IMG/VR virus record: IMGVR_UViG_3300045996_001187
Coordinates: 1-56,492 of that record
DNA from: a virus
Taxonomy: Duplodnaviria > Caudoviricetes
DNA: 56,492 nucleotides
Direction: 5' to 3' (one strand)
Positions 1-56,492 of the stretch are shown in pieces. The position numbers were made by a program, and so were the translations under genes. Below the pieces are notes generated by a model, which had not been told where the DNA came from, did no database searches, and saw only the letters and a list, made by a program, of their open reading frames with translations. Position 1 is the stretch's first letter. Each line of letters opens with the position of its first letter.

Positions 1-127
1 TTCTCTCCTTCCAGCGTGCCATGCTCGGCAATAGTTAGCGGCTACGGAATGGCACGGTATTCTGTTACAGAGTGGCCGTTCAGAATAGCTTGCCTTTTCT
101 CTAAATACCCCTTATTGCACAATGAAT
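1..127. repeat. Terminal 127-bp direct repeat (circular contig overlap), copy 1
   Basis: Identical to 56366-56492; 127 is a common assembler k-mer length. Confidence 0.95.
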
Positions 128-332
128 TAATCGTTGCCGTGGGGCGAGGAAAGGCACAGCACAAATCCCTTTCTTGCACCCAGATCGTGTAGCCCCAGTT
201 CCGCTTGATATGCTCCAGGGCCTCCGCCTGATTCTCAGTTAATCCGCCTTCCCGCTTTGTAATCACAATCTTCTCTCCTTTGTCCCGGCGCTCCGGTCCT
301 AATCTTTTAAAACTTGCAACTTGGCCCGTCAA
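42..332 (-). CDS. Hypothetical protein, possible winged-helix (true start probably near 267)
   Basis: LTENQAEALEHI...TINSLCNKGYLE pattern; SD AAGGAGAG at ~271-280. Confidence 0.5.
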   Translation of the reverse strand: MTGQVASFKRLGPERRDKGEKIVITKREGGLTENQAEALEHIKRNWGYTIWVQERDLCCAFPRPTATINSLCNKGYLEKRQAILNGHSVTEYRAIP

Positions 333-355
333 TTGGTAGTCTATAGATTAGTTGC

Positions 356-392
356 GAGGGGGTCGGCCCAGGGGGTTGGCTCCCTCTTTTTT
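356..392 (+). terminator. Intrinsic terminator-like hairpin with U-tract, antisense to flanking genes
   Basis: GAGGGGGTCGGCC pairs with GGTTGGCTCCCTC, followed by TTTTTT. Confidence 0.55.
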
Positions 393-467
393 AACTCTGT
401 AAATATGGTGCGACGCGTCACTCTCCCGCTCCTCCGCCCCCTTGTCTCTGGGGCCCGATGTGTGATG

Positions 468-860
468 TTAGGCAGCTTTTTGGCAGTCGGCAATGATACC
501 CTTTAGTGCGTTGTAAAGCATTGCTTTGCCCGCCCTGGAGCCACTCCTGCCGTCCGACTTGTCGAGCGAGTAAGCCGCACGCACCGCCTCGCTCTCCAAG
601 AGTAGTAAATGATGCTGAGCAACCCTTAGATTATTGGTAAGCGTATCTTCCCCTACCTGATAAGACATGGTCCGCAAGGCCCTGCACAAATAAGCGTTGT
701 CGAGATACCTTTTCGTGCCATTCTCGATTAGGTCTACGCATAGTTCATTCGTGGTCACCTTTTCGATATGGGCGAGTAGGTTCAGCTTTTTCTTTTCGGT
801 GTCTGCCTCCCACGCCTTTAATTCAGTTGCTATTGTCCGACCCATAAACCAAACCTCCAA
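468..860 (-). CDS. Hypothetical phage protein
   Basis: 130-aa ORF in the minus-strand gene run; GGAGG before the internal Met. Confidence 0.6.
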   Translation of the reverse strand: MEVWFMGRTIATELKAWEADTEKKKLNLLAHIEKVTTNELCVDLIENGTKRYLDNAYLCRALRTMSYQVGEDTLTNNLRVAQHHLLLLESEAVRAAYSLDKSDGRSGSRAGKAMLYNALKGIIADCQKAA

Positions 861-897
861 TTCTTCGCCCCCGCGCCCCAGGTGACAGGGCAGATGG

Positions 898-1017
898 TTA
901 GCTACGTCGGTTTGGCCAGCTCCCGATCATGCCGCCAAATATCCACGGTGCCAGCGGGCCGAGATTAATGTGGTTGTTCTCGGCCCAGCTCCAGATCATG
1001 CTGCAAAGCCAACTCAT
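898..1017 (-). CDS. Small Trp-rich protein (39 aa, MSWLCSMIWSWAENNHINLGPLAPWIFGGMIGSWPNRRS)
   Basis: ATGA overlap with the upstream stop; GAGGTG SD; below the ORF-track cutoff. Confidence 0.6.
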   Translation of the reverse strand: MSWLCSMIWSWAENNHINLGPLAPWIFGGMIGSWPNRRS

Positions 1018-1343
1018 TTCTGACACCTCAATTCCCTTGCCATCTGCAACTGCTGCTCGGGCGTCGTGACGCGCAGTCGATTCGCTATTAATTCGCCCTT
1101 GAGAATGCGCAACTGTTTCTCCGTGGCTTGCACACCAGCCCGGTTTGCAGCGTCCCGCATGTTCTTGCCGCTCAAAAGTAACTCGGAGCCCAATGCAGTT
1201 TTAATCCTTGCCGCCCCGTCGCCTGCTAACGGCTCCTGAGGGCAAAGATGCTTTACCGCTAGTTCTGCAACTAAACTTTCCTGCGCACTTAATCTCGGCT
1301 TCTGCCAAAACTTTTCCATCACAATTTCCCTCCCATCCCTCAC
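1014..1343 (-). CDS. Hypothetical phage protein
   Basis: ORF with SD, coupled to the next gene. Confidence 0.55.
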   Translation of the reverse strand: MRDGREIVMEKFWQKPRLSAQESLVAELAVKHLCPQEPLAGDGAARIKTALGSELLLSGKNMRDAANRAGVQATEKQLRILKGELIANRLRVTTPEQQLQMARELRCQK

Positions 1344-1381
1344 TCCCCCGCCCTGTGTGAAGAGCAGCGGAGGTTAAATTG

Positions 1382-1915
1382 CTATAGTACCAGCCCGTGT
1401 TTGCGAAGGGTGTCAGCGAAAAGCCTCAGTCCTGCCAGTGAGTCGATGTGGTACGTATCCACGAACCAATTGTCGTCCCTAGGGGCTTCGGTGATTCGCT
1501 TGTCCAACTCGTCGTAGAGTGGCTTCCAGTAATCGAAATTCTTTACGAAATGATCAGGGATAGCATCACCTAAAGGCAATCCAATTTCCGCGCGCCACTT
1601 ATCCGCTAAGTCAAGCGGAGGGTTTACCCATTCCTCAGGCGGCGGACACCCACAATGACCCGCCACACGCACGTCGTCATGCCCTAGCGGGTCAGCATAA
1701 AGCTCTTGAGCAACATTGAGCGGCACCTTGCCCTTAACGACCCAGTAATACCATGCGCGCTTGAAACGAAACTCGCCCAACTGTCCACAAATCGTGAATG
1801 GGACTTCGGTGTGCGAGATTTCATCGTGCGTCGCAGGGACCGCTGGGATAATGGCCTTCCTAAGCTCATCTGTCATAAACCGGTCTGCATCTGGTTTGCC
1901 TGCTAAATTCTGCAT
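1382..1915 (-). CDS. Conserved-type phage hypothetical protein (RAWYYW...GHCGCP...YHID)
   Basis: SD AAGGAGAG before MQNL; motif pattern recalled from phage hypothetical proteins. Confidence 0.7.
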   Translation of the reverse strand: MQNLAGKPDADRFMTDELRKAIIPAVPATHDEISHTEVPFTICGQLGEFRFKRAWYYWVVKGKVPLNVAQELYADPLGHDDVRVAGHCGCPPPEEWVNPPLDLADKWRAEIGLPLGDAIPDHFVKNFDYWKPLYDELDKRITEAPRDDNWFVDTYHIDSLAGLRLFADTLRKHGLVL

Positions 1916-2157
1916 CGTTCCTCTCTCCTTTCCCACTCTCTCCGCCCCTGCACCGGGATTCTCCTCTGTAGTGATAAGTGCTATGAGGAGGAGTAGCTCA
2001 CCATTCGCAGTCGTCGTGTGCGTCAGGGTCCGGTTCGGCGTCCTCAATGGCCCGTTCTTCGGGCGTTAAGCTTGCCCTGCGTTCGCGCTCTCGCTGACGA
2101 GCCACCTCATTGCGTGCGAGACGTGCGGCAGTTTCGGCAGGGGTTTCGGTGAAGGGG

Positions 2158-2385
2158 TCAATTTGGAGATACATAGAATAAACCCCGTGCGCGAGCTCGC
2201 TTTAGTGCAACCGCTTCGGCATGCAGTTTCCTTACGCAGGGCGACATGGCTGCATACAGCTCGTCTTCCTTGCCATCTGTCATCGCACCGGCTAGGGCGA
2301 ACAAAACAGATTTAGCAGCCGTATTGCCAGATGCTTCGAACTCTTCAGCTAGCGCAACTACTTTCTTTACCGACTCGTTCATCAT
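2158..2385 (-). CDS. Hypothetical protein
   Basis: AAGGAG SD; 75 aa. Confidence 0.6.
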   Translation of the reverse strand: MMNESVKKVVALAEEFEASGNTAAKSVLFALAGAMTDGKEDELYAAMSPCVRKLHAEAVALKRARARGLFYVSPN

Positions 2386-2415
2386 CTTCTCCTTATTCCC
2401 TTATAAGACGGGACG

Positions 2416-2868
2416 TCACAAAAAGCGGCGACGGTGCACGCGAGGGTGGTTTTCGTCCAGCCGCTTGGCAAGTGCGTCCATCTCCGCCCTATAGGCTACC
2501 TTTACGGCGAGGTTATCGGGCAGAGGCGATGCGGTTAACGGACGTCGGCCTACCTCAGTGTCCTCCTCTTCGGTGTTCCACCCGCCGCTCAAGTCGTGCA
2601 ACTGCTGCCCATATTGCCAGCTGCCAACCATAATCAAATCGTAAAAAGCTGCTTCTTCATCACTGATAATTTGCTCTATTACCTTTTCGTTGAGGCTGTT
2701 CAAATACAACCCTATCTGGATGTTAATCCTAGCGGCGGCCATACAACCCGCGACATCCCGGCTGACCTTCGCGTGATAGTTATAAATTTCGTCTTTGATG
2801 TATTCGAACACGGCGGGCAAGTTATCTGGAGAAAGTTGCTTCATATCACTTATTGGGTTTATCGACAT
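2416..2868 (-). CDS. Hypothetical protein, first gene of a leftward early operon
   Basis: GAGGTGA SD before MSINPI. Confidence 0.65.
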   Translation of the reverse strand: MSINPISDMKQLSPDNLPAVFEYIKDEIYNYHAKVSRDVAGCMAAARINIQIGLYLNSLNEKVIEQIISDEEAAFYDLIMVGSWQYGQQLHDLSGGWNTEEEDTEVGRRPLTASPLPDNLAVKVAYRAEMDALAKRLDENHPRVHRRRFL

Positions 2869-2957
2869 ACGTGTCACCTCTCTCGGTTCTGGTATTAGGG
2901 CGAATCCTTCAACTTTCCACGGATGGGGATTCGTCCTCTTTTGTTGCTCTATATGAA

Positions 2958-2986
2958 ATTTTATACAATTTTTCATAATATGTCAA
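2958..2986 (-). promoter_or_regulatory. Sigma70-type promoter TTGACA-17-TAAAAT overlapped by an operator-like repeat
   Basis: Near-consensus spacing; TTTTATAYAATTTTTCRTA occurs at 2959-2977 and 3003-3021. Confidence 0.75.
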
Positions 2987-3031
2987 GGGGCTACACTTGA
3001 TTTTTTATATAATTTTTCGTAGCCTTAAATC

Positions 3032-3271
3032 ATGGTTCCACGTGGAGGCGCACGCGCTAATTCGGGTCGTAAAAAGAAAGACGGGGAGTTCGTCAGTAAC
3101 TACGTTGGCCGGGATATTCGGGCCAATTGGAAGCGGGCCAGTAAGGCGCTCGGTTTATCTCAAACGGCGATACTTGAAGCGGCACTACTCGCGTATTTCA
3201 AGCGCCACAAAATCCCACTCACCGAACCAGACAGCGAGATTTCCGCCGCCTCGCCAAACAGCATGGAATAG
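3032..3271 (+). CDS. Small ribbon-helix-helix-like DNA-binding protein with a basic N-terminal arm
   Basis: GGARANSGRKK then strand-helix-helix (ASKALGLSQTAILEAAL); divergent from the 2986 promoter. Confidence 0.6.
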   Translation: MVPRGGARANSGRKKKDGEFVSNYVGRDIRANWKRASKALGLSQTAILEAALLAYFKRHKIPLTEPDSEISAASPNSME

Positions 3272-3284
3272 AGGTGCCTTAGAA

Positions 3285-3539
3285 ATGAACGAAGTTCAAG
3301 AAGCCATTGCAATCGCCGTAAGGTTCGGCGGTATCTCAGGCGCTCACCATAAGGCGTGGGTTATTGACCAGATGGTTCGGGCTCTTACTGGCTGCCAGCC
3401 AATCGCAAGTCCTGCGACTGAGATTGCGCCCTTCGGAGGATACGGGGAGTCGGAGCATTACACAGAGTTGGTGGCTAGGGCAAAAGTTGGATACGATGGC
3501 CCGGACACTTACTCTTGGGATACTGGTACTGCGCCATGA
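3285..3539 (+). CDS. Phage hypothetical protein (GAHHKAWVIDQMVRAL type)
   Basis: GAGGTG SD; recognisable phage hypothetical motif. Confidence 0.7.
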   Translation: MNEVQEAIAIAVRFGGISGAHHKAWVIDQMVRALTGCQPIASPATEIAPFGGYGESEHYTELVARAKVGYDGPDTYSWDTGTAP

Positions 3540-3670
3540 CCGCCATACCCGCCCCACAGCCCCTAGTTTGCACCCACTGCCGCCGCACATCCATCTGGGT
3601 CCGGTACAACGACCTGTGTATGGTGGCGCTGAGAAGGGGTGGGAGTTGGTGTGTGGGGAGGTTTAGGTGA
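3536..3670 (+). CDS. Small Cys-containing protein (44 aa, ends RFR)
   Basis: ATGA overlap with the upstream gene; CxxC motif. Confidence 0.45.
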   Translation: MTAIPAPQPLVCTHCRRTSIWVRYNDLCMVALRRGGSWCVGRFR

Positions 3671-3676
3671 GCCCCC

Positions 3677-4048
3677 ATGAACCTATATCACGTCAGCAAG
3701 CACTATCACGGCGAGACTGTGCGCTTCGAACCCCGTGTTCCGCGCGCGCCAGCTCGGGGCGAAGATTTCACCACTCCGCGTATCTGCGTAGCGGCCACCA
3801 TCGGGCAATGCCTCGCCGGTATTACAAAGCGCCGCTGCGAGCCGGTAATGTATGTCTATCGGGCCGTGCGCCCTCGCGGCATTGATTGGGATTCGCCGCG
3901 TTACTACGTGCCGGATTGGGAAGAGACCGAAGAAGTTTGGATTAAAGAGCCGTGCGAGTTTAAGCTAGTCTGCATGGTGTTTGTTGAATGGCCCGGTGAA
4001 TGGGTGCCGAGGTTTAGGAAGAGGGCGCTGGCCGAGAGGTTTAGGTGA
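3677..4048 (+). CDS. Putative ADP-ribosyltransferase-like phage protein
   Basis: LYHVS...FEPRVP...ED..TPRICVA...YVY...ETEEVW pattern, consistent with ART-fold H...E motifs. Confidence 0.5.
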   Translation: MNLYHVSKHYHGETVRFEPRVPRAPARGEDFTTPRICVAATIGQCLAGITKRRCEPVMYVYRAVRPRGIDWDSPRYYVPDWEETEEVWIKEPCEFKLVCMVFVEWPGEWVPRFRKRALAERFR

Positions 4049-4757
4049 GCTCCCCGACTGTCGAGTCGACACTCACGCTCCCCTTAGCAAGCTTCTTCCG
4101 CAACGGTGCGCCGTCTGCCTTGGACTGCAACGCAAACCGGGTACTTACCGTCAATAGCTCCGTTTGCTCTGCCGTCAACGGCACCCGCACAGTGAGCCCG
4201 TCGTCGGTTTCCGTCACGTCGGTCACAACATCCAGCACGTCCTTGATAACGAAGTGAATTTCGTAGTCGCCCTCGGCCTTGAGTGCTTCGATATTCTCAT
4301 CGGATGGCAGGTTGAACTCCGGCACCGCGCCATAGCCAATCATGTAGTCGTCGCCCTGCACCAGACTGAGGGCCGTTCCGGTCTCATTGACAGGACTCGA
4401 TACTGTGACGTTGCCGGTCGTAATCAGGTCGGTTTTAGCTTTGATGGCGGCAATGTCTTCACGGTCATCATCTGTAAAGCTATCCGCCGGTTCCACATCC
4501 GCCCAATTCACCACCCTACTCCCCAGAGTCGACACAACTTCGCCGTCGTCATCCACCTGATACGTGAAGGGCAACCAGTCCGTATTCAGATTCGCTATCA
4601 CAGCCTCAAACTGGCCCGCCACATCCGTCTCCGCAAAGCCCGTAAAGCGTCCGCGATCGGTCAGCGTCTTGTCCTTTATCGTTATCCCAATATCGGCCTC
4701 GTGACCCGTGCGAGAGGCGGCTAAATCAAGTGTGAAGGCGTGCGAGAAGAGAGACAT
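4041..4757 (-). CDS. Virion structural protein with a BppU-like C-terminal domain
   Basis: LSLVQGDDY...VRVPLTAEQT...KGSVSV pattern; acidic, beta-rich. Confidence 0.5.
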   Translation of the reverse strand: MSLFSHAFTLDLAASRTGHEADIGITIKDKTLTDRGRFTGFAETDVAGQFEAVIANLNTDWLPFTYQVDDDGEVVSTLGSRVVNWADVEPADSFTDDDREDIAAIKAKTDLITTGNVTVSSPVNETGTALSLVQGDDYMIGYGAVPEFNLPSDENIEALKAEGDYEIHFVIKDVLDVVTDVTETDDGLTVRVPLTAEQTELLTVSTRFALQSKADGAPLRKKLAKGSVSVDSTVGELT

Positions 4758-4768
4758 GATAGGGTTCC

Positions 4769-5818
4769 TTATGGGGCGATACGATAGGCGATCTTAGGCC
4801 CGAGGTTCAGGCCAGAGGCAGCGCCGAATGTGGTAGGCAGAGCGGCTAAGCCGGATTGGTCATAGGACTCGGCCATGAATTGAAGGGCAAGCGTAGACGA
4901 TGACATGCCGGTGACGCCGCCTGAGCCAGTGAGCATCCGCATATTAACACTTCCGCTCGAAACCAACACGAGAGCGCCGAACCAATAGGTGTCGGGAGTA
5001 AACGTGTGGCTGATCGTAGCTTCCTTAACGCCCGTAGAATCCGCTGCAAGCGTGCCAAAGTCCTTAAGTAGTGTGTTCGGGTAATTGCTGACACTGGAAT
5101 AGATGCAGGGCCGCACTGTCCCCCCTGATGCTCCTGCCACAACGATGTCCATTGCGATGCGGTCGATGCTGAATGTCTCGTCCACAAACATCGGGGTCAG
5201 TATCAGGTGTCCGTTGGTAATGCCGCCGGATGTGGTCTGTGTATAGGCTGAGAATGGTGCGTACCATTGACCGGTCCGAAGCAAGGCGCGGCGGAGGTTG
5301 GTGCGTAGCGAGTAGCTGCCGACGGCTTCGACTGCCATCGAGCCCAGCCCGAGGTTGGAGCGCGCTGTGGTGGCGTTATTAAGGTCGCCCAGGTTGGATG
5401 CAATCTTAAGCTGTGCGTCATTGGTGACGCTTCCCAGGCCGATGTCACTTTTAGCCAGGCTCACATTGCCCGTCTGCCCATTCACGCTCTGCACAGGTGC
5501 GTCCGGCGTCAGCAATGCTACCCAATTCGTAATCTCGCTCGCAGGTTCCTGCAACAGTGTGTAGGTCTTGTTTTGGTCCACACGAAGCGCAATATCGCCT
5601 GCCTGCGCGTTCAGCAGCAACATGGCCGCCTGGCTCGCGACGTTCGGGAACGTGTCGCCTATGGCCAACGACGGGATATAGGCACTCGGTATCTTGCCGT
5701 CCACCCCAAGGGGTGCCACCCCAGACGCCGCGCCCTTCTGCGATGTTGGTATTTTGGCGTCGATTTCGTCCTGTAGACCGGAGATTATCTCGATTGCGGC
5801 TTCGGTTGCTTGGGCCAT
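4769..5818 (-). CDS. Tail fibre / receptor-binding-type protein
   Basis: GAASGVAPLG, VQSVNGQTGNVSL and ARSNLGLG fibre motifs. Confidence 0.7.
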   Translation of the reverse strand: MAQATEAAIEIISGLQDEIDAKIPTSQKGAASGVAPLGVDGKIPSAYIPSLAIGDTFPNVASQAAMLLLNAQAGDIALRVDQNKTYTLLQEPASEITNWVALLTPDAPVQSVNGQTGNVSLAKSDIGLGSVTNDAQLKIASNLGDLNNATTARSNLGLGSMAVEAVGSYSLRTNLRRALLRTGQWYAPFSAYTQTTSGGITNGHLILTPMFVDETFSIDRIAMDIVVAGASGGTVRPCIYSSVSNYPNTLLKDFGTLAADSTGVKEATISHTFTPDTYWFGALVLVSSGSVNMRMLTGSGGVTGMSSSTLALQFMAESYDQSGLAALPTTFGAASGLNLGPKIAYRIAP

Positions 5819-5909
5819 AGTGGGTTCCTAATGACTAAAACGATTATCACTCTAAGTATACCCGTTGGAGGCCATTTTTAGTCAGGAATGAGACGTGCTA
5901 CAATCAAGT

Positions 5910-5973
5910 CGGAGATACACTCGTAAATCTCCGCTCTGGGGGCTCATGGCGAAAGCTGTGGGCCCTCTTTTTT
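5910..5973 (+). ncRNA. Candidate ~65-nt small RNA (hairpin plus intrinsic terminator)
   Basis: TGnTACAAT at 5896-5904; CGGAGAT/ATCTCCG hairpin; 13-bp stem with GAAA loop then T6. Confidence 0.55.
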
Positions 5974-5980
5974 GATGGGG

Positions 5981-6012
5981 CGCAACGATGGGGGAGGCGG
6001 GGTGTCTGTACG
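5981..6012 (+). promoter_or_regulatory. ECF-sigma-like promoter CGCAAC-N14-GGTGTCTGTACG, copy 1
   Basis: Same motif and spacing at 7281-7312. Confidence 0.5.
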
Positions 6013-6052
6013 TGCTTGTATGAGAGTCGTGGCGTGGTAGGAATCTACTTAC

Positions 6053-6325
6053 TTGGAGAATCGAATGATTATCAAGCTAAACGGCGAGGAACTAGAGACA
6101 CTTGACCAGCAGGACCCCGAAAAGGTTGCGGGAGGATTCCAGGGCTATATCGTAGACCTACAAAACCGAGTAAACCGAGAGACGAACGAACTCGATCTTA
6201 CCGACGATGACGTGGAAAAGATTAAGCGTTACGCTGGATATTTCGAGAAGCGCGGAGGCTGGGAGAGAAGATTTCAGTCAATCTTTCGCCGCACGCTTGG
6301 CGCGGACGTTGCAGACGACTCTTGA
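6053..6325 (+). CDS. Small hypothetical protein (GGFQ...GGWE type), convergent with the methyltransferase
   Basis: GGAG SD before MIIK; motif pattern recalled near modification loci. Confidence 0.7.
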   Translation: MENRMIIKLNGEELETLDQQDPEKVAGGFQGYIVDLQNRVNRETNELDLTDDDVEKIKRYAGYFEKRGGWERRFQSIFRRTLGADVADDS

Positions 6326-6327
6326 CA

Positions 6328-7185
6328 CTACCGACTGACGAAGTGCCCAGAGTGTTCTCGGAGCGGCACTCTGCGGCACTTGCTTTCGCACGGCTCGCAA
6401 GGTGATATTGACTCGATGCGCCGGTCGAGTCTGTGCTGGGCCATATCAACATAATCGGCGTTCTGATCGATACCTATCCACTGCCTGCTTGCAGTGTGAC
6501 AGACTACGGCGGTCGTCCCGGAACCGAGGAACGGGTCAACAACAAGGTCGCCAGGCAAGCTGCTGGAGCGCACAATACGATCAATAAGGGCTTCCGGCTT
6601 CTGGGAGGGATGTCCTACTTTTTCCTTCGAAGCGCCCTTTAGCGAGGGAATGCGCCACAAATTAGTGGCATATTTCCCCTTTCTTAGGTGCATCAGCCGC
6701 GCTGTGGTGTCTTTGTAGCGTTTATCCTTCGAATACGCAGAAATAACTTTCTTGGTGTAAGGCTCGCGAACTGCATCCTTATCAAAAACGACCTCACCTG
6801 TTTTTCTGAGCACATATATCATTTCATAAGCCGGAGTGAAGCTGTCACGACGGTCGTTATACCCAACAACCCGATCCCATATAATGAGATCGTGATATTC
6901 CCACTGCTTCGCGGCTCTGCCCATGAGATGCAAAAATGCATGTTCCCGCTTGCCAAGCTGCCCGAAGCAGTAAAGCAGGCCACCAGGGGCCAAGAGGCGC
7001 ATAGCCGAGGCTAACCAGCGGTCAGTCCATTCAAGGTATTCACTCTCATCGTTCCATTGGGTATCCCAGTCTTCTTTCACAAGGACGTTGTAATAAGGAG
7101 GATCAGCAACGACTAGGCGAGCGCAGTCACTGGGCAAGCGGTCCATCTCTTCTATGCAGTCACCATGAATAATCTCGTTAGCCAT
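6328..7185 (-). CDS. Site-specific DNA methyltransferase, N4-C/N6-A beta class
   Basis: DPPY, HPSQKP and DPFLGSGTT motifs; TTGTAC-17-TACGAT promoter 6 nt before the ATG. Confidence 0.92.
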   Translation of the reverse strand: MANEIIHGDCIEEMDRLPSDCARLVVADPPYYNVLVKEDWDTQWNDESEYLEWTDRWLASAMRLLAPGGLLYCFGQLGKREHAFLHLMGRAAKQWEYHDLIIWDRVVGYNDRRDSFTPAYEMIYVLRKTGEVVFDKDAVREPYTKKVISAYSKDKRYKDTTARLMHLRKGKYATNLWRIPSLKGASKEKVGHPSQKPEALIDRIVRSSSLPGDLVVDPFLGSGTTAVVCHTASRQWIGIDQNADYVDMAQHRLDRRIESISPCEPCESKCRRVPLREHSGHFVSR

Positions 7186-7280
7186 GCTCACATCGTAACA
7201 CGTGACTTCCATTTGTACAAGTCTGCATTTTACAAATGAAACAGTGGATTATTCTCCCGAGGCTGGGCTTTCTTTTGCCC

Positions 7281-7312
7281 CGCAACAAGCCCCGGCCGGT
7301 GGTGTCTGTACG
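7281..7312 (+). promoter_or_regulatory. ECF-sigma-like promoter, copy 2, immediately before ATG 7317
   Basis: CGCAAC-N14-GGTGTCTGTACG. Confidence 0.5.
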
Positions 7313-7316
7313 GGGC

Positions 7317-7793
7317 ATGAAAAAGGAAATCCCGCTCAAAGTTTTCTGGATCTGCATAGTTGTCGCCCTTCTCGGCTCCGCTCTAATAAATGAGCTTTGG
7401 AGTAGACGCCCTAAACCCAGTGGCTACGTGACAGCCAGCGCACCGGCCTTCGATGTCCCCTCGATGGTTGGAATGAACATTGACCAAGTGAAGGCGCTTC
7501 TGGGGCCACCTAAAGACGATAAGGAACAGGTTTGGTGGAATGGTAGCGACGAGAACGATAAGTCGTGGGAGCGGAATAACAAGGAATTGCTCGTTACCTT
7601 TCATTCACGCACCCGGCAAATAGTCGATTTCTTCATAAGCTGCGATTCATCATCAGGCGCGTGCGACGAAAAGCAGCATATGCTCGATATTGGCAACGTG
7701 CGCGAAGGCGATACCCGGTATCGGGTTGAGTTTGTCCAAGCGGGTGGAATGGTCGGGAAGTATACAGGCGTGAAAATTGTTCCGTTGCGATGA
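7317..7793 (+). CDS. Membrane-anchored exported protein
   Basis: N-terminal TM helix followed by VGMNIDQVKALLGPP. Confidence 0.7.
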   Translation: MKKEIPLKVFWICIVVALLGSALINELWSRRPKPSGYVTASAPAFDVPSMVGMNIDQVKALLGPPKDDKEQVWWNGSDENDKSWERNNKELLVTFHSRTRQIVDFFISCDSSSGACDEKQHMLDIGNVREGDTRYRVEFVQAGGMVGKYTGVKIVPLR

Positions 7794-7822
7794 GTTTTAC
7801 GGGATCGTGATAGAATCAGGCT

Positions 7823-9313
7823 ATGAAGTCGCACCGTAAAATCGCCCTTACCTATTTCAAGCATTCGTGGCCGTTCTGGATCACAATGCTTGCCAGCGTT
7901 GGCGCGTCGGTATTCTACTATCGCACATACTTACCGCTGCCATTTGTAACCGACGACTACCATTTTCTGGGCCTGCGTTACTGGAAGCCAATGGCCGGCT
8001 ATCAGATCAAGCTCGACACTCCATCCGATTTCTTTGCGCTGTTTAGCCCTTATCGCGGCTGGTTCTATCGTCCCTTAGCTTTACTTTACTTCCCCGCCGT
8101 CAAGTACGTGTTCGGTCCTGACCCGTTTGTTTTTCACCTGCTGAACCACGTCATCAACGGTATCGGGATCGGCCTTATGGCCTGGCTGCTATTCCGCCTC
8201 ACTAAATCCATGACGGCAGGAGTGTTAGCCGGCCTGTTCTTCCTGCGGTGGCCAGCCAAAGACGAGGCTATTTGGTGGGTGTCCTGCGTCACTACGCTGG
8301 CCTGTGCCGTCTTCTACCTTCTCACCCTGCATCTCTGGTTATCGTTCCGAGAGACCGGCAAGCGTCGCTACTACGCCGGTGCCTTAGCATCCTTCGTGGC
8401 TGCCCTGCTCTGGAAAAATGACGCTTTTACCTTGCCCGTCGCAATTCTGTTGCTCGACCTCGTTTGCCTAAAGGTTGGATTGAGCCAATGGCGCAAACTG
8501 ACGCTGAATTACTCGCTACCATTGGCGCTATTCGCGGCCTACGCGTGGCTCGAAAAGACGGCAAGCGCCTATTATGTAAGTCTGGAGCCGCGCCTTAATA
8601 AACCGTACGGCGAAACCTTGCAGGATCGGCTTGCCATTATTCCCAAATTCCGCAATCTCGTGTTCGATAACATGCACCAGGTATTCGATGCACGAGACTT
8701 TGCTTATTTGTGGATTCTCGCACCGCTGGCCATGTATTTCGCATGGAAGGCGTCGCCCGAACAACGACGCGCATTTGTCATGTTCGCGGTGCTTTCCGCC
8801 GTCTGTATTGCCGGATTCTCACTCATGGGCGGTAGTCACATCGTGAGTGAGCGCTTCGCCTACACGCCGATTCTGTTATCAGCCATCGCGGCCGCGTGCG
8901 TATGGCCGCGCTCTCCCTCGCCGGTTCCGGCGCTTGCTCTGGCATCGCTTATTCTCGCTCACTTCACCATTCAGGTATACGAGACGGCGTGGACTATGAT
9001 GTCGTACCATTCAACCTACGCAGCCCTACTTTATGGACTATGTGGGGCTTATGGCTATGGCCTCTATCGTTCTGGATGGTCTCAGACATCACAGAAACTC
9101 TACGGTGTGATTATCTGCGCATATTTCGCCCTGCCCTTAGTGCAGCGGTTCGGGCCGCATATCGCCATCGCGGCCTTGGTCGGTGTTGCGGTATGGCACT
9201 ATCGACAGAATATTGAGGTGCCTGCTAAGCCACAAGATCAGGACTCAAAGCTAAAGACCTTTATGTCTCCGTCAAAGTCCTTCCACACTAGCGCTAAAGC
9301 CTCCATAGAGTAG
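7823..9313 (+). CDS. Polytopic membrane glycosyltransferase, GT-C superfamily (PMT/GtrII-like)
   Basis: TDDY after TM1, YRPL, FHLLN and ERFAY motifs; many TM segments. Confidence 0.8.
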   Translation: MKSHRKIALTYFKHSWPFWITMLASVGASVFYYRTYLPLPFVTDDYHFLGLRYWKPMAGYQIKLDTPSDFFALFSPYRGWFYRPLALLYFPAVKYVFGPDPFVFHLLNHVINGIGIGLMAWLLFRLTKSMTAGVLAGLFFLRWPAKDEAIWWVSCVTTLACAVFYLLTLHLWLSFRETGKRRYYAGALASFVAALLWKNDAFTLPVAILLLDLVCLKVGLSQWRKLTLNYSLPLALFAAYAWLEKTASAYYVSLEPRLNKPYGETLQDRLAIIPKFRNLVFDNMHQVFDARDFAYLWILAPLAMYFAWKASPEQRRAFVMFAVLSAVCIAGFSLMGGSHIVSERFAYTPILLSAIAAACVWPRSPSPVPALALASLILAHFTIQVYETAWTMMSYHSTYAALLYGLCGAYGYGLYRSGWSQTSQKLYGVIICAYFALPLVQRFGPHIAIAALVGVAVWHYRQNIEVPAKPQDQDSKLKTFMSPSKSFHTSAKASIE

Positions 9314-11478
9314 TAGACGCAATTGTCCGGCGCTTCATCGTCGAGCATTTCCTGAGGCTGTAATAACATCTGAATGCCGGGGACCGTTAAGTCAGCGTCA
9401 GCAATATAGAGAAAATCAATATTGGTGATTGTGATACTGCCATTGTCGGTGCCGTACATGTTGAAGCTTAAGTGTTCGAACACATCAGATGCAGGGAAAT
9501 AGAATGCGTGGTGGCCTGTCGTGCTAACATCCATATCGACTGCAATAGCCTCATTATCCTCAGGGTCTCCTGTATGGTTTCCCGCGAGTCCAATCTTGGC
9601 TAGACCGGCGTCATTATCAACAGCAGCTACGGTAATGCGCATTCCAACAATAGAGCGCGGTGTGACCAGCTCAAGATTAACCAAATACGGCGTAAACTCA
9701 TCATCGCCATTTAAAAGCGTTCCCGTGGTGTCCGCGACATCATCAAAAATCAATTCGGCATCGGTGTTCCCGGCGTCCGCCGTGACTGTCGCCCCGGTTG
9801 TCGCGTCTTCCAGCAAGGCATGCGGATATTGAATGATATTCAAATCACTATCAACATCCCCCGGAATATCGAACTCGCCGCGGTCGTTCCAATACCGCTT
9901 CGGCCCAAGGCTCGCGCCAGGGTCACCAACCAGCCCCGGTGCATGCCCCGGCCCTGCGCCCTGCATTACCGGTATATCCGACACACTGATCGCCCCAAAA
10001 CTCACCACTCCGGCGTTAGTCGATTTTAGATACCCGTTCCCGCTGCCTGCCCAAGCAGCGATCTTGCCTAGCACGTTGGTAGCAGTTGCTACGATGAGTT
10101 CGCCGACTGCGAACGAAGTGATGCCAGTCCCGCCCTTCGTGGCAGGCAAGGTGCCGCCCATATTCGACAGAGTAAGGTTCGCCTCGTTAACGTCGATCGA
10201 CACTTCGTCCGTGCCCTGAGTAATCGTGAGTTTGTTGCTTCCAGCCACCAGTGACCGCAAGTAATTCACAGTGCCAGAGAGCGCCTTCCATATCTGTGCG
10301 CCGGTACCAACATTATCGATGCTATTCGGATCAACATTACTCCCCTGCCCGGTCAGCAGCCATTCTAAGGGGTCTGTGTCGACTGTAGCCCCATCGGTGG
10401 CCAGCGTGTAGCTCTTGCGCTTGTGGACCGTGCCGAACTCGATATAAATGCGCGTGCCTGCTTCCGTGGTAATGCCGGTATCGAAGTCGGCTGGCCGCTC
10501 CCACGCGCCCGCACGGACTATCCAGGGGCCGTTTTCGGACGTTGTGACCTGAAACGGCGCGAAGCACGTGTCGCCGTCGCCCAGAGCTACCCCGTCTTGC
10601 GTTTGCAGGCCACTGAGTGTCGCGTTGCCGGTCGCCATGGCCTTGGCGTTGCCGATGTCCTTATAGCCGGAAGCGACTACATTAACCTGCCCTACAGTCG
10701 CTACATCGTCATCTGCAACACCGTTGGCAACGTTGGTTATCTTGAACCCACCACCGTCAAAGTCGGCTGTCATGGGCTTCGAGCCGTCCACATCAAAATG
10801 TCCCGAGTGTGGAGAGGTGTCGTCCACATGCGCCTTTGCATCCGTCAAACTAATCGGAACAGCATCATAATAGTTTGTGGTGCCCTTAATAGCTTTGAGT
10901 GCGCCAGTGAACCATCCGAGGAATTGCGTATACAGTCCCGTTAGACTTGGCGAAGCCTCTGCGGGGTTGGCGACACGTTCCCCAATTTTCGCATCCGTCG
11001 CTCCACTATCAGCAATCCCCACCGTAACCGCCCCGGTGCCGCTGGTTTCAATTCCATCGCCCTCAACTATCGATGTAACGCCGCCGCTACTCGCCCCACC
11101 CAGACGGCGTGCATCTATCGAACTTGTGATCCCGCCGCCATTGGTTGTAATCTGCCGAACCCACCACGAGCCCTCCGTGAAGCCCGTGGTATTTACGGTC
11201 ACTTCGCCATCCAACTCTTCGACGTAGTTAATCGTGCTGGCTGTAAGTGCGACGGTGCCGTCTTCTATAACGGTAGGGTCTGCTGCGGTTGGACTGTTGC
11301 CGCCAAAATACCCCCATGTCAATCCCGTGGTGGTCGAGTCGTCCTGGCTGAACACCTTGGACAGTGCAGCCTCGGCGTCGATACGCTCCGTAAAGTGCGT
11401 CGTGGTCTGGTTGAGTTTGGCATTTGTAATGGCGTCCGGCGTATCAGTGCCACCGCCCCAGTTATAAAAATCAGTCAT
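9238..11478 (-). CDS. Tail fibre / tail tip protein
   Basis: Gly/Thr-rich; KITNVANG..DDVATVGQV, ENGPWIV..GAWER and LPATKGGTG fibre motifs; last gene of the tail run. Confidence 0.75.
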   Translation of the reverse strand: MTDFYNWGGGTDTPDAITNAKLNQTTTHFTERIDAEAALSKVFSQDDSTTTGLTWGYFGGNSPTAADPTVIEDGTVALTASTINYVEELDGEVTVNTTGFTEGSWWVRQITTNGGGITSSIDARRLGGASSGGVTSIVEGDGIETSGTGAVTVGIADSGATDAKIGERVANPAEASPSLTGLYTQFLGWFTGALKAIKGTTNYYDAVPISLTDAKAHVDDTSPHSGHFDVDGSKPMTADFDGGGFKITNVANGVADDDVATVGQVNVVASGYKDIGNAKAMATGNATLSGLQTQDGVALGDGDTCFAPFQVTTSENGPWIVRAGAWERPADFDTGITTEAGTRIYIEFGTVHKRKSYTLATDGATVDTDPLEWLLTGQGSNVDPNSIDNVGTGAQIWKALSGTVNYLRSLVAGSNKLTITQGTDEVSIDVNEANLTLSNMGGTLPATKGGTGITSFAVGELIVATATNVLGKIAAWAGSGNGYLKSTNAGVVSFGAISVSDIPVMQGAGPGHAPGLVGDPGASLGPKRYWNDRGEFDIPGDVDSDLNIIQYPHALLEDATTGATVTADAGNTDAELIFDDVADTTGTLLNGDDEFTPYLVNLELVTPRSIVGMRITVAAVDNDAGLAKIGLAGNHTGDPEDNEAIAVDMDVSTTGHHAFYFPASDVFEHLSFNMYGTDNGSITITNIDFLYIADADLTVPGIQMLLQPQEMLDDEAPDNCVYYSMEALALVWKDFDGDIKVFSFES

Positions 11479-11724
11479 CTAAAAATCTCCCGAAGAGGTC
11501 AACACCCCTTGAGTTTCGGTTGAGTCAATTTCAGTAAGCGCGGTTACGATCGTATACACGTCGTCACCATCAATGCCCTGCACTGTCTGCGTAATAGGCG
11601 GGTCTCCGACATTGCCGCGGGGCCCCAGAGCGCCGCGCATGGCCAGCGCCTGCACCTCGGCCACAGCAGTCGAAACCGCATCGTCCTTGACCTTCTGCAA
11701 GGGACTCTTAACCTTCGCTCGCAC
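11479..11724 (-). CDS. Small tail-associated protein
   Basis: Position and translational coupling. Confidence 0.5.
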   Translation of the reverse strand: MRAKVKSPLQKVKDDAVSTAVAEVQALAMRGALGPRGNVGDPPITQTVQGIDGDDVYTIVTALTEIDSTETQGVLTSSGDF

Positions 11725-13979
11725 TATGCCACCTCCCGCTCTGAAATCTGCGAGCGGTCGCTCTTGATGCTGCCCGAGTACCGCTCGTTGACCGCCTCCA
11801 GTCCATCGAGCGAAGTCTTGTCGCCCGGAAACAGGCCGACATGATAATACGACTCGTAGGAGTGATAACGTGGCGGTCGTCCGTAGCGCAGGCGCAGCGA
11901 GCGGCCCACCAGCGCCGCCTCAGATTGCGTTCTAATGCTGTCGTCCACAACAGTCGGGTATCGCTTCATCCGGCCAATGAAATAGCGCGACTGCGTGTTG
12001 CCGATACCGGCCACTGTGGCTGTCACCGACTCCCACAGCACCTCATCGTGCACGATGCGCTTGCCGTCCGGTCCCATCGCACCGACAACGCGAAACGCGT
12101 TATAGAATTCATCGGTCGAGCGCAAGAAATCGAGGGGCTTCAGCACAGCGCGCCTGCCGGGGTAGGTCGTCGGAGAGTGGCCGGGGCCGGTCAGGAATGT
12201 CGCATCACTGCCGCCTATCTGTGCGAGAGCATTCGACCGCACAGCGAAGGTCCACACACCCGTAGCACTGTTCTGGTAGAGCACCCAGCCCATGCCGTAG
12301 CGGTCGAGCTTTTCACGCAGGAAGTCTGCCGCGCTCTGTCCGTCACTCGATGCGTGCGCGTAGGTTTCGCCGATAGCTGCAGAAGAAAGCCGGACGCCTG
12401 CCGATGCCGACACGCCCGCAAGCTGAGCGCTATTGAAACCGACATAGGCCAGTACGCGGCGAATGAGAGCACCAAGCTTCAGGCCATCGCCAATAATCGC
12501 GCCCTCGGTCAGCAAGGTTTCTTCGAGCAGTGCCCACAAATCGCAAATAACCAGGTTCAAGCGGCTATCCGGGTTTAGGGCAGCATCCCCCAGAATATTT
12601 TCGGTGGCTTTGGCTGCGTTCGAAATCTGCGACTCTTTGACGATGCCCAGCGCCACGACCGTCGTACCGCCGATGTAGAGCCTGCAATATCTATTGGCGA
12701 GACCTTCGTTACGATTCTTAATCGAGGCAAAAGTACGCCCGTTTATGTCCCTTGACTCCACGAGATACTGCGACCGCCGCATGTCGCCCTCGAACTGCGG
12801 CTGTATCTCCATGATAGGTCCGTCGTCGTCCTCCAGGTCGTTGCTGTCGAAGTTGACATCCCCAAACTCCCCCAGTGGTTCCGGGTCCACATTGACATCG
12901 ACCGCATACAGGAATGGCGTCAGGCGCGGATTGGTGGTCGTGAGAGTCGCGTAGATTTTCGAGTTGGTGTATTCGGTGCCGCCTTCAAGTCCGACTCCCG
13001 GCTCGTCCTCGATATCGATTGTGATGTTGGTGCCGGTAGGCTTGTCGGCGATCATGCTTTTGGCTGCCGTTTGCCAGTCCTGGGACGCAGGGTGCCGGTA
13101 AGAGCCCAGATAGATGCGCCCCTGTACTGCGTGGCTTGGATATCCGACTTGCACCGCCCACGTCCCCTCAGAACTTGCGAGAGTGAGTGGCCCACTGCCC
13201 CAGACAGTACCGGCTGTCCGCGTCTTCAGGATGTCCGGCACCTCGATGGTTTGTTCCTGCCAGCGGGCATCTTCACCCAAAAACACCGAGAGGGCCCCAC
13301 GTGGCTCCGCGTAAAACGTGAGTTTCCATGGTTGTCCATACCAGCCATCTCCGCCGCCGGGCTCGATGCTGAGTGATTCGTGGATTGTATAAAGCTCTGC
13401 CTGGGCCGAATTGATTGCATCATTAACTTCGGTTGTCGACTCTTCTTCCGGTAGAGCTAAGAGGCCATTGTAGGCGTTTTCAAGCGCCTGGTTCCACGCG
13501 GGAGCCAGCTTCATTACGTATGCGCGACCTTTCTTTATTTGAAACTGCCACCCATTCCAACGCGCCGTCCAAATCGGAAATTCGCCGTTTGGCTTGTAAA
13601 CAAACCCCGATATCGTAAATGCCTCATTGGTCCCGATTCTATATTTGGCCGGATCGCTAATAAGCAGCGACGGCACACCATTGCCGCTCCAAACAATCGA
13701 ATATGAATCCCCTAGGGCGGCCTCATCGTACTGGTTGTTACCATTGGCACTGCCCCATGCATCGCGCCGATTAGCGACCGCCGGAAAGACAAGGGTCGGA
13801 GCTATAATAGTCGCTCCGGTGCCTTCGTCATCTTTGCGGATGCTGCGCACATTCTGCAGCGCGCCCGGTCGCCTTTTAGCTGCGTCCACGATATTCTGCG
13901 CCGTGAGCGAGATGTGTTGAGGCGGTTGGGCCACAGTGCCCACATGCCCATAAACCACGAGTCGTGCAGAAAGTCCCAT
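11724..13979 (-). CDS. Minor tail / hub (Tal-like) protein
   Basis: 751 aa, downstream of the TMP; C-terminal N..RVVG...VVDDSI hub-like pattern. Confidence 0.6.
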   Translation of the reverse strand: MGLSARLVVYGHVGTVAQPPQHISLTAQNIVDAAKRRPGALQNVRSIRKDDEGTGATIIAPTLVFPAVANRRDAWGSANGNNQYDEAALGDSYSIVWSGNGVPSLLISDPAKYRIGTNEAFTISGFVYKPNGEFPIWTARWNGWQFQIKKGRAYVMKLAPAWNQALENAYNGLLALPEEESTTEVNDAINSAQAELYTIHESLSIEPGGGDGWYGQPWKLTFYAEPRGALSVFLGEDARWQEQTIEVPDILKTRTAGTVWGSGPLTLASSEGTWAVQVGYPSHAVQGRIYLGSYRHPASQDWQTAAKSMIADKPTGTNITIDIEDEPGVGLEGGTEYTNSKIYATLTTTNPRLTPFLYAVDVNVDPEPLGEFGDVNFDSNDLEDDDGPIMEIQPQFEGDMRRSQYLVESRDINGRTFASIKNRNEGLANRYCRLYIGGTTVVALGIVKESQISNAAKATENILGDAALNPDSRLNLVICDLWALLEETLLTEGAIIGDGLKLGALIRRVLAYVGFNSAQLAGVSASAGVRLSSAAIGETYAHASSDGQSAADFLREKLDRYGMGWVLYQNSATGVWTFAVRSNALAQIGGSDATFLTGPGHSPTTYPGRRAVLKPLDFLRSTDEFYNAFRVVGAMGPDGKRIVHDEVLWESVTATVAGIGNTQSRYFIGRMKRYPTVVDDSIRTQSEAALVGRSLRLRYGRPPRYHSYESYYHVGLFPGDKTSLDGLEAVNERYSGSIKSDRSQISEREVA

Positions 13980-15152
13980 TTAAATCTCTTCCCAGGTGCG
14001 TCCCAGGTCTGTCGATCGCCAACTGTTCCCTGCTAAAATCTCCAGTTTCCCGTCGCGATAAATCAGGTTCAGTGGCTCTTTGCTGTCAGACGGAAGATCA
14101 CCGACGTAGACCATGAATGAAGGCTGTGAAGCGCTGTAACTCGGTGCGGCATCGCCCCAACTCACGCTGTCGTATGAGAACTTGAAATAAACCTGAGAAG
14201 GCGTAGAGCCGGTCTTAATTGCCGCACTGCAGGAAAGGTCCGGGGCCAGCGGATTCCCGATGTTGATTGTGGCCGCGCCACGATAATTGCCGTCCCAGAT
14301 TTCTGCCACCTTTTCAACGCTCCCTAATCGGTCATCACTGCGCCAAAGTTCGGTTGTTTCGTTGGGTCTACCTATCTCCCCTTTCGTAATAGCGATATAG
14401 ACCTGCCCGGTCACTGACTCCCAAACATAGGGCGACTTGTAGCCGGGAAACAGTTGCCGGTCTACCTCGCCACTTAAAAAAGCCACTTTCGTCCCATTCG
14501 GCTGCATGACCTGCGGCATCACCTGCGCATGCTGAACCGTTTGTAGCGCGTTGAATTCCAGATTTCGGTTCGATCTCGATATGGCGCTGCGGACGCCGTT
14601 ATCTTCATCAATCGAAACGCCGCCGACCAATACGAAAGACTCTCCCCCGAACGAATCCTGAATTATCAGCCGCACGTTATAAATTCCGGGGTCGGGGAAC
14701 TCGTAATTTAAGACTGGTCCGGTTGCGAATGGCACATACTCCGATTCAATAACAGTTCGATGCTTCTCCCACGTGAAGGTCTGCGTGCCCATCAAAAACT
14801 CTTCGCTTGGCATGTCGCCATACGAGTGGCTGCGCGTGTACTTGTCCGGTGCCTGAAACTCAACGATCTGTGTCGGATTCACGGAAACGTCAACATAACG
14901 GATATCTGTTGGAGTCAACCGATAACTAACACGGTAATAGCTGCCTCCTGTCGACGGGTTGAGGCGAACCTTTAGCTGATCGCCACCATATTCGAACGTC
15001 GACCCCGCTGTACTGATGTTGGTGCCTGAGCCGGAGCCGTTGAAGGCAGCAAGGAAATATTGCCCTACTAATCCGGGACGAGGCACCGGATCAACGGCGC
15101 TTTGCGTTGGGAATCGATAGGTCAGGTCGCGCAAGACGGGATAGGTTGGCAT
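13980..15152 (-). CDS. Minor tail protein with a PKD-like segment and Asp-box repeats
   Basis: YEFPDPGIYNVRLIIQD; WRSDD and WRSTDLGRTW. Confidence 0.55.
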   Translation of the reverse strand: MPTYPVLRDLTYRFPTQSAVDPVPRPGLVGQYFLAAFNGSGSGTNISTAGSTFEYGGDQLKVRLNPSTGGSYYRVSYRLTPTDIRYVDVSVNPTQIVEFQAPDKYTRSHSYGDMPSEEFLMGTQTFTWEKHRTVIESEYVPFATGPVLNYEFPDPGIYNVRLIIQDSFGGESFVLVGGVSIDEDNGVRSAISRSNRNLEFNALQTVQHAQVMPQVMQPNGTKVAFLSGEVDRQLFPGYKSPYVWESVTGQVYIAITKGEIGRPNETTELWRSDDRLGSVEKVAEIWDGNYRGAATINIGNPLAPDLSCSAAIKTGSTPSQVYFKFSYDSVSWGDAAPSYSASQPSFMVYVGDLPSDSKEPLNLIYRDGKLEILAGNSWRSTDLGRTWEEI

Positions 15153-17479
15153 TAGTAGAGCCTGGCCGCCTGCTGGCCTAGTTCGTCCGGCATAATCAGT
15201 TCGACAGTGAACTTACGGTTACCATTTGGCATCTGTCCTGCGTCTTGAGCCCTCGCGCTCGTCGGAAAACGAAGTAAACCGCCGCTACCGTATTTCAGCG
15301 ATTCGGGCGAGCCGCCAGCCCCACGGTTACGAAGCCTCGCGAGGGCCGCAATGGCCGTCTGACGAGCATTTGCAATAGCACCGCCCCCTGATTCCACACC
15401 AGCCTCATCCGCGTCACGTCCGTAGCGCAACGCCCTTGCGCTCGCACGCGTTGCAGCACGCAACCGGCTTGCCGCCTTCTCCCTGGCCTCATTCAATGTC
15501 GCCGTTTGCTCCGCGCCTTCCTGTGTGGCCGCTACGGTCCGGGCTTCGGCCATAATAGCCTCTGCCTCGATACGCGCGATCTGTGCGTCAGTGCTCGCAT
15601 CGATGGCCTTCTGGCGTTTATCGAAAGCATCCTGCAGCCGGTCTATTTTAGCCTGTCCTGCGTCTTTGCCCATGCCGCCGCTTTTCATGGCCTTACGAAT
15701 GGCATCTATCTGGACTTCGAGCGCATCGGCGGCGATTTCCTTATTTTCAGAAAGCGACTCGCGCAGCTCATCAACCTTGGCCTTGGCACGAATCCCGGCA
15801 ATTTCACCGATGGACTTGGCGGCAATTTCGGTCTGCCTGTCTTCCTCGCGCTTCTCCTTCTCGTTGGCACGCGCCATCTTATCGGCATCGCGCTTGGCAC
15901 GTTGTAGCGAACGGAGTTGGATCTGCAACTCCGCCTTCTTGTTCTTGTCTTTCGTGCGTGTGATGGTGTCCTGCAAGGCATCGATTTGCGACTGAGTAAC
16001 GTCGGTATCCTCTCCCGCGACTGTGCCAGCAACGACCCCTGCTACGGAAGTGATAGCGGCAGGGTTAAAGTTCGATGCTGCCGCCATCTGCTTTTTAAGA
16101 TCGGCGTCCAACTTTCCCTGTTGCGCCTTGGCCGCCTGCTCCTCGGCATATTCCTTCTGGATGCGCTCGTCGTAGGAACTGGAGCGCCCCGTCGAAAAGA
16201 AAGCTCCAATGCGGCCCATCGTGTTGCTAACAGCTTCGCCCAGTCCCGGCGCATCCTTCCCTAGAACACCCGTAGATTGCAGGGCCGCATAGCCGAGACC
16301 ACCAGCGATAAGCCCGCCTGCAATGATGCCGCCGGGGCCCGTTGCGAACGCGCGCGCCCTCGCGAGAATGCCTACCTTCGTAGCAGCCGCCACCGCCGCA
16401 TTACCATTCGCTACAACTGCGATTGTGTTGGCATTGGTAGCTATGGTGTTTGAAGTCGTGGCAATCGTGCCCGCGCCTTCGGCTATGGTGGCAAGATTGC
16501 GGAAGTTTCGATACTGCATCCACGCACCTGCAGCAGGACCAACTACGTCGGCTATCTTGGTTCCGAACTCCATTACGCCGCCGACATTCATCAGCAGACC
16601 TTGATGCGAGTCGTTCAGTCCCTTGATGAAAGGAGTCAAGAAACCCATCCATGCCGCGCGTGCATTAGCGGCACCTGCGCCCATAATTTCGGTAGCGTTT
16701 CCTACCTGCGTGGTAAAGTATCCAATCGTCTTTGCGGCTTCCGTTGTCCCTTCTCCAGCCTTAGTTGCATACTGCGCATAGGACTGTAAAACCTGATTAA
16801 ACAGTTCGGTTTGGCCGGCTGCTTCACTAGTGGCTTTAGCGGCCTCAATAGAGTCTTTGGCGGCCTGAGAAAGAACTACACCCGAACGGGTGAGCGCGCC
16901 GGCATTACCGGAAGCGAAGGCACGGCCAAAGCTATCGGCAACGCTTTCCAGCGACTGCCCCATAGTATCGGCCTGGCCGGTGAGACCCGGCATAATCTGG
17001 CTGATCTGCTGAGCATTTAGCCCGAAGGAGAGAAGGTGAGAGGCGGCATCCTTAAACAGGTCATCATCTTTACCCGTCATCTGGCTAAGACGGTCGGCCA
17101 TTTCGTTTATTTCGTCTAGCGCGCCACTCTCCCCGCGCGTGCGAAGCATGGCCGTAAGCTTTGCGTCGACGTTGCCCGCCTCTACACCGGCAGTCACGAG
17201 GCCATTGGCCATCATGTTCAGTCCAGCGAGTGCGGTACCTGCTCCCAGTGTTTGCAGTGTGGAACGCAAAGCCGCGCCCCTGGTGTCAGTGTCGGACAGT
17301 ATCTTGCCGAACTGCTGCATCTTTGACGATGCGGTGGTCGCGCCATTGTTCGAACCAATCCCAGACAGCGACTTATCCAGACCCTTAACTGCATCCTGCG
17401 TCTTGCCGACCTCAGACCTGACCTGATCGGCCCCTCGCGCACGTATGAGAATATCAATAATGTTGGCTATCGAAGTCAC
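15152..17479 (-). CDS. Tail tape measure protein
   Basis: 775 aa, Ala-rich and helical, with a hydrophobic Gly-rich segment; follows the chaperone genes. Confidence 0.9.
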   Translation of the reverse strand: MTSIANIIDILIRARGADQVRSEVGKTQDAVKGLDKSLSGIGSNNGATTASSKMQQFGKILSDTDTRGAALRSTLQTLGAGTALAGLNMMANGLVTAGVEAGNVDAKLTAMLRTRGESGALDEINEMADRLSQMTGKDDDLFKDAASHLLSFGLNAQQISQIMPGLTGQADTMGQSLESVADSFGRAFASGNAGALTRSGVVLSQAAKDSIEAAKATSEAAGQTELFNQVLQSYAQYATKAGEGTTEAAKTIGYFTTQVGNATEIMGAGAANARAAWMGFLTPFIKGLNDSHQGLLMNVGGVMEFGTKIADVVGPAAGAWMQYRNFRNLATIAEGAGTIATTSNTIATNANTIAVVANGNAAVAAATKVGILARARAFATGPGGIIAGGLIAGGLGYAALQSTGVLGKDAPGLGEAVSNTMGRIGAFFSTGRSSSYDERIQKEYAEEQAAKAQQGKLDADLKKQMAAASNFNPAAITSVAGVVAGTVAGEDTDVTQSQIDALQDTITRTKDKNKKAELQIQLRSLQRAKRDADKMARANEKEKREEDRQTEIAAKSIGEIAGIRAKAKVDELRESLSENKEIAADALEVQIDAIRKAMKSGGMGKDAGQAKIDRLQDAFDKRQKAIDASTDAQIARIEAEAIMAEARTVAATQEGAEQTATLNEAREKAASRLRAATRASARALRYGRDADEAGVESGGGAIANARQTAIAALARLRNRGAGGSPESLKYGSGGLLRFPTSARAQDAGQMPNGNRKFTVELIMPDELGQQAARLY

Positions 17480-17672
17480 CCCCTTCTGTCAGGTCGAGGT
17501 ATTCCAGGCAGTCGCCCATCAGGTGAGTTACCTCACGCACCGCCCACTGTTCACGTTTGAGGTAGGGGCGCAAGATGCCTAATTTATCGGCCACGCGTGC
17601 GGCCTGTCGCTGTAGAGGGGCTACGAAGCGTCCGCAGTAGTAGTCCGTCCCATAGCCCCCTGCAGCAAAGGG
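17454..17672 (-). CDS. -1 frameshift extension of the tail assembly chaperone (gpGT-like)
   Basis: Slippery C CCT TTG at 17672-17666; -1 frame stays open to TGA at 17454. Confidence 0.7.
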   Translation of the reverse strand, partial: PFAAGGYGTDYYCGRFVAPLQRQAARVADKLGILRPYLKREQWAVREVTHLMGDCLEYLDLTEGGDFDSQHY

Positions 17673-18226
17673 ATAAGGGACTCGTTTTCGTTCGAGATAA
17701 GAGCGAACAGGTTGGCACACAGCCCCATAGTTCCAGGCTCCTCCACGTACTCGCGAGCGATAGCGTCGTCCTCGAAGTAGGGAGTCGAGTCGTCGGGACC
17801 AGAAACGACTGCTGCGCGCATCATTGCCACCATGATCGCAGTCATGACTTCGGGATTCTTGAGTTCGAAGGGCTGGCCATTGCAAAGTTCGCTGGCAGCA
17901 TGGGCCGCTTCAACTGCGTGGGGTAAATCAAGCCTGAGAATATACCACTTTTCGCCGCCCAGGTCATGCTCGACAATATGGCTTCCGCGCCGGACCTTGA
18001 TCTCTTCAAGCCGGGCACGTGCGGCCGATTGCTCGGCCATAGTCTCTTCCGCCACTTTCGCCGGATTCGGATACGTAGCTTGCTTGCCATCCGGCCCCGT
18101 AACAGTCGTTGTGCCGTCCGGGTTCTGCACGAAATTAACACGCGGCTTATCCGTCTGCTTTTCTTCCGCCGCTTTCTCTGCGGCGTCATCATGGTACACA
18201 CTGACGAAGTTTGAAACGTCTACCAT
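17621..18226 (-). CDS. Tail assembly chaperone (gpG-like)
   Basis: Lies between tail tube and TMP; acidic; slippery site near the 3' end. Confidence 0.75.
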   Translation of the reverse strand: MVDVSNFVSVYHDDAAEKAAEEKQTDKPRVNFVQNPDGTTTVTGPDGKQATYPNPAKVAEETMAEQSAARARLEEIKVRRGSHIVEHDLGGEKWYILRLDLPHAVEAAHAASELCNGQPFELKNPEVMTAIMVAMMRAAVVSGPDDSTPYFEDDAIAREYVEEPGTMGLCANLFALISNENESLIPLLQGAMGRTTTADAS

Positions 18227-18303
18227 ACATCCCCCTGTTAGTTGTTTTGACCGTCAGCCGCTTTGCGCACAGGGGAGCACGCCGCGCTCTGACGGTCGCC
18301 TGG

Positions 18304-18687
18304 TTAGTTGAGCATTCCGCTCTCAAAGTCGAATGACCATTTAGCCGGTCCGGCGCTAAAATCGTATTTGGTATTAGTAACTTTGATGTTGGTGTATGCC
18401 GTGAGAGAAGGCAGAACAGTGTCGGCACCGACCGCCACAGCAAGGTCGCTGATAGTGTCGCCAACGTCCGGCAATGTGCCGCCATTGTTCACACTGCCCA
18501 GCCATCCGGAGATGGTGCCGGTCAGCTTCTTATTGGTAAACACGCCCTCTTCAAGCGTCGAATCGGATGCGGTGGCATCGACCTTATTCTTGGTCAGGTT
18601 GAGGCTAATCGTGTCCCAGATGGTTTTGCCGCCGTCCGCCGTTACTGCGAGCTGCGGCCCAATGATTCTAGGTGTGGTAAGCGCCAT
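18304..18687 (-). CDS. Tail tube (major tail) protein
   Basis: VDATASDS...LTGTISGW...WSFDFE tube-like pattern; position. Confidence 0.7.
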   Translation of the reverse strand: MALTTPRIIGPQLAVTADGGKTIWDTISLNLTKNKVDATASDSTLEEGVFTNKKLTGTISGWLGSVNNGGTLPDVGDTISDLAVAVGADTVLPSLTAYTNIKVTNTKYDFSAGPAKWSFDFESGMLN

Positions 18688-18941
18688 TATTTATCCTCCG
18701 GAACAAATGTAGTGGAAGGCGCACCCGGAGCCACCGGCACCTCTGCCTTCTTTCCCTTGCTCTCTTTGGCTTTCTCGCGCTCCTCGATAACTTCGTCGGG
18801 AAACGTGATTCGCCCCTCGCGCTTCACATCGTCACCTCGCATTTTGTCTGCGGTTTCCTCACTGACAAAATACTCGCCGGCATCGTACTGCTTGCCGTTG
18901 ATTTCGACGTGGCGCTTTATGTTGACCTTGACTTTCGCCAT
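18687..18941 (-). CDS. Small virion-region protein
   Basis: AGGAG SD; INGKQYDAGE motif. Confidence 0.6.
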   Translation of the reverse strand: MAKVKVNIKRHVEINGKQYDAGEYFVSEETADKMRGDDVKREGRITFPDEVIEEREKAKESKGKKAEVPVAPGAPSTTFVPEDK

Positions 18942-18951
18942 TGGATTGCTC

Positions 18952-19428
18952 CTAATATGCTGATTCATAGCGGAAGGTGATACGGTGCGTCACAATCTGC
19001 GTCACCCCGCCGCCTTCCTTGGTTTCGATGGACTTGCGCGGCTCATCGATTTCGATGCCCTGCACGCCCAGAGCGTTGAATGTGTCGTAGTTGGAGCGGA
19101 TATAGGCGGTCAGCTTGCGAGACAGCAGCGTATGGCTGCCGATGTCGTTTGCTATGCCCTTCCGCGCTCCGTTGAAATCCGTCGCCTTGCATTGCGCCAC
19201 TACCCTCACTTCCTGCGCCCCCCACGTCTCCGAATATTCGGATGCTTCGGGAACTAGCAGGACATAGGGCTTTCCAACGCGCTCGGCTTCGGTCGGCTCG
19301 TCGTCGGACAGGATGCAGTCAGCGCCGCCGTAAGGCTCGAAATCACTCAAGTAGTCATCGTTCAAGGCTTCTTGAAAGCGATCCCGAATGATCGTGAGTC
19401 CTGCATGGGCATCAATGAGAGTCGCCAT
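18952..19428 (-). CDS. Tail terminator / completion protein (putative)
   Basis: Position; PYVLL...ITFRY pattern. Confidence 0.5.
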   Translation of the reverse strand: MATLIDAHAGLTIIRDRFQEALNDDYLSDFEPYGGADCILSDDEPTEAERVGKPYVLLVPEASEYSETWGAQEVRVVAQCKATDFNGARKGIANDIGSHTLLSRKLTAYIRSNYDTFNALGVQGIEIDEPRKSIETKEGGGVTQIVTHRITFRYESAY

Positions 19429-19847
19429 TATCGTATCGCTTCCCTAATCGCCTGCTCCATAATCGCCTTGATCTGGGGCTCGATGATACGCGCCGCATTC
19501 TCCGATGCCTTATTGGTCCGGTTGATGCCATCAGGGCCAGTCGGCAGGTCTGCCAAGCGACCCTCATACACTTCCGCCGGTCCTGTCGTCACGATGGTGC
19601 GCTCCAGTTCTCCGGTGCGCCGCACTTCCTGCCCCCGCAACCAATTGCCCCGCCTGCGCCACCTTGGACGGCCTGTAGATGAACGCGGGATGGAGCGCCG
19701 GTACGTGACCTCAACCTGCTTCACCTTCTGGTTGAGAGTCACATCGCCGCCCCGGTCCAGCCCGTTCTCAGCGCCTTGTCTGATACGGTCCGGCAGGGCA
19801 TTCAGGTCACGGGTAAAGGCGGCGGAGTCGAATTGAATCTCAATCAT
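19428..19847 (-). CDS. Neck protein, HK97 gp10-like
   Basis: RRRGNWLRG resembles the TG.LR motif; position. Confidence 0.55.
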   Translation of the reverse strand: MIEIQFDSAAFTRDLNALPDRIRQGAENGLDRGGDVTLNQKVKQVEVTYRRSIPRSSTGRPRWRRRGNWLRGQEVRRTGELERTIVTTGPAEVYEGRLADLPTGPDGINRTNKASENAARIIEPQIKAIMEQAIREAIR

Positions 19848-19850
19848 GGA

Positions 19851-20333
19851 TTAGCCCCACATCGACCGCACCGTGACGGCCTGAGACCTTGGCACACTGT
19901 CGTCTGTCTCTTGCCGCGTCACCTCGGCAATGCTGCTTTTCAGCAGCTTCAGGTACTCCGCACCCTCTTCCCGATACTCTGCCGCCCGTTCCCAGTAGTC
20001 CCGGTTGAGGTAGCCGGCGCGACCGTATAGCGAAGCAAGTGCGTAGGCTTCTACGGCCTGCCTTGCCAGCGATTTTTGCCGGTCCACCTTCTCCGTCCGT
20101 TTCTCCTCGCTCCAGTCCGGGTAGCGCGCCGCCATGACTTCATCGGACGGCGGCCACAGGATTTCACCAGATACATCACTAATGGCTTCCGCCACCACGT
20201 CGTATTTGTCGGTGATAATGCCCTGCACCGCCGTCACGACATCGCTTTCGGTGAACAGGGTGTTAAGCTGTTCGGGCCGGAGCTTCGATGTCGTGGTGAT
20301 GGCGGCTGCCGTAGGGAGTTCAAAGAGAGGCAT
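19851..20333 (-). CDS. Head-tail adaptor (putative)
   Basis: Helical, 160 aa, downstream of the capsid genes. Confidence 0.55.
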   Translation of the reverse strand: MPLFELPTAAAITTTSKLRPEQLNTLFTESDVVTAVQGIITDKYDVVAEAISDVSGEILWPPSDEVMAARYPDWSEEKRTEKVDRQKSLARQAVEAYALASLYGRAGYLNRDYWERAAEYREEGAEYLKLLKSSIAEVTRQETDDSVPRSQAVTVRSMWG

Positions 20334-20341
20334 GGGGATGG

Positions 20342-20647
20342 TTAGGAATCTGCGCCGGGGGTGCCGTCATTGTCCTGCGCATCTTCATCGCCTTGCGAAT
20401 CGTCTGCGGCCTTGGACTTGCCACGGGCCGGACGGCGGAGAGCGTCTGCGGCTTTGGACTCGGTATCGGTAGCATCTTCGTCCGATGCTTCCTTGATACC
20501 CCAGTCGCCTTCCAGTGAGCCATTTTTGACGAAGCGGGCGATATCAGCCTTCGAGTATCGCTTTGCCACTTCATCCTCCTGGCCCGACTTATATCTTTTG
20601 TCGCCGTCCCGAATGGCTCGCACGATATTCCGATTGTCTCTTGCCAT
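20342..20647 (-). CDS. Small head-region protein with an acidic tail
   Basis: AAGGA SD; position. Confidence 0.6.
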   Translation of the reverse strand: MARDNRNIVRAIRDGDKRYKSGQEDEVAKRYSKADIARFVKNGSLEGDWGIKEASDEDATDTESKAADALRRPARGKSKAADDSQGDEDAQDNDGTPGADS

Positions 20648-20658
20648 GATGGTGTCCT

Positions 20659-21096
20659 TTAGGTGATGGTCGTGTGGTAGATAACCAGTTCGGTTTCGCC
20701 GGCTACGCGGTCAATCCAGATTCCGGCGGCGGCTGCGATGCCGTTTGGGCCGAACCAGCGGGTTACAGCGCCATCAGCGGCGATTTCTTCGGCGGCGAGC
20801 ATACCGCCCGCGTTCGATGTGCCGTTGCGGATAATTACGGTCGCAACCGCAGCAGAGGATGCGCTTTCATGGATGCTGTAACCCAAAAGGCGGAGCCCTG
20901 TGCCTGCTGCCACGCCCGCCACATCGGTTGTGCCGGAAGCAACTGCGGTCGCCGTAGCCGCGACATGCGGGATGCTGAAATCGGTGCCGTCTGCATTTTT
21001 GCCGGATGCAATGGTCGCCAGAGATTTGGCGGTATTGCTATGGAAGTTGGTAGAGTTACCGGCGGTTTTAAGACTGTCGTATGTTGCTCTTGCCAT
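20659..21096 (-). CDS. Head-associated beta-rich protein (decoration/fibre-like)
   Basis: AAGGAG SD; immediately after the MCP. Confidence 0.55.
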   Translation of the reverse strand: MARATYDSLKTAGNSTNFHSNTAKSLATIASGKNADGTDFSIPHVAATATAVASGTTDVAGVAAGTGLRLLGYSIHESASSAAVATVIIRNGTSNAGGMLAAEEIAADGAVTRWFGPNGIAAAAGIWIDRVAGETELVIYHTTIT

Positions 21097-21107
21097 TAGT
21101 AACTCCT

Positions 21108-22160
21108 TTAAACTCCGGCATCGATGGTCCAGATAACAGACTTGTTCGGCACCGGCAGGGCGTTAAGCTGGCACTCGATGTCCAGCTGGCGGCCACCGTT
21201 GCTGGCTTCCATGTAAACCGTGTTGCCGTTCACGTCGATACCGGCGTCCCCGGCCGTGCGAGCGATGTCCATGGCGCGGACAACGGGCGCAAAGGCGGTA
21301 ACACCCACGCGGTTTCCAGCCGGAATCATCAGGACTTTTTCGGCCGGCAATACCTTGGTGCGTGTATAAGCCGTGCCGCCATCGTTGAAAATGTCCAGGC
21401 TGTTTTCGTTGACGAAGAATCGGAAAGCGCTTCCAATATCCTGGGTCAGGCGATCCTCAAGTTGGGTGCGGGTCATCTTGACGCCGTTGGCAAGGTCCGG
21501 CGCATCGGCCAGAATCGCGTTCAAGGTGGCGCGGCGCAGCATGACTCCCTCGGCTGCCCCAATGGTATCCAGACCTTCGATATACCAGGCCAAGAACTCG
21601 TCGTAAGCGTTCAGGCTAGCATCGTTCCAGGCGGTACCTGCGGTCTGCTGCTGGCCCGAATCGATACCGAACGAGGTGGAAAGCGTACGACCCGCTTCCG
21701 GCTCCTTCTGCACGATAGAGCCGGTCGACCAGATGGTGTAGGCGTCAACTTCGATACGGCGATAATTCGCCATTGCGAGCGACTCCACGCGGTCCTGCAA
21801 ACGGACACCCATCTCGTTTTGAATGATGGACTCGTTGCCCCGCGTCTCTTCCGTGATCTTATTCATTTCCTGCTCGGAAAGAGCGTCACGGGTTTCGATG
21901 GGGATAATCGAGTAATCGTTCTTGGCGGGTGTCTGCAAGGGCACCAGGCGGCCACGAGCGTTCCACTCGCGACGGTCAGCAACCGGGCGAAAGTCGATGG
22001 TCGACAATTCGCTGATTTTGGTGCTGGTGACGTTCTTACGCGGGAAAAACACATCCCACGACAGCCGGCCGGTATCGTTGAGCGACACCGCCTGCGCGCG
22101 CACCGTCAGGGCGGCGGCGGAAATTTCGTTTTGTGCGACAAGCCATGAATATGTAGGCAT
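21108..22160 (-). CDS. Major capsid protein (lambda gpE-like layout)
   Basis: 350 aa after the scaffold and decoration genes; GGAGG SD. Confidence 0.85.
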   Translation of the reverse strand: MPTYSWLVAQNEISAAALTVRAQAVSLNDTGRLSWDVFFPRKNVTSTKISELSTIDFRPVADRREWNARGRLVPLQTPAKNDYSIIPIETRDALSEQEMNKITEETRGNESIIQNEMGVRLQDRVESLAMANYRRIEVDAYTIWSTGSIVQKEPEAGRTLSTSFGIDSGQQQTAGTAWNDASLNAYDEFLAWYIEGLDTIGAAEGVMLRRATLNAILADAPDLANGVKMTRTQLEDRLTQDIGSAFRFFVNENSLDIFNDGGTAYTRTKVLPAEKVLMIPAGNRVGVTAFAPVVRAMDIARTAGDAGIDVNGNTVYMEASNGGRQLDIECQLNALPVPNKSVIWTIDAGV

Positions 22161-22191
22161 TGTTTGTAATCCTCCGTAGCGTTCCGCCCTC

Positions 22192-22635
22192 TTAGGTGGT
22201 GGTCAGAACGATGTGCGAACCCGCAGCCGCGAAAGCGGCGACTTCGTTTGCGTGCAGAGCGCGTCCCAGGTTGTCCTCCAGGATGTCGCGGTTGATGACG
22301 CCGTGCGTTGCGAGCGCGATGAACGGGTCGATTGTGACGGCCGCAAGAATGGCGTTGGTCACAGTCGGACTCGACGGCACGATCTGGGTGGCCTCAACCA
22401 CGCAACCATGGACGAATTCGTCCGCAGTGCCGTCCAGGGGCACCGCTGCACCGCTAACGAGCTTGAACGGAGTCCCCGGCTTCAAGTAGCCTTTAAGGTC
22501 CACCTGCGCTCCATACGCCCCGTCGATGAGCAAAGTGCTCACATCGACCTTGGCGTGCACCGTGTGGTCGATAGGGCCGATAAAGGGGCTTGCATAAACT
22601 GCATTCCCATCAGTTGATGTAACTGTAATTGGCAT
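22192..22635 (-). CDS. Head decoration protein
   Basis: Between scaffold and MCP; LKPGTP...ATHGVIN pattern. Confidence 0.7.
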   Translation of the reverse strand: MPITVTSTDGNAVYASPFIGPIDHTVHAKVDVSTLLIDGAYGAQVDLKGYLKPGTPFKLVSGAAVPLDGTADEFVHGCVVEATQIVPSSPTVTNAILAAVTIDPFIALATHGVINRDILEDNLGRALHANEVAAFAAAGSHIVLTTT

Positions 22636-22656
22636 TGTAGTGTTCTCCTGGCAAAG

Positions 22657-23379
22657 CTAGCTGATGCCCGCGCGTGACAGATCGCGGCCCTCTACGCTCT
22701 GCGCTTCCTGCTTTGCTTTGACTTCCTGCCGGATGGCGTCATAGGTGTTGGTCACTTTGCCCTCACCTACGCCCATCTTGGCCGCTCTGAGCCCGGTTTC
22801 CTGCTGCTGCGCCTTGGCAAGCGTCGGAAAGGCTTCATGGGCCCATTCAGAGAGCGGCTTGGTTTCGGTTTTACCGTCCGCCTGGCGGGTGATATACGGC
22901 ACCTTGACCGCCTTCCCGTCTTTGGTTTCGGTCTTGACCTCGTAGCTCACATCGTCCACACCTTTGCGGCTGGAGAAGTCCTCGAAGTCAATCCCGGCGG
23001 CCTCGCACGCTTCGCGCATGGCCTGAGAACGCTCCAGATTGGCAAGCTTGGTAGTTGCCTTCTCTGCGTCCTCGATTTGCTTCTTCACGGCTTTGGGTTC
23101 GCCCAATTCGGTGTAGGCTGTCCACTTCGCGGCATCTTCGCCGGTCAGAACGACCGCACCTTCGGGCGCTTGGTTTTTCTTGAGCTGGCGCTTATCCTCG
23201 CGGAGGTCGGCGTTCTCAGCTAAGAGCTGTGCGGCGAGCGCCATGGCATCGCCGTTCTTCTTGGCGAGTAGGTTTTGCAGGTTGCGCGTTTCCTTGTCGC
23301 CATCCCCTGCGCCACCGTCTCCCCCACCAGCGCCTTCTTCACCGAAAAACCATTGAATCCCAAATCTATCGCGTTGCAT
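22657..23379 (-). CDS. Capsid scaffolding protein
   Basis: IQWFFGEEGAGGG N-terminus; coiled coil; AAGGAG SD. Confidence 0.8.
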   Translation of the reverse strand: MQRDRFGIQWFFGEEGAGGGDGGAGDGDKETRNLQNLLAKKNGDAMALAAQLLAENADLREDKRQLKKNQAPEGAVVLTGEDAAKWTAYTELGEPKAVKKQIEDAEKATTKLANLERSQAMREACEAAGIDFEDFSSRKGVDDVSYEVKTETKDGKAVKVPYITRQADGKTETKPLSEWAHEAFPTLAKAQQQETGLRAAKMGVGEGKVTNTYDAIRQEVKAKQEAQSVEGRDLSRAGIS

Positions 23380-23424
23380 TGATGCTCCTTGAGCTATTGG
23401 CCGGACCTTGCCGGACGGGTTATA

Positions 23425-23459
23425 AAAACGAAAAAGCCCCACACCTCGCAGGGCTTTCG
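23425..23459 (-). terminator. Terminator-like hairpin upstream of the scaffold gene
   Basis: GAAAGCCCTGC/GTGGGGCTTTT stem then TCGTTTTT. Confidence 0.55.
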
Positions 23460-23691
23460 CGTCTGCGTGATATGGGGCGTAATTAGCGTGTGTCTGTGCT
23501 AAGTGGCCTGTATTTGGTTGTTAGGTGTGTTCAGGTGAAGGTATCGCACCTTCCTCACGCGTTATAGATTCATTTCGGTGGTACCGTCCTACTGTGAATC
23601 TCCTGGGCGTTCTCGCAAAGGTCTTTCAGTAGGAGCAAGCCCTACCTATCCTCTTTGCGCGCTAATCTATCTCGCTACCCTGAACATGTGG

Positions 23692-23901
23692 TTACTTAGA
23701 AAAAACCTTCTCAGCCGCCTCATTAAAAACAGTGTCGGTCGTCGGTTCACCATCCCTGTAATAGAATGTTACCGACTTAACTCGAACTGGAGCGTAATCA
23801 CTCGCAACTCCGAGAAAAGTGCCCTCGACCGTTGCAGTTGGTATCTGAGTCACACAAGAATACCTCCTGCCATCAGTACCGGTGAATGCCATTGATTTCA
23901 T
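23692..23901 (-). CDS. Small hypothetical protein inserted in the head module
   Basis: ATGA coupling to the upstream small gene. Confidence 0.55.
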   Translation of the reverse strand: MKSMAFTGTDGRRYSCVTQIPTATVEGTFLGVASDYAPVRVKSVTFYYRDGEPTTDTVFNEAAEKVFSK

Positions 23902-24059
23902 ACCTTCACCTTAGCCTGTCTCAACTCCACCTGCAACTGCTGAGCTGCCAACCTCTGACGCTCCGGGTCCGATGTTCCGGCCACTCGCCCCGCGTAGGAC
24001 GAAAGCGCCTGCCACATCATGCTCACGTTTATGGTTGTCGATTTCTCGTTGCTTGCCAT
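23898..24059 (-). CDS. Small hypothetical protein, probably leaderless
   Basis: GGGTATACT 4 nt before the ATG. Confidence 0.5.
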   Translation of the reverse strand: MASNEKSTTINVSMMWQALSSYAGRVAGTSDPERQRLAAQQLQVELRQAKVKV

Positions 24060-24106
24060 ATCCAGTATACCCGAAAACAAATAGCTACTAACAGGGAAGG
24101 CGATTA

Positions 24107-24907
24107 TTAGCCTTTCTCACTCATCCCAATACAATTACAGCCGTTCCCGCAAGCACACTCCCCAATCTCCACAAACTCGTCGCGGCTTACCTTGCCCATT
24201 GCAGCCGCCTCCACGCATCCAATACCGCCCTTACCGGTGTGGCAATGGTCAGAGGCACCCAGAACGCGCCAGAACAGGTCGTGCCCCAACTTCTCCTGCC
24301 TGTCATCGAGCCGAGTATTCTCGTAAACCGAACGAAACGAATTGGTATATGAACCTGCATGTTGCAGCAAGCGCCCACTACTCAAATCGCCACCATACTC
24401 ACCAGTTAAAATCCGCTGCTCGAACCCTGCACGATATTCCAACTGCACCTGTGCCCGCCCTGCTAGCGCCCGCCAGTTGTCCGGCGTCATTTCATCGAAC
24501 CCGCCATGCCCCAGCACCCCTGCCGCTCCCACGCCACGCCTGATTCCTGAATCAAACAGGTCTCGCCATGTGCTCAGCGCCGCCGGTTCGACACGCTTGG
24601 CCATCTGTGCGGCTTGCTGAAGCTTCAGGGTCGCATCCAACATCTGAAACCGCGCATCGAGGCTGATGGCATTTACAACTTGCTTGACTGTCGCAGGTGG
24701 CACCGGTGTGCCCCGAAACTCAAACGCCAACACCTGCCGATTCCAACTAAATCCGTTCCGATGCGTCCACAGATTGCGATAGAGCGCCATATCGACGCTT
24801 CGGGTGCGCTCGCCCCGCTGATAGCGAAACAAGGTGCGAGAGGACGCCACGAAGGCCACTATGGCCTTTATCTCGGATGGGGTGTAGTCTTCGGGTGAGT
24901 TAGCCAT
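24107..24907 (-). CDS. Minor head protein (MuF/SPP1 gp7-like)
   Basis: Downstream of the portal; C-terminal DHC...C...CGNGCNC. Confidence 0.65.
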   Translation of the reverse strand: MANSPEDYTPSEIKAIVAFVASSRTLFRYQRGERTRSVDMALYRNLWTHRNGFSWNRQVLAFEFRGTPVPPATVKQVVNAISLDARFQMLDATLKLQQAAQMAKRVEPAALSTWRDLFDSGIRRGVGAAGVLGHGGFDEMTPDNWRALAGRAQVQLEYRAGFEQRILTGEYGGDLSSGRLLQHAGSYTNSFRSVYENTRLDDRQEKLGHDLFWRVLGASDHCHTGKGGIGCVEAAAMGKVSRDEFVEIGECACGNGCNCIGMSEKG

Positions 24908-25234
24908 TTACGCAGGTTTTACGAGGCGATACGGCGCAGAGTCTCCTTCAGGATCGCCGACCTTCTCTAGTTCAATCTCTCCGAACCACGCTCGGTCAGG
25001 AAATATCCCCGCTGGTGAATCACACCACTCGTGCTTGGTCATAAAACGAAGAAAACGAATGTTAACTTTCACATTCTTGCTCTCATCTCCGAACCATTGA
25101 GCGCCGGTCGGTAGATTGACGATAGTAGCTTCACCCGTTTCTAGTGCTTTCTTTACCGATGGGTGATGATTCAGTGCCCACTCTCGGCACTTCTCCGGTG
25201 TCGACAAGTCGTTAACTGTGATTCTCTCACTCAT
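24908..25234 (-). CDS. Hypothetical protein
   Basis: Coupled ORF between portal and MuF-like genes. Confidence 0.55.
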   Translation of the reverse strand: MSERITVNDLSTPEKCREWALNHHPSVKKALETGEATIVNLPTGAQWFGDESKNVKVNIRFLRFMTKHEWCDSPAGIFPDRAWFGEIELEKVGDPEGDSAPYRLVKPA

Positions 25235-26957
25235 CTTCGCCCCCTATAACTCCAACCTTCGCCCCCACAACCCGCCGGGCCGTCGCTTCGTCACTCCCCT
25301 GCTCGACCAACAAGGCCACAACCTCGTCATCGGTCATCACCGGGGCCAGGCCGTCAGTCTGCTTGGGCAGCTTTGCAAGTTGCTTGGCAGTCTTCTTATC
25401 GAATCCCGCCACCTCATACGCCGTCTGAGGTTCGGTGCCGTTGAGAATGAACTGGCCCGCCAGTGTCGCGCGCTCCATAAGAACCGCCAGGTTGTTCTCG
25501 GCCTCGCGCTCCAGCTTATTCAACTCACCAGACACATCCTCGATGCCCTGCAACACCATCGCAGTTTCTTTGCTCACCTGACCGGCGGCAGCAAGCTCGA
25601 TTAGCGCGCGCCGCTCCTCGGGCGTCAATGGTCCGGCATCGGGCTTGACATCGACCCGCACCCGATAGTTCTTCTTGAACCGCTCCAGGAGTCCCGTGTC
25701 GTTAGCAGTCTTGCACGCCATGCAAATAACTGTCGTTAACAAGTCGCGCATCACCTTCTCGACCTTCGGCTTGGTTTTGAGAAGGGAGTCCGCAAACTCG
25801 CCGCGCGCCTGCACCCTCGAAACAGCGGAAACCGTTGCATCGCCACTAATCAGCACGTGGAGCTGATTACACGATTCTAAAAGCTGGAACTTCATGTGCA
25901 TAATATCGGCGCGTATCGGCGAAGAGTCGACGGGCTCTTCGATAACGAGCTGCCCCGCGCCCGGCCGCCGGTTTCCATCCTTATCGACATAGCTGGTGGA
26001 CTGCCACTGCATGATGGAAGACGGCCCAACGGTCGGGTCGGTCGGCGCTCCCGTATCCGGGTCGGTGGCGCGTTCGATGTTGACGGTATGGCGGGCTCTG
26101 AAACCGGCGTAAGCGGCATTCTTGGGCAGGATGAAGTTCAGGAAGTTCAATTTGCGCTGCAGGGCGATTTGCGGCTTGCCGATGAGCGGCTTATTGGTTG
26201 TCGCCTGATAAATCCATATCCGGCCATTACAGTCGTCCCGACGCTCGCTATCTTCCTCGATGACATCGTCTACAAAGGTTCTAAAGACTGTCTGCCCATC
26301 GGTGTCAACGAATGTCACATCGGCCTTACTCACCGTCTTGGTGCCGGTATCTTCAGCATAGAGATAGATCCCGTAAGGCTTCATCGATCCCTTATCGACA
26401 TACACCCCAGCGGCTTCCCATGAGGGCGCTTCGAAGTAGAAGTAATCGACAGCCTTCCGCACATCGCTTGCAGTGAGGATGCCGGTATCCGGGATGGTGT
26501 CAGGCGGGATTAGGAAACGAAGCACACCGCGGCCGGAACAGTAGTTGGTCACATAGTCATACATGACGCTCTGGCCATCGTTATTGTCATAGAACGCCCC
26601 CAGCGCCTCGTTAAGAATAGCCAGGTCGCTTTCCTCCTCAGCGCTCAACTTCTGCCCCTCCTTGAGTTCCCGATTCAGTTCCACTTCGAACGCCATTTCG
26701 CGGCCAATCACGCCGGTCACGTGCCGGTCGGTGATTTCCTCGATAAGTGGGATGGGTACTTGGTCCTTTTCAAGACTGACCAGCGTTGGGCCATAGCCTT
26801 CCATGTCGGTTGGAATGGCTGGCCCGCCCCACTGCGTCCCGCCTTGCCAGTGGTCGCCCTCCCCGAACCTGCGACTCACAACCATAGTTGGGCGGTCGGC
26901 ATCGAGAGCGTCCACGAGAGCTTTTGCGTCTGAGTATTTGGTGATTTCGGTAGCCAT
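25227..26957 (-). CDS. Portal protein
   Basis: 576 aa directly after TerL; SGDATVSAVSR and VSKETAM portal-like motifs. Confidence 0.85.
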   Translation of the reverse strand: MATEITKYSDAKALVDALDADRPTMVVSRRFGEGDHWQGGTQWGGPAIPTDMEGYGPTLVSLEKDQVPIPLIEEITDRHVTGVIGREMAFEVELNRELKEGQKLSAEEESDLAILNEALGAFYDNNDGQSVMYDYVTNYCSGRGVLRFLIPPDTIPDTGILTASDVRKAVDYFYFEAPSWEAAGVYVDKGSMKPYGIYLYAEDTGTKTVSKADVTFVDTDGQTVFRTFVDDVIEEDSERRDDCNGRIWIYQATTNKPLIGKPQIALQRKLNFLNFILPKNAAYAGFRARHTVNIERATDPDTGAPTDPTVGPSSIMQWQSTSYVDKDGNRRPGAGQLVIEEPVDSSPIRADIMHMKFQLLESCNQLHVLISGDATVSAVSRVQARGEFADSLLKTKPKVEKVMRDLLTTVICMACKTANDTGLLERFKKNYRVRVDVKPDAGPLTPEERRALIELAAAGQVSKETAMVLQGIEDVSGELNKLEREAENNLAVLMERATLAGQFILNGTEPQTAYEVAGFDKKTAKQLAKLPKQTDGLAPVMTDDEVVALLVEQGSDEATARRVVGAKVGVIGGEDE

Positions 26958-26963
26958 GGTTAA

Positions 26964-28544
26964 TTAACTGAAGAACTTCTTTTTAACGACGGTCGATTGA
27001 GCGGCCGGCGGTGCTTCTGCCTTTAACATCAAATCCGTCAAAATCCACACCGCTGCATCCAATCGGTTCGGCGACGGCTCCCCGGGCACCCAGGAGCACA
27101 TCTCAGACTCAAGCGCCACGAACTCGCCCACATGATGCACTCTGCCGTCCTCGTAAAGCTTCTGAACCGGTTCTGCCCGGGTGAGCTTGCCCCGACTCGC
27201 ATGAACCAACTTCACCCGTGGCGCATTCGGTATCGTGCCAATCGTGATCTCCACCATCTCGCCGCCATTATTCGACTCCGCAACCAACACATCACCGCCA
27301 TGCTGGTGGTACCCATCGACTGCTGCACTAGCCCAGACCTTCGGGCTCCCCTGCACTGACTTGTCATCGAAGACATAGCCGTGGATCACGTCGTTTACCT
27401 TGGCAATGCCCGCCACGATTACGCCGGCTTCATCTCCGGTCGAAGTTGCGGACGGGTCCACCCCGACCCCGACACGTATCAGGTCCGGCATCTCTGACCA
27501 CGAAATTCGATGTGCCTCAATATCCCGCTTGCGGTCCCATAGCCCGTTTTCATCGTCGTCAACTTCCTGTTGCGCCTCTCGTAGAAACGCCGCCCTGCCC
27601 CATTCATTTAACTGTTTCTCGCACGTCTCAAGGCTCTGTCCCTGCCAGGTCGGAGTGCCTGCCGTGATCCGGTAATAGGTCAAACCATTCTCGCCTGTGG
27701 TTGGCTCGAACTCCAGTCCGACCACCGCAGCCTCTACGGTCGGCACTTCCCGGGTGAGGAGGAAATCAGCGCGGCCATCGGCCAGTTGTGAAACGATGCC
27801 ATCCTTGTGTATTTTGTTCTGCACAAATAAAATGGCGCAGTCGCTCGAACCTGCCGGAAGTATCGACTCCGTAATTGTTTCGATCTTCTTTTGGACTTGC
27901 TCCGGTTTTTCATGGCGTTTATCGATGTCATCAAAAATAATCAGGTCCGGCCGGTAGTCGTCCAGCTTAACGCCGCGACTAGCCGCATCCAAACCGAGAG
28001 CCAACACATTAAACCCTGTCTCGCATCGAATCAGGTCAACGCTCCAGCCCTTCGAGTGCCCATACTTGCCGACCGCCCGCCCAATATTCAGGTCTTCTAA
28101 CTTCCCGGCTACGGCCTGAACGTGCGTGTTGGCCCGGTCCTGAGTCTCAGAGACATAGAGCACGAAACGCCGCGCCGGCCGCTTCTCGCCGTTCACTTCT
28201 ACGATGCGGGTGCCGATGCGCACACATCCCAGTTCCGCTGTGCTCGACTTGGCCCCGCCACGAGGCCACACATCCACCCTGGGACGCGGGCGGACTCCCG
28301 GGGTTAGGGCTTCGAACCACTCCCATAGCCGCACATGGCGATCCGCAAACGGGTGCTCCGTTGCCCGAGGGAAACGTTCCTTAAGCCACTGCCGCCACCC
28401 TGCCGAATTATCAATGTACTTGCCCGTTGCCTTAATGCCCCGGTGCCTGCCAGCTACTTTAGCCGCCGTGGAAGATGGAGTCGATAACTTGGTCCGCTGT
28501 GTCCGGCGGGCAAACTTCCCTAATTTTACGGATGACGATATCAA
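26964..28544 (-). CDS. terL: Terminase large subunit
   Basis: Walker A PRGGAKS; Walker B LIIFDD; nuclease GVDPS...ESNNGG...DAAVW. Confidence 0.95.
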   Translation of the reverse strand: MISSSVKLGKFARRTQRTKLSTPSSTAAKVAGRHRGIKATGKYIDNSAGWRQWLKERFPRATEHPFADRHVRLWEWFEALTPGVRPRPRVDVWPRGGAKSSTAELGCVRIGTRIVEVNGEKRPARRFVLYVSETQDRANTHVQAVAGKLEDLNIGRAVGKYGHSKGWSVDLIRCETGFNVLALGLDAASRGVKLDDYRPDLIIFDDIDKRHEKPEQVQKKIETITESILPAGSSDCAILFVQNKIHKDGIVSQLADGRADFLLTREVPTVEAAVVGLEFEPTTGENGLTYYRITAGTPTWQGQSLETCEKQLNEWGRAAFLREAQQEVDDDENGLWDRKRDIEAHRISWSEMPDLIRVGVGVDPSATSTGDEAGVIVAGIAKVNDVIHGYVFDDKSVQGSPKVWASAAVDGYHQHGGDVLVAESNNGGEMVEITIGTIPNAPRVKLVHASRGKLTRAEPVQKLYEDGRVHHVGEFVALESEMCSWVPGEPSPNRLDAAVWILTDLMLKAEAPPAAQSTVVKKKFFS

Positions 28545-28785
28545 GTTCAGCGTCCACCTTTTCTTGAATCAAAATGTCATCGCCGCTCTTGGGAGTGCCA
28601 TAGATGCGGTCGAAAATGAAAGCAGCGCATCGGACATCAGCGGCTTTTGCCCGGGCCACAATCGCATTGATAATCTGCTTGCGGTCTTCGTCCGGGCACG
28701 CCTCATCCAACAGGGATTTAAGCTCATCGGATACCGATTTCTTTTTACGCCCTGAGTTATTTCGTGCTCCACCATGACTTGCCAT
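28459..28785 (-). CDS. terS: Terminase small subunit
   Basis: GGAR..SGRKK...AAFIFDRIYG.P pattern; upstream of terL. Confidence 0.75.
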   Translation of the reverse strand: MASHGGARNNSGRKKKSVSDELKSLLDEACPDEDRKQIINAIVARAKAADVRCAAFIFDRIYGTPKSGDDILIQEKVDAELDIVIRKIREVCPPDTADQVIDSIFHGG

Positions 28786-28839
28786 TTAACTCAACTTGAA
28801 AAAACTTGAAAAAATCAAGTGGGTTCTCACCCCCGCCCC

Positions 28840-29031
28840 TCAACCGCCTCCAACCCTCTGCCAGGGTTCCGGTTTGAATGTCCCTGCCCCTCGGTCAACT
28901 GCGTCTTCAATCATGGATTGAATCTCCGAATACCACAGTGACTCGCGGGGTACCGCACCAGTCACATTGACCCAATCCTCTAGCTCTGCAACCGCCTCAG
29001 ACTTCTGTTTTTTAATTTCATCCTCGGTCAT
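28840..29031 (-). CDS. Small hypothetical protein flanked by 15-bp direct repeats
   Basis: TCAACCGCCTCCAAC at 28840-28854 and 29035-29049. Confidence 0.6.
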   Translation of the reverse strand: MTEDEIKKQKSEAVAELEDWVNVTGAVPRESLWYSEIQSMIEDAVDRGAGTFKPEPWQRVGGG

Positions 29032-29052
29032 GCTTCAACCGCCTCCAACAAC

Positions 29053-29478
29053 TCAACAACTACCAGGGCTACGCGCCTTCGCCTCAACTGTATGAGGCAT
29101 CACGCCCTTAATCTGCTCGATAATCTCGTGTCCGTGCCGCTTGAGTTTCGCTATCTCTTTACGCCTGGCCGGGTCGTCATTCCCAATGTCTTCGATAAGC
29201 GCTAAGGCATCCTGAACGAAGGTCACGAAGAACGACATCAAGTACAACTCTGTCGCCCGCTTTTCTGCGTCTTGCGCCTCCTTAGCAACGAACTTTCGTT
29301 CCATCGAAACAACTTCGCGCTCCAGGGCGTCTATGCGAGCATCGCGGGCCGCTATGGCATCCTCTAGCTTGGTTAGGCGATTGAATCGATTGTTGACCCA
29401 CGCAACGATAAGAGAAGCCGCCAGGGTAAGAATAGCGCCCAAAATAAGATTGAGAGTTTCTTTACCCACATCGTGCAT
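29053..29478 (-). CDS. Membrane-anchored coiled-coil protein of the lysis module
   Basis: N-terminal TM helix plus coiled coil. Confidence 0.6.
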   Translation of the reverse strand: MHDVGKETLNLILGAILTLAASLIVAWVNNRFNRLTKLEDAIAARDARIDALEREVVSMERKFVAKEAQDAEKRATELYLMSFFVTFVQDALALIEDIGNDDPARRKEIAKLKRHGHEIIEQIKGVMPHTVEAKARSPGSC

Positions 29479-29595
29479 CCCCTCGGTTCGTTAAGCAAGT
29501 CATTGTTATAATTTCGGTCATCGTCATATCCTAGCTCTTCAGGTGTGGCGTTAGTCTCCGGCACTAGTGGACGCTGGTGTCGGAGGCGTCTTCTG

Positions 29596-30363
29596 TTATC
29601 GACTTACTGTTATTTCTCCCGGCTTGACATCCAGCCTCAGCCCCGAAAACTCCGCCAGTGCCCTTACCGGCAGCAGTGCGTGTTCGCCCATAAACTTCGG
29701 CTGCACTGATACTTCCCGGCCATTCAGGGTCACAGCCTGTGCGTCCTGATTCCATCCGACCTCAAGCCCCAGAGAGTTCCCCCAGTCCCGAGCGCCTACC
29801 CATGCAGTACCGTTCTGAATGACGGCGCGTATCTTTTTCGCGCCAATAGCAACGTCCCAGGACTTCTCCTTGGCTTCCTCGCACAGATTGCCCCACCGAA
29901 CGAACACATAGCGTTCACTCATGGTGCGCGATAGCGAATAGACGCCGTTGCCGTTGGCACTCCCGTTGTCGTTCGTATTGCCTTCGACTGTCTTGAACTT
30001 CCCGGCCGCCACGGAGGCCACAAAGCCGGTATGGATAGCGTCGTTGCGGCTCGACTTGCTCAGCAGCAAAAAAACGTCCCCCGCTTTCGGTGACGTATCG
30101 AGAATCTTATTGCGCCGCGCCCAATCGAGAATGAAGTCGCAAGAGGCAGTGGGGATCCACGGGTATTCCTTCAGTAAACCCACAGTGATGGAGTGCGCGA
30201 TACACCAATTGACGAACGCTGCGCACCAGGGCCATCCAGAGCCACCCAGCGTTGTGGTGGCCTGATACTCCTGGACGCGCTTGCCCCGGTTGGACGAACC
30301 AATTTCACGGACGCCAATCTCGCCTACTGCGATACCGATAGCGTCTCTGACAATGGGATTCAC
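29596..30363 (-). CDS. Endolysin: CHAP domain plus a copper-amine-oxidase-N-like binding domain
   Basis: PWCAAFV, HTGFV and TVEGNT; C-terminal LGLEVGWNQDAQAVTL...LLPVR. Confidence 0.88.
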   Translation of the reverse strand: MNPIVRDAIGIAVGEIGVREIGSSNRGKRVQEYQATTTLGGSGWPWCAAFVNWCIAHSITVGLLKEYPWIPTASCDFILDWARRNKILDTSPKAGDVFLLLSKSSRNDAIHTGFVASVAAGKFKTVEGNTNDNGSANGNGVYSLSRTMSERYVFVRWGNLCEEAKEKSWDVAIGAKKIRAVIQNGTAWVGARDWGNSLGLEVGWNQDAQAVTLNGREVSVQPKFMGEHALLPVRALAEFSGLRLDVKPGEITVSR

Positions 30364-30812
30364 AGAACCACCTCGCGGTCAATGGGCAGCATGTCTGGAA
30401 TGTCAGCCACGGTTTTTCGATCGACGCGCCTATCCACTACTCCAATCTTTGCCAGTTCGGTACCGACGATACCCTTAGCGACCGCTTCGAAGTCCACGGA
30501 CTCAACAGCACCCAGAGGGGGCAGGCAATCGGCTACCGACGGGTTGGAGGCATTGATTGCAGCCGTAGATACTGCCGCGTCCTTTTTCTTCTCGCTATGG
30601 TTCCACGAGCCAACAACGGCAGCGATCGCTACAAATGCGCCGATCGTAACTTGAACTTTACTGTCGATCGACACGCCCTCAGTGCGCCAAGTTGCGACAG
30701 CCGCACCAGCGGCACCCACCGCTGTAGTCACCATCGAAATAAAAGTGCGATCGGTCAGTCGAGCCCACCATGGAGGGCGTACCATGCTTTCAGCGTGTTG
30801 TAAGACGTCCAT
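30360..30812 (-). CDS. Holin (putative)
   Basis: Two TM helices; overlaps the endolysin start. Confidence 0.6.
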   Translation of the reverse strand: MDVLQHAESMVRPPWWARLTDRTFISMVTTAVGAAGAAVATWRTEGVSIDSKVQVTIGAFVAIAAVVGSWNHSEKKKDAAVSTAAINASNPSVADCLPPLGAVESVDFEAVAKGIVGTELAKIGVVDRRVDRKTVADIPDMLPIDREVVL

Positions 30813-30870
30813 AACTTTTTAGACTCCCTCAATCTCCCACCGTGCCAACTCGCGATTACAACTCAATCCG

Positions 30871-31293
30871 TTACGATTGCAACGCCAAAAAAGCGGCTTC
30901 GACGCGACTTTCGACATCATTCATAATGCCGGACGGCACTTCAAGATAAAGCGCTTTGATAGCTTTCCGCGCTTCGGCAACCTCTGGACACTGATCATCC
31001 TCGGCAGGACCGTATGTTGCTTCGAAAATATCAGGCTTGCACGGGTAAATCTCACCCTGCACGCCTTGAATGATGTAATCGCCCCACGAGACCAGAAGCG
31101 GCCCTTCCAGAGTGCCGATTGAAATAGTACCGTCGCCGGTCCCTTCAATGGTCGGATACAGCGATCCAACTTCGCCGCGTTCCTTTTGCCATGCCTGCCC
31201 CATCCAACCGGGCCAATCCCGGTTATCAGTGCGTCGCTCCTGCGTCATCTGAAATGCTTCAACTACAATCGGCTTTTTCTTGAATTTTGGCAT
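30871..31293 (-). CDS. Conserved phage protein (KKPIVVEAFQ...GDYIIQGVQGEIYPCKPDIF type)
   Basis: Recognisable widespread phage motif. Confidence 0.8.
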   Translation of the reverse strand: MPKFKKKPIVVEAFQMTQERRTDNRDWPGWMGQAWQKERGEVGSLYPTIEGTGDGTISIGTLEGPLLVSWGDYIIQGVQGEIYPCKPDIFEATYGPAEDDQCPEVAEARKAIKALYLEVPSGIMNDVESRVEAAFLALQS

Positions 31294-31508
31294 CAGTAAT
31301 CAATCTCCCACTTCGCAATCGCCCGGTTACACCATTCGCACGAATACCCCGTATCTGTCTCCAACAACATCCCAGTCGTCAAACATCTCGGACACCTGGG
31401 CCTTAGCTTCGAATACGAACCGGATTCCATCTCTCTTTGTCCTAGCCATTCGTCATGGCGGCACAGCGATTCGACTGCCCGTTCGAGTTCATTCAGGCTA
31501 TCGGCCAT
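31293..31508 (-). CDS. Small zinc-ribbon protein
   Basis: CPRC...CEWC. Confidence 0.55.
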   Translation of the reverse strand: MADSLNELERAVESLCRHDEWLGQREMESGSYSKLRPRCPRCLTTGMLLETDTGYSCEWCNRAIAKWEIDY

Positions 31509-31605
31509 GACGTGACCTGGTTGCCCCGAGCCGGTAAAGCCATGCCCCAACGGAAGCTCCACAGAGAAACCCGAACATAGTGCCCCAGAGGAACGCCTCA
31601 AACAT
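31498..31605 (-). CDS. Small single-TM protein (35 aa, MFEAFLWGTMFGFLCGASVGAWLYRLG...)
   Basis: TGATG coupling; GAGGA SD. Confidence 0.5.
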   Translation of the reverse strand: MFEAFLWGTMFGFLCGASVGAWLYRLGATRSRHGR

Positions 31606-31847
31606 CACTCTGTATCCTCCCGGTAACAGGTGCCGTCTGTGTCAGGGCGCGGCTTGCTCAGTTCGGCCTTTATATCTTCGAGGTCGCCATCAGAAAATCC
31701 TTCAAGGTCACGGGCAGTCAGTAGTGGCTTGGCCGGACCAGATTCAGCTAACATTCGGTCAAATTCAGACATGTCTCCGAAGTCATCCGGAAGTTCCATT
31801 TCGCCATGCGACCAGGCGTTTTCTGATTGTTTCGGTGTGATGCTCAT
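31605..31847 (-). CDS. Acidic hypothetical protein, first ORF after the RNA leader
   Basis: ORF coupled to the downstream gene. Confidence 0.5.
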   Translation of the reverse strand: MSITPKQSENAWSHGEMELPDDFGDMSEFDRMLAESGPAKPLLTARDLEGFSDGDLEDIKAELSKPRPDTDGTCYREDTE

Positions 31848-31869
31848 AAAAGGTGCCTGTCTCTCCAAG

Positions 31870-32452
31870 CTGTCAAGCCTCTGGGCTCTCTTGTTGTCCC
31901 TGCGATCAGGCCCCCGGCTTTCAGGTCACATTCTGTCGTCCGTGTGATACGCCTACCTTCATTGGGTAGTAGGCCCCGCCTTTAATCCAAAGCCGGTGCG
32001 ACGAAAAGCCCCTCAGGGCGTTGGCAGCCATGGTAGGAATCGAACCTACTTCGCCGATAGTTGCGGCCCTGTCGCGCCAACCGGTGTTGCTTCAGGACTA
32101 TCGACCGCTTTGCCATTAAGCTACCAGGCTAATTGTGCGAGGATACGTTCACTCTACCCCGCGTTACCCTCTCCCTGAACGCTATGACAGGAACTTAACC
32201 CTGACCACCCAGAGGGATATAAGACAACCATGCCCCCGAAGGAACATAGTGGAACATCTGCGCCCTACCATGCACTAACACGGCTCGGACTTCCACACCT
32301 CTCGCGTGTGGCGGGGTCGGCTCCCTGAATCGCTAATGGTTTTGCAAAGCACTATGAGCAACAGGTCTCACCATTCGGAGGTGCCAGGGCAGGTTTATGA
32401 GTCCTACCCCGGCTCCAGGGGACGATGAGGGGCACGCAGGGAGCGACGTGCA
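31870..32452 (-). ncRNA. Large structured non-coding RNA / late-operon leader with an embedded tRNA-like domain
   Basis: No credible minus-strand ORF; many nested helices, a cUUCGg tetraloop and an upstream GGGTATACT. Confidence 0.6.
32022..32130 (-). tRNA. Atypical tRNA-like element (109 nt) with an expanded anticodon arm and no definable anticodon
   Basis: D-arm GCTT-AATGGCA-AAGC; T-arm GTAGG-TTCGATT-CCTAC; encoded CCA; 9-bp anticodon stem enclosing 35 nt. Confidence 0.75.
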
Positions 32453-32525
32453 ATCTAAAGTATACCCATCAGCAAATAAAAATCGCGTCAATTACTAGCA
32501 ATTCATACAACTATGAAATAACTAT

Positions 32526-32762
32526 TCAAAACCTTTTCCATAATCCACTCTTGGAATCCGGTTTTTGACGCACTTCTTTGATATAGGCATCCAATTTTAG
32601 AGCTTGTTCGAAAGTGATTTTTCTTCGCTTGCCCTTGCGGAATCGCCCAAGAAAGCTCCGCATGTGGTGATGAACGGCCCCGCTCGAAATACCGTAGCGT
32701 GCGGCGAAGTAAGCGGCATCCCAGAAAGGTCTATCGTCGGTTATGGGGGGGAGGTTAGGCAT
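32526..32762 (-). CDS. Small HTH-like protein, candidate late-gene regulator
   Basis: FAARYGISSGAVHHH; last early gene before the late promoter. Confidence 0.5.
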   Translation of the reverse strand: MPNLPPITDDRPFWDAAYFAARYGISSGAVHHHMRSFLGRFRKGKRRKITFEQALKLDAYIKEVRQKPDSKSGLWKRF

Positions 32763-33231
32763 TTTGGGTGGCCTCCGGTTCGTAGATAAACACGTTGTCC
32801 GGCAAGCACTCCAAAAGCGGTAGAACATCCTCGCGATTCAACTGGCCCGCACCGATGCCGGGGAAGTTGAGGGCGATGCGGGTGTAGTGAATCGAAGTCT
32901 CGGCAAGCCCCTTGAGACTGAGTTCAATCAATGACAACCGCGCAGGTTCATGCCAGTGAATTTTGACTTGCAAAATACCGATGTCGGTGTCGGGAGCATC
33001 AAGTCGAGGCGGGAACGCCAATGCTCCATAATACGTACCAGAGCCGCCCTTTGCCCTGATTGCACGCCCTGCCTCGCCGGGCAACCACGGATACCGTTGT
33101 TTAGCCTCCAGCGCCGCACCCTTGCCCATCACGAGCTCACCGCGACTATTCAGGGTGCTGTTAGCGGTCACGAGTATCAGGTCAGCCCGGCCTACTTCGT
33201 CCCACAGATTTCCCTTAACGAATGTTGGCAT
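32755..33231 (-). CDS. Macro domain (ADP-ribose binding/hydrolase) protein
   Basis: KGNLW...TAN...VMGKGAA...PGIGAGQL. Confidence 0.85.
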   Translation of the reverse strand: MPTFVKGNLWDEVGRADLILVTANSTLNSRGELVMGKGAALEAKQRYPWLPGEAGRAIRAKGGSGTYYGALAFPPRLDAPDTDIGILQVKIHWHEPARLSLIELSLKGLAETSIHYTRIALNFPGIGAGQLNREDVLPLLECLPDNVFIYEPEATQNA

Positions 33232-33682
33232 CTCTCCCCTCCCCTTCGGCCCTCGATAGAGCCGCAAGCAAATATCGGCCGTTTTCAGTCGCGTGTTTGA
33301 GATGGACGGACACACCTTTGCCCCGCCCTTGCTCAATTAGCCAAACTCGCTCACCTTCATCGCAAAGCGAGAAAACAGCCTTTTTCAGCGCATTGATGAC
33401 CTCACGGTCACTCTCTACCTCTGCCACCAGCGCATCGATGTCGGTGCGGGCGTTGTTCATGAAATCGGTATCAGCTCGAACCTGTTCAATAACCCGCTCA
33501 CACGCCGCTTGGTCATTCTTGTCCATCGCTCGCACGGTCGGGCCGACGGACTGCATTTGAAATTCGTCGTAGTGCGTCTGTCCCGGTTCGTAGTTGATAT
33601 GCTCCCAGTCTGCCTCCCACGGTTTCGTCGCCTTCCCTGCCCGCGCTTTGATTGGTTCGAGGTCTAAAATTGGTTTGCTCAT
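33215..33682 (-). CDS. Phage protein, Ead/Ea22-like motif
   Basis: KATKPW...DTDFMNNARTDIDALVAEVE. Confidence 0.65.
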   Translation of the reverse strand: MSKPILDLEPIKARAGKATKPWEADWEHINYEPGQTHYDEFQMQSVGPTVRAMDKNDQAACERVIEQVRADTDFMNNARTDIDALVAEVESDREVINALKKAVFSLCDEGERVWLIEQGRGKGVSVHLKHATENGRYLLAALSRAEGEGRDANIR

Positions 33683-33888
33683 CACTGCACTCCCTGATAA
33701 ATCGGTTTCGGTTTCCTGACCTTCACCCTCACACGTGGCGACGAACGCGCATAGAATCGCCGCTGTGGGGCGTTTGGGGGCTTGGGCATAGATATTCTCA
33801 TTGCGGCCCATGGCGAAGCACTGAGGCGGCGTTGGATGAGGCGCTCGTGGGCTTCGAGATAGTGTTGGTAGTCAGTTTTGCGTTTCAT
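33682..33888 (-). CDS. Small basic hypothetical protein
   Basis: Coupled at both ends. Confidence 0.5.
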   Translation of the reverse strand: MKRKTDYQHYLEAHERLIQRRLSASPWAAMRISMPKPPNAPQRRFYARSSPRVRVKVRKPKPIYQGVQ

Positions 33889-34226
33889 GGGCTTAACTCC
33901 AAAACCTCAACTTCGACTCGCGGATTGGTTTTGTCATCGAATTGCCGCGCGTGAATCTCGACAATCTGACTGTCGTTCAGGTAAGCCACGCCCTGTAAAC
34001 AATCCAGGATTTGTTTTAAGCGGTTATCGAGGTCGCCGGATTTACGGGGGCGGTAGTAGTCCAGACTGATCGCAACTCGACCGTCCAAGGGTTTGACTTG
34101 CGCAAGCGCTTTGTCTTCCAGCAATGTGGCTTTATACTTTTTTGCCTCGCCGGAGAGAAATACTATCCCCCGGCAACTTCTCCAATAGCGGTTCGCGCTC
34201 GGAGGGAACGGCAACGTGAGTTTCAT
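33885..34226 (-). CDS. rusA: RusA family Holliday junction resolvase
   Basis: LPFPPSANRYWR...DLDNRLK..LD.L....DSQI. Confidence 0.92.
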   Translation of the reverse strand: MKLTLPFPPSANRYWRSCRGIVFLSGEAKKYKATLLEDKALAQVKPLDGRVAISLDYYRPRKSGDLDNRLKQILDCLQGVAYLNDSQIVEIHARQFDDKTNPRVEVEVLELSP

Positions 34227-34257
34227 AGGTTCCTTTAGTCGTAGGTGTGACCGGCCA

Positions 34258-34662
34258 TTACTCGGGTTGGTTTTCGCAATCTCTTGTCACTACCCGTCTG
34301 TTTTTGTCTAGTCCGCCGTAAACTTGAGCATCACAGAGGACACACTTATATCTGTGCAGTGTTGAGCCGTCTTCAATCGTCGTGATTTCGGGCCTCCGCA
34401 ACATGCGGGACGGCAACGCGCTAAAACAGTTTGTGTGCCACACGTCGCGCCAAAAGTTCTCAGGAAGAATCTCCACGGGCGTCGCCGGGGCAATGGGTGG
34501 AGAAGAAGCCGCAAAGGTCAATGCTTCTCTAATCAGTCGTTTAGCCGTATCGAGTTCGCCTATTCGTTCGATATAGCCGCCATGCCTGTAAACCAAAATG
34601 GAAAGCAGCCCGTCCACTTCGCGCAGAAACTCCCGGCTCACGAGTACATTTTCGCTATCCAT
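34258..34662 (-). CDS. Hypothetical protein with Zn-binding-like Cys residues
   Basis: AAGGAG SD; HTNC...CVLC. Confidence 0.55.
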   Translation of the reverse strand: MDSENVLVSREFLREVDGLLSILVYRHGGYIERIGELDTAKRLIREALTFAASSPPIAPATPVEILPENFWRDVWHTNCFSALPSRMLRRPEITTIEDGSTLHRYKCVLCDAQVYGGLDKNRRVVTRDCENQPE

Positions 34663-34849
34663 GATTCTCCTTTGGTTCGGGTATCGGCCCCGCCCACACG
34701 TTGTCAATCCCCGCATAAATGCCCCGTTCGATATCTCCAGAATGCACTTCGATAATCTGCCAATAGCGCCTGTCTGGAAATCTTTCAGGATGAAACCAGT
34801 ACCACCCCGGCACAGTCGGTAATTTTGTCGTCCAAACTAATTCATCCAT
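34655..34849 (-). CDS. Small phage protein (WT..LPT.PGWYW...WAGPIPEP type)
   Basis: Recognisable motif. Confidence 0.7.
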   Translation of the reverse strand: MDELVWTTKLPTVPGWYWFHPERFPDRRYWQIIEVHSGDIERGIYAGIDNVWAGPIPEPKENHG

Positions 34850-34948
34850 ATTTCACCTTCTCTAAATAACTCGGGTGCGTCCGAAATGCCCCGCACTTCA
34901 CACACTTCCAGCCTGCGTAGGCCAGGCGCCAGGAATGGGTATGTCGTT

Positions 34949-35560
34949 TCATGGCTTCTCCTTCCGCTCCCGCGCGGACTCTATCTCTGCGACGGCCTCG
35001 AAAAGGACATTTCGCCTCGCCGTGAAGCCCTCAGGCACACCGCGCTGATAGCCGTCGTACCCTCGGAACGTATCCGTCAGGGCTATAAAGTCCTTTACTT
35101 CTTTAAGCAGGATCTTTAGAAGTTCATCCATGCTCGCCTTCTCCATAATCTGAGCACGCTCCCAGTCTGGGTCATTTTGATACTCTTCGGCAGCAAGGGC
35201 ATCATGGACTGCCTTCCTCACTTCTACCGGCAAGACCTCCGTGCCATCGTCAACACGGTCAGCCCTTTCACTCCAGTCCCTAACCAAGCGGAGTGCACTT
35301 AGAGCCATTTCGACAGCGACGCCGTAGGTGTCGCACTCAGCGTCATCATCCAGATCGGAATCATCGGACATCGTAGCAATCATCTGTTTAGTCTCAGCAA
35401 CTAGGGCGCGATGACCCCTACCTAGCTCCTCGTGGGACTCAGCAAAGCGACTGTGCCGGTTCACGAATTCTTCAAGTGCCTCAATTGCTGATTTACCATC
35501 GGCACACGGCACAAGATTCACCTTACATCCATCGTCAATGATCGCAAATTTATTGTTCAT
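34949..35560 (-). CDS. Hypothetical protein flanked by 19-bp direct repeats
   Basis: TTCTCCTTCCGCTCCCGCG at 34956-34974 and 35566-35584. Confidence 0.65.
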   Translation of the reverse strand: MNNKFAIIDDGCKVNLVPCADGKSAIEALEEFVNRHSRFAESHEELGRGHRALVAETKQMIATMSDDSDLDDDAECDTYGVAVEMALSALRLVRDWSERADRVDDGTEVLPVEVRKAVHDALAAEEYQNDPDWERAQIMEKASMDELLKILLKEVKDFIALTDTFRGYDGYQRGVPEGFTARRNVLFEAVAEIESARERKEKP

Positions 35561-35801
35561 TCTCTTTCTCCTTCCGCTCCCGCGTTGCCAGAGCATCAGC
35601 GTCTTGCTGTGACCATGTGGCAGTGACCTCGAAGTCATATTTGCGCGGCACTACATCAACCTGTATTGGCGTGCCATCAGGGACGCCGTTTTTCTTCAGC
35701 GCGGCATTGACTGCCTTAGCAAAGGCAACCCGTTCACCTTCCATTATCGTGATCACGATAGGGACAAAAACCGTGAGGCATTGTTTAATCTGTGATGCCA
35801 T
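35550..35801 (-). CDS. Hypothetical protein
   Basis: SD; coupled. Confidence 0.55.
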   Translation of the reverse strand: MASQIKQCLTVFVPIVITIMEGERVAFAKAVNAALKKNGVPDGTPIQVDVVPRKYDFEVTATWSQQDADALATRERKEKENEQ

Positions 35802-36054
35802 GACCTTCCTTCTTTTCCCGCGCTGCCCCATCGGTTCGCATACCGATTAAGTCACAGACTCCCCATATCCCTGTGTCACACTGGTGGCCCTGTAGCGGCC
35901 TTGCGCGTGGTTCGCCGGGGTTCTTATTGTTCAGGCCATTGGCTAGCATGATTAGAGCAGGCGTGGTTTCTGTCGGTTTCTCAAACTCAACTGACTTACC
36001 ACAACGACGGCACTTGTATTCCAGAACTACAATTTTTGTCTCGTTCATTTTCAA
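35785..36054 (-). CDS. Zn-finger-like hypothetical protein
   Basis: YKCRRCG...HQC. Confidence 0.6.
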   Translation of the reverse strand: MKMNETKIVVLEYKCRRCGKSVEFEKPTETTPALIMLANGLNNKNPGEPRARPLQGHQCDTGIWGVCDLIGMRTDGAAREKKEGHGITD

Positions 36055-36251
36055 TCACTCTCCGTTAAATTCTTTTTCCGCGCTGCTAGACGGCGCTCGC
36101 AGGCTTTGCACTTTGGGCCGGTCGTGATGTGCCATTTGCGGCGCTGGAATGCCGTGGAATAAGGTGCTTCACCACAAAGCCCTGAATTGTTGCTGTCATC
36201 GAAATAATGCTGAACACGGCTGAACATTATGTCGCGGCTCCAGTCACCCAT
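36051..36251 (-). CDS. Small Zn-binding hypothetical protein
   Basis: H...LCG...CKAC; GGAGG SD. Confidence 0.55.
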   Translation of the reverse strand: MGDWSRDIMFSRVQHYFDDSNNSGLCGEAPYSTAFQRRKWHITTGPKCKACERRLAARKKNLTESD

Positions 36252-36660
36252 CAGAACCTCCGGTTCCTTCCCCCACCACAGCCAGGAGCGCCGTGAGGAG
36301 TTGTTCGGGTGTGGCAAGCAGTGCGGTTGCAGCTATTTCAATTGGCGACATATCTTCGTGAAAAAGATGGCCTAGCAGATTAAAGGCAAAACAACTCCAT
36401 TCGTCGGAGTAAAAGCAATTTGGCCCAGACCCCAACCACTTCTCCATCAGCCGGTGGGCGTCGTTGTAGTTGAAGGGGTTGTAATCGGTAGCCGAGGGAG
36501 TCAGCAAGCAATTCCCGTCATCGACAAGCGTATTTGGCCCGATCAGCGACAAGTCGTGCCCTGACTTACGCCATACCATCACATCGAGCAGTTCCTTTCC
36601 ATCCAGTTCAGTTGCCACCTGTCGCAGCAGGGGCAGGTTGAGTTCAGGTGGTTGTGTCAT
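36244..36660 (-). CDS. Hypothetical phage protein
   Basis: GGAG SD; 138 aa. Confidence 0.6.
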   Translation of the reverse strand: MTQPPELNLPLLRQVATELDGKELLDVMVWRKSGHDLSLIGPNTLVDDGNCLLTPSATDYNPFNYNDAHRLMEKWLGSGPNCFYSDEWSCFAFNLLGHLFHEDMSPIEIAATALLATPEQLLTALLAVVGEGTGGSDG

Positions 36661-36687
36661 TGTTGCTCCAGAAGTTGATTAGATTTC

Positions 36688-37122
36688 CTAGCAGCCTTTG
36701 CGCTTGAAAAACTCTTGAAAGTGCATCCAGCCTTGCGCTGTGTAAAATCCCCATTCGCGTTTCCTGCCTGTCACCCAGACCAAACTAAGCGACTCCCCGC
36801 CGTTGATGGTCTCGACACGATGGGCGTACTTCGCAGGTCGCCATAGCGGAACCAGCGGCCAGCGGCGGAAGCGTCCCCGTTCGGTTTGCTCGATGTACCC
36901 CGGCCATATTGGAATGGTTAGGAAACTCCAGGGGTGGTCATGCAGCTCACGGTCTGCATCAGGCCGGTGGAAGATATGCAGGTAAAGGTTTCCGAATCGC
37001 TCCGACCTAAACAGAAAATAGCGAGTCAGTAAACAACTGTCCTGCGTCCCATCGGCCTCACAGCCCAAAATATACCGGCGCTCGATTTTCAGGCGGTCCA
37101 TCAGGTTTTCGACAAGTCTCAT
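36688..37122 (-). CDS. Cupin-fold phage protein
   Basis: LHIFHRPD...LHDHPW...HRV...REWGF. Confidence 0.8.
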   Translation of the reverse strand: MRLVENLMDRLKIERRYILGCEADGTQDSCLLTRYFLFRSERFGNLYLHIFHRPDADRELHDHPWSFLTIPIWPGYIEQTERGRFRRWPLVPLWRPAKYAHRVETINGGESLSLVWVTGRKREWGFYTAQGWMHFQEFFKRKGC

Positions 37123-37276
37123 CGTTCTCTTTCTCCTTCTCTCCCACTTCGCTCTGTGGCCTCAGAACGGGGGTGAATAGTCGTTTATTTTCGTCGCTAT
37201 GGCCCCAAATCTTGGCGCTGGGGGCGGGTTCGCTCGTTTTAGGTAGTCGTGGACCCCTGAAACGCTCTGTGGCGAT

Positions 37277-37453
37277 TTAACGCAGTTTCTGGCGGGGTCT
37301 GCGTCCGAATGTCGCCGCCCACCGGTTCTCTTCGCGCTGAGCGTCCGACATCGGTTTTTCGTCGCTCAGCTTTTTGTCCTGCGTCTCGCGGGTAACTCTG
37401 TCCTGCCGGTGCGTCTTGTCGATTGCTTTGGTCTGACTTTGTTTTCTTGGCAT
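37277..37453 (-). CDS. Small charged protein (58 aa, MPRKQSQ...)
   Basis: GAGGA SD directly after dnaB. Confidence 0.45.
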   Translation of the reverse strand: MPRKQSQTKAIDKTHRQDRVTRETQDKKLSDEKPMSDAQREENRWAATFGRRPRQKLR

Positions 37454-37462
37454 GATGGTCCT

Positions 37463-38827
37463 CTAATAATTTCGCTGTAGGTTTTCGAAGCGGGCGAACT
37501 CGCTAATAAAAACGAGCTTTGCGACTCCAGTAGGCCCGTTGCGGTTCTTGCCGAAAATAATCTCGGCGGTGTTGTCGGTATCATCTTCCACCGGCCCCCA
37601 TTGCGCGGCCTGGGGGATATGCACTTTCTTTTTGTAGTAGGCAGGGCGGTAGATGAACGAAACGATATCGGCGTCTTCTTCAATGGTGCCTGAGTCACGT
37701 AAGTCTGAAAGTACGGGCCGCTTGTCTTCGCGCTGTTCGACGGCTCGTGAAAGCTGAGAAAGGCAAAGTACCGGACACTTCATTTCCTTGGCCAGAGCTT
37801 TTAGTGACTTGCCAATTTTGGACAGCTCTTCGACTCGATTGCCCGACTTCTCGGCAGTCTTTGCGAGCTGAATGTAATCGACCACGATAAGCGCCAGGTG
37901 GCCGCGCTGCTGTGCGAGACGGCGACATTGAGCGCGCATGTCGAAGGTTGTCATCTGCGGGGTGTCGATTATTTCAAGGGGCACTCGCGTCAGGCGTTCG
38001 CTCGCGCGGTTAAAAGCGTCCCACTCGTCGTCATTCAGTGAACCGTTGGCCAGGGCGTGCGAATCAACCCTGGCTTCACTTGACAGTAACCGACGGGTCA
38101 GTTCGTCTCGGCTCATTTCAAGCGAGAAGACGGCGACCGGCTTTTGCATGTCCCATGCGACGTTATGGGCGATTTGCAGGGCCAGAGCGGTTTTGCCTTG
38201 CGAAGGGCGTGCGGCTAGGATAATCAGGTTTGCAGGCTGCAGCCCGTTGGTCAGTTGGTCGATTTCATCAAAGCCCGTTGCGACACCGTTGAACTGTCCG
38301 GGATTCTCAGCGGCCAGCACGACGCGCTGCACTTCCTTGCGCACCAGCTCGGGTAACGGTGTGAATGAGTCTCCGCCCCGACGCTCGCTCAATGCGAGCA
38401 CTTCACGCTCGGCGAAGTCCAGAATCTCTTCTTCGGTTTCGGCACCACCATAGGCCAAACCACTCACCTTATCGGCGTAGCTGATGGCTTTGCGGCGGAG
38501 CGACTTCTCCCGCACGGTTTTGGTGTAGGTGCCAATGGCAACCGACGACGGGCATTCTTCGAGGCAGGCCGACAAATACGCACTGCCGCCGATTTGCTCC
38601 AACTGCCCGCGGCGGCGTAGTTCATCAACGACCGTCGAGATATTTACATCGTCGCCCCGCTCATCGAGCGAAACCAAGGCGGAGAAAATCAGTCGGTGTC
38701 CTTCACGGTAGAAGTCGTCGGCTGTCACGATTTCAGCGGCCGCGCTTATTGCCGTGCGGCTCATCAGCATGGCACCGAGAGTACTCATTTCCGCTTCGGT
38801 CGATTGCGGCGTTACCTTCATGCTCAC
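37463..38827 (-). CDS. dnaB: Replicative DNA helicase
   Basis: AARPSQGKT, FSLEM, VDYIQL, LSQLSR and DLRDSGTIEEDAD. Confidence 0.97.
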   Translation of the reverse strand: MSMKVTPQSTEAEMSTLGAMLMSRTAISAAAEIVTADDFYREGHRLIFSALVSLDERGDDVNISTVVDELRRRGQLEQIGGSAYLSACLEECPSSVAIGTYTKTVREKSLRRKAISYADKVSGLAYGGAETEEEILDFAEREVLALSERRGGDSFTPLPELVRKEVQRVVLAAENPGQFNGVATGFDEIDQLTNGLQPANLIILAARPSQGKTALALQIAHNVAWDMQKPVAVFSLEMSRDELTRRLLSSEARVDSHALANGSLNDDEWDAFNRASERLTRVPLEIIDTPQMTTFDMRAQCRRLAQQRGHLALIVVDYIQLAKTAEKSGNRVEELSKIGKSLKALAKEMKCPVLCLSQLSRAVEQREDKRPVLSDLRDSGTIEEDADIVSFIYRPAYYKKKVHIPQAAQWGPVEDDTDNTAEIIFGKNRNGPTGVAKLVFISEFARFENLQRNY

Positions 38828-39234
38828 AGCCAGCCCCTTTCTTTGAACGCTTCGAGAGCGGCCTGTTTACCAGGTGTCAATACACCCGCCGGGACGGCGT
38901 TCTCCCGCTCGGACCTGAATCGCTTGGTCTGACGGCGGTGCAGTTCTTCGAACGCTTCGGCCTGCACGCGGGCCAGGTAACGCGTTAAGAACTCTTGCGC
39001 ATTGCGGCAACCAAGCTCCAAGCCTTCGGTACGCACGCGCTCCAGCTCTTGCGTTGGTATCGAGCGAAACGACTCCAGCCAGCCAGGGAGTATCTGCTCA
39101 GCCTGGGAGTCCGTAAGGGTGCGGCCCTGTGCGCCAAAAGCTTGCGTCATGGTCTCGAAGATTTTAGAAACCCGGTAAGGGTCGCTGTGATATTCCGCGT
39201 TGCGCTCTGCGTTTGTTTTTCTATCGCTGTTCAT
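38824..39234 (-). CDS. Putative helicase loader / replication accessory protein
   Basis: Position between initiator and dnaB only. Confidence 0.4.
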   Translation of the reverse strand: MNSDRKTNAERNAEYHSDPYRVSKIFETMTQAFGAQGRTLTDSQAEQILPGWLESFRSIPTQELERVRTEGLELGCRNAQEFLTRYLARVQAEAFEELHRRQTKRFRSERENAVPAGVLTPGKQAALEAFKERGWL

Positions 39235-40081
39235 GCTGTGCTCCCTTGCCATAGGCTCGTATCGCGGCAATGTTCAATTTGCCGTCAGCGGTTCGTATGT
39301 CACCGGGGTTGCCCGGTGGCGGTCCGGCTCGTTCGAGTAACTTGTCAATCTGAGAGCCAAGCTGCTGGGGGGTCGGTGCGTCATCCAATTTCCATGCGGT
39401 GCGGGCGTGGCGTATCTGCTCCGGGGTATAGCCGTTCTCCGCCAAGGCTTCGGCGGTGGCGGCGGCGCGGATACGAGCGCGGTTGTCCAGCGATATCAAT
39501 TTTGCGTTGAGCCCGCAGGCTTCGAGAACCGCTGAAAAATGGGCTGAGTGATAGCGTTTGTCGTCTGCACCGTCCATGTCGTAAGGTTCACGTTTTGGCT
39601 TCGATTTTGGTGGAGAATTTTCGTGTGCGCGTACACACACTGATGGTTCATATATTAAACCTGACGGTTCATCCTTATATAGGCCCTCATCCACAAAAGG
39701 GTTTTCTCCATTAGGTTTTGCATCCACAAAAGGGTTTTCTAAATTAGGTTTTACGAAAACCTTTTTCTTAAAAGGGTTTTCTCCATTAGGTTTTACGGGC
39801 TCAATCTCAGCTTTCCCACGCGAGATATGGAGCCTGTAACCGTTGGATTTCCCCCGGCCCGAATGCTGTTCTATTGTCAGAAAACCCCGGTCGGACAATC
39901 TCTTAATTACCGCCCGCGCACCACCTTCCGAAAGGTTGCACTTACGCGCGACGGTCTCAACTTTAGGCCAGCATTCGCCCTCGTCGTTGGCGAAGTCGGC
40001 AAGACAAACGAGTACTAACTTTTCGGCATGGTTCGACAGGTTTGGATTGTCCCATGCTTCGGACATTCTCTTTATGCTCAT
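39221..40081 (-). CDS. Phage replication initiator (N-terminal HTH, lambda O-like)
   Basis: KLVLVCLADFANDEGECWP...; internal iterons. Confidence 0.85.
   Translation of the reverse strand: MSIKRMSEAWDNPNLSNHAEKLVLVCLADFANDEGECWPKVETVARKCNLSEGGARAVIKRLSDRGFLTIEQHSGRGKSNGYRLHISRGKAEIEPVKPNGENPFKKKVFVKPNLENPFVDAKPNGENPFVDEGLYKDEPSGLIYEPSVCVRAHENSPPKSKPKREPYDMDGADDKRYHSAHFSAVLEACGLNAKLISLDNRARIRAAATAEALAENGYTPEQIRHARTAWKLDDAPTPQQLGSQIDKLLERAGPPPGNPGDIRTADGKLNIAAIRAYGKGAQHEQR
39695..39794. repeat. Three 25-bp iterons AAAAGGGTTTTCTMMATTAGGTTTT (lytic origin)
   Basis: Copies at 39695, 39728 and 39770 inside the initiator gene. Confidence 0.8.
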
Positions 40082-40617
40082 TGCGGCCTCACCACCTGAG
40101 ACCTCATTGCGCGCACAACGGCGTTTAAAACAACATTTATTGGAACGGCTAGGCCGTGCGTGTTATAGCCGTGGTTTTCAATAGGCGGCTTCTTATATCT
40201 CTCCATCCATGCCGCACCACTCTGCATCCACGCCAGCCGTAGCGGTACCCACGGAAGGAAGAAGCATATATCGTGCTTTATGAAGCCATAAGCAATGAAG
40301 TCGCAGGCCAGACTCTTATTAATCCAACCGGGAGCCCGGGTGGTATCCGCAGAAGAATATTCAATAAAGAAATTATTCGGTTCGTGGTAATCACCTTTTT
40401 CATCGACTCTCCACTCTTTGTCAATCCCATCAAAAACCACCGCATCAACTCCCCGGCGCTGCGCAACATTGTCAGCAGAATTACGCAGGACGTTAACCAT
40501 ATCAGGCCACTGGCGGCGATAGTGGCGGAGCCAGAACTCTTGAACTTCTGGACTCTCGCTCATACGCAGGTCGTTTGAGAAGTTACGCACGGTCCGCACC
40601 TCCTCGCACGGCTGCAT
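40078..40617 (-). CDS. PD-(D/E)XK-like nuclease-fold protein
   Basis: Q.RGVD...VDEK...NFFIE...PGW...CDFIAY. Confidence 0.65.
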   Translation of the reverse strand: MQPCEEVRTVRNFSNDLRMSESPEVQEFWLRHYRRQWPDMVNVLRNSADNVAQRRGVDAVVFDGIDKEWRVDEKGDYHEPNNFFIEYSSADTTRAPGWINKSLACDFIAYGFIKHDICFFLPWVPLRLAWMQSGAAWMERYKKPPIENHGYNTHGLAVPINVVLNAVVRAMRSQVVRPQ

Positions 40618-41704
40618 AGGTGTCCCCTAGCCCTTCGAATACGTCAGCCAGTAGTTCGGCTTCAACGCCAAGCGCGACGACAACTGACGGGAAGGTGGCG
40701 CTGTTGCCGTTCTCGCCTGGGCCACCGAATTTCAACCGACCATGCAGGAAACAACGAGGGTATTCTCGCAGCGCCCTAAACCAGGTTGTGTCAGTTCTCG
40801 CAGGAAGTAAGGCGACAGCCTGGGTAGTGCGCCCCGCATAGAACTCTTCAACGAGCTTGCGCGCCCACTCCCCGATAACGTCACCGTATGGCGGGTTCAT
40901 ATACACGCGCCCGTGCCATTCTTTAAGTAAGCCACTATCTTCTGCGGTGCATATCTCGGCGGCTTTCACAACGGCGTTGGCGGCGATAGAAGTGCAGGGG
41001 TCTATATCTATATTCCCGAGAAGAGAGTGAATGCGCTCCATGATATGAGGCGGCGTGTACCACTCGAAGCTATCGCTCGTCATCATCGGTGCCAAGCGGT
41101 TAGCGTTGCTTGCGTATAGAGTTTTGTTGGCTTCATGAATGACTTCACCGGCGGTGGTGGTATCGCCCTTACCCGTTTCCCATCCTGAAATCTCCAGGCA
41201 TTTCACGGCGGCGTCGGCTTGCTGGGGGGACGTGGCGATAATGGTTTTAGGTGCGCGCTGGGCAGGGCGTGACCTTCCATCGGCACCAACGGTTTTATCC
41301 AACTGGGCAATAATGCCCAGTTGCTCCAACTTCTCTCGGACCGCGCCAACCGTGTGATGACTCACGCCCACAACGTCAGCTATTCGCCTATTACTCCAAT
41401 TCGCAGCCTGCTGTACAAGCTTCTCAAGCTGAGAGTCAAACTGTTTTGCGGTCATGTGCCGTCGTAACGAATTTAACTTTTGCAGATGCTCGTACTTTTC
41501 TTCTTCGGTCAAGCCGGCGCGAATCGTGACCGGGTACTCTTTAATGCCTAGTTCGACGCAAATCTTTTCTCTGTGGTGTCCGTCCAGCGTGTTGCCCTGT
41601 TCATCACGTTCAATGGGCACGAGAACGCCGCGTGCGGCTATATCAGCCTTTAGGGCCTCGTAGGTAAGCGGGTCCATCGGGTCAAACTCTTGGTATTTAC
41701 TCAT
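40583..41704 (-). CDS. ParB-N domain fused to a phage Dam-type N6-adenine methyltransferase
   Basis: LDGHHR; EWYTP, DIDPC, MNPPY and LLPARTDT. Confidence 0.88.
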   Translation of the reverse strand: MSKYQEFDPMDPLTYEALKADIAARGVLVPIERDEQGNTLDGHHREKICVELGIKEYPVTIRAGLTEEEKYEHLQKLNSLRRHMTAKQFDSQLEKLVQQAANWSNRRIADVVGVSHHTVGAVREKLEQLGIIAQLDKTVGADGRSRPAQRAPKTIIATSPQQADAAVKCLEISGWETGKGDTTTAGEVIHEANKTLYASNANRLAPMMTSDSFEWYTPPHIMERIHSLLGNIDIDPCTSIAANAVVKAAEICTAEDSGLLKEWHGRVYMNPPYGDVIGEWARKLVEEFYAGRTTQAVALLPARTDTTWFRALREYPRCFLHGRLKFGGPGENGNSATFPSVVVALGVEAELLADVFEGLGDTYAAVRGGADRA

Positions 41705-42284
41705 CTTTGTATTCCCTCGCATTTTTGCGTATAAAATCAAGTAACTTGTCTGATTCACTAAACCATTCGCCATGGTCTCGCTGGTCATGAAACATAATAT
41801 GAATATTACGCTCATCCTGATGAGTCCCTTCGCGAATGCCAAGTAGCTTTAACTGGAAAGGGCACATAGCCTGAATAGTCTCAAGGCGCGCGTGAACGTT
41901 GGTTGCGAAGCCAATCTTTACAGGGCCACCAAGGACGCTTTGGAAGAAGTAGATATACCCCATCCGAGGGCCGGTTTTTTGTAACACTGCGTCGAAAGGA
42001 TTTCCCTCTGAGGGCTCGCACTCATATACCCGCCAATCGTTTGGCTGTGGCTGCACCTTCTCGGAGGTCCAACAATATGAAACGTGATGTTTGTGAACTG
42101 GCCTTTTTGTGTAAACCTGCTCACCGCCACCTATCACGCGGCAATACCAATACGTGGAATCCTCGTATGGCATCAACGTGACAAGCTTCTCTGAGGAAAA
42201 AGCTTCATACCGGAAACCTTGAATTAGATTGTCTGGCGTTACGCCTTCTGAGGCCACTCGTTCTTGTAAATCTTCTAATGTCAT
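41697..42284 (-). CDS. Protein with a C-terminal GIY-YIG (T5orf172-like) domain
   Basis: GYIYFF...VKIGF...ARL..IQ...E..IH..F...GEWF. Confidence 0.8.
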   Translation of the reverse strand: MTLEDLQERVASEGVTPDNLIQGFRYEAFSSEKLVTLMPYEDSTYWYCRVIGGGEQVYTKRPVHKHHVSYCWTSEKVQPQPNDWRVYECEPSEGNPFDAVLQKTGPRMGYIYFFQSVLGGPVKIGFATNVHARLETIQAMCPFQLKLLGIREGTHQDERNIHIMFHDQRDHGEWFSESDKLLDFIRKNAREYKDE

Positions 42285-42649
42285 TAGTCATTCCTTCTAT
42301 GTCTGCTTTTCATCCATCCAAGGGCGTGCGCTTCGCCAGGGTGCCCATGCATCCATTCGTGACAGTAGGCGCATACCGCTAAAAAGTCGCTGTCGTCCAG
42401 CAGGGCGTCTCCGTCACGACCCCGCGCATGATGAATCTGTGTAGCAGGTGTGACGACGCCCAAAGACTCACACCGCACGCAATTCGGGTTAGCTTCTAAG
42501 TGCATAGCACGGCGGGCCGAATACTCCCGATTAGCCGCCGCCTGTTTCTTTGAAACCTTGCGGAGCGGAGAACGGGGTTTAGGGTTGTCGCGTTGCTTTT
42601 GGCGGCTACGCTGCTGCCATTGCCGCAACTTTTCGGGGTCTCGATTCAT
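42284..42649 (-). CDS. HNH endonuclease-like protein
   Basis: CVRC...IHH...LAVCAYCHEWMH. Confidence 0.8.
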   Translation of the reverse strand: MNRDPEKLRQWQQRSRQKQRDNPKPRSPLRKVSKKQAAANREYSARRAMHLEANPNCVRCESLGVVTPATQIHHARGRDGDALLDDSDFLAVCAYCHEWMHGHPGEAHALGWMKSRHRRND

Positions 42650-42662
42650 GGGATTTATGTGT

Positions 42663-42719
42663 TGTAATGTTTCATTACAGTTTACCGTTATCTTGCCTAT
42701 ATTGCAATTATTCATTACA
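42663..42719. promoter_or_regulatory. Two operator-like palindromes TGYAATK-N3-CATTACA in a divergent spacer
   Basis: 42663-42679 is perfect and 42703-42719 imperfect; 40-bp spacing. Confidence 0.65.
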
Positions 42720-42751
42720 CTTAGGCGCGATATATTTTCTGGTGAAAAATC

Positions 42752-42937
42752 ATGGCAAACCGCAAGAAACCCGAAGGCAAAAAACTCAGCACTCCTATTC
42801 AGCTTCGCGTGCAAGAGCAGTTGCGCGACGACCTGAATGCTCTCGCCGAAGAGACGGGCGTTTCGACTTCGGAGCGGGCACGTCAATGCTTGGAGCAGGT
42901 TGTGGCCGACTGGCGAGCGGGCAAGCTGAAAGAATAG
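42752..42937 (+). CDS. Ribbon-helix-helix (CopG/Arc-like) regulator
   Basis: IQLRV...LNALAEETGVSTSERARQCL. Confidence 0.75.
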   Translation: MANRKKPEGKKLSTPIQLRVQEQLRDDLNALAEETGVSTSERARQCLEQVVADWRAGKLKE

Positions 42938-43103
42938 GACCACCGTCAGCAGCACGAGCCGCCCCCATATCGGGAGCGGCTTTTTCTTTAGGTGCCCATA
43001 CTGCCCTGACTTGCTCCCATGTATACGGCTGCGAGTATTCAGGGTCTCTGTCCGGGTCCGGAGCGTAATTCAAGGCGTCTTCATCTTCGAAGTATCTACC
43101 CAT
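42795..43103 (-). CDS. Hypothetical protein (3' part overlaps the RHH gene antisense)
   Basis: GGAGG SD before MGRYF. Confidence 0.4.
   Translation of the reverse strand: MGRYFEDEDALNYAPDPDRDPEYSQPYTWEQVRAVWAPKEKAAPDMGAARAADGGPILSACPLASRPQPAPSIDVPAPKSKRPSLRREHSGRRATALAREAE
42956..42989 (+). terminator. Intrinsic terminator after the RHH gene
   Basis: GAGCCGC...GCGGCTT followed by a T-rich tract. Confidence 0.6.
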
Positions 43104-43302
43104 GCGTTTCCTCCAAATACTTCTGATACTGCTCAGCCCATTCGGCATCGAAACACTCATGACGTGTGTGTAGTCCGTGCATAAGGCAACGCCCCGGCAT
43201 GCAGCACTCCCATTCATCCTCGTCGTCTAAGGTCCGGTCAAAGTACTCTGTATCGTCAAATCCATCGTCATCGTTCTCGTCATCGTACCAATCGGTGCCC
43301 AT
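43096..43302 (-). CDS. Small acidic Cys/His protein
   Basis: GAGGTGA SD. Confidence 0.6.
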   Translation of the reverse strand: MGTDWYDDENDDDGFDDTEYFDRTLDDEDEWECCMPGRCLMHGLHTRHECFDAEWAEQYQKYLEETHG

Positions 43303-43380
43303 ACATCACCTCGTAAAAGCCGTGTTTCCTGCCTCTTCTAGACAACCGTAGTCTGCGAACGCCTGCTGAACGTACCGTTA

Positions 43381-44100
43381 CTATTGCGGGGCATCGGAGG
43401 CCACATGGTCCGGCAACATTGCGCGAAGACGGTCAATCAATGCGCTTGCCTCGGATTTCGAAAGCTGCGTAATGGGCTTATCCAGTAGCTTCGCCATTTC
43501 TTCACGGCTATTACGCCCGAACACTTTGTTTGCAATCGCGACAAGTGCCCCGCGTTGAGCCTCGGTGAGTAGATTACCGCTGTGTTCCTGCCTGGGACGC
43601 TGGGAGCCATTCTGGTGCACTGTAGGCTGCCGTGGCGCTCCCTGTGACTGTGGGGCGTCTAGGTGGGCGCGGTCTGTTGATTCGTCGGCTTCCGGGTCGT
43701 CGCCGGTGCTGATATTAAGTGCGAGCATCCACGCGTACTTAATCGCCATCGTCTGAGCTTTGGCGACAGCCTTATCGCCGGGGTCCGCGCCCTGCCCGAG
43801 CGCAGAGACCGTTAGGCGCTCCCCGCTTGGCGCGTGAACCAGCGTCATAGTCACCCGTACGGTCGCCAGGTTGGTTTGACCGTTGCGCGTCGGGACTTGG
43901 ATGCAATCGAGCAAGTCTGCACTCGGAAAGCTCGCCACGCTGTTTTCGCAAGCGGCGGCGTTCACATGACGCAGGACATCGGCGGCGCTCGCGTAGTTGT
44001 AGCCTTGCGATTGGTTTCGACCACCCTTATAAACATAACTGCAAGCGTCCTGCATCTTGACAAGCGCCGCAGCTAAGTTGCTTTGATTCTGTTCACTCAT
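43381..44100 (-). CDS. erf: ERF family single-strand annealing recombinase
   Basis: YNYAS..DV...DKAVAKAQTMAIKY...GDDPEAD. Confidence 0.88.
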   Translation of the reverse strand: MSEQNQSNLAAALVKMQDACSYVYKGGRNQSQGYNYASAADVLRHVNAAACENSVASFPSADLLDCIQVPTRNGQTNLATVRVTMTLVHAPSGERLTVSALGQGADPGDKAVAKAQTMAIKYAWMLALNISTGDDPEADESTDRAHLDAPQSQGAPRQPTVHQNGSQRPRQEHSGNLLTEAQRGALVAIANKVFGRNSREEMAKLLDKPITQLSKSEASALIDRLRAMLPDHVASDAPQ

Positions 44101-44157
44101 AAATAAATCCTCTGCCTCTCCCCCTGCCCCACCACGACGGCGAGTAGGGAGAGAGAA

Positions 44158-44574
44158 TTAGGCGGCCTTTATCTCCAAACTATCAAGTCGGTCCGAATAA
44201 GCCGAAACCAGCGACCAGCACTTGGCAAGGTGTGTTTTCAGACTGTTAGCAACTTTTTGATAGTGAAGTGCATTCACAGCGAAGTCATCGTCAAGACTGC
44301 CGAGAATGTCCTGCTTCTGACTTTGGAGGGCGTTGGCTCGATCAACTGCCTTGCGCGCATCGAGCATCTTCTCGTACAGCTTAGGTGGGCAGTAGCGGTC
44401 CTTAACCGAGCCCCATAGTGCGTTAAGGCGGTCTATTTTGTCGGACGAGAATGCACAGTCCTTTTTGATGGTATCTGCGGTCCATTCGGGGTCGAGCTCC
44501 GTGTGTCCTTCTGGAGCGTCAAAGAATGTTATTTGGTCTTTACTTGGCCCTCTTTTTTTGGTTATTGCTGTCAT
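44158..44574 (-). CDS. Hypothetical protein
   Basis: GGAGG SD. Confidence 0.6.
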   Translation of the reverse strand: MTAITKKRGPSKDQITFFDAPEGHTELDPEWTADTIKKDCAFSSDKIDRLNALWGSVKDRYCPPKLYEKMLDARKAVDRANALQSQKQDILGSLDDDFAVNALHYQKVANSLKTHLAKCWSLVSAYSDRLDSLEIKAA

Positions 44575-44589
44575 GGCTCGCCTCCGTAG

Positions 44590-44874
44590 TCATTTTCTGG
44601 TTCTGGGACCAAATTGGCCCCGCTTCCCCTCCGGCAGACGATATATGCTGCCTGGGCCGTAGCGCGTACGAACTTCGTTCATCAGCGCAGCGCGTTGTGA
44701 CTCAAGGTACCTGTCCCTAAGTGACAATGGGTCATCCTTCCCGGCTCTCTCACTCGGCCTCTCGTTTCCTCTACCTGCGGCAATTAATTCGTCACAGAGC
44801 CTTGACTGATCGGCCACAACTTTATCAAGAGCGCGGTTAATTTCTCGTGCCGACATTTGCGATACGTCTTTCAC
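44590..44874 (-). CDS. Hypothetical phage protein (LIAAGRG.ERPSE type)
   Basis: GTGA coupling. Confidence 0.6.
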   Translation of the reverse strand: MKDVSQMSAREINRALDKVVADQSRLCDELIAAGRGNERPSERAGKDDPLSLRDRYLESQRAALMNEVRTRYGPGSIYRLPEGKRGQFGPRTRK

Positions 44875-45107
44875 GCCGCCACCCCCAATTCATCCTCACC
44901 ATCGGAATCACGCGTAAATCCTGTCCACAGATACGGACACTCAATAGTGTGTGGCCCCTTATCTCGCGCCCTGAGCCAGCGTAGCGCCCTGTAGACGGCA
45001 AAGAGGAAGACGAGGGCAATAATCACGCTCATGGTGTCCCAAGCCATTTGTGCGGCGTGGGCGTCGGCTTGGATTTGGGCTAGTTGTCTGTCTAGTTGGG
45101 TGTTCAT
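44871..45107 (-). CDS. Small single-TM protein
   Basis: ATGA coupling; VIIALVFLFAVY. Confidence 0.55.
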   Translation of the reverse strand: MNTQLDRQLAQIQADAHAAQMAWDTMSVIIALVFLFAVYRALRWLRARDKGPHTIECPYLWTGFTRDSDGEDELGVAA

Positions 45108-45781
45108 GGGGTTGTTGTCTCCATGGCAGCGGTAAGTTGTGAGCCGGTAAGGTGCTGCATCAACTGCCTGCCTATAAATTCGGTGTACGCCGGTGGGATG
45201 GCTTGTGCGAGCTCCTTGCGTGTCATCCAGTCGATGTCCATAGCATCCGGCCAATACTCCGCGCCTTTGCCGCCACCGCTTCCAAAAACATGGACGGTGC
45301 CGGTGTCGAACCATTTGCCATGATCGTAGATCTGGAAACATTTATCGGCATCCTGCCACTCGTGCCGGCAATTCGGAGCCGTGAGCGGGAAGTTGCTTTC
45401 AAATAAACGGTGGCGCCGGACCCTTAAGCCGAACATCGAACCGCACAACGTGACTGGTTGAATGAGAGGTGAACCGATCACGTTTTCGATGACGAATAGC
45501 TTGCCGGACTTTTCGAGCCAAAAGCGTGTCGGGCCGACGTAATCCCGATGTTTACTCTTGTCCCGCGTTTTACTTGAAAAGACCTGACATGGCGGGCTCG
45601 CGTGAATGGCATCAAACAAGTGCCCGAACTCACGCACGTATTCCAGCGCGTCTCCCTGCACAAACTCGAAGGGATAGCGCGGCTGCGGCTGAATATCAAC
45701 GCCCACTATTTCAGTGAACCCGGCTCTATGGTAGCCCATCGCAGCGCCACCGGCACAGCAGTAAAGGTCAAGTAATCTCAC
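45104..45781 (-). CDS. DNA cytosine-5 methyltransferase (short phage type)
   Basis: LDLYCCAGG, ASPPCQ, IENV, RRHRLFE and AIPPAY. Confidence 0.88.
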   Translation of the reverse strand: MRLLDLYCCAGGAAMGYHRAGFTEIVGVDIQPQPRYPFEFVQGDALEYVREFGHLFDAIHASPPCQVFSSKTRDKSKHRDYVGPTRFWLEKSGKLFVIENVIGSPLIQPVTLCGSMFGLRVRRHRLFESNFPLTAPNCRHEWQDADKCFQIYDHGKWFDTGTVHVFGSGGGKGAEYWPDAMDIDWMTRKELAQAIPPAYTEFIGRQLMQHLTGSQLTAAMETTTP

Positions 45782-45981
45782 GTTGTTGTCTCCGATTCTT
45801 GCGCCTCTCTCGCTCGCGCAGCACTGCGTTCAATTGAAATTTTCTGTTCATCCTTGCAGTCGCCGCACAGGTATTTGACACACTTCCGGGAGCCAGCGAT
45901 GGACCAGCCCTGCGGCATGCCTGACGACTTGGCGAAGGTCTCGCAGCGAGCACAGGTCCACCAAACGGCGCGGCGGCTCAT
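45778..45981 (-). CDS. Small zinc-finger protein
   Basis: CARC...LCGDC. Confidence 0.6.
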   Translation of the reverse strand: MSRRAVWWTCARCETFAKSSGMPQGWSIAGSRKCVKYLCGDCKDEQKISIERSAARAREAQESETTT

Positions 45982-46457
45982 GGGGAGACCTCAGGCAAAT
46001 TCAGCGACTTGCGCGCGAACTCCTCGCAGTGCTTCATAGCCGCCGCCCGGTCGGAGTACTTCCCATAGGCGTTGTGGTTCTGACAAACACCGTTTTGAAT
46101 GTATTTACCAGTCCACCTAAAATACCCCTGATGCTCCGTAACCGCTCCCACCTCGCGCGCCTTCTCCGGTTCGTCAGGGTTGCCGTAGAGGAGGGTGTTG
46201 TGGTGCCAGAACAGTTGTAAGGTGTCGCGGTCGTACCATTGTTGGATGGTGTTGGTGGCGGAGAGGACTTCGGCCCAACCGCTCGCATTTAGCCAAAGTG
46301 ACTTGCTGCAAAACGCCTCGCATGTCCATGCTCTGAACGTTTCATGGTCGTGTAGTAAATGGTCGAGATTATATTCACTATCTCCGACATATTTTCGGAC
46401 AAGCATCTCCGCCGCCTCTCTCACCTCTTCCGGCACCGTTGTCATTGTTTCGCTCAT
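45978..46457 (-). CDS. Hypothetical protein
   Basis: ATGA coupling; GAGGTG SD. Confidence 0.6.
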   Translation of the reverse strand: MSETMTTVPEEVREAAEMLVRKYVGDSEYNLDHLLHDHETFRAWTCEAFCSKSLWLNASGWAEVLSATNTIQQWYDRDTLQLFWHHNTLLYGNPDEPEKAREVGAVTEHQGYFRWTGKYIQNGVCQNHNAYGKYSDRAAAMKHCEEFARKSLNLPEVSP

Positions 46458-46840
46458 GGTTGCACCTCGTCAGTGTGTTGCTCGATGAAATAGTCGATGT
46501 AGGAGGCGACTATGTTGGCGCGTTCTTGGGGCGTCTTGGCATTCCAGTAGTTGGTTCGATACGGCTCATCCCATGCACCCACAACGAGCAGTTCTGCCCA
46601 TAGATAGTCATGGTCTGTGCCGGTCAGTTCTGCGGCCTGCGAAATCTCCCAGCCATCCTCAGTGACTTCGCCACTTGCCGTAAGCACCGCGCGCGCGATG
46701 TCATCTTCATCGCACAGTCCCGGCTTCGCCCTTATCACATCCCGAACCTTGCGCAACAATTCAACATTCAGGCGCGGCTTCTCGCTCGGCACCGGGTCCA
46801 CGGTCAGGGTGATGTCGGTGTTTGGGGTGGGGTGGGTCAT
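46454..46840 (-). CDS. Hypothetical protein
   Basis: ATGA coupling; GAGGTG SD. Confidence 0.6.
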   Translation of the reverse strand: MTHPTPNTDITLTVDPVPSEKPRLNVELLRKVRDVIRAKPGLCDEDDIARAVLTASGEVTEDGWEISQAAELTGTDHDYLWAELLVVGAWDEPYRTNYWNAKTPQERANIVASYIDYFIEQHTDEVQP

Positions 46841-47184
46841 GGGGACACCTCGAAAATATCCGCAGCGTCTTCCTGCGCTGCTCTGTCTAAGCAGATTTCG
46901 CACGTGTCATTGCACATCTCGCAGGAGCACTTACCATGCTCGCACCGCGCGTTCTCGACCTTTAAACCCGCGAACGGATTGGCTCCGTCGCTGCGCTGCT
47001 GCTCGACCCATTTAGCCATGTGCCGATGATTTATGGCCGCTACCTTTGCCGCCTGTTTATTCGGCGCCTCGACGGAACAGACGGCGCAAAAGTACTCTTT
47101 TGGCCCCTGCCCATAATCGAGCACCGGCACGGTTTCAGACATTTCGGGACTTGTCACCCAGTAGTGATTCAGGGTTTGGGTCAT
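46837..47184 (-). CDS. Cys-rich hypothetical protein flanked by 13-bp direct repeats
   Basis: TGGGTCATGGGGA at 46833-46845 and 47177-47189. Confidence 0.6.
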   Translation of the reverse strand: MTQTLNHYWVTSPEMSETVPVLDYGQGPKEYFCAVCSVEAPNKQAAKVAAINHRHMAKWVEQQRSDGANPFAGLKVENARCEHGKCSCEMCNDTCEICLDRAAQEDAADIFEVSP

Positions 47185-47735
47185 GGGGATGTCACCGCCT
47201 CAGTGTCGAAGATGCCAGCCGGGAACTCCGACGCAGGAACATTAAAGAATCCTTGAGAGCCTTTCCACGGCAACGGCTCAGGTAATGCCACAATGTCCTC
47301 AAGAATCCATCCGAAGCGTCCCGGTAAATAATTCCCAAAGTCGCGCTCCCGCCATGAGTCCAACGTATCGTTCAGATTAAGCGCGCCTTCACGATACCGC
47401 CGAGTGTCAAGCTCACCAACAGTAAATGATTCAGTGGGTCGGCAATCGACCAGATTTGCTACGGCGATAATCGCACCGAACGGCAGCACATCCGCCAAAA
47501 ACTGCCTGTCCGCCATTTTCTTGATTGGATGCAACCCAGCGCAGAAATTCCAGCAGCACCCATAATGGATTAGCTCGCTCTGATTCTTCCGCTTTGCTGC
47601 GTGAATCGCTATCGGTCCTCTATGGTTCGTCGGCCAGTGCCGGGTTTCAATTCGTTTTGAGCCAAGAGCCACCAGTGTTGCCCACGGCTGCCATAAGCTT
47701 ATTGTTCTGACCATTCCGTCATCAGGTATTCTCAT
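47181..47735 (-). CDS. ASCH domain protein
   Basis: SLWQPWA..V..GSK.IETR.W...RGPIAIHA. Confidence 0.9.
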   Translation of the reverse strand: MRIPDDGMVRTISLWQPWATLVALGSKRIETRHWPTNHRGPIAIHAAKRKNQSELIHYGCCWNFCAGLHPIKKMADRQFLADVLPFGAIIAVANLVDCRPTESFTVGELDTRRYREGALNLNDTLDSWRERDFGNYLPGRFGWILEDIVALPEPLPWKGSQGFFNVPASEFPAGIFDTEAVTSP

Positions 47736-48088
47736 CGCCTTCTCTCCCTCTCATCCAATTTCACGCCCCTGCTCCCAAACCAACAAAGTTCTATCTTCTT
47801 GCCGTCAATGAAATAAATTCAAAAGCCATTAGGCTATCACTCTCCCAGTTCCCGAAGTCCATAACGCCTTGACAGATTTCCTCTATCTAGCATCTGAGTT
47901 TTTTCTCCAAAGCATGAGCCGTATGGTCTACGCCGTACTGGCCACGCCGTTTATTCCGTTTCCTCATCGTTGGTGCCTCTCTGCATCGTCTGCGATTCTT
48001 GGTGCGTGGTTCGTGTGTGTGGGTCGTTACCTTCTGGTTGTCATTTTCATGGTATCGCTACTTGCTCACCTCCTTAAGGTGCGACTGA

Positions 48089-48841
48089 TTACACGGACGG
48101 TGACTTATAAACATCAATCATCGCATCAAGTAATTGGAAGGCAGATGCCTGTAAATCCGTGACAGTGGGCTGTAGAGCTTCAACTGCTGCCGACCATGCT
48201 GCCGACCTTGCTGCCGACTCTGCTGCCGACCTTGCTGCCGACTCTGCTGCCGACTCTGCTGCCGACCTTGCTGCCGACCTTGCTGCCGACCATGCTGCCG
48301 ACCTTGCTGCCGACTCTGCTGCCGACTCTGCTGCCGACCTTGCTGCCGACCCTGCTGCCGACCTTGCTGCCGACCTTGCTGCCGACCATGCTGCCGACCT
48401 TGCTGCCGACCTTGCTGCCTCTAAAGCGGACTGTCCAGCTTTAGCACTCATGTCATCTAAAATAGGTGCAAGGTCGAGCAGCTTATCGGCGTGCTCTTGC
48501 AGTTCGGCGGCCCGTAGCCATGCCGGGGCGCATACGCGGGCCAGCCAGTCGGTTGCCATCCATGCGCGCCTTTCCTCGGCCTCATCACTACCGGCAGTAT
48601 TAAGAACCTTCTCGGCATAAGGCTTTAGTTTTTGCCGGGTTTCGTCGTCCAGCGAGTCGTTCCAATTGCGCATGAAAGCCGCAATTACTGACGATACGCA
48701 CTGAGGGCTATCGGACCACGGCTCACGTGCCAAGTAGCTGCTGAGTTCCATCACGCAAGCAGCGCCGCTATCAGGGCTATGCCCACCGCTACCCAGTCTC
48801 AAGCTTTCAATGTCAAGTGTTGTATTCATAATCTTCTCCAT
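48089..48841 (-). CDS. Phage protein with (XSAA)19 tetrapeptide repeats
   Basis: ACVME...EPWSDSP.CV N-terminal domain plus repeat tract. Confidence 0.8.
   Translation of the reverse strand: MEKIMNTTLDIESLRLGSGGHSPDSGAACVMELSSYLAREPWSDSPQCVSSVIAAFMRNWNDSLDDETRQKLKPYAEKVLNTAGSDEAEERRAWMATDWLARVCAPAWLRAAELQEHADKLLDLAPILDDMSAKAGQSALEAARSAARSAAWSAARSAARSAAGSAARSAAESAAESAARSAAWSAARSAARSAAESAAESAARSAAESAARSAAWSAAVEALQPTVTDLQASAFQLLDAMIDVYKSPSV
48185..48419. repeat. 19 tandem 12-bp coding repeats TGCTGCCGACNN
   Basis: Directly visible. Confidence 0.95.
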
Positions 48842-48883
48842 TTTTCATCCGCCACCCATCGCCGGGCGTGGGGGATAGGGGCG

Positions 48884-49126
48884 TTACTTGCAGCATTTCT
48901 CCACTAGGTCGTCCATAGAGACAACAAAGCTGTCTTTCTGCAACTCGACCTCAAGGGCATTCATTAAGTCCATAAATTCTCCGTAGTGAATGTCGCTGAC
49001 CAATGCAACACTCGCGCTATCGGCAGTGCAAGCTCGCAAGGCGTAAGGGTCGGACATTTGGTCGAATGTAAAAGCGCATATTTGAGACACCTGCACTAGA
49101 TTGCCGTCGACTGTTCTAATCCACAT
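48884..49126 (-). CDS. Hypothetical protein
   Basis: AGGAG SD; MWIRTVDGNLV. Confidence 0.6.
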   Translation of the reverse strand: MWIRTVDGNLVQVSQICAFTFDQMSDPYALRACTADSASVALVSDIHYGEFMDLMNALEVELQKDSFVVSMDDLVEKCCK

Positions 49127-49134
49127 GGTTGCTC

Positions 49135-49980
49135 CTAAGCTGCCCTCTCACACACTTCGCTCGAAAATGCGGAGAAGTCGTATTCGTTGTAATCTTCGTC
49201 CTCACCAGCACGCGGCGCGTCCATAAATTCCTCCGCGAACTGCTGGGCGGTCCAGGTGGCATCCGTCAGGATTTCCCACTCGCCGCCGATGTCACCGCGC
49301 CTCATCGCATCAGACACGCTGATAAGTTCTTCGGCGGTCATGTCGGACGCAGAGGAGACATAGTGGCCGATCCAGCCAATGAGGCAAGTGATTCGCTTTT
49401 TCCGCCGCGCCTTATCTTCCTTCTCCAGCCCAAGTAACCGCGCCTCAGACCAAAACCTGCGAAGAGCATTCTTATGGGTCGTTGGGTCAATCTGATACAC
49501 GTTGGATTGAGATTCTCGAACCATCGGCAACGCCTGACTCTCCGGCACTTCGAGCGGCAACGTGTCCTGCTCGTCAGGCCGCAGATCCTGGACAGCTTCT
49601 GCGGCAATCAACGGGGCACCCTGAGACGCAATTAAATTGAGTCTTCTTTGGACTGCCCCAATCATATCGAGTCGCGTCACAGCAATATCGAGCGCGACTT
49701 GGTTGTCGGCCCGTGAATACCAATATTGCCAGTTGTCTTCGGCGTCCCGGTATGCAACGCGGGTTTTAACGATGGCTTCTTCGAGGGTGCAGTCGGTGAG
49801 CGCCTTGACGGTTGCGAGGGCTTCATCGAGTTCGGCAACTGGTCTGCCTGCGATGTTCTCGGGTGTGGGGCCAGCGGGGATGCTGGCTGAGGGTCTTCTG
49901 CGGGGCAGAGTAGGGGAGTCTGATTTCATGGTGCGTTTCCTTCGGGTTGGGTAAAATTGTGTCGGTGCCCTTTCGGGCAA
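49135..49980 (-). CDS. Hypothetical early protein (likely start at MKSD, 49929)
   Basis: AAGGA SD; second gene of the early operon. Confidence 0.6.
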   Translation of the reverse strand: MPERAPTQFYPTRRKRTMKSDSPTLPRRRPSASIPAGPTPENIAGRPVAELDEALATVKALTDCTLEEAIVKTRVAYRDAEDNWQYWYSRADNQVALDIAVTRLDMIGAVQRRLNLIASQGAPLIAAEAVQDLRPDEQDTLPLEVPESQALPMVRESQSNVYQIDPTTHKNALRRFWSEARLLGLEKEDKARRKKRITCLIGWIGHYVSSASDMTAEELISVSDAMRRGDIGGEWEILTDATWTAQQFAEEFMDAPRAGEDEDYNEYDFSAFSSEVCERAA

Positions 49981-50001
49981 GGTCGTCTAGTTTTCTGAGA
50001 A

Positions 50002-50214
50002 CTAGGCGGCCTTTTCTTTCTCTGCGGTAGCGATTTGCTCTTGGCTTTTTAGAAATTCGTCTATCGCACTCTGACGAAGCAATATATTTCTCCCGCGTCT
50101 TATGTGGCTGATCTTGCCATCGTTCACAAGCCTGTAGACAGATGCAACGTTCGTGTATCTCAATCTATCTTTAGCCTCTTCCGGGGTTAGCAATGCTTCG
50201 TTGGCGTTGCTCAT
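50002..50214 (-). CDS. Excisionase-type HTH protein in the Cro position
   Basis: LLTPEEAKDRL...VYRLVNDGKI...GRNILL; GGAGGG SD. Confidence 0.8.
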   Translation of the reverse strand: MSNANEALLTPEEAKDRLRYTNVASVYRLVNDGKISHIRRGRNILLRQSAIDEFLKSQEQIATAEKEKAA

Positions 50215-50286
50215 AATCTTCCCTCCATTACGTAATGAACGCCCTATAACCTGTAATAGGCCTCTTATTAGGGTGCTATGTGAATA

Positions 50287-50328
50287 ATATACAGTTATAT
50301 AATTCACTAGTCAAGGGGAATTATATAA
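50287..50328 (-). promoter_or_regulatory. Early lytic promoter TTGACT-17-TATATT with an inverted repeat operator candidate
   Basis: TTATATAATTC (50295-50305) / GAATTATATAA (50318-50328) flank the -35. Confidence 0.65.
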
Positions 50329-50384
50329 AATAGTATAGAATCTAGTAGAATAATGTTAAGTCAGCACCAAGAACAGTTTACACG

Positions 50385-51005
50385 GTGCTAAGAACAGGTG
50401 AAAAAGTGGCACGTGCGGGACGCCCCTCGACAGGGCGGGAAACTAAAACTCAGCGGTTTACCTCTTACTTCAAGCCCTCTCTGATGTCTCGTATGGAGGA
50501 GTTGGCGGCTGAAGAATACAGCAGCGTGAATGCTGTGCTGGAGAGGGCGGTTGAGCGGCTTTTGGAGTATGGCGAAGCCAGGCCGCTAACAGTCAAGCTC
50601 TACCACACCGCCCCTTGCGGAGAATGGCAGGATGCCAACGACGCCGACGCCACAGACTTCGAGCTGTCACCTGATCTCGTGAACCTCTGGGGCGTGCATC
50701 CGACCGACCATCTCATTCACACGCGCGGAGCCAGTATGTGCGAAGAGGGGATACCGGACGAGGCCATATTACACATCCGGCCCTTCGGTTTTCGCGCCCC
50801 GCGTAGCGGCCAAATCTGCGTCGTGACCGCCGTAAACAGGGAAACCAACGAATCCTGGGGCACAGTCAAGAAATGGATGCACGACGGGCAGAAGGCGGTC
50901 CTGAAGGACGGCAAGGGCGATACCCTCGAAATGCCCGAAGGGGCCAACGAAGTGCACGCGGTCGGATATTGGACAGGTAATGTGATTGGGGTTTCGAGCG
51001 GCTGA
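50385..51005 (+). CDS. CI-like repressor: RHH-like N-domain plus LexA/S24 autopeptidase domain
   Basis: FTSYF...ELAAEEYSSVNAVLERAV; APCG cleavage-type site; RGASM Ser and TVKK Lys. Confidence 0.75.
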   Translation: MLRTGEKVARAGRPSTGRETKTQRFTSYFKPSLMSRMEELAAEEYSSVNAVLERAVERLLEYGEARPLTVKLYHTAPCGEWQDANDADATDFELSPDLVNLWGVHPTDHLIHTRGASMCEEGIPDEAILHIRPFGFRAPRSGQICVVTAVNRETNESWGTVKKWMHDGQKAVLKDGKGDTLEMPEGANEVHAVGYWTGNVIGVSSG

Positions 51006-51056
51006 AAATCTTTGTCAAGTTTCGTTGCTAATGTAGAGTAGGGGATAAGCCCGTCA

Positions 51057-51683
51057 ATGATCATTTCTGTAATCAACCAAAAGGGTGGGGTCGGTAAGAG
51101 CACGGCGCTCATCAATCTAGCAGCAGCTTTGCGCGAGTCGGGCCATAAGGTCGCGGTCATCGATACCGACGACCAGGAGACCGCCTACGGCTACAGGGCC
51201 GCCGTCAAGGGCGTTAAATTCTCCCTGGCGACCCTAGTCAACCTGGCCGAGGTACTAGGTAAGCAAAAGGCCGATTTCGTCCTGGTGGACAGCCCGCGCA
51301 GCCTGAACGACGACGAAGCCGCCATCATCCTAAAACTTGTCGACCTCGCCATAATTGCCACCGAAAACGAAATCGACTCCTATGTGGCTTTGCTCCGCAC
51401 GGTGCAGGTGGCGAAACAGATACAGGCAGACGGACGGCCCGATTTACAGTATCGGGTGTTGCTCAGCAAAAACTCAGGCGCGGACCATCGCAAAGAGATT
51501 AGGGCCGATATTAAAAACAACTGCGGGCCACAGATGCTCAAGGCCGCACTACCCAATAGCACCGTGTTTGGCCGTGCGGCCTTTCATGGTGAAACTGTGC
51601 TCGACCATGCGCCGGACTCAACCGCGGCCAAGGCGTGCCGCAAGCTGGCCGTAGAAGTGGAGAAGATGAAAAATGGCGCTTAG
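51057..51683 (+). CDS. parA: ParA family partition ATPase (short type Ib-like)
   Basis: NQKGGVGKS, IDTDDQ and VDSP. Confidence 0.93.
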   Translation: MIISVINQKGGVGKSTALINLAAALRESGHKVAVIDTDDQETAYGYRAAVKGVKFSLATLVNLAEVLGKQKADFVLVDSPRSLNDDEAAIILKLVDLAIIATENEIDSYVALLRTVQVAKQIQADGRPDLQYRVLLSKNSGADHRKEIRADIKNNCGPQMLKAALPNSTVFGRAAFHGETVLDHAPDSTAAKACRKLAVEVEKMKNGA

Positions 51684-52803
51684 TGCAACACAGATCGCGC
51701 AGCAGCGGGTGGGCAGGGCAGGGACGCCCAAAGCCGACGCCGTGAAGGTGAATCCGAACTCTCGCATCGTGCACCGTGACCGGCTGCACTTCATGCCGGG
51801 ACAGCCACGCACTTACTTTGACCCCAAAAAGGGCGAAGAGTTGCGCGCGTCCCTGAAAGCCAAGGGTCAGCTGCAGGCGCTCATCGTGCGGCCATGGAAG
51901 GACCATACCGGCCACGTAGCCGAAGGTCACTATGAAGTGGTGGGCGGCGAGCGGCGCGTCCGCTATTCGGAGCCGGCGCGCGACTGGAAGGGGCTGTCAG
52001 AGTTCATCGTTGAAGTGCGCCAGATGTCGGATGTCGAGGCGTTCCTCGCGTCCCTCGCCGAAAACCTCGACCGGCACGATCTCACCACCTACGACGAAGT
52101 CAGGGCCGTGGCGCGTCTCAGGGACGACTTCAACATGTCAATGGCCGACATCCAGACGCAATTGCACCAGGAGCGCGGCTGGGTGCAAAACCGGTGGAAT
52201 GCTTCGAAAATGACCGAGGCACTACAGAACCATCTCAAAAAACCGGATTCACTTTCCAAGGCGCTCGAAATCGCCAAGGCACCCAATGCCAAGCTGATGG
52301 ACCAACTCACCGAAGAGTTCGACAGCCTGACGGTGCAGGACGTGAAACAGCGCATCACCGAATACAAGCTGATGCACGCGCCGCACCTGGTGAGCAAACC
52401 AAAAGAGCCCGCGCCGTCTCTCGACTTTGACGGGCAGGGGAGTGACGAGCGCATCAATGGCTATGAGCCAGCGGCCCAATATCGAGCCAGCGGCTATGAA
52501 TCCAACGCCGGCATCACGACGGGCCGCACATCCAGCCGCGACCGCTTCATTCAGTCGCCCCAGGGCAGCAAGCGGGTTTACAGTGCGCCCGAAGTGCTGC
52601 CATCGGCTCTGCCGGCCATGCTGGAACGCACCGAGGAAGGGCTACAATATTTCGCACAGCAATACGAGCGGTTATCTTCCAATGGCTCCTATGATGTGCT
52701 GACACAGAACCAGATGCTGACCAGGCTCGAAAACATCCTGCGCTATGCCGAGGCGGGTATCGAGGCTATCCACGCTGGACAGCAGGGCAGGCGGAAACGA
52801 TAG
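51673..52803 (+). CDS. parB: ParB family partition protein
   Basis: QPRT.F, GGERR and ENLDRHDL, followed by an HTH. Confidence 0.92.
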   Translation: MALSATQIAQQRVGRAGTPKADAVKVNPNSRIVHRDRLHFMPGQPRTYFDPKKGEELRASLKAKGQLQALIVRPWKDHTGHVAEGHYEVVGGERRVRYSEPARDWKGLSEFIVEVRQMSDVEAFLASLAENLDRHDLTTYDEVRAVARLRDDFNMSMADIQTQLHQERGWVQNRWNASKMTEALQNHLKKPDSLSKALEIAKAPNAKLMDQLTEEFDSLTVQDVKQRITEYKLMHAPHLVSKPKEPAPSLDFDGQGSDERINGYEPAAQYRASGYESNAGITTGRTSSRDRFIQSPQGSKRVYSAPEVLPSALPAMLERTEEGLQYFAQQYERLSSNGSYDVLTQNQMLTRLENILRYAEAGIEAIHAGQQGRRKR

Positions 52804-53179
52804 GGCAGGGGAGTGCGACCACAAAGGGGCCGGAGCCATAGGGTCGGGCAGTGCACTTGCAGGCACGGTCCCATATTTTTGACATCTCGAACAGCCATGG
52901 TGTCGGCTCGTTTTCGAGGAAGTAGTCAATGTCGATCGGTTCGCCGGTTATCGGGTGTATAAATGGGTTCAATTCGTAAATCTCCCAGAATCTGTCGCCG
53001 CCGTAAACTCCTCTCAGCATCCATCTTACCTGTCATCCTTTCGCTTTTCGGCCCCCACCGCCAAAGCGTCAAAATCGCCACATTATCGGTACGTCTGACA
53101 GGTACCTTAACAGGAAAGTTCTGCGCCGGACAAATAGAAAATTCCGAGAAATCAAAGTTTGTCACCAGCGTCAGTGAAA

Positions 53180-53300
53180 TCATACAGAGTTATACCCATA
53201 ATCCCCGGAGTTATGCACAGGCAGGGTATTTTGTTGTGCTTGAAAGGGCAGGGGAGGCGGGTAGGGTAGGGTAGGGCGACTATTCGGGATTTCCGAACAG
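53180..53300. promoter_or_regulatory. Putative plasmid origin segment: DnaA-box-like 9-mers and a G-quadruplex motif
   Basis: TTATGCACA at 53211; TTATACCCA at 53190; (GGGTA)3GGG at 53259-53276. Confidence 0.5.
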
Positions 53301-53414
53301 TTGAGTTGGTACGATTTGTTAAATCTGGTATAAGTACGGCACACAAAAAAACAACGCCGCAGCATCACTATATTTTCTTGGCGGAAAATGATGCAACGGC
53401 GTCGAAAGGTAGCC

Positions 53415-54383
53415 ATGAGTATAGAGACCGGCGCCGATGGCGTCAAGGTGGTCATTACACGAGACCACCTGTATCACCTCCTAAAGCGCCCGGTGGCGTT
53501 TTATCCCATATTCTCAGTCATTGCAGGCGGCGCCAAGGCTGGCCTTTTCCTCTCCCAGGCGTTCTACTGGGACGAGCGCACCAGCGACCCGGACGGATGG
53601 TTCTACAAGAAACAGACCGAATGGGAAGAGGAAACAACCCTCAACGAGGAAGAGCAAAAAACCGCACGGCGCCACCTCATCAAACGTAAGTTGCTGGAAG
53701 AGAAGCGGATCGGCGTTCCCGCAAAGCTCCACTACCGAATCAATAAGGAAAAAATACTCGAAGCCATAGGAGAAGCCATTGGCGCCAATGTCCTAGCCGC
53801 GCCCCAGATTCCGGGAAAGTCGGAATCTAGTTCCGGGGAAAGTCCGAACCAAGATTCCGGCAATGGCGGGAGCATGCCTCCGACTAATTCGGAATCTCTT
53901 AGTACAGAGAGTACACACGAGAGTACTTCAGAGAGCACACACACAGCCGATGCGCGTGTCGAAGATAAATCTTCCTCTCTCGAAGCCATCACAACGCAAC
54001 TTACTGCCGCCGGTCTCTCCCCAAGGGATGCCGCGCGACTGGTGGCCGAAGTCGGTGCCGACCAATGCACCCGCAACCTCAACCCGCCAGGCATCGGTGG
54101 CGCCAAGAATCGAGTCGCCTATCTAAAATCCGCGATCCGTGGCGACTATGCGGCAGGATTGACCTCTGAGTTGTCGCAGGCAGCCCAGGGCACACCTGTG
54201 GCCCCAGTGCGCGAATTATGGCAGCAGGAAGCGTGCGAGCGCGTCTATGAGTCCCTGCACCCTAATGCACAGAAGAGTGCTGACGCCAGCAGTCTGGGGC
54301 GCTATGGCTATGTGGAGCGCTTCCACGGGGAGGAATTGAAAAAGGCGGTTGCGGAGATGCGGCAGGAGGGGTTAATAACTTGA
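53415..54383 (+). CDS. Second replication initiator (phage-type wHTH), presumed plasmid-state Rep
   Basis: RPVAF...AGLFLSQ.FYW...GWFYK...EEET.L...GVPAK.HYR.N; internal repeats; downstream of parAB. Confidence 0.8.
   Translation: MSIETGADGVKVVITRDHLYHLLKRPVAFYPIFSVIAGGAKAGLFLSQAFYWDERTSDPDGWFYKKQTEWEEETTLNEEEQKTARRHLIKRKLLEEKRIGVPAKLHYRINKEKILEAIGEAIGANVLAAPQIPGKSESSSGESPNQDSGNGGSMPPTNSESLSTESTHESTSESTHTADARVEDKSSSLEAITTQLTAAGLSPRDAARLVAEVGADQCTRNLNPPGIGGAKNRVAYLKSAIRGDYAAGLTSELSQAAQGTPVAPVRELWQQEACERVYESLHPNAQKSADASSLGRYGYVERFHGEELKKAVAEMRQEGLIT
53806..53897. repeat. Four imperfect palindromic iterons (TTCCG-N7-CGGAA-like, ~23-bp period)
   Basis: e.g. AGATTCCG-GGAAAGT-CGGAATCT at 53806-53828. 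Confidence 0.65.
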
Positions 54384-54403
54384 CACATTGACAGCGAAAT
54401 ATT

Positions 54404-54431
54404 AGGTATGATAACGTGGATTATGTAAATA
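54404..54431. other. dif-like XerC/XerD recombination site
   Basis: AGGTATGATAA-CGTGGA-TTATGTAAATA fits the 11-6-11 layout with ATAA/TTAT inner ends. Confidence 0.65.
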
Positions 54432-54475
54432 AGCGCATAGAATGGCATTATTGTTGTAGGTGCCTTGCGCAGAAA

Positions 54476-54784
54476 TCACCGCGTCCCCTCGCGTCCTGAC
54501 GCGTCCCTAAACCCCACCTTCCGAAACCGCTCCACCGAATACTCCGCCTCCGTGCTGTCCATCACACACTCAACTAACCCGCCGTCCCGAGTCTCGTAGA
54601 GTCTGACCATTTCAGCGCCCAAATCGGTGTATTGCTCGTCGAGCCCATGAGCGCCGGCCACAATCTCGAAAACCGCATAAGCTACGTCCGCCAGTTTCTC
54701 TCGATTAGGGCTCAGTAGCTTCGCCGCCCGCTCCCGATAAATCCTCATGGCGTGGCGGTTTAGGGCTTGGATAAGGGCGTCCAC
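54476..54784 (-). CDS. Hypothetical protein, probably leaderless
   Basis: TAAACT 6 nt before the GTG. Confidence 0.5.
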   Translation of the reverse strand: MDALIQALNRHAMRIYRERAAKLLSPNREKLADVAYAVFEIVAGAHGLDEQYTDLGAEMVRLYETRDGGLVECVMDSTEAEYSVERFRKVGFRDASGREGTR

Positions 54785-54875
54785 GCAGGTAGTTTAGCGA
54801 GAATTGTTATGAGTTTATTTAGACCTCCAAGGCCGCCCATTCCCACGCCACGCACCCACCACCAAACTCCGCTCC

Positions 54876-55253
54876 ATGCCCGTCCTCACCATGTCATTGA
54901 ATCAGGCGCGTATCATTCGTCCAGGACGCATCTATTACCTGATTCAGCGCCACCAATGGATAAGCGGCAAAACCTACCACGAGGTCAGCACCGGCCCCCT
55001 CAGCCTCAATATGCCCGACTATCTGCGGACCCCATACAAAGCGTTCCATGCGCCTGTGGGACGACGATTGATGTGGGACGAGTATGCACTCGGTGCGGCG
55101 CGGGTCGTGTCTGTGGAAGGCGACGATGTTCATTATCGCGAGCTGTCGAGCACGGGGCCGGAAGTTTTGGAGTGGCTGGCCGGTCAGGGGCTGGAATTGG
55201 TAGGCTTGCGAACCGGTCTATTTTTTGTGCAAGATGTACCCGCCAGAGCGTGA
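54876..55253 (+). CDS. Hypothetical protein
   Basis: 125-aa ORF coupled to the downstream S24-like gene. Confidence 0.5.
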   Translation: MPVLTMSLNQARIIRPGRIYYLIQRHQWISGKTYHEVSTGPLSLNMPDYLRTPYKAFHAPVGRRLMWDEYALGAARVVSVEGDDVHYRELSSTGPEVLEWLAGQGLELVGLRTGLFFVQDVPARA

Positions 55254-55256
55254 CCC

Positions 55257-55598
55257 GTGGAGGTTGTGGGATATGATTGGAGGCCCGAAATCTGTTTGCC
55301 TGAAATGAACCCCGCGACGTGCTTCAACTATCAGCTCATGGACAACACATTCGCCCCTGAGCATCCCGCTGGCTCCTGGCTCTGCATCGACAAGGCGCTA
55401 GAGGTCGAAGACGGCGACACAGTTCTGGCGGCTATCGACGGTGAGATGTGGCTGGGCGAGCGGAAATGGGACGAAGACAAGAATAGTTACTGGCTACTAA
55501 GACCGGATGGGCAGAGGATTTGGCCGGCGTTGGAGTTTCGGGTTGTGGGTGTGGTGCGGTGGGAGGTTAACTGTCAATCCAGCGGTGACGCGAAGTAG
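55257..55598 (+). CDS. Stand-alone S24/LexA-C-like domain lacking the catalytic Ser/Lys
   Basis: MDNTFAP.HP.GS.L.ID....EDGD.VLA.IDGE...FRVVGVV. Confidence 0.6.
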   Translation: MEVVGYDWRPEICLPEMNPATCFNYQLMDNTFAPEHPAGSWLCIDKALEVEDGDTVLAAIDGEMWLGERKWDEDKNSYWLLRPDGQRIWPALEFRVVGVVRWEVNCQSSGDAK

Positions 55599-55791
55599 GA
55601 CGCTCAAGGCGCTCTGACGGGTCTGCCCAATGCTGATCGCACCACGCATAATAGCCGTCGCCTTGATAGCAGTATTTTTGCTCGATATAGGCGAACTCCA
55701 GCCATCGAGTCTCGCCGTCCAACTCCCAAGGCCATAGGAGGAAGACGCGTTTGATTCTTGTCTCACCTTCGGGGCGTCGAGTCCATTTCAT
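55567..55791 (-). CDS. Small phage protein (FLLWP..L.GETRWLE type)
   Basis: Recognisable motif. Confidence 0.6.
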   Translation of the reverse strand: MKWTRRPEGETRIKRVFLLWPWELDGETRWLEFAYIEQKYCYQGDGYYAWCDQHWADPSERLERPTSRHRWIDS

Positions 55792-55800
55792 AGCTTCGGT

Positions 55801-56163
55801 TCATCCTTTCGGAGCAATGGGCTGCGGCCACTTCCGCCGATTTGCCCTCATGTCTATATCGCCACCGCACTCCTTGCAGAGTTTATGCGCCATCGCGCAG
55901 TCAAGGCAGAGAGCGTCTGTAGCGGTCGATGGATAAATGCGAATAGCACCACAGCACATGCAGGGCTGGCTTCTCGTAACAGCGCACCCTTGGCGTCCGT
56001 CGCGATAGAAGCACGCGATACACTTGCATGCGTGGAGCCTCTCAATCTTTCTAGAATCGCACTCCATTTGCCGCGCTTTATCTATAGCGGCCTCAACGCA
56101 TTGCTTGGCAAAAAAGGACGCCTGAGCCATTGTTACGGGGTCCATTACTTTGGTGCATTTCAT
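55801..56163 (-). CDS. Cys-rich zinc-binding phage protein
   Basis: Several CxxC motifs; LCKECGGDI. Confidence 0.7.
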   Translation of the reverse strand: MKCTKVMDPVTMAQASFFAKQCVEAAIDKARQMECDSRKIERLHACKCIACFYRDGRQGCAVTRSQPCMCCGAIRIYPSTATDALCLDCAMAHKLCKECGGDIDMRANRRKWPQPIAPKG

Positions 56164-56366
56164 AATTCCTCTCCATCCTGGGGCAAGGGGGCAGGGGCCG
56201 TGCGGGTGTTCCATTTTTCAGGCAACGACTTTTTATCGGCTGCAACCGGTCCATCTGCCCAGCAGTCAAGGCATTTATAAAACGGCTTAAAATGCAGGTT
56301 CGTTTTACGGAATTGTAAGTTCCTGCCGCCACAAAACGGACACGGCAATAATTCAGTCTCCATCAT
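56160..56366 (-). CDS. Lar-like restriction alleviation zinc-ribbon protein
   Basis: LLPCPFCGG...C..C...WNTR. Confidence 0.75.
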   Translation of the reverse strand: MMETELLPCPFCGGRNLQFRKTNLHFKPFYKCLDCWADGPVAADKKSLPEKWNTRTAPAPLPQDGEEL

Positions 56367-56492
56367 TCTCTCCTTCCAGCGTGCCATGCTCGGCAATAGT
56401 TAGCGGCTACGGAATGGCACGGTATTCTGTTACAGAGTGGCCGTTCAGAATAGCTTGCCTTTTCTCTAAATACCCCTTATTGCACAATGAAT
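56366..56492. repeat. Terminal 127-bp direct repeat, copy 2
   Basis: Identical to 1-127. Confidence 0.95.

What the first reader, a model, noticed from the sequence alone, without database searches (positions are those of the whole stretch)
31870..32452. ~580-nt ornate RNA at the head of the late operon: 5' domain, tRNA-like core, 3' domain
The minus-strand 5' part has long-range TGCAC/GTGCA and GTCG-CTCCCTG/CAGGGAG-CGAC helices. It also has GCCGGGGTAGG/CCTGCCCTGGC, AATGGT/ACCATT, CCACAC/GTGTGG, ACTATGTTCC-TTCG-GGGGCATGGT and GCGTT/AACGC, the last with a possible CCCTCT/AGAGGG pseudoknot. After the CCA there is a nested multibranch domain: GGGCTTTT/GAGAGCCC, CCGGCTTT/AAAGCCGG, GCCTAC/GTAGGC, TCACA/TGTGA and CCTG/CAGG. 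Frequent G-U pairs suggest RNA-level selection. Phage GOLLD RNAs are known to embed tRNAs, but I cannot match this to a known family. It could be a new large ncRNA or a set of RNAs released by tRNA-type processing.
Basis: partly seen in the sequence, partly recalled or inferred. Interest (0 to 1): 0.85.

Follow-up and report, generated by a model that had tools for sequence, protein, structure and literature searches.

The report
Phage pseudoknot RNA beside tRNA-like element
The long non-coding stretch ahead of this phage's lysis and packaging genes contains a roughly 90-base pseudoknotted RNA from an apparently undescribed family that many phages keep inside their tRNA gene clusters, followed by a degenerate tRNA look-alike, while the remaining 400 or so bases have no detectable relatives.

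Summary
The whole region folds no better than shuffles (z -0.97). The 5' part does (z -2.4 to -2.7, minus strand only). The 3' part does not (z -0.58).

Rfam finds only a weak tRNA match with a 38-nt insert; GOLLD, ROOL and ribozyme families do not match.

One part is certainly real: a 93-nt module at 32226-32134 (-). Pattern scans recovered 58 distinct copies from phage and metagenome contigs. These include Myxococcus phage Mx1 and 62 Streptomyces phage records.

- Three helices covary strongly (93.6% of cells paired against 73.6% in shuffles).
- A 7-bp pseudoknot has one compensatory change.
- There was one copy in each of 6 phage genomes searched.
- It always lies on the same strand as neighbouring tRNAs, often 3-8 nt from the tRNA on either side.
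- No Rfam family matches it.

The window's tRNA-like element starts in the slot where a tRNA follows the module in other phages. I read the region as a composite leader carrying two tRNA-array-type units, probably released by tRNA-processing enzymes. The module's function is unknown. Transcription could not be tested.

The parts
32453..32525 (-). AT-rich stretch after the stop codon of the 100-aa ORF. It holds TTGACG (32491-32486) and TATACT (32464-32459), 21 nt apart. It is a possible promoter of non-consensus type; the transcription start is unknown.
   Evidence: Sequence read. The consensus scan found 0 promoter-like sites in 31000-33500.
32227..32452 (-). 5' domain: predicted multi-helix fold, specific to this phage in the data I could reach.
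   Evidence: MFE -94.6 to -95 kcal/mol, z -2.36 and -2.74. The complement gives -73.9 kcal/mol, z +1.38. No similar DNA was found in INPHARED or in any fetched locus.
32227..32250 (-). 10-bp hairpin with a UUCG loop followed by TGTCTTATAT. It looks like an intrinsic terminator and lies 10 nt before helix H1 of the module.
   Evidence: Terminator-like site (2 found against 2.4 expected from shuffles, so not significant by itself). It is present in the MFE and centroid folds.
32134..32226 (-). Conserved pseudoknotted RNA module. H1 is 32216-32211 paired with 32172-32167. The H2 hairpin is 32205-32186. The pseudoknot strands are 32182-32176 (GCGTTCA) and 32151-32145 (TGAACGT). H3 is 32162-32157 paired with 32142-32137, with a 14-nt conserved loop.
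   Evidence: Covariance model R1 scores 93.7 bits, E 1.8e-20, and it is the only copy in the window. The window sequence was in the training alignment, so this match is by construction. Independent support: 85% identity to Mx1, and covariation in 58 distinct sequences.
32022..32130 (-). Degenerate tRNA-like element. It has a D arm, a T arm, an acceptor stem with two mismatches and an encoded CCA. The anticodon arm is replaced by an irregular hairpin of about 53 nt with no 7-nt anticodon loop.
   Evidence: Rfam RF00005 at 33.5 bits against 29. ARAGORN finds none. Fold. It starts 15 nt after the module core, the slot where a tRNA follows the module in 13 of 60 rows.
31848..32021 (-). Complementary segments exist but have no statistical or comparative support. 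It ends in a weak hairpin plus T-run just before the ATG.
   Evidence: z -0.58. Weak terminator-like site at 31870-31855. No homologues.
31605..31847 (-). First ORF downstream (80 aa, acidic, no family match, no clear Shine-Dalgarno sequence). Small membrane-type ORFs, a holin-like ORF, a CHAP endolysin and the large terminase follow.

Best explanation
The region is a composite non-coding leader on the minus strand, ahead of the lysis and packaging genes of a complete 56.5-kb phage genome. It is not shown to be a single RNA.

Two adjacent units are of the kind found in phage tRNA arrays.

1. A 93-nt RNA module (32226-32134). It has a 7-bp closing helix H1, a hairpin H2, and a hairpin H3. Seven bases of H3's invariant 14-nt loop pair back to the invariant strand GCGUUCA inside the H1 junction, forming a pseudoknot.

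2. A degenerate tRNA-like element (32130-32022, with CCA). It keeps the D arm, the T arm and a mismatched acceptor stem, which from general knowledge are the parts that tRNA-end-processing enzymes recognise. It has lost a usable anticodon arm.

Inferred mechanism, not shown: the stretch is transcribed with the late genes. RNase P would cut at the 5' end of the tRNA-like element, and tRNA 3'-end enzymes would cut after its CCA. This would free the module, with or without the 5' domain, from the mRNA. The logic resembles tRNA punctuation, or the MALAT1-mascRNA arrangement recalled from general knowledge.

I further infer that the released module is a stand-alone, single-copy phage RNA. Its invariant core would bind a partner that is conserved across very different hosts, or would carry out chemistry of its own. 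Which of these holds is unknown.

The 5' domain is probably structured RNA specific to this phage. The 3' stretch is probably just spacer.
For: The module is real and conserved:
- 85% identity over 73 nt to Myxococcus phage Mx1, inside its tRNA cluster.
- Pattern scans gave 20 viral loci, 1 more from a looser pattern, 1 more from a pattern that left the pseudoknot free, 44 metagenome loci of which I dropped 2, and 1 of 185,579 species genomes.
- 62 Streptomyces phage records in INPHARED carry it.

Structure, on 58 distinct sequences:
- 93.6% of cells paired against 73.6% in shuffles (0 of 500 shuffles as high), and 38-51% when partners are slid.
- Pairs with changes on both sides: H1 6 of 7, H2 6 of 6, H3 6 of 6.
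- The pseudoknot has one compensatory U-A to G-C change (L105). Its first pair is G-U in 55 sequences, A-U in 2 and G-C in 1.

It is not in Rfam 15. No hit over the module in the window, L002, L003, 8 loci or 12 loci.

Copy number: one copy in the window and one in each of 5 of 5 phage records of 131-436 kb.

tRNA-slot behaviour (60 rows):
- 0 antisense tRNAs within 1.5 kb.
- A tRNA ends 34-43 nt before the core in 15 rows, which puts H1 about 3-8 nt after the tRNA.
- A tRNA starts 12-16 nt after the core in 13 rows.
- The window's tRNA-like element starts 15 nt after the core.

Non-canonical tRNA-like RNAs also sit beside the module where there is no array. L102 has a 92-nt Rfam tRNA hit at 31 bits that ARAGORN misses. 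L020 has a YrlA-like permuted element at 29 bits directly upstream.

The tRNA-like element itself rests.

There is no conserved protein neighbour and no common downstream gene, which argues against gene-specific cis regulation.
Against: Nothing shows that the region is transcribed, or where any RNA begins or ends. The sequencing-run tool was unreachable in 4 of 4 tries.

RNase P or RNase Z cleavage is inferred from spacing alone. The tRNA-like acceptor stem has two adjacent mismatches, and ARAGORN rejects the element.

14 of 60 module copies have no ARAGORN tRNA within 1.5 kb. Several of these lie a few bases after a good promoter and 10-45 nt before a start codon. That would also suit a cis-acting 5'-UTR element.

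The copies were found with patterns that fixed the core sequence. Core invariance is therefore partly ascertained, and pseudoknot covariation rests on one sequence plus three one-sided changes.

In L003 and L076 the module is embedded in a larger conserved RNA. A stand-alone 90-nt product is therefore not universal.

The closest phages by a neighbouring protein (8 loci) and by TerL (13 of 26 loci searched with the model; blastn on all 26) lack the module and any similar DNA. The arrangement in this window therefore cannot be checked by synteny.
Confidence: 0.55

Rival explanations
1. One large ornate RNA of about 600-680 nt. The conserved module would be the core, and the 5' and 3' domains would be lineage-specific peripheral domains, with the tRNA-like element embedded. 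This parallels GOLLD, which has a conserved region, a variable region and sometimes tRNAs in its linker.
For: L003 and L076 share at least 430 nt of conserved non-coding sequence around the module, at 79% identity. The predicted fold has a long-range closing helix, and 18 of 103 predicted pairs change on both sides. By my reading, L003's RNA ends in a T arm, acceptor strand and CCA. The window's 5' domain is more stable than shuffles on the minus strand only. The 606-nt MFE pairs the extreme 5' and 3' ends. GOLLD's architecture and embedded tRNAs are described in passages of PMC12286853.
Against: The whole-region fold has z -0.97 and the 3' domain z -0.58. There is no GOLLD or ROOL match. No homologue of either flanking domain was found. 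In most loci the module is tightly flanked by tRNAs and must be a unit of about 90 nt. The L003/L076 evidence rests on two sequences, and their flanks do not resemble the window's.
Confidence: 0.2
2. The module is a cis-acting element of the nascent transcript. It could be a processive antiterminator of the put-RNA type, or a 5'-terminal or internal structure that blocks exonucleases or guides processing. Either role would serve long untranslated tRNA arrays and late operons alike.
For: It sits at the head of the late genes here. It lies within about 5-40 nt of good TTGACA-17-TAnnnT promoters in L034, L015, L029 and the L075 group, and after a promoter plus tRNA-like RNA in L020 and L102. In L102 an intrinsic terminator lies between the module and a gene that has no promoter of its own. 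The invariant loop contains TAGAGT, a -10-like word; putL RNAs carry a -10-like pause signal, and put RNA forms a triplex (passages of PMC9378689).
Against: In arrays the module has no fixed first position, for example after 12 tRNAs in L022 and after 8 in L039. In the window and in L081 the terminator-like hairpins lie upstream of it, not downstream. There is one copy per genome even in 300-436-kb phages with many operons. Put RNA is two stem-loops without a pseudoknot.
Confidence: 0.15
3. The module is a new small self-cleaving ribozyme that trims transcripts next to tRNAs, in the way proposed for theta (minimal HDV-like) ribozymes.
For: Roughly 25 invariant bases sit in junctions and loops between freely covarying stems, a pattern typical of ribozymes. 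It lies 3-8 nt after tRNA 3' ends in 15 rows. Theta ribozymes lie within 5 nt of phage tRNAs and are proposed to process 3' trailers (passages of PMC10879173). The pseudoknot helix begins with a G-U pair, as does P1 of HDV-like ribozymes (the HDV feature is recalled).
Against: The strand order does not allow the HDV-like nested double pseudoknot. Only 5 nt lie where P3 and L3 should be, and the base after the pseudoknot strand is not a conserved C (my inspection). No ribozyme family of Rfam matches. Spacing to the neighbouring tRNAs varies by several bases, so a cut could not give exact tRNA ends. Self-cleavage would serve no obvious purpose in copies that start a transcript.
Confidence: 0.08

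Closest known systems
GOLLD (RF01998) and ROOL (RF03087) RNAs
   Same: They are phage and prophage non-coding RNAs of unknown function that are often encoded near tRNA islands. GOLLD has a conserved part, a variable part and sometimes tRNAs in its linker (passages of PMC12286853; PMC5737381).
   Different: There is no covariance-model match. The conserved unit here is about 90 nt, not 580-800 nt. It usually fills a single tRNA-sized slot.
Theta (minimal HDV-like) ribozymes beside phage tRNAs
   Same: They are small structured RNAs placed within a few bases of tRNA genes in Caudoviricetes genomes.
   Different: The topology is different: no P3/L3 and no conserved catalytic C. The module lies on either side of tRNAs and also in 5' UTRs. 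Its known hosts are soil bacteria (Streptomyces, Myxococcus), not gut Bacteroidota or Bacillota. The theta consensus figure and supplements were not available to me.
Bacterial Y RNA-like YrlA (RF02553)
   Same: These are tRNA-mimicking non-coding RNAs also found in phages (abstract listing of PMC4201824). YrlA-like elements lie next to or near the module in L020 and L077.
   Different: The window's tRNA-like element is not permuted and gives no YrlA hit. The window phage has no Ro60/TROVE or RtcB gene. The module itself is not tRNA-like by Rfam.
Stable small RNAs in the phage T4 tRNA cluster (species 1 and 2, rnaC and rnaD), and MALAT1-mascRNA tRNA-like punctuation
   Same: These are non-tRNA RNAs co-transcribed with, and cut out beside, tRNA or tRNA-like units. 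Both are recalled from general knowledge; no call covers them.
   Different: No sequence or structural relation was tested. They serve only as analogies for the proposed processing.
HK022 put antiterminator RNA
   Same: It is a phage RNA of about 70 nt placed just after promoters that acts on RNA polymerase. It contains a triplex and, in putL, a -10-like word.
   Different: Put RNA is two stem-loops in a V shape with no pseudoknot. There is no sequence relation, and no functional test was made.

Membership tests
GOLLD / ROOL large ornate RNAs | Match to the Rfam covariance model (RF01998 / RF03087) | tested here: not met
   No hit at gathering threshold on the whole window. No hit at E<=10 on 31500-32800.
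GOLLD / ROOL large ornate RNAs | Several hundred nucleotides of conserved, covarying multi-junction structure | tested here: not met
   Only 93 nt have relatives. Whole-region z is -0.97. Covariation of the flanks cannot be tested for lack of homologues.
tRNA (RF00005) | Cloverleaf scoring above Rfam's gathering score | tested here: met
   33.5 bits against 29, at 32130-32025 (-).
tRNA (RF00005) | 5-bp anticodon stem with a 7-nt loop carrying an anticodon; regular acceptor stem | tested here: not met
   There is a 38-nt insert. The fold gives a 9-bp stem and an irregular arm ending in a 5-nt loop. The acceptor stem has two non-standard pairs (NC marks). ARAGORN calls nothing.
YrlA / bacterial Y RNA | Permuted tRNA-like domain closed by a Ro-binding stem; a Ro60 (TROVE) gene in the genome | tested here: not met
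   No YrlA hit in the window at E<=10. No TROVE gene.
HDV-like / theta ribozymes | Nested double pseudoknot in the order P1-P2-P3/L3-P1'-(P4)-P2', with a catalytic C in J4/2 | tested here: not met
   Here the strand order is H1-H2-PK5'-H1'-H3(5')-PK3'-H3(3'). Only UAGAG lies where P3 and L3 should be, and the base after the PK3' strand varies (my inspection). No Rfam ribozyme hit.
New family defined here (tRNA-array pseudoknot module, model R1) | H1 of 7 bp, H3 of 6-7 bp with loop UAGAGUGAACGUA, the strand RCGUUCAGGGA, and a 7-bp pseudoknot between them | tested here: met
   The window copy has all of these features. It is 85-93% identical to copies in Mx1, L081 and L093.
New family defined here (tRNA-array pseudoknot module, model R1) | Single copy per phage genome, same strand as adjacent tRNA or tRNA-like genes | tested here: met
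   One copy in the window. The tRNA-like element lies 15 nt after the core on the same strand.
HK022 put RNA | Two stem-loops that bind the RNA polymerase beta' zinc-binding domain and suppress termination | not testable with these tools
   The architecture differs. Function needs transcription assays.

The most novel reading that the evidence does not exclude
The 90-nt module is the functional core of a new class of phage RNA with an activity of its own. That activity could be catalysis, or capture of a universally conserved part of the translation, tRNA or transcription machinery. Under this reading, some lineages, including this window and the L003/L076 group, have elaborated the core into an ornate RNA of about 600 nt that carries a tRNA-like tail. 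That would make it a third tRNA-island RNA beside GOLLD and ROOL.
Probability: 0.2. Interest if true: 0.85.

Novelty: new variant of a known kind. Interest (0 to 1): 0.66.

Why it matters
Phage tRNA islands are known to harbour large RNAs of unknown function, GOLLD and ROOL. This work adds a small RNA with very strong comparative support.

- It is present once per genome in phages from 56 to 436 kb.
- Cultured carriers infect hosts as far apart as Streptomyces and Myxococcus.
- It has about 25 invariant bases and a pseudoknot.
- It is absent from Rfam 15 and is annotated as nothing or as 'hypothetical protein' in GenBank records.

An invariant core in phages of such different hosts points to a universal partner or an intrinsic activity. 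Cultured carriers exist (Streptomyces BE-type phages such as Jay2Jay, and Mx1), so the question can be tested at the bench now.

For this window, the result means the 'ornate 580-nt RNA' should be treated as a composite in which only about 200 nt are explained.

Tried and rejected
- **Known RNA families.** Rfam gave only the tRNA hit over the region. It gave no hit over the module in 22 other loci.
- **tmRNA or intron-bearing tRNA.** ARAGORN found none in the window. Removing the insert does not restore a canonical anticodon loop, by my inspection.
- **Group I intron core and HDV-like fold.** I rejected both on strand order by inspection; H3 is strongly supported.
- **Promoter.** My first reading of TTGACG-17-TATACT was wrong. 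The spacing is 21 nt, and the scan finds no promoter. An earlier notebook entry still carries the wrong spacing and slightly wrong H3 coordinates and counts; the numbers in this report supersede it.
- **Relatives of the phage.** Eight loci found through the 140-aa neighbour protein and 26 through TerL have no module and no similar DNA. These include a 56.5-kb contig with 58% TerL identity. The phosphatase-like neighbour gave no relatives.
- **Partner protein.** ORF clustering around 67 loci gave only HNH homing endonucleases (16 loci, none in the window) and spurious frames over RNA genes. Downstream genes have no common family. The window phage has no Ro60 or RtcB gene.
- **More members of the L003-type large RNA.** None found.
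- **Loose pattern.** 25 of the 26 new loci were chance coding matches.
- **Dropped before alignment A3.** L104 and L082 (no convincing H1/H3), L088 and L093 (truncated), L001 and L033 (duplicates of the window and of a Jay2Jay copy), and identical copies.
- **Literature.** Seven searches turned up no description of this motif. This is not proof of absence. Supplements, for example the 224-motif drawings of PMC5737381, were not seen; I rely on the Rfam scans for those motifs.
Full report
**Setting.** The window is a complete virus record of 56,492 bp with direct terminal repeats. Genes around the finding run on the minus strand. Upstream are early-type ORFs, including a phosphatase-like ORF and a 100-aa ORF with no family match. 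Downstream are small ORFs, a holin-like ORF, a CHAP endolysin and the large terminase. Between the stop codon of the 100-aa ORF (32526) and an ATG at 31847 lie 678 nt without a credible ORF.

**Checking the observation.** The statistical support is uneven.
- The whole 606 nt folds to -231.6 kcal/mol against -225.2 for shuffles. That is z -0.97, with 3 of 20 shuffles as good.
- The 5' part (32452-32217 or 32452-32227) gives z -2.36 and z -2.74, with 4 and 2 of 200 shuffles as good.
- Its reverse complement is 21 kcal/mol weaker, at z +1.38. The stability therefore depends on G-U pairs of the minus strand.
- The 3' part gives z -0.58. The tRNA-like part alone gives z -0.49.
- The promoter and terminator scan found no sigma-70-like promoter and two terminator-like hairpins, no more than expected by chance. 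One is the 10-bp UUCG hairpin at 32250-32227.

**Known families.** Rfam 15 matches only tRNA: 33.5 bits against a gathering score of 29, at 32130-32025 (-), with 38 extra bases in the anticodon arm. Nothing else credible appears even at E<=10. ARAGORN finds no tRNA or tmRNA. The element has a normal D arm and T arm, an acceptor stem with two non-standard pairs, a discriminator base and an encoded CCA. Its anticodon arm is a 9-bp stem that continues into an irregular hairpin ending in a 5-nt loop. It is a tRNA look-alike that cannot decode.

**The lead.** A blastn search of the gap against 50,697 phage records gave one hit. It covers 73 nt (window 32216-32144) at 85% identity to Myxococcus phage Mx1, inside that phage's tRNA cluster and under a 'hypothetical protein' annotated on the opposite strand. 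I then ran pattern scans built from the shared words.
- A first 17-base word found only L003, plus two chance coding matches.
- A two-part pattern found 20 viral loci.
- A looser pattern returned 46 loci: 20 already known, 25 chance coding matches and one new member, L039.
- A pattern that left the pseudoknot bases free returned 8 loci, 4 of them new: one member (L105) and 3 chance matches.
- The metagenome scan gave 44 loci.
- The scan of one genome per species (185,579 species) gave a single contig, labelled as a Bathyarchaeota MAG. I did not check whether that contig is viral.
- The Streptomyces-type copies match 62 INPHARED records of Streptomyces phages of about 130 kb. There they lie in an unannotated gap or under 'hypothetical protein' in the tRNA array, as in Jay2Jay.

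**Anatomy of the module.** After removing duplicates, two truncated copies and two doubtful loci (L082, L104), 58 distinct sequences were aligned. In window coordinates on the minus strand:
- H1: 32216-32211 paired with 32172-32167.
- H2 hairpin: 32205-32186.
- Invariant strand GCGUUCA-GGGA: 32182-32172.
- H3: 32162-32157 paired with 32142-32137.
- H3 loop: UAGAG-UGAACGU-AN, in which UGAACGU (32151-32145) pairs with GCGUUCA.

Counting pairs for this structure gave 93.6% of 1475 cells paired. Shuffles gave 73.6% (0 of 500 as high). Partners slid by 1-3 columns gave 38-51%. Pairs with changes on both sides numbered 6 of 7 in H1, 6 of 6 in the two H2 segments and 6 of 6 in H3 (the earlier 22-sequence count is).

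The pseudoknot is nearly invariant, partly because the search patterns fixed it. The one member found with those positions left free (L105, a 436-kb phage) carries GCGUGCA with UGCACGU, a compensatory U-A to G-C change. The first pair is G-U in 55 sequences, A-U in 2 and G-C in 1.

The conserved G-U pair, further G-U pairs in the stems, and H2 lengths that vary by numbers not divisible by three all point to RNA of this strand, not a protein or a DNA site.

The 5-nt and 2-nt loop segments around the pseudoknot strand suggest that UAGAG runs along the groove of the pseudoknot helix. That would explain why both are invariant. This is my inference and is untested.

**Distribution and context.**
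- A covariance model (R1) finds one copy in the window. The window was in the training set.
- It finds exactly one copy in each of five phage records of 131-436 kb.
- In 60 rows examined with ARAGORN, no antisense tRNA lies within 1.5 kb.
- A same-strand tRNA ends 34-43 nt before the core in 15 rows, so H1 begins about 3-8 nt after the tRNA. A same-strand tRNA starts 12-16 nt after the core in 13 rows, about 3-7 nt after H3. Neighbouring tRNA identities are varied.
- Fourteen rows, the window among them, have no ARAGORN tRNA nearby.
- In several of those, the module lies just after a good TTGACA-17-TAnnnT promoter and 10-45 nt before a start codon, or follows a non-canonical tRNA-like RNA. Examples are L034, the L075 group, L063/L095, L020 with a YrlA-like permuted element, and L102 with a 92-nt tRNA-like element and a terminator before the next gene.
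- Downstream genes share no family.
- ORF clustering around 67 loci found only HNH homing endonucleases as a recurring neighbour, none of them in the window.
- The window phage has no Ro60 or RtcB gene.

**What this means for the window.** The tRNA-like element begins 15 nt after the module core, which is the slot a tRNA takes in the arrays. The window therefore carries a two-unit 'mini-array', module plus tRNA look-alike, set in a leader ahead of the late genes.

The parts of the look-alike that are kept are the acceptor, D and T arms and the CCA. From general knowledge, these are what RNase P and the 3'-end enzymes recognise. The part that is lost is the one needed for decoding.

None of these steps is shown here.

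**The flanks.** No DNA similar to the 5' or 3' domains was found in any of these:
- INPHARED;
- the first 12 fetched loci;
- the 44 metagenome loci;
- eight loci of phages sharing a neighbouring protein;
- 26 loci sharing TerL, by blastn; 13 of these were also searched with R1.

The best TerL relative is a 56.5-kb contig that shares only TerL in this region. Covariation of the flanks therefore cannot be tested.

The 5' domain is probably structured RNA, given its strand-specific stability. The 3' stretch has no support.

The single-large-RNA reading stays open because L003 and L076 share at least 430 nt of conserved non-coding sequence around their module. That sequence has a predicted closing helix, and 18 of 103 predicted pairs change on both sides. 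The evidence rests on two sequences only, and no further members were found.

**Function.** It is unknown. I rank the readings as follows.
1. A stand-alone, single-copy RNA excised by tRNA-type processing. It would bind a partner conserved across very different hosts, or act by itself.
2. The core of a larger ornate RNA in some lineages.
3. A cis-acting element of the nascent transcript, acting on antitermination, stability or processing. Put RNA is the nearest precedent but has a different architecture.
4. A new self-cleaving ribozyme, analogous to theta ribozymes, whose fold it cannot adopt.

**Novelty.** No Rfam 15 family matches the module in the window or in 22 other loci. Seven literature searches found no description. 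For the papers cited I saw search listings, abstracts and selected passages only, and no supplements. Comparisons to T4 species 1/2 RNAs, to MALAT1-mascRNA and to HDV P1 are recalled, not tested.

**Limits.**
- The members were collected with fixed-word patterns, so the family's true breadth and the variability of its core are underestimated.
- Transcription, RNA ends and processing are untested, because the sequencing-run tool could not be reached.

Noticed in passing
L002 (Myxococcus phage Mx1 OR576727.2) locus 381-757 and 2622-2690: ARAGORN calls a tmRNA (tag VNTNVFGSQMMAAA) and a tRNA-Cys(GCA) that are not in the record's feature table. A small 'Hef-like endonuclease' CDS overlaps the tmRNA call, and a minus-strand 'hypothetical protein' overlaps the module.
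   Followed up: partly
L003 1062-1765 and L076 about 800-1260: Two contigs share a conserved non-coding RNA of at least 430 nt built around the module (79% identity, predicted long-range closing helix). L076 has its own TTGACA-17-TAGAGT promoter. L003's copy ends in a T arm, acceptor strand and CCA that neither ARAGORN nor Rfam calls.
   Followed up: partly
L020 1916-2039; L077 2927-2994 (-): These are permuted tRNA-like (YrlA-like) elements scoring 29.3 and 39.7 bits, below Rfam's gathering score of 69. The L020 one lies directly upstream of the module behind a consensus promoter and folds well (z -3.36).
   Followed up: partly
L039 about 2900-3520: Within a phage tRNA array, two non-tRNA stretches of 200-400 nt share the word CACAGAAAGGCGTGGGT. 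This may be another recurrent array-resident RNA.
   Followed up: no
L102 935-1300: A compact unit: a -10-like TAGAAT, a 92-nt tRNA-like element with an extra arm (z -3.0), the module, about 170 nt, an intrinsic terminator, then immediately a ribosome-binding site and a gene with no promoter of its own.
   Followed up: partly
window 32526-32828 (-): The 100-aa ORF just upstream of the gap has no Pfam or PHROG match. Its position before the late genes would suit a late-gene regulator.
   Followed up: no
window 32217-32226 and L081 12781-12790: The closest module relatives (L081/L094, 89% identity) share with the window an AU-rich word (CTTATAT / CTTAATAT) directly before H1, and a stable hairpin 10-16 nt further upstream. 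If that word were a -10 element, the transcript would start inside H1, so it is more likely part of the RNA or a cleavage site.
   Followed up: partly
Streptomyces phage loci L014-L032 (for example L015 about 1850-1880): The word GATGATGTAGAGTAGT recurs around the tRNA array and matches a -10 element of the TAGAGT type, preceded in some copies by TTGACA at 17 nt. The module there begins about 11 nt after such a -10 element.
   Followed up: partly
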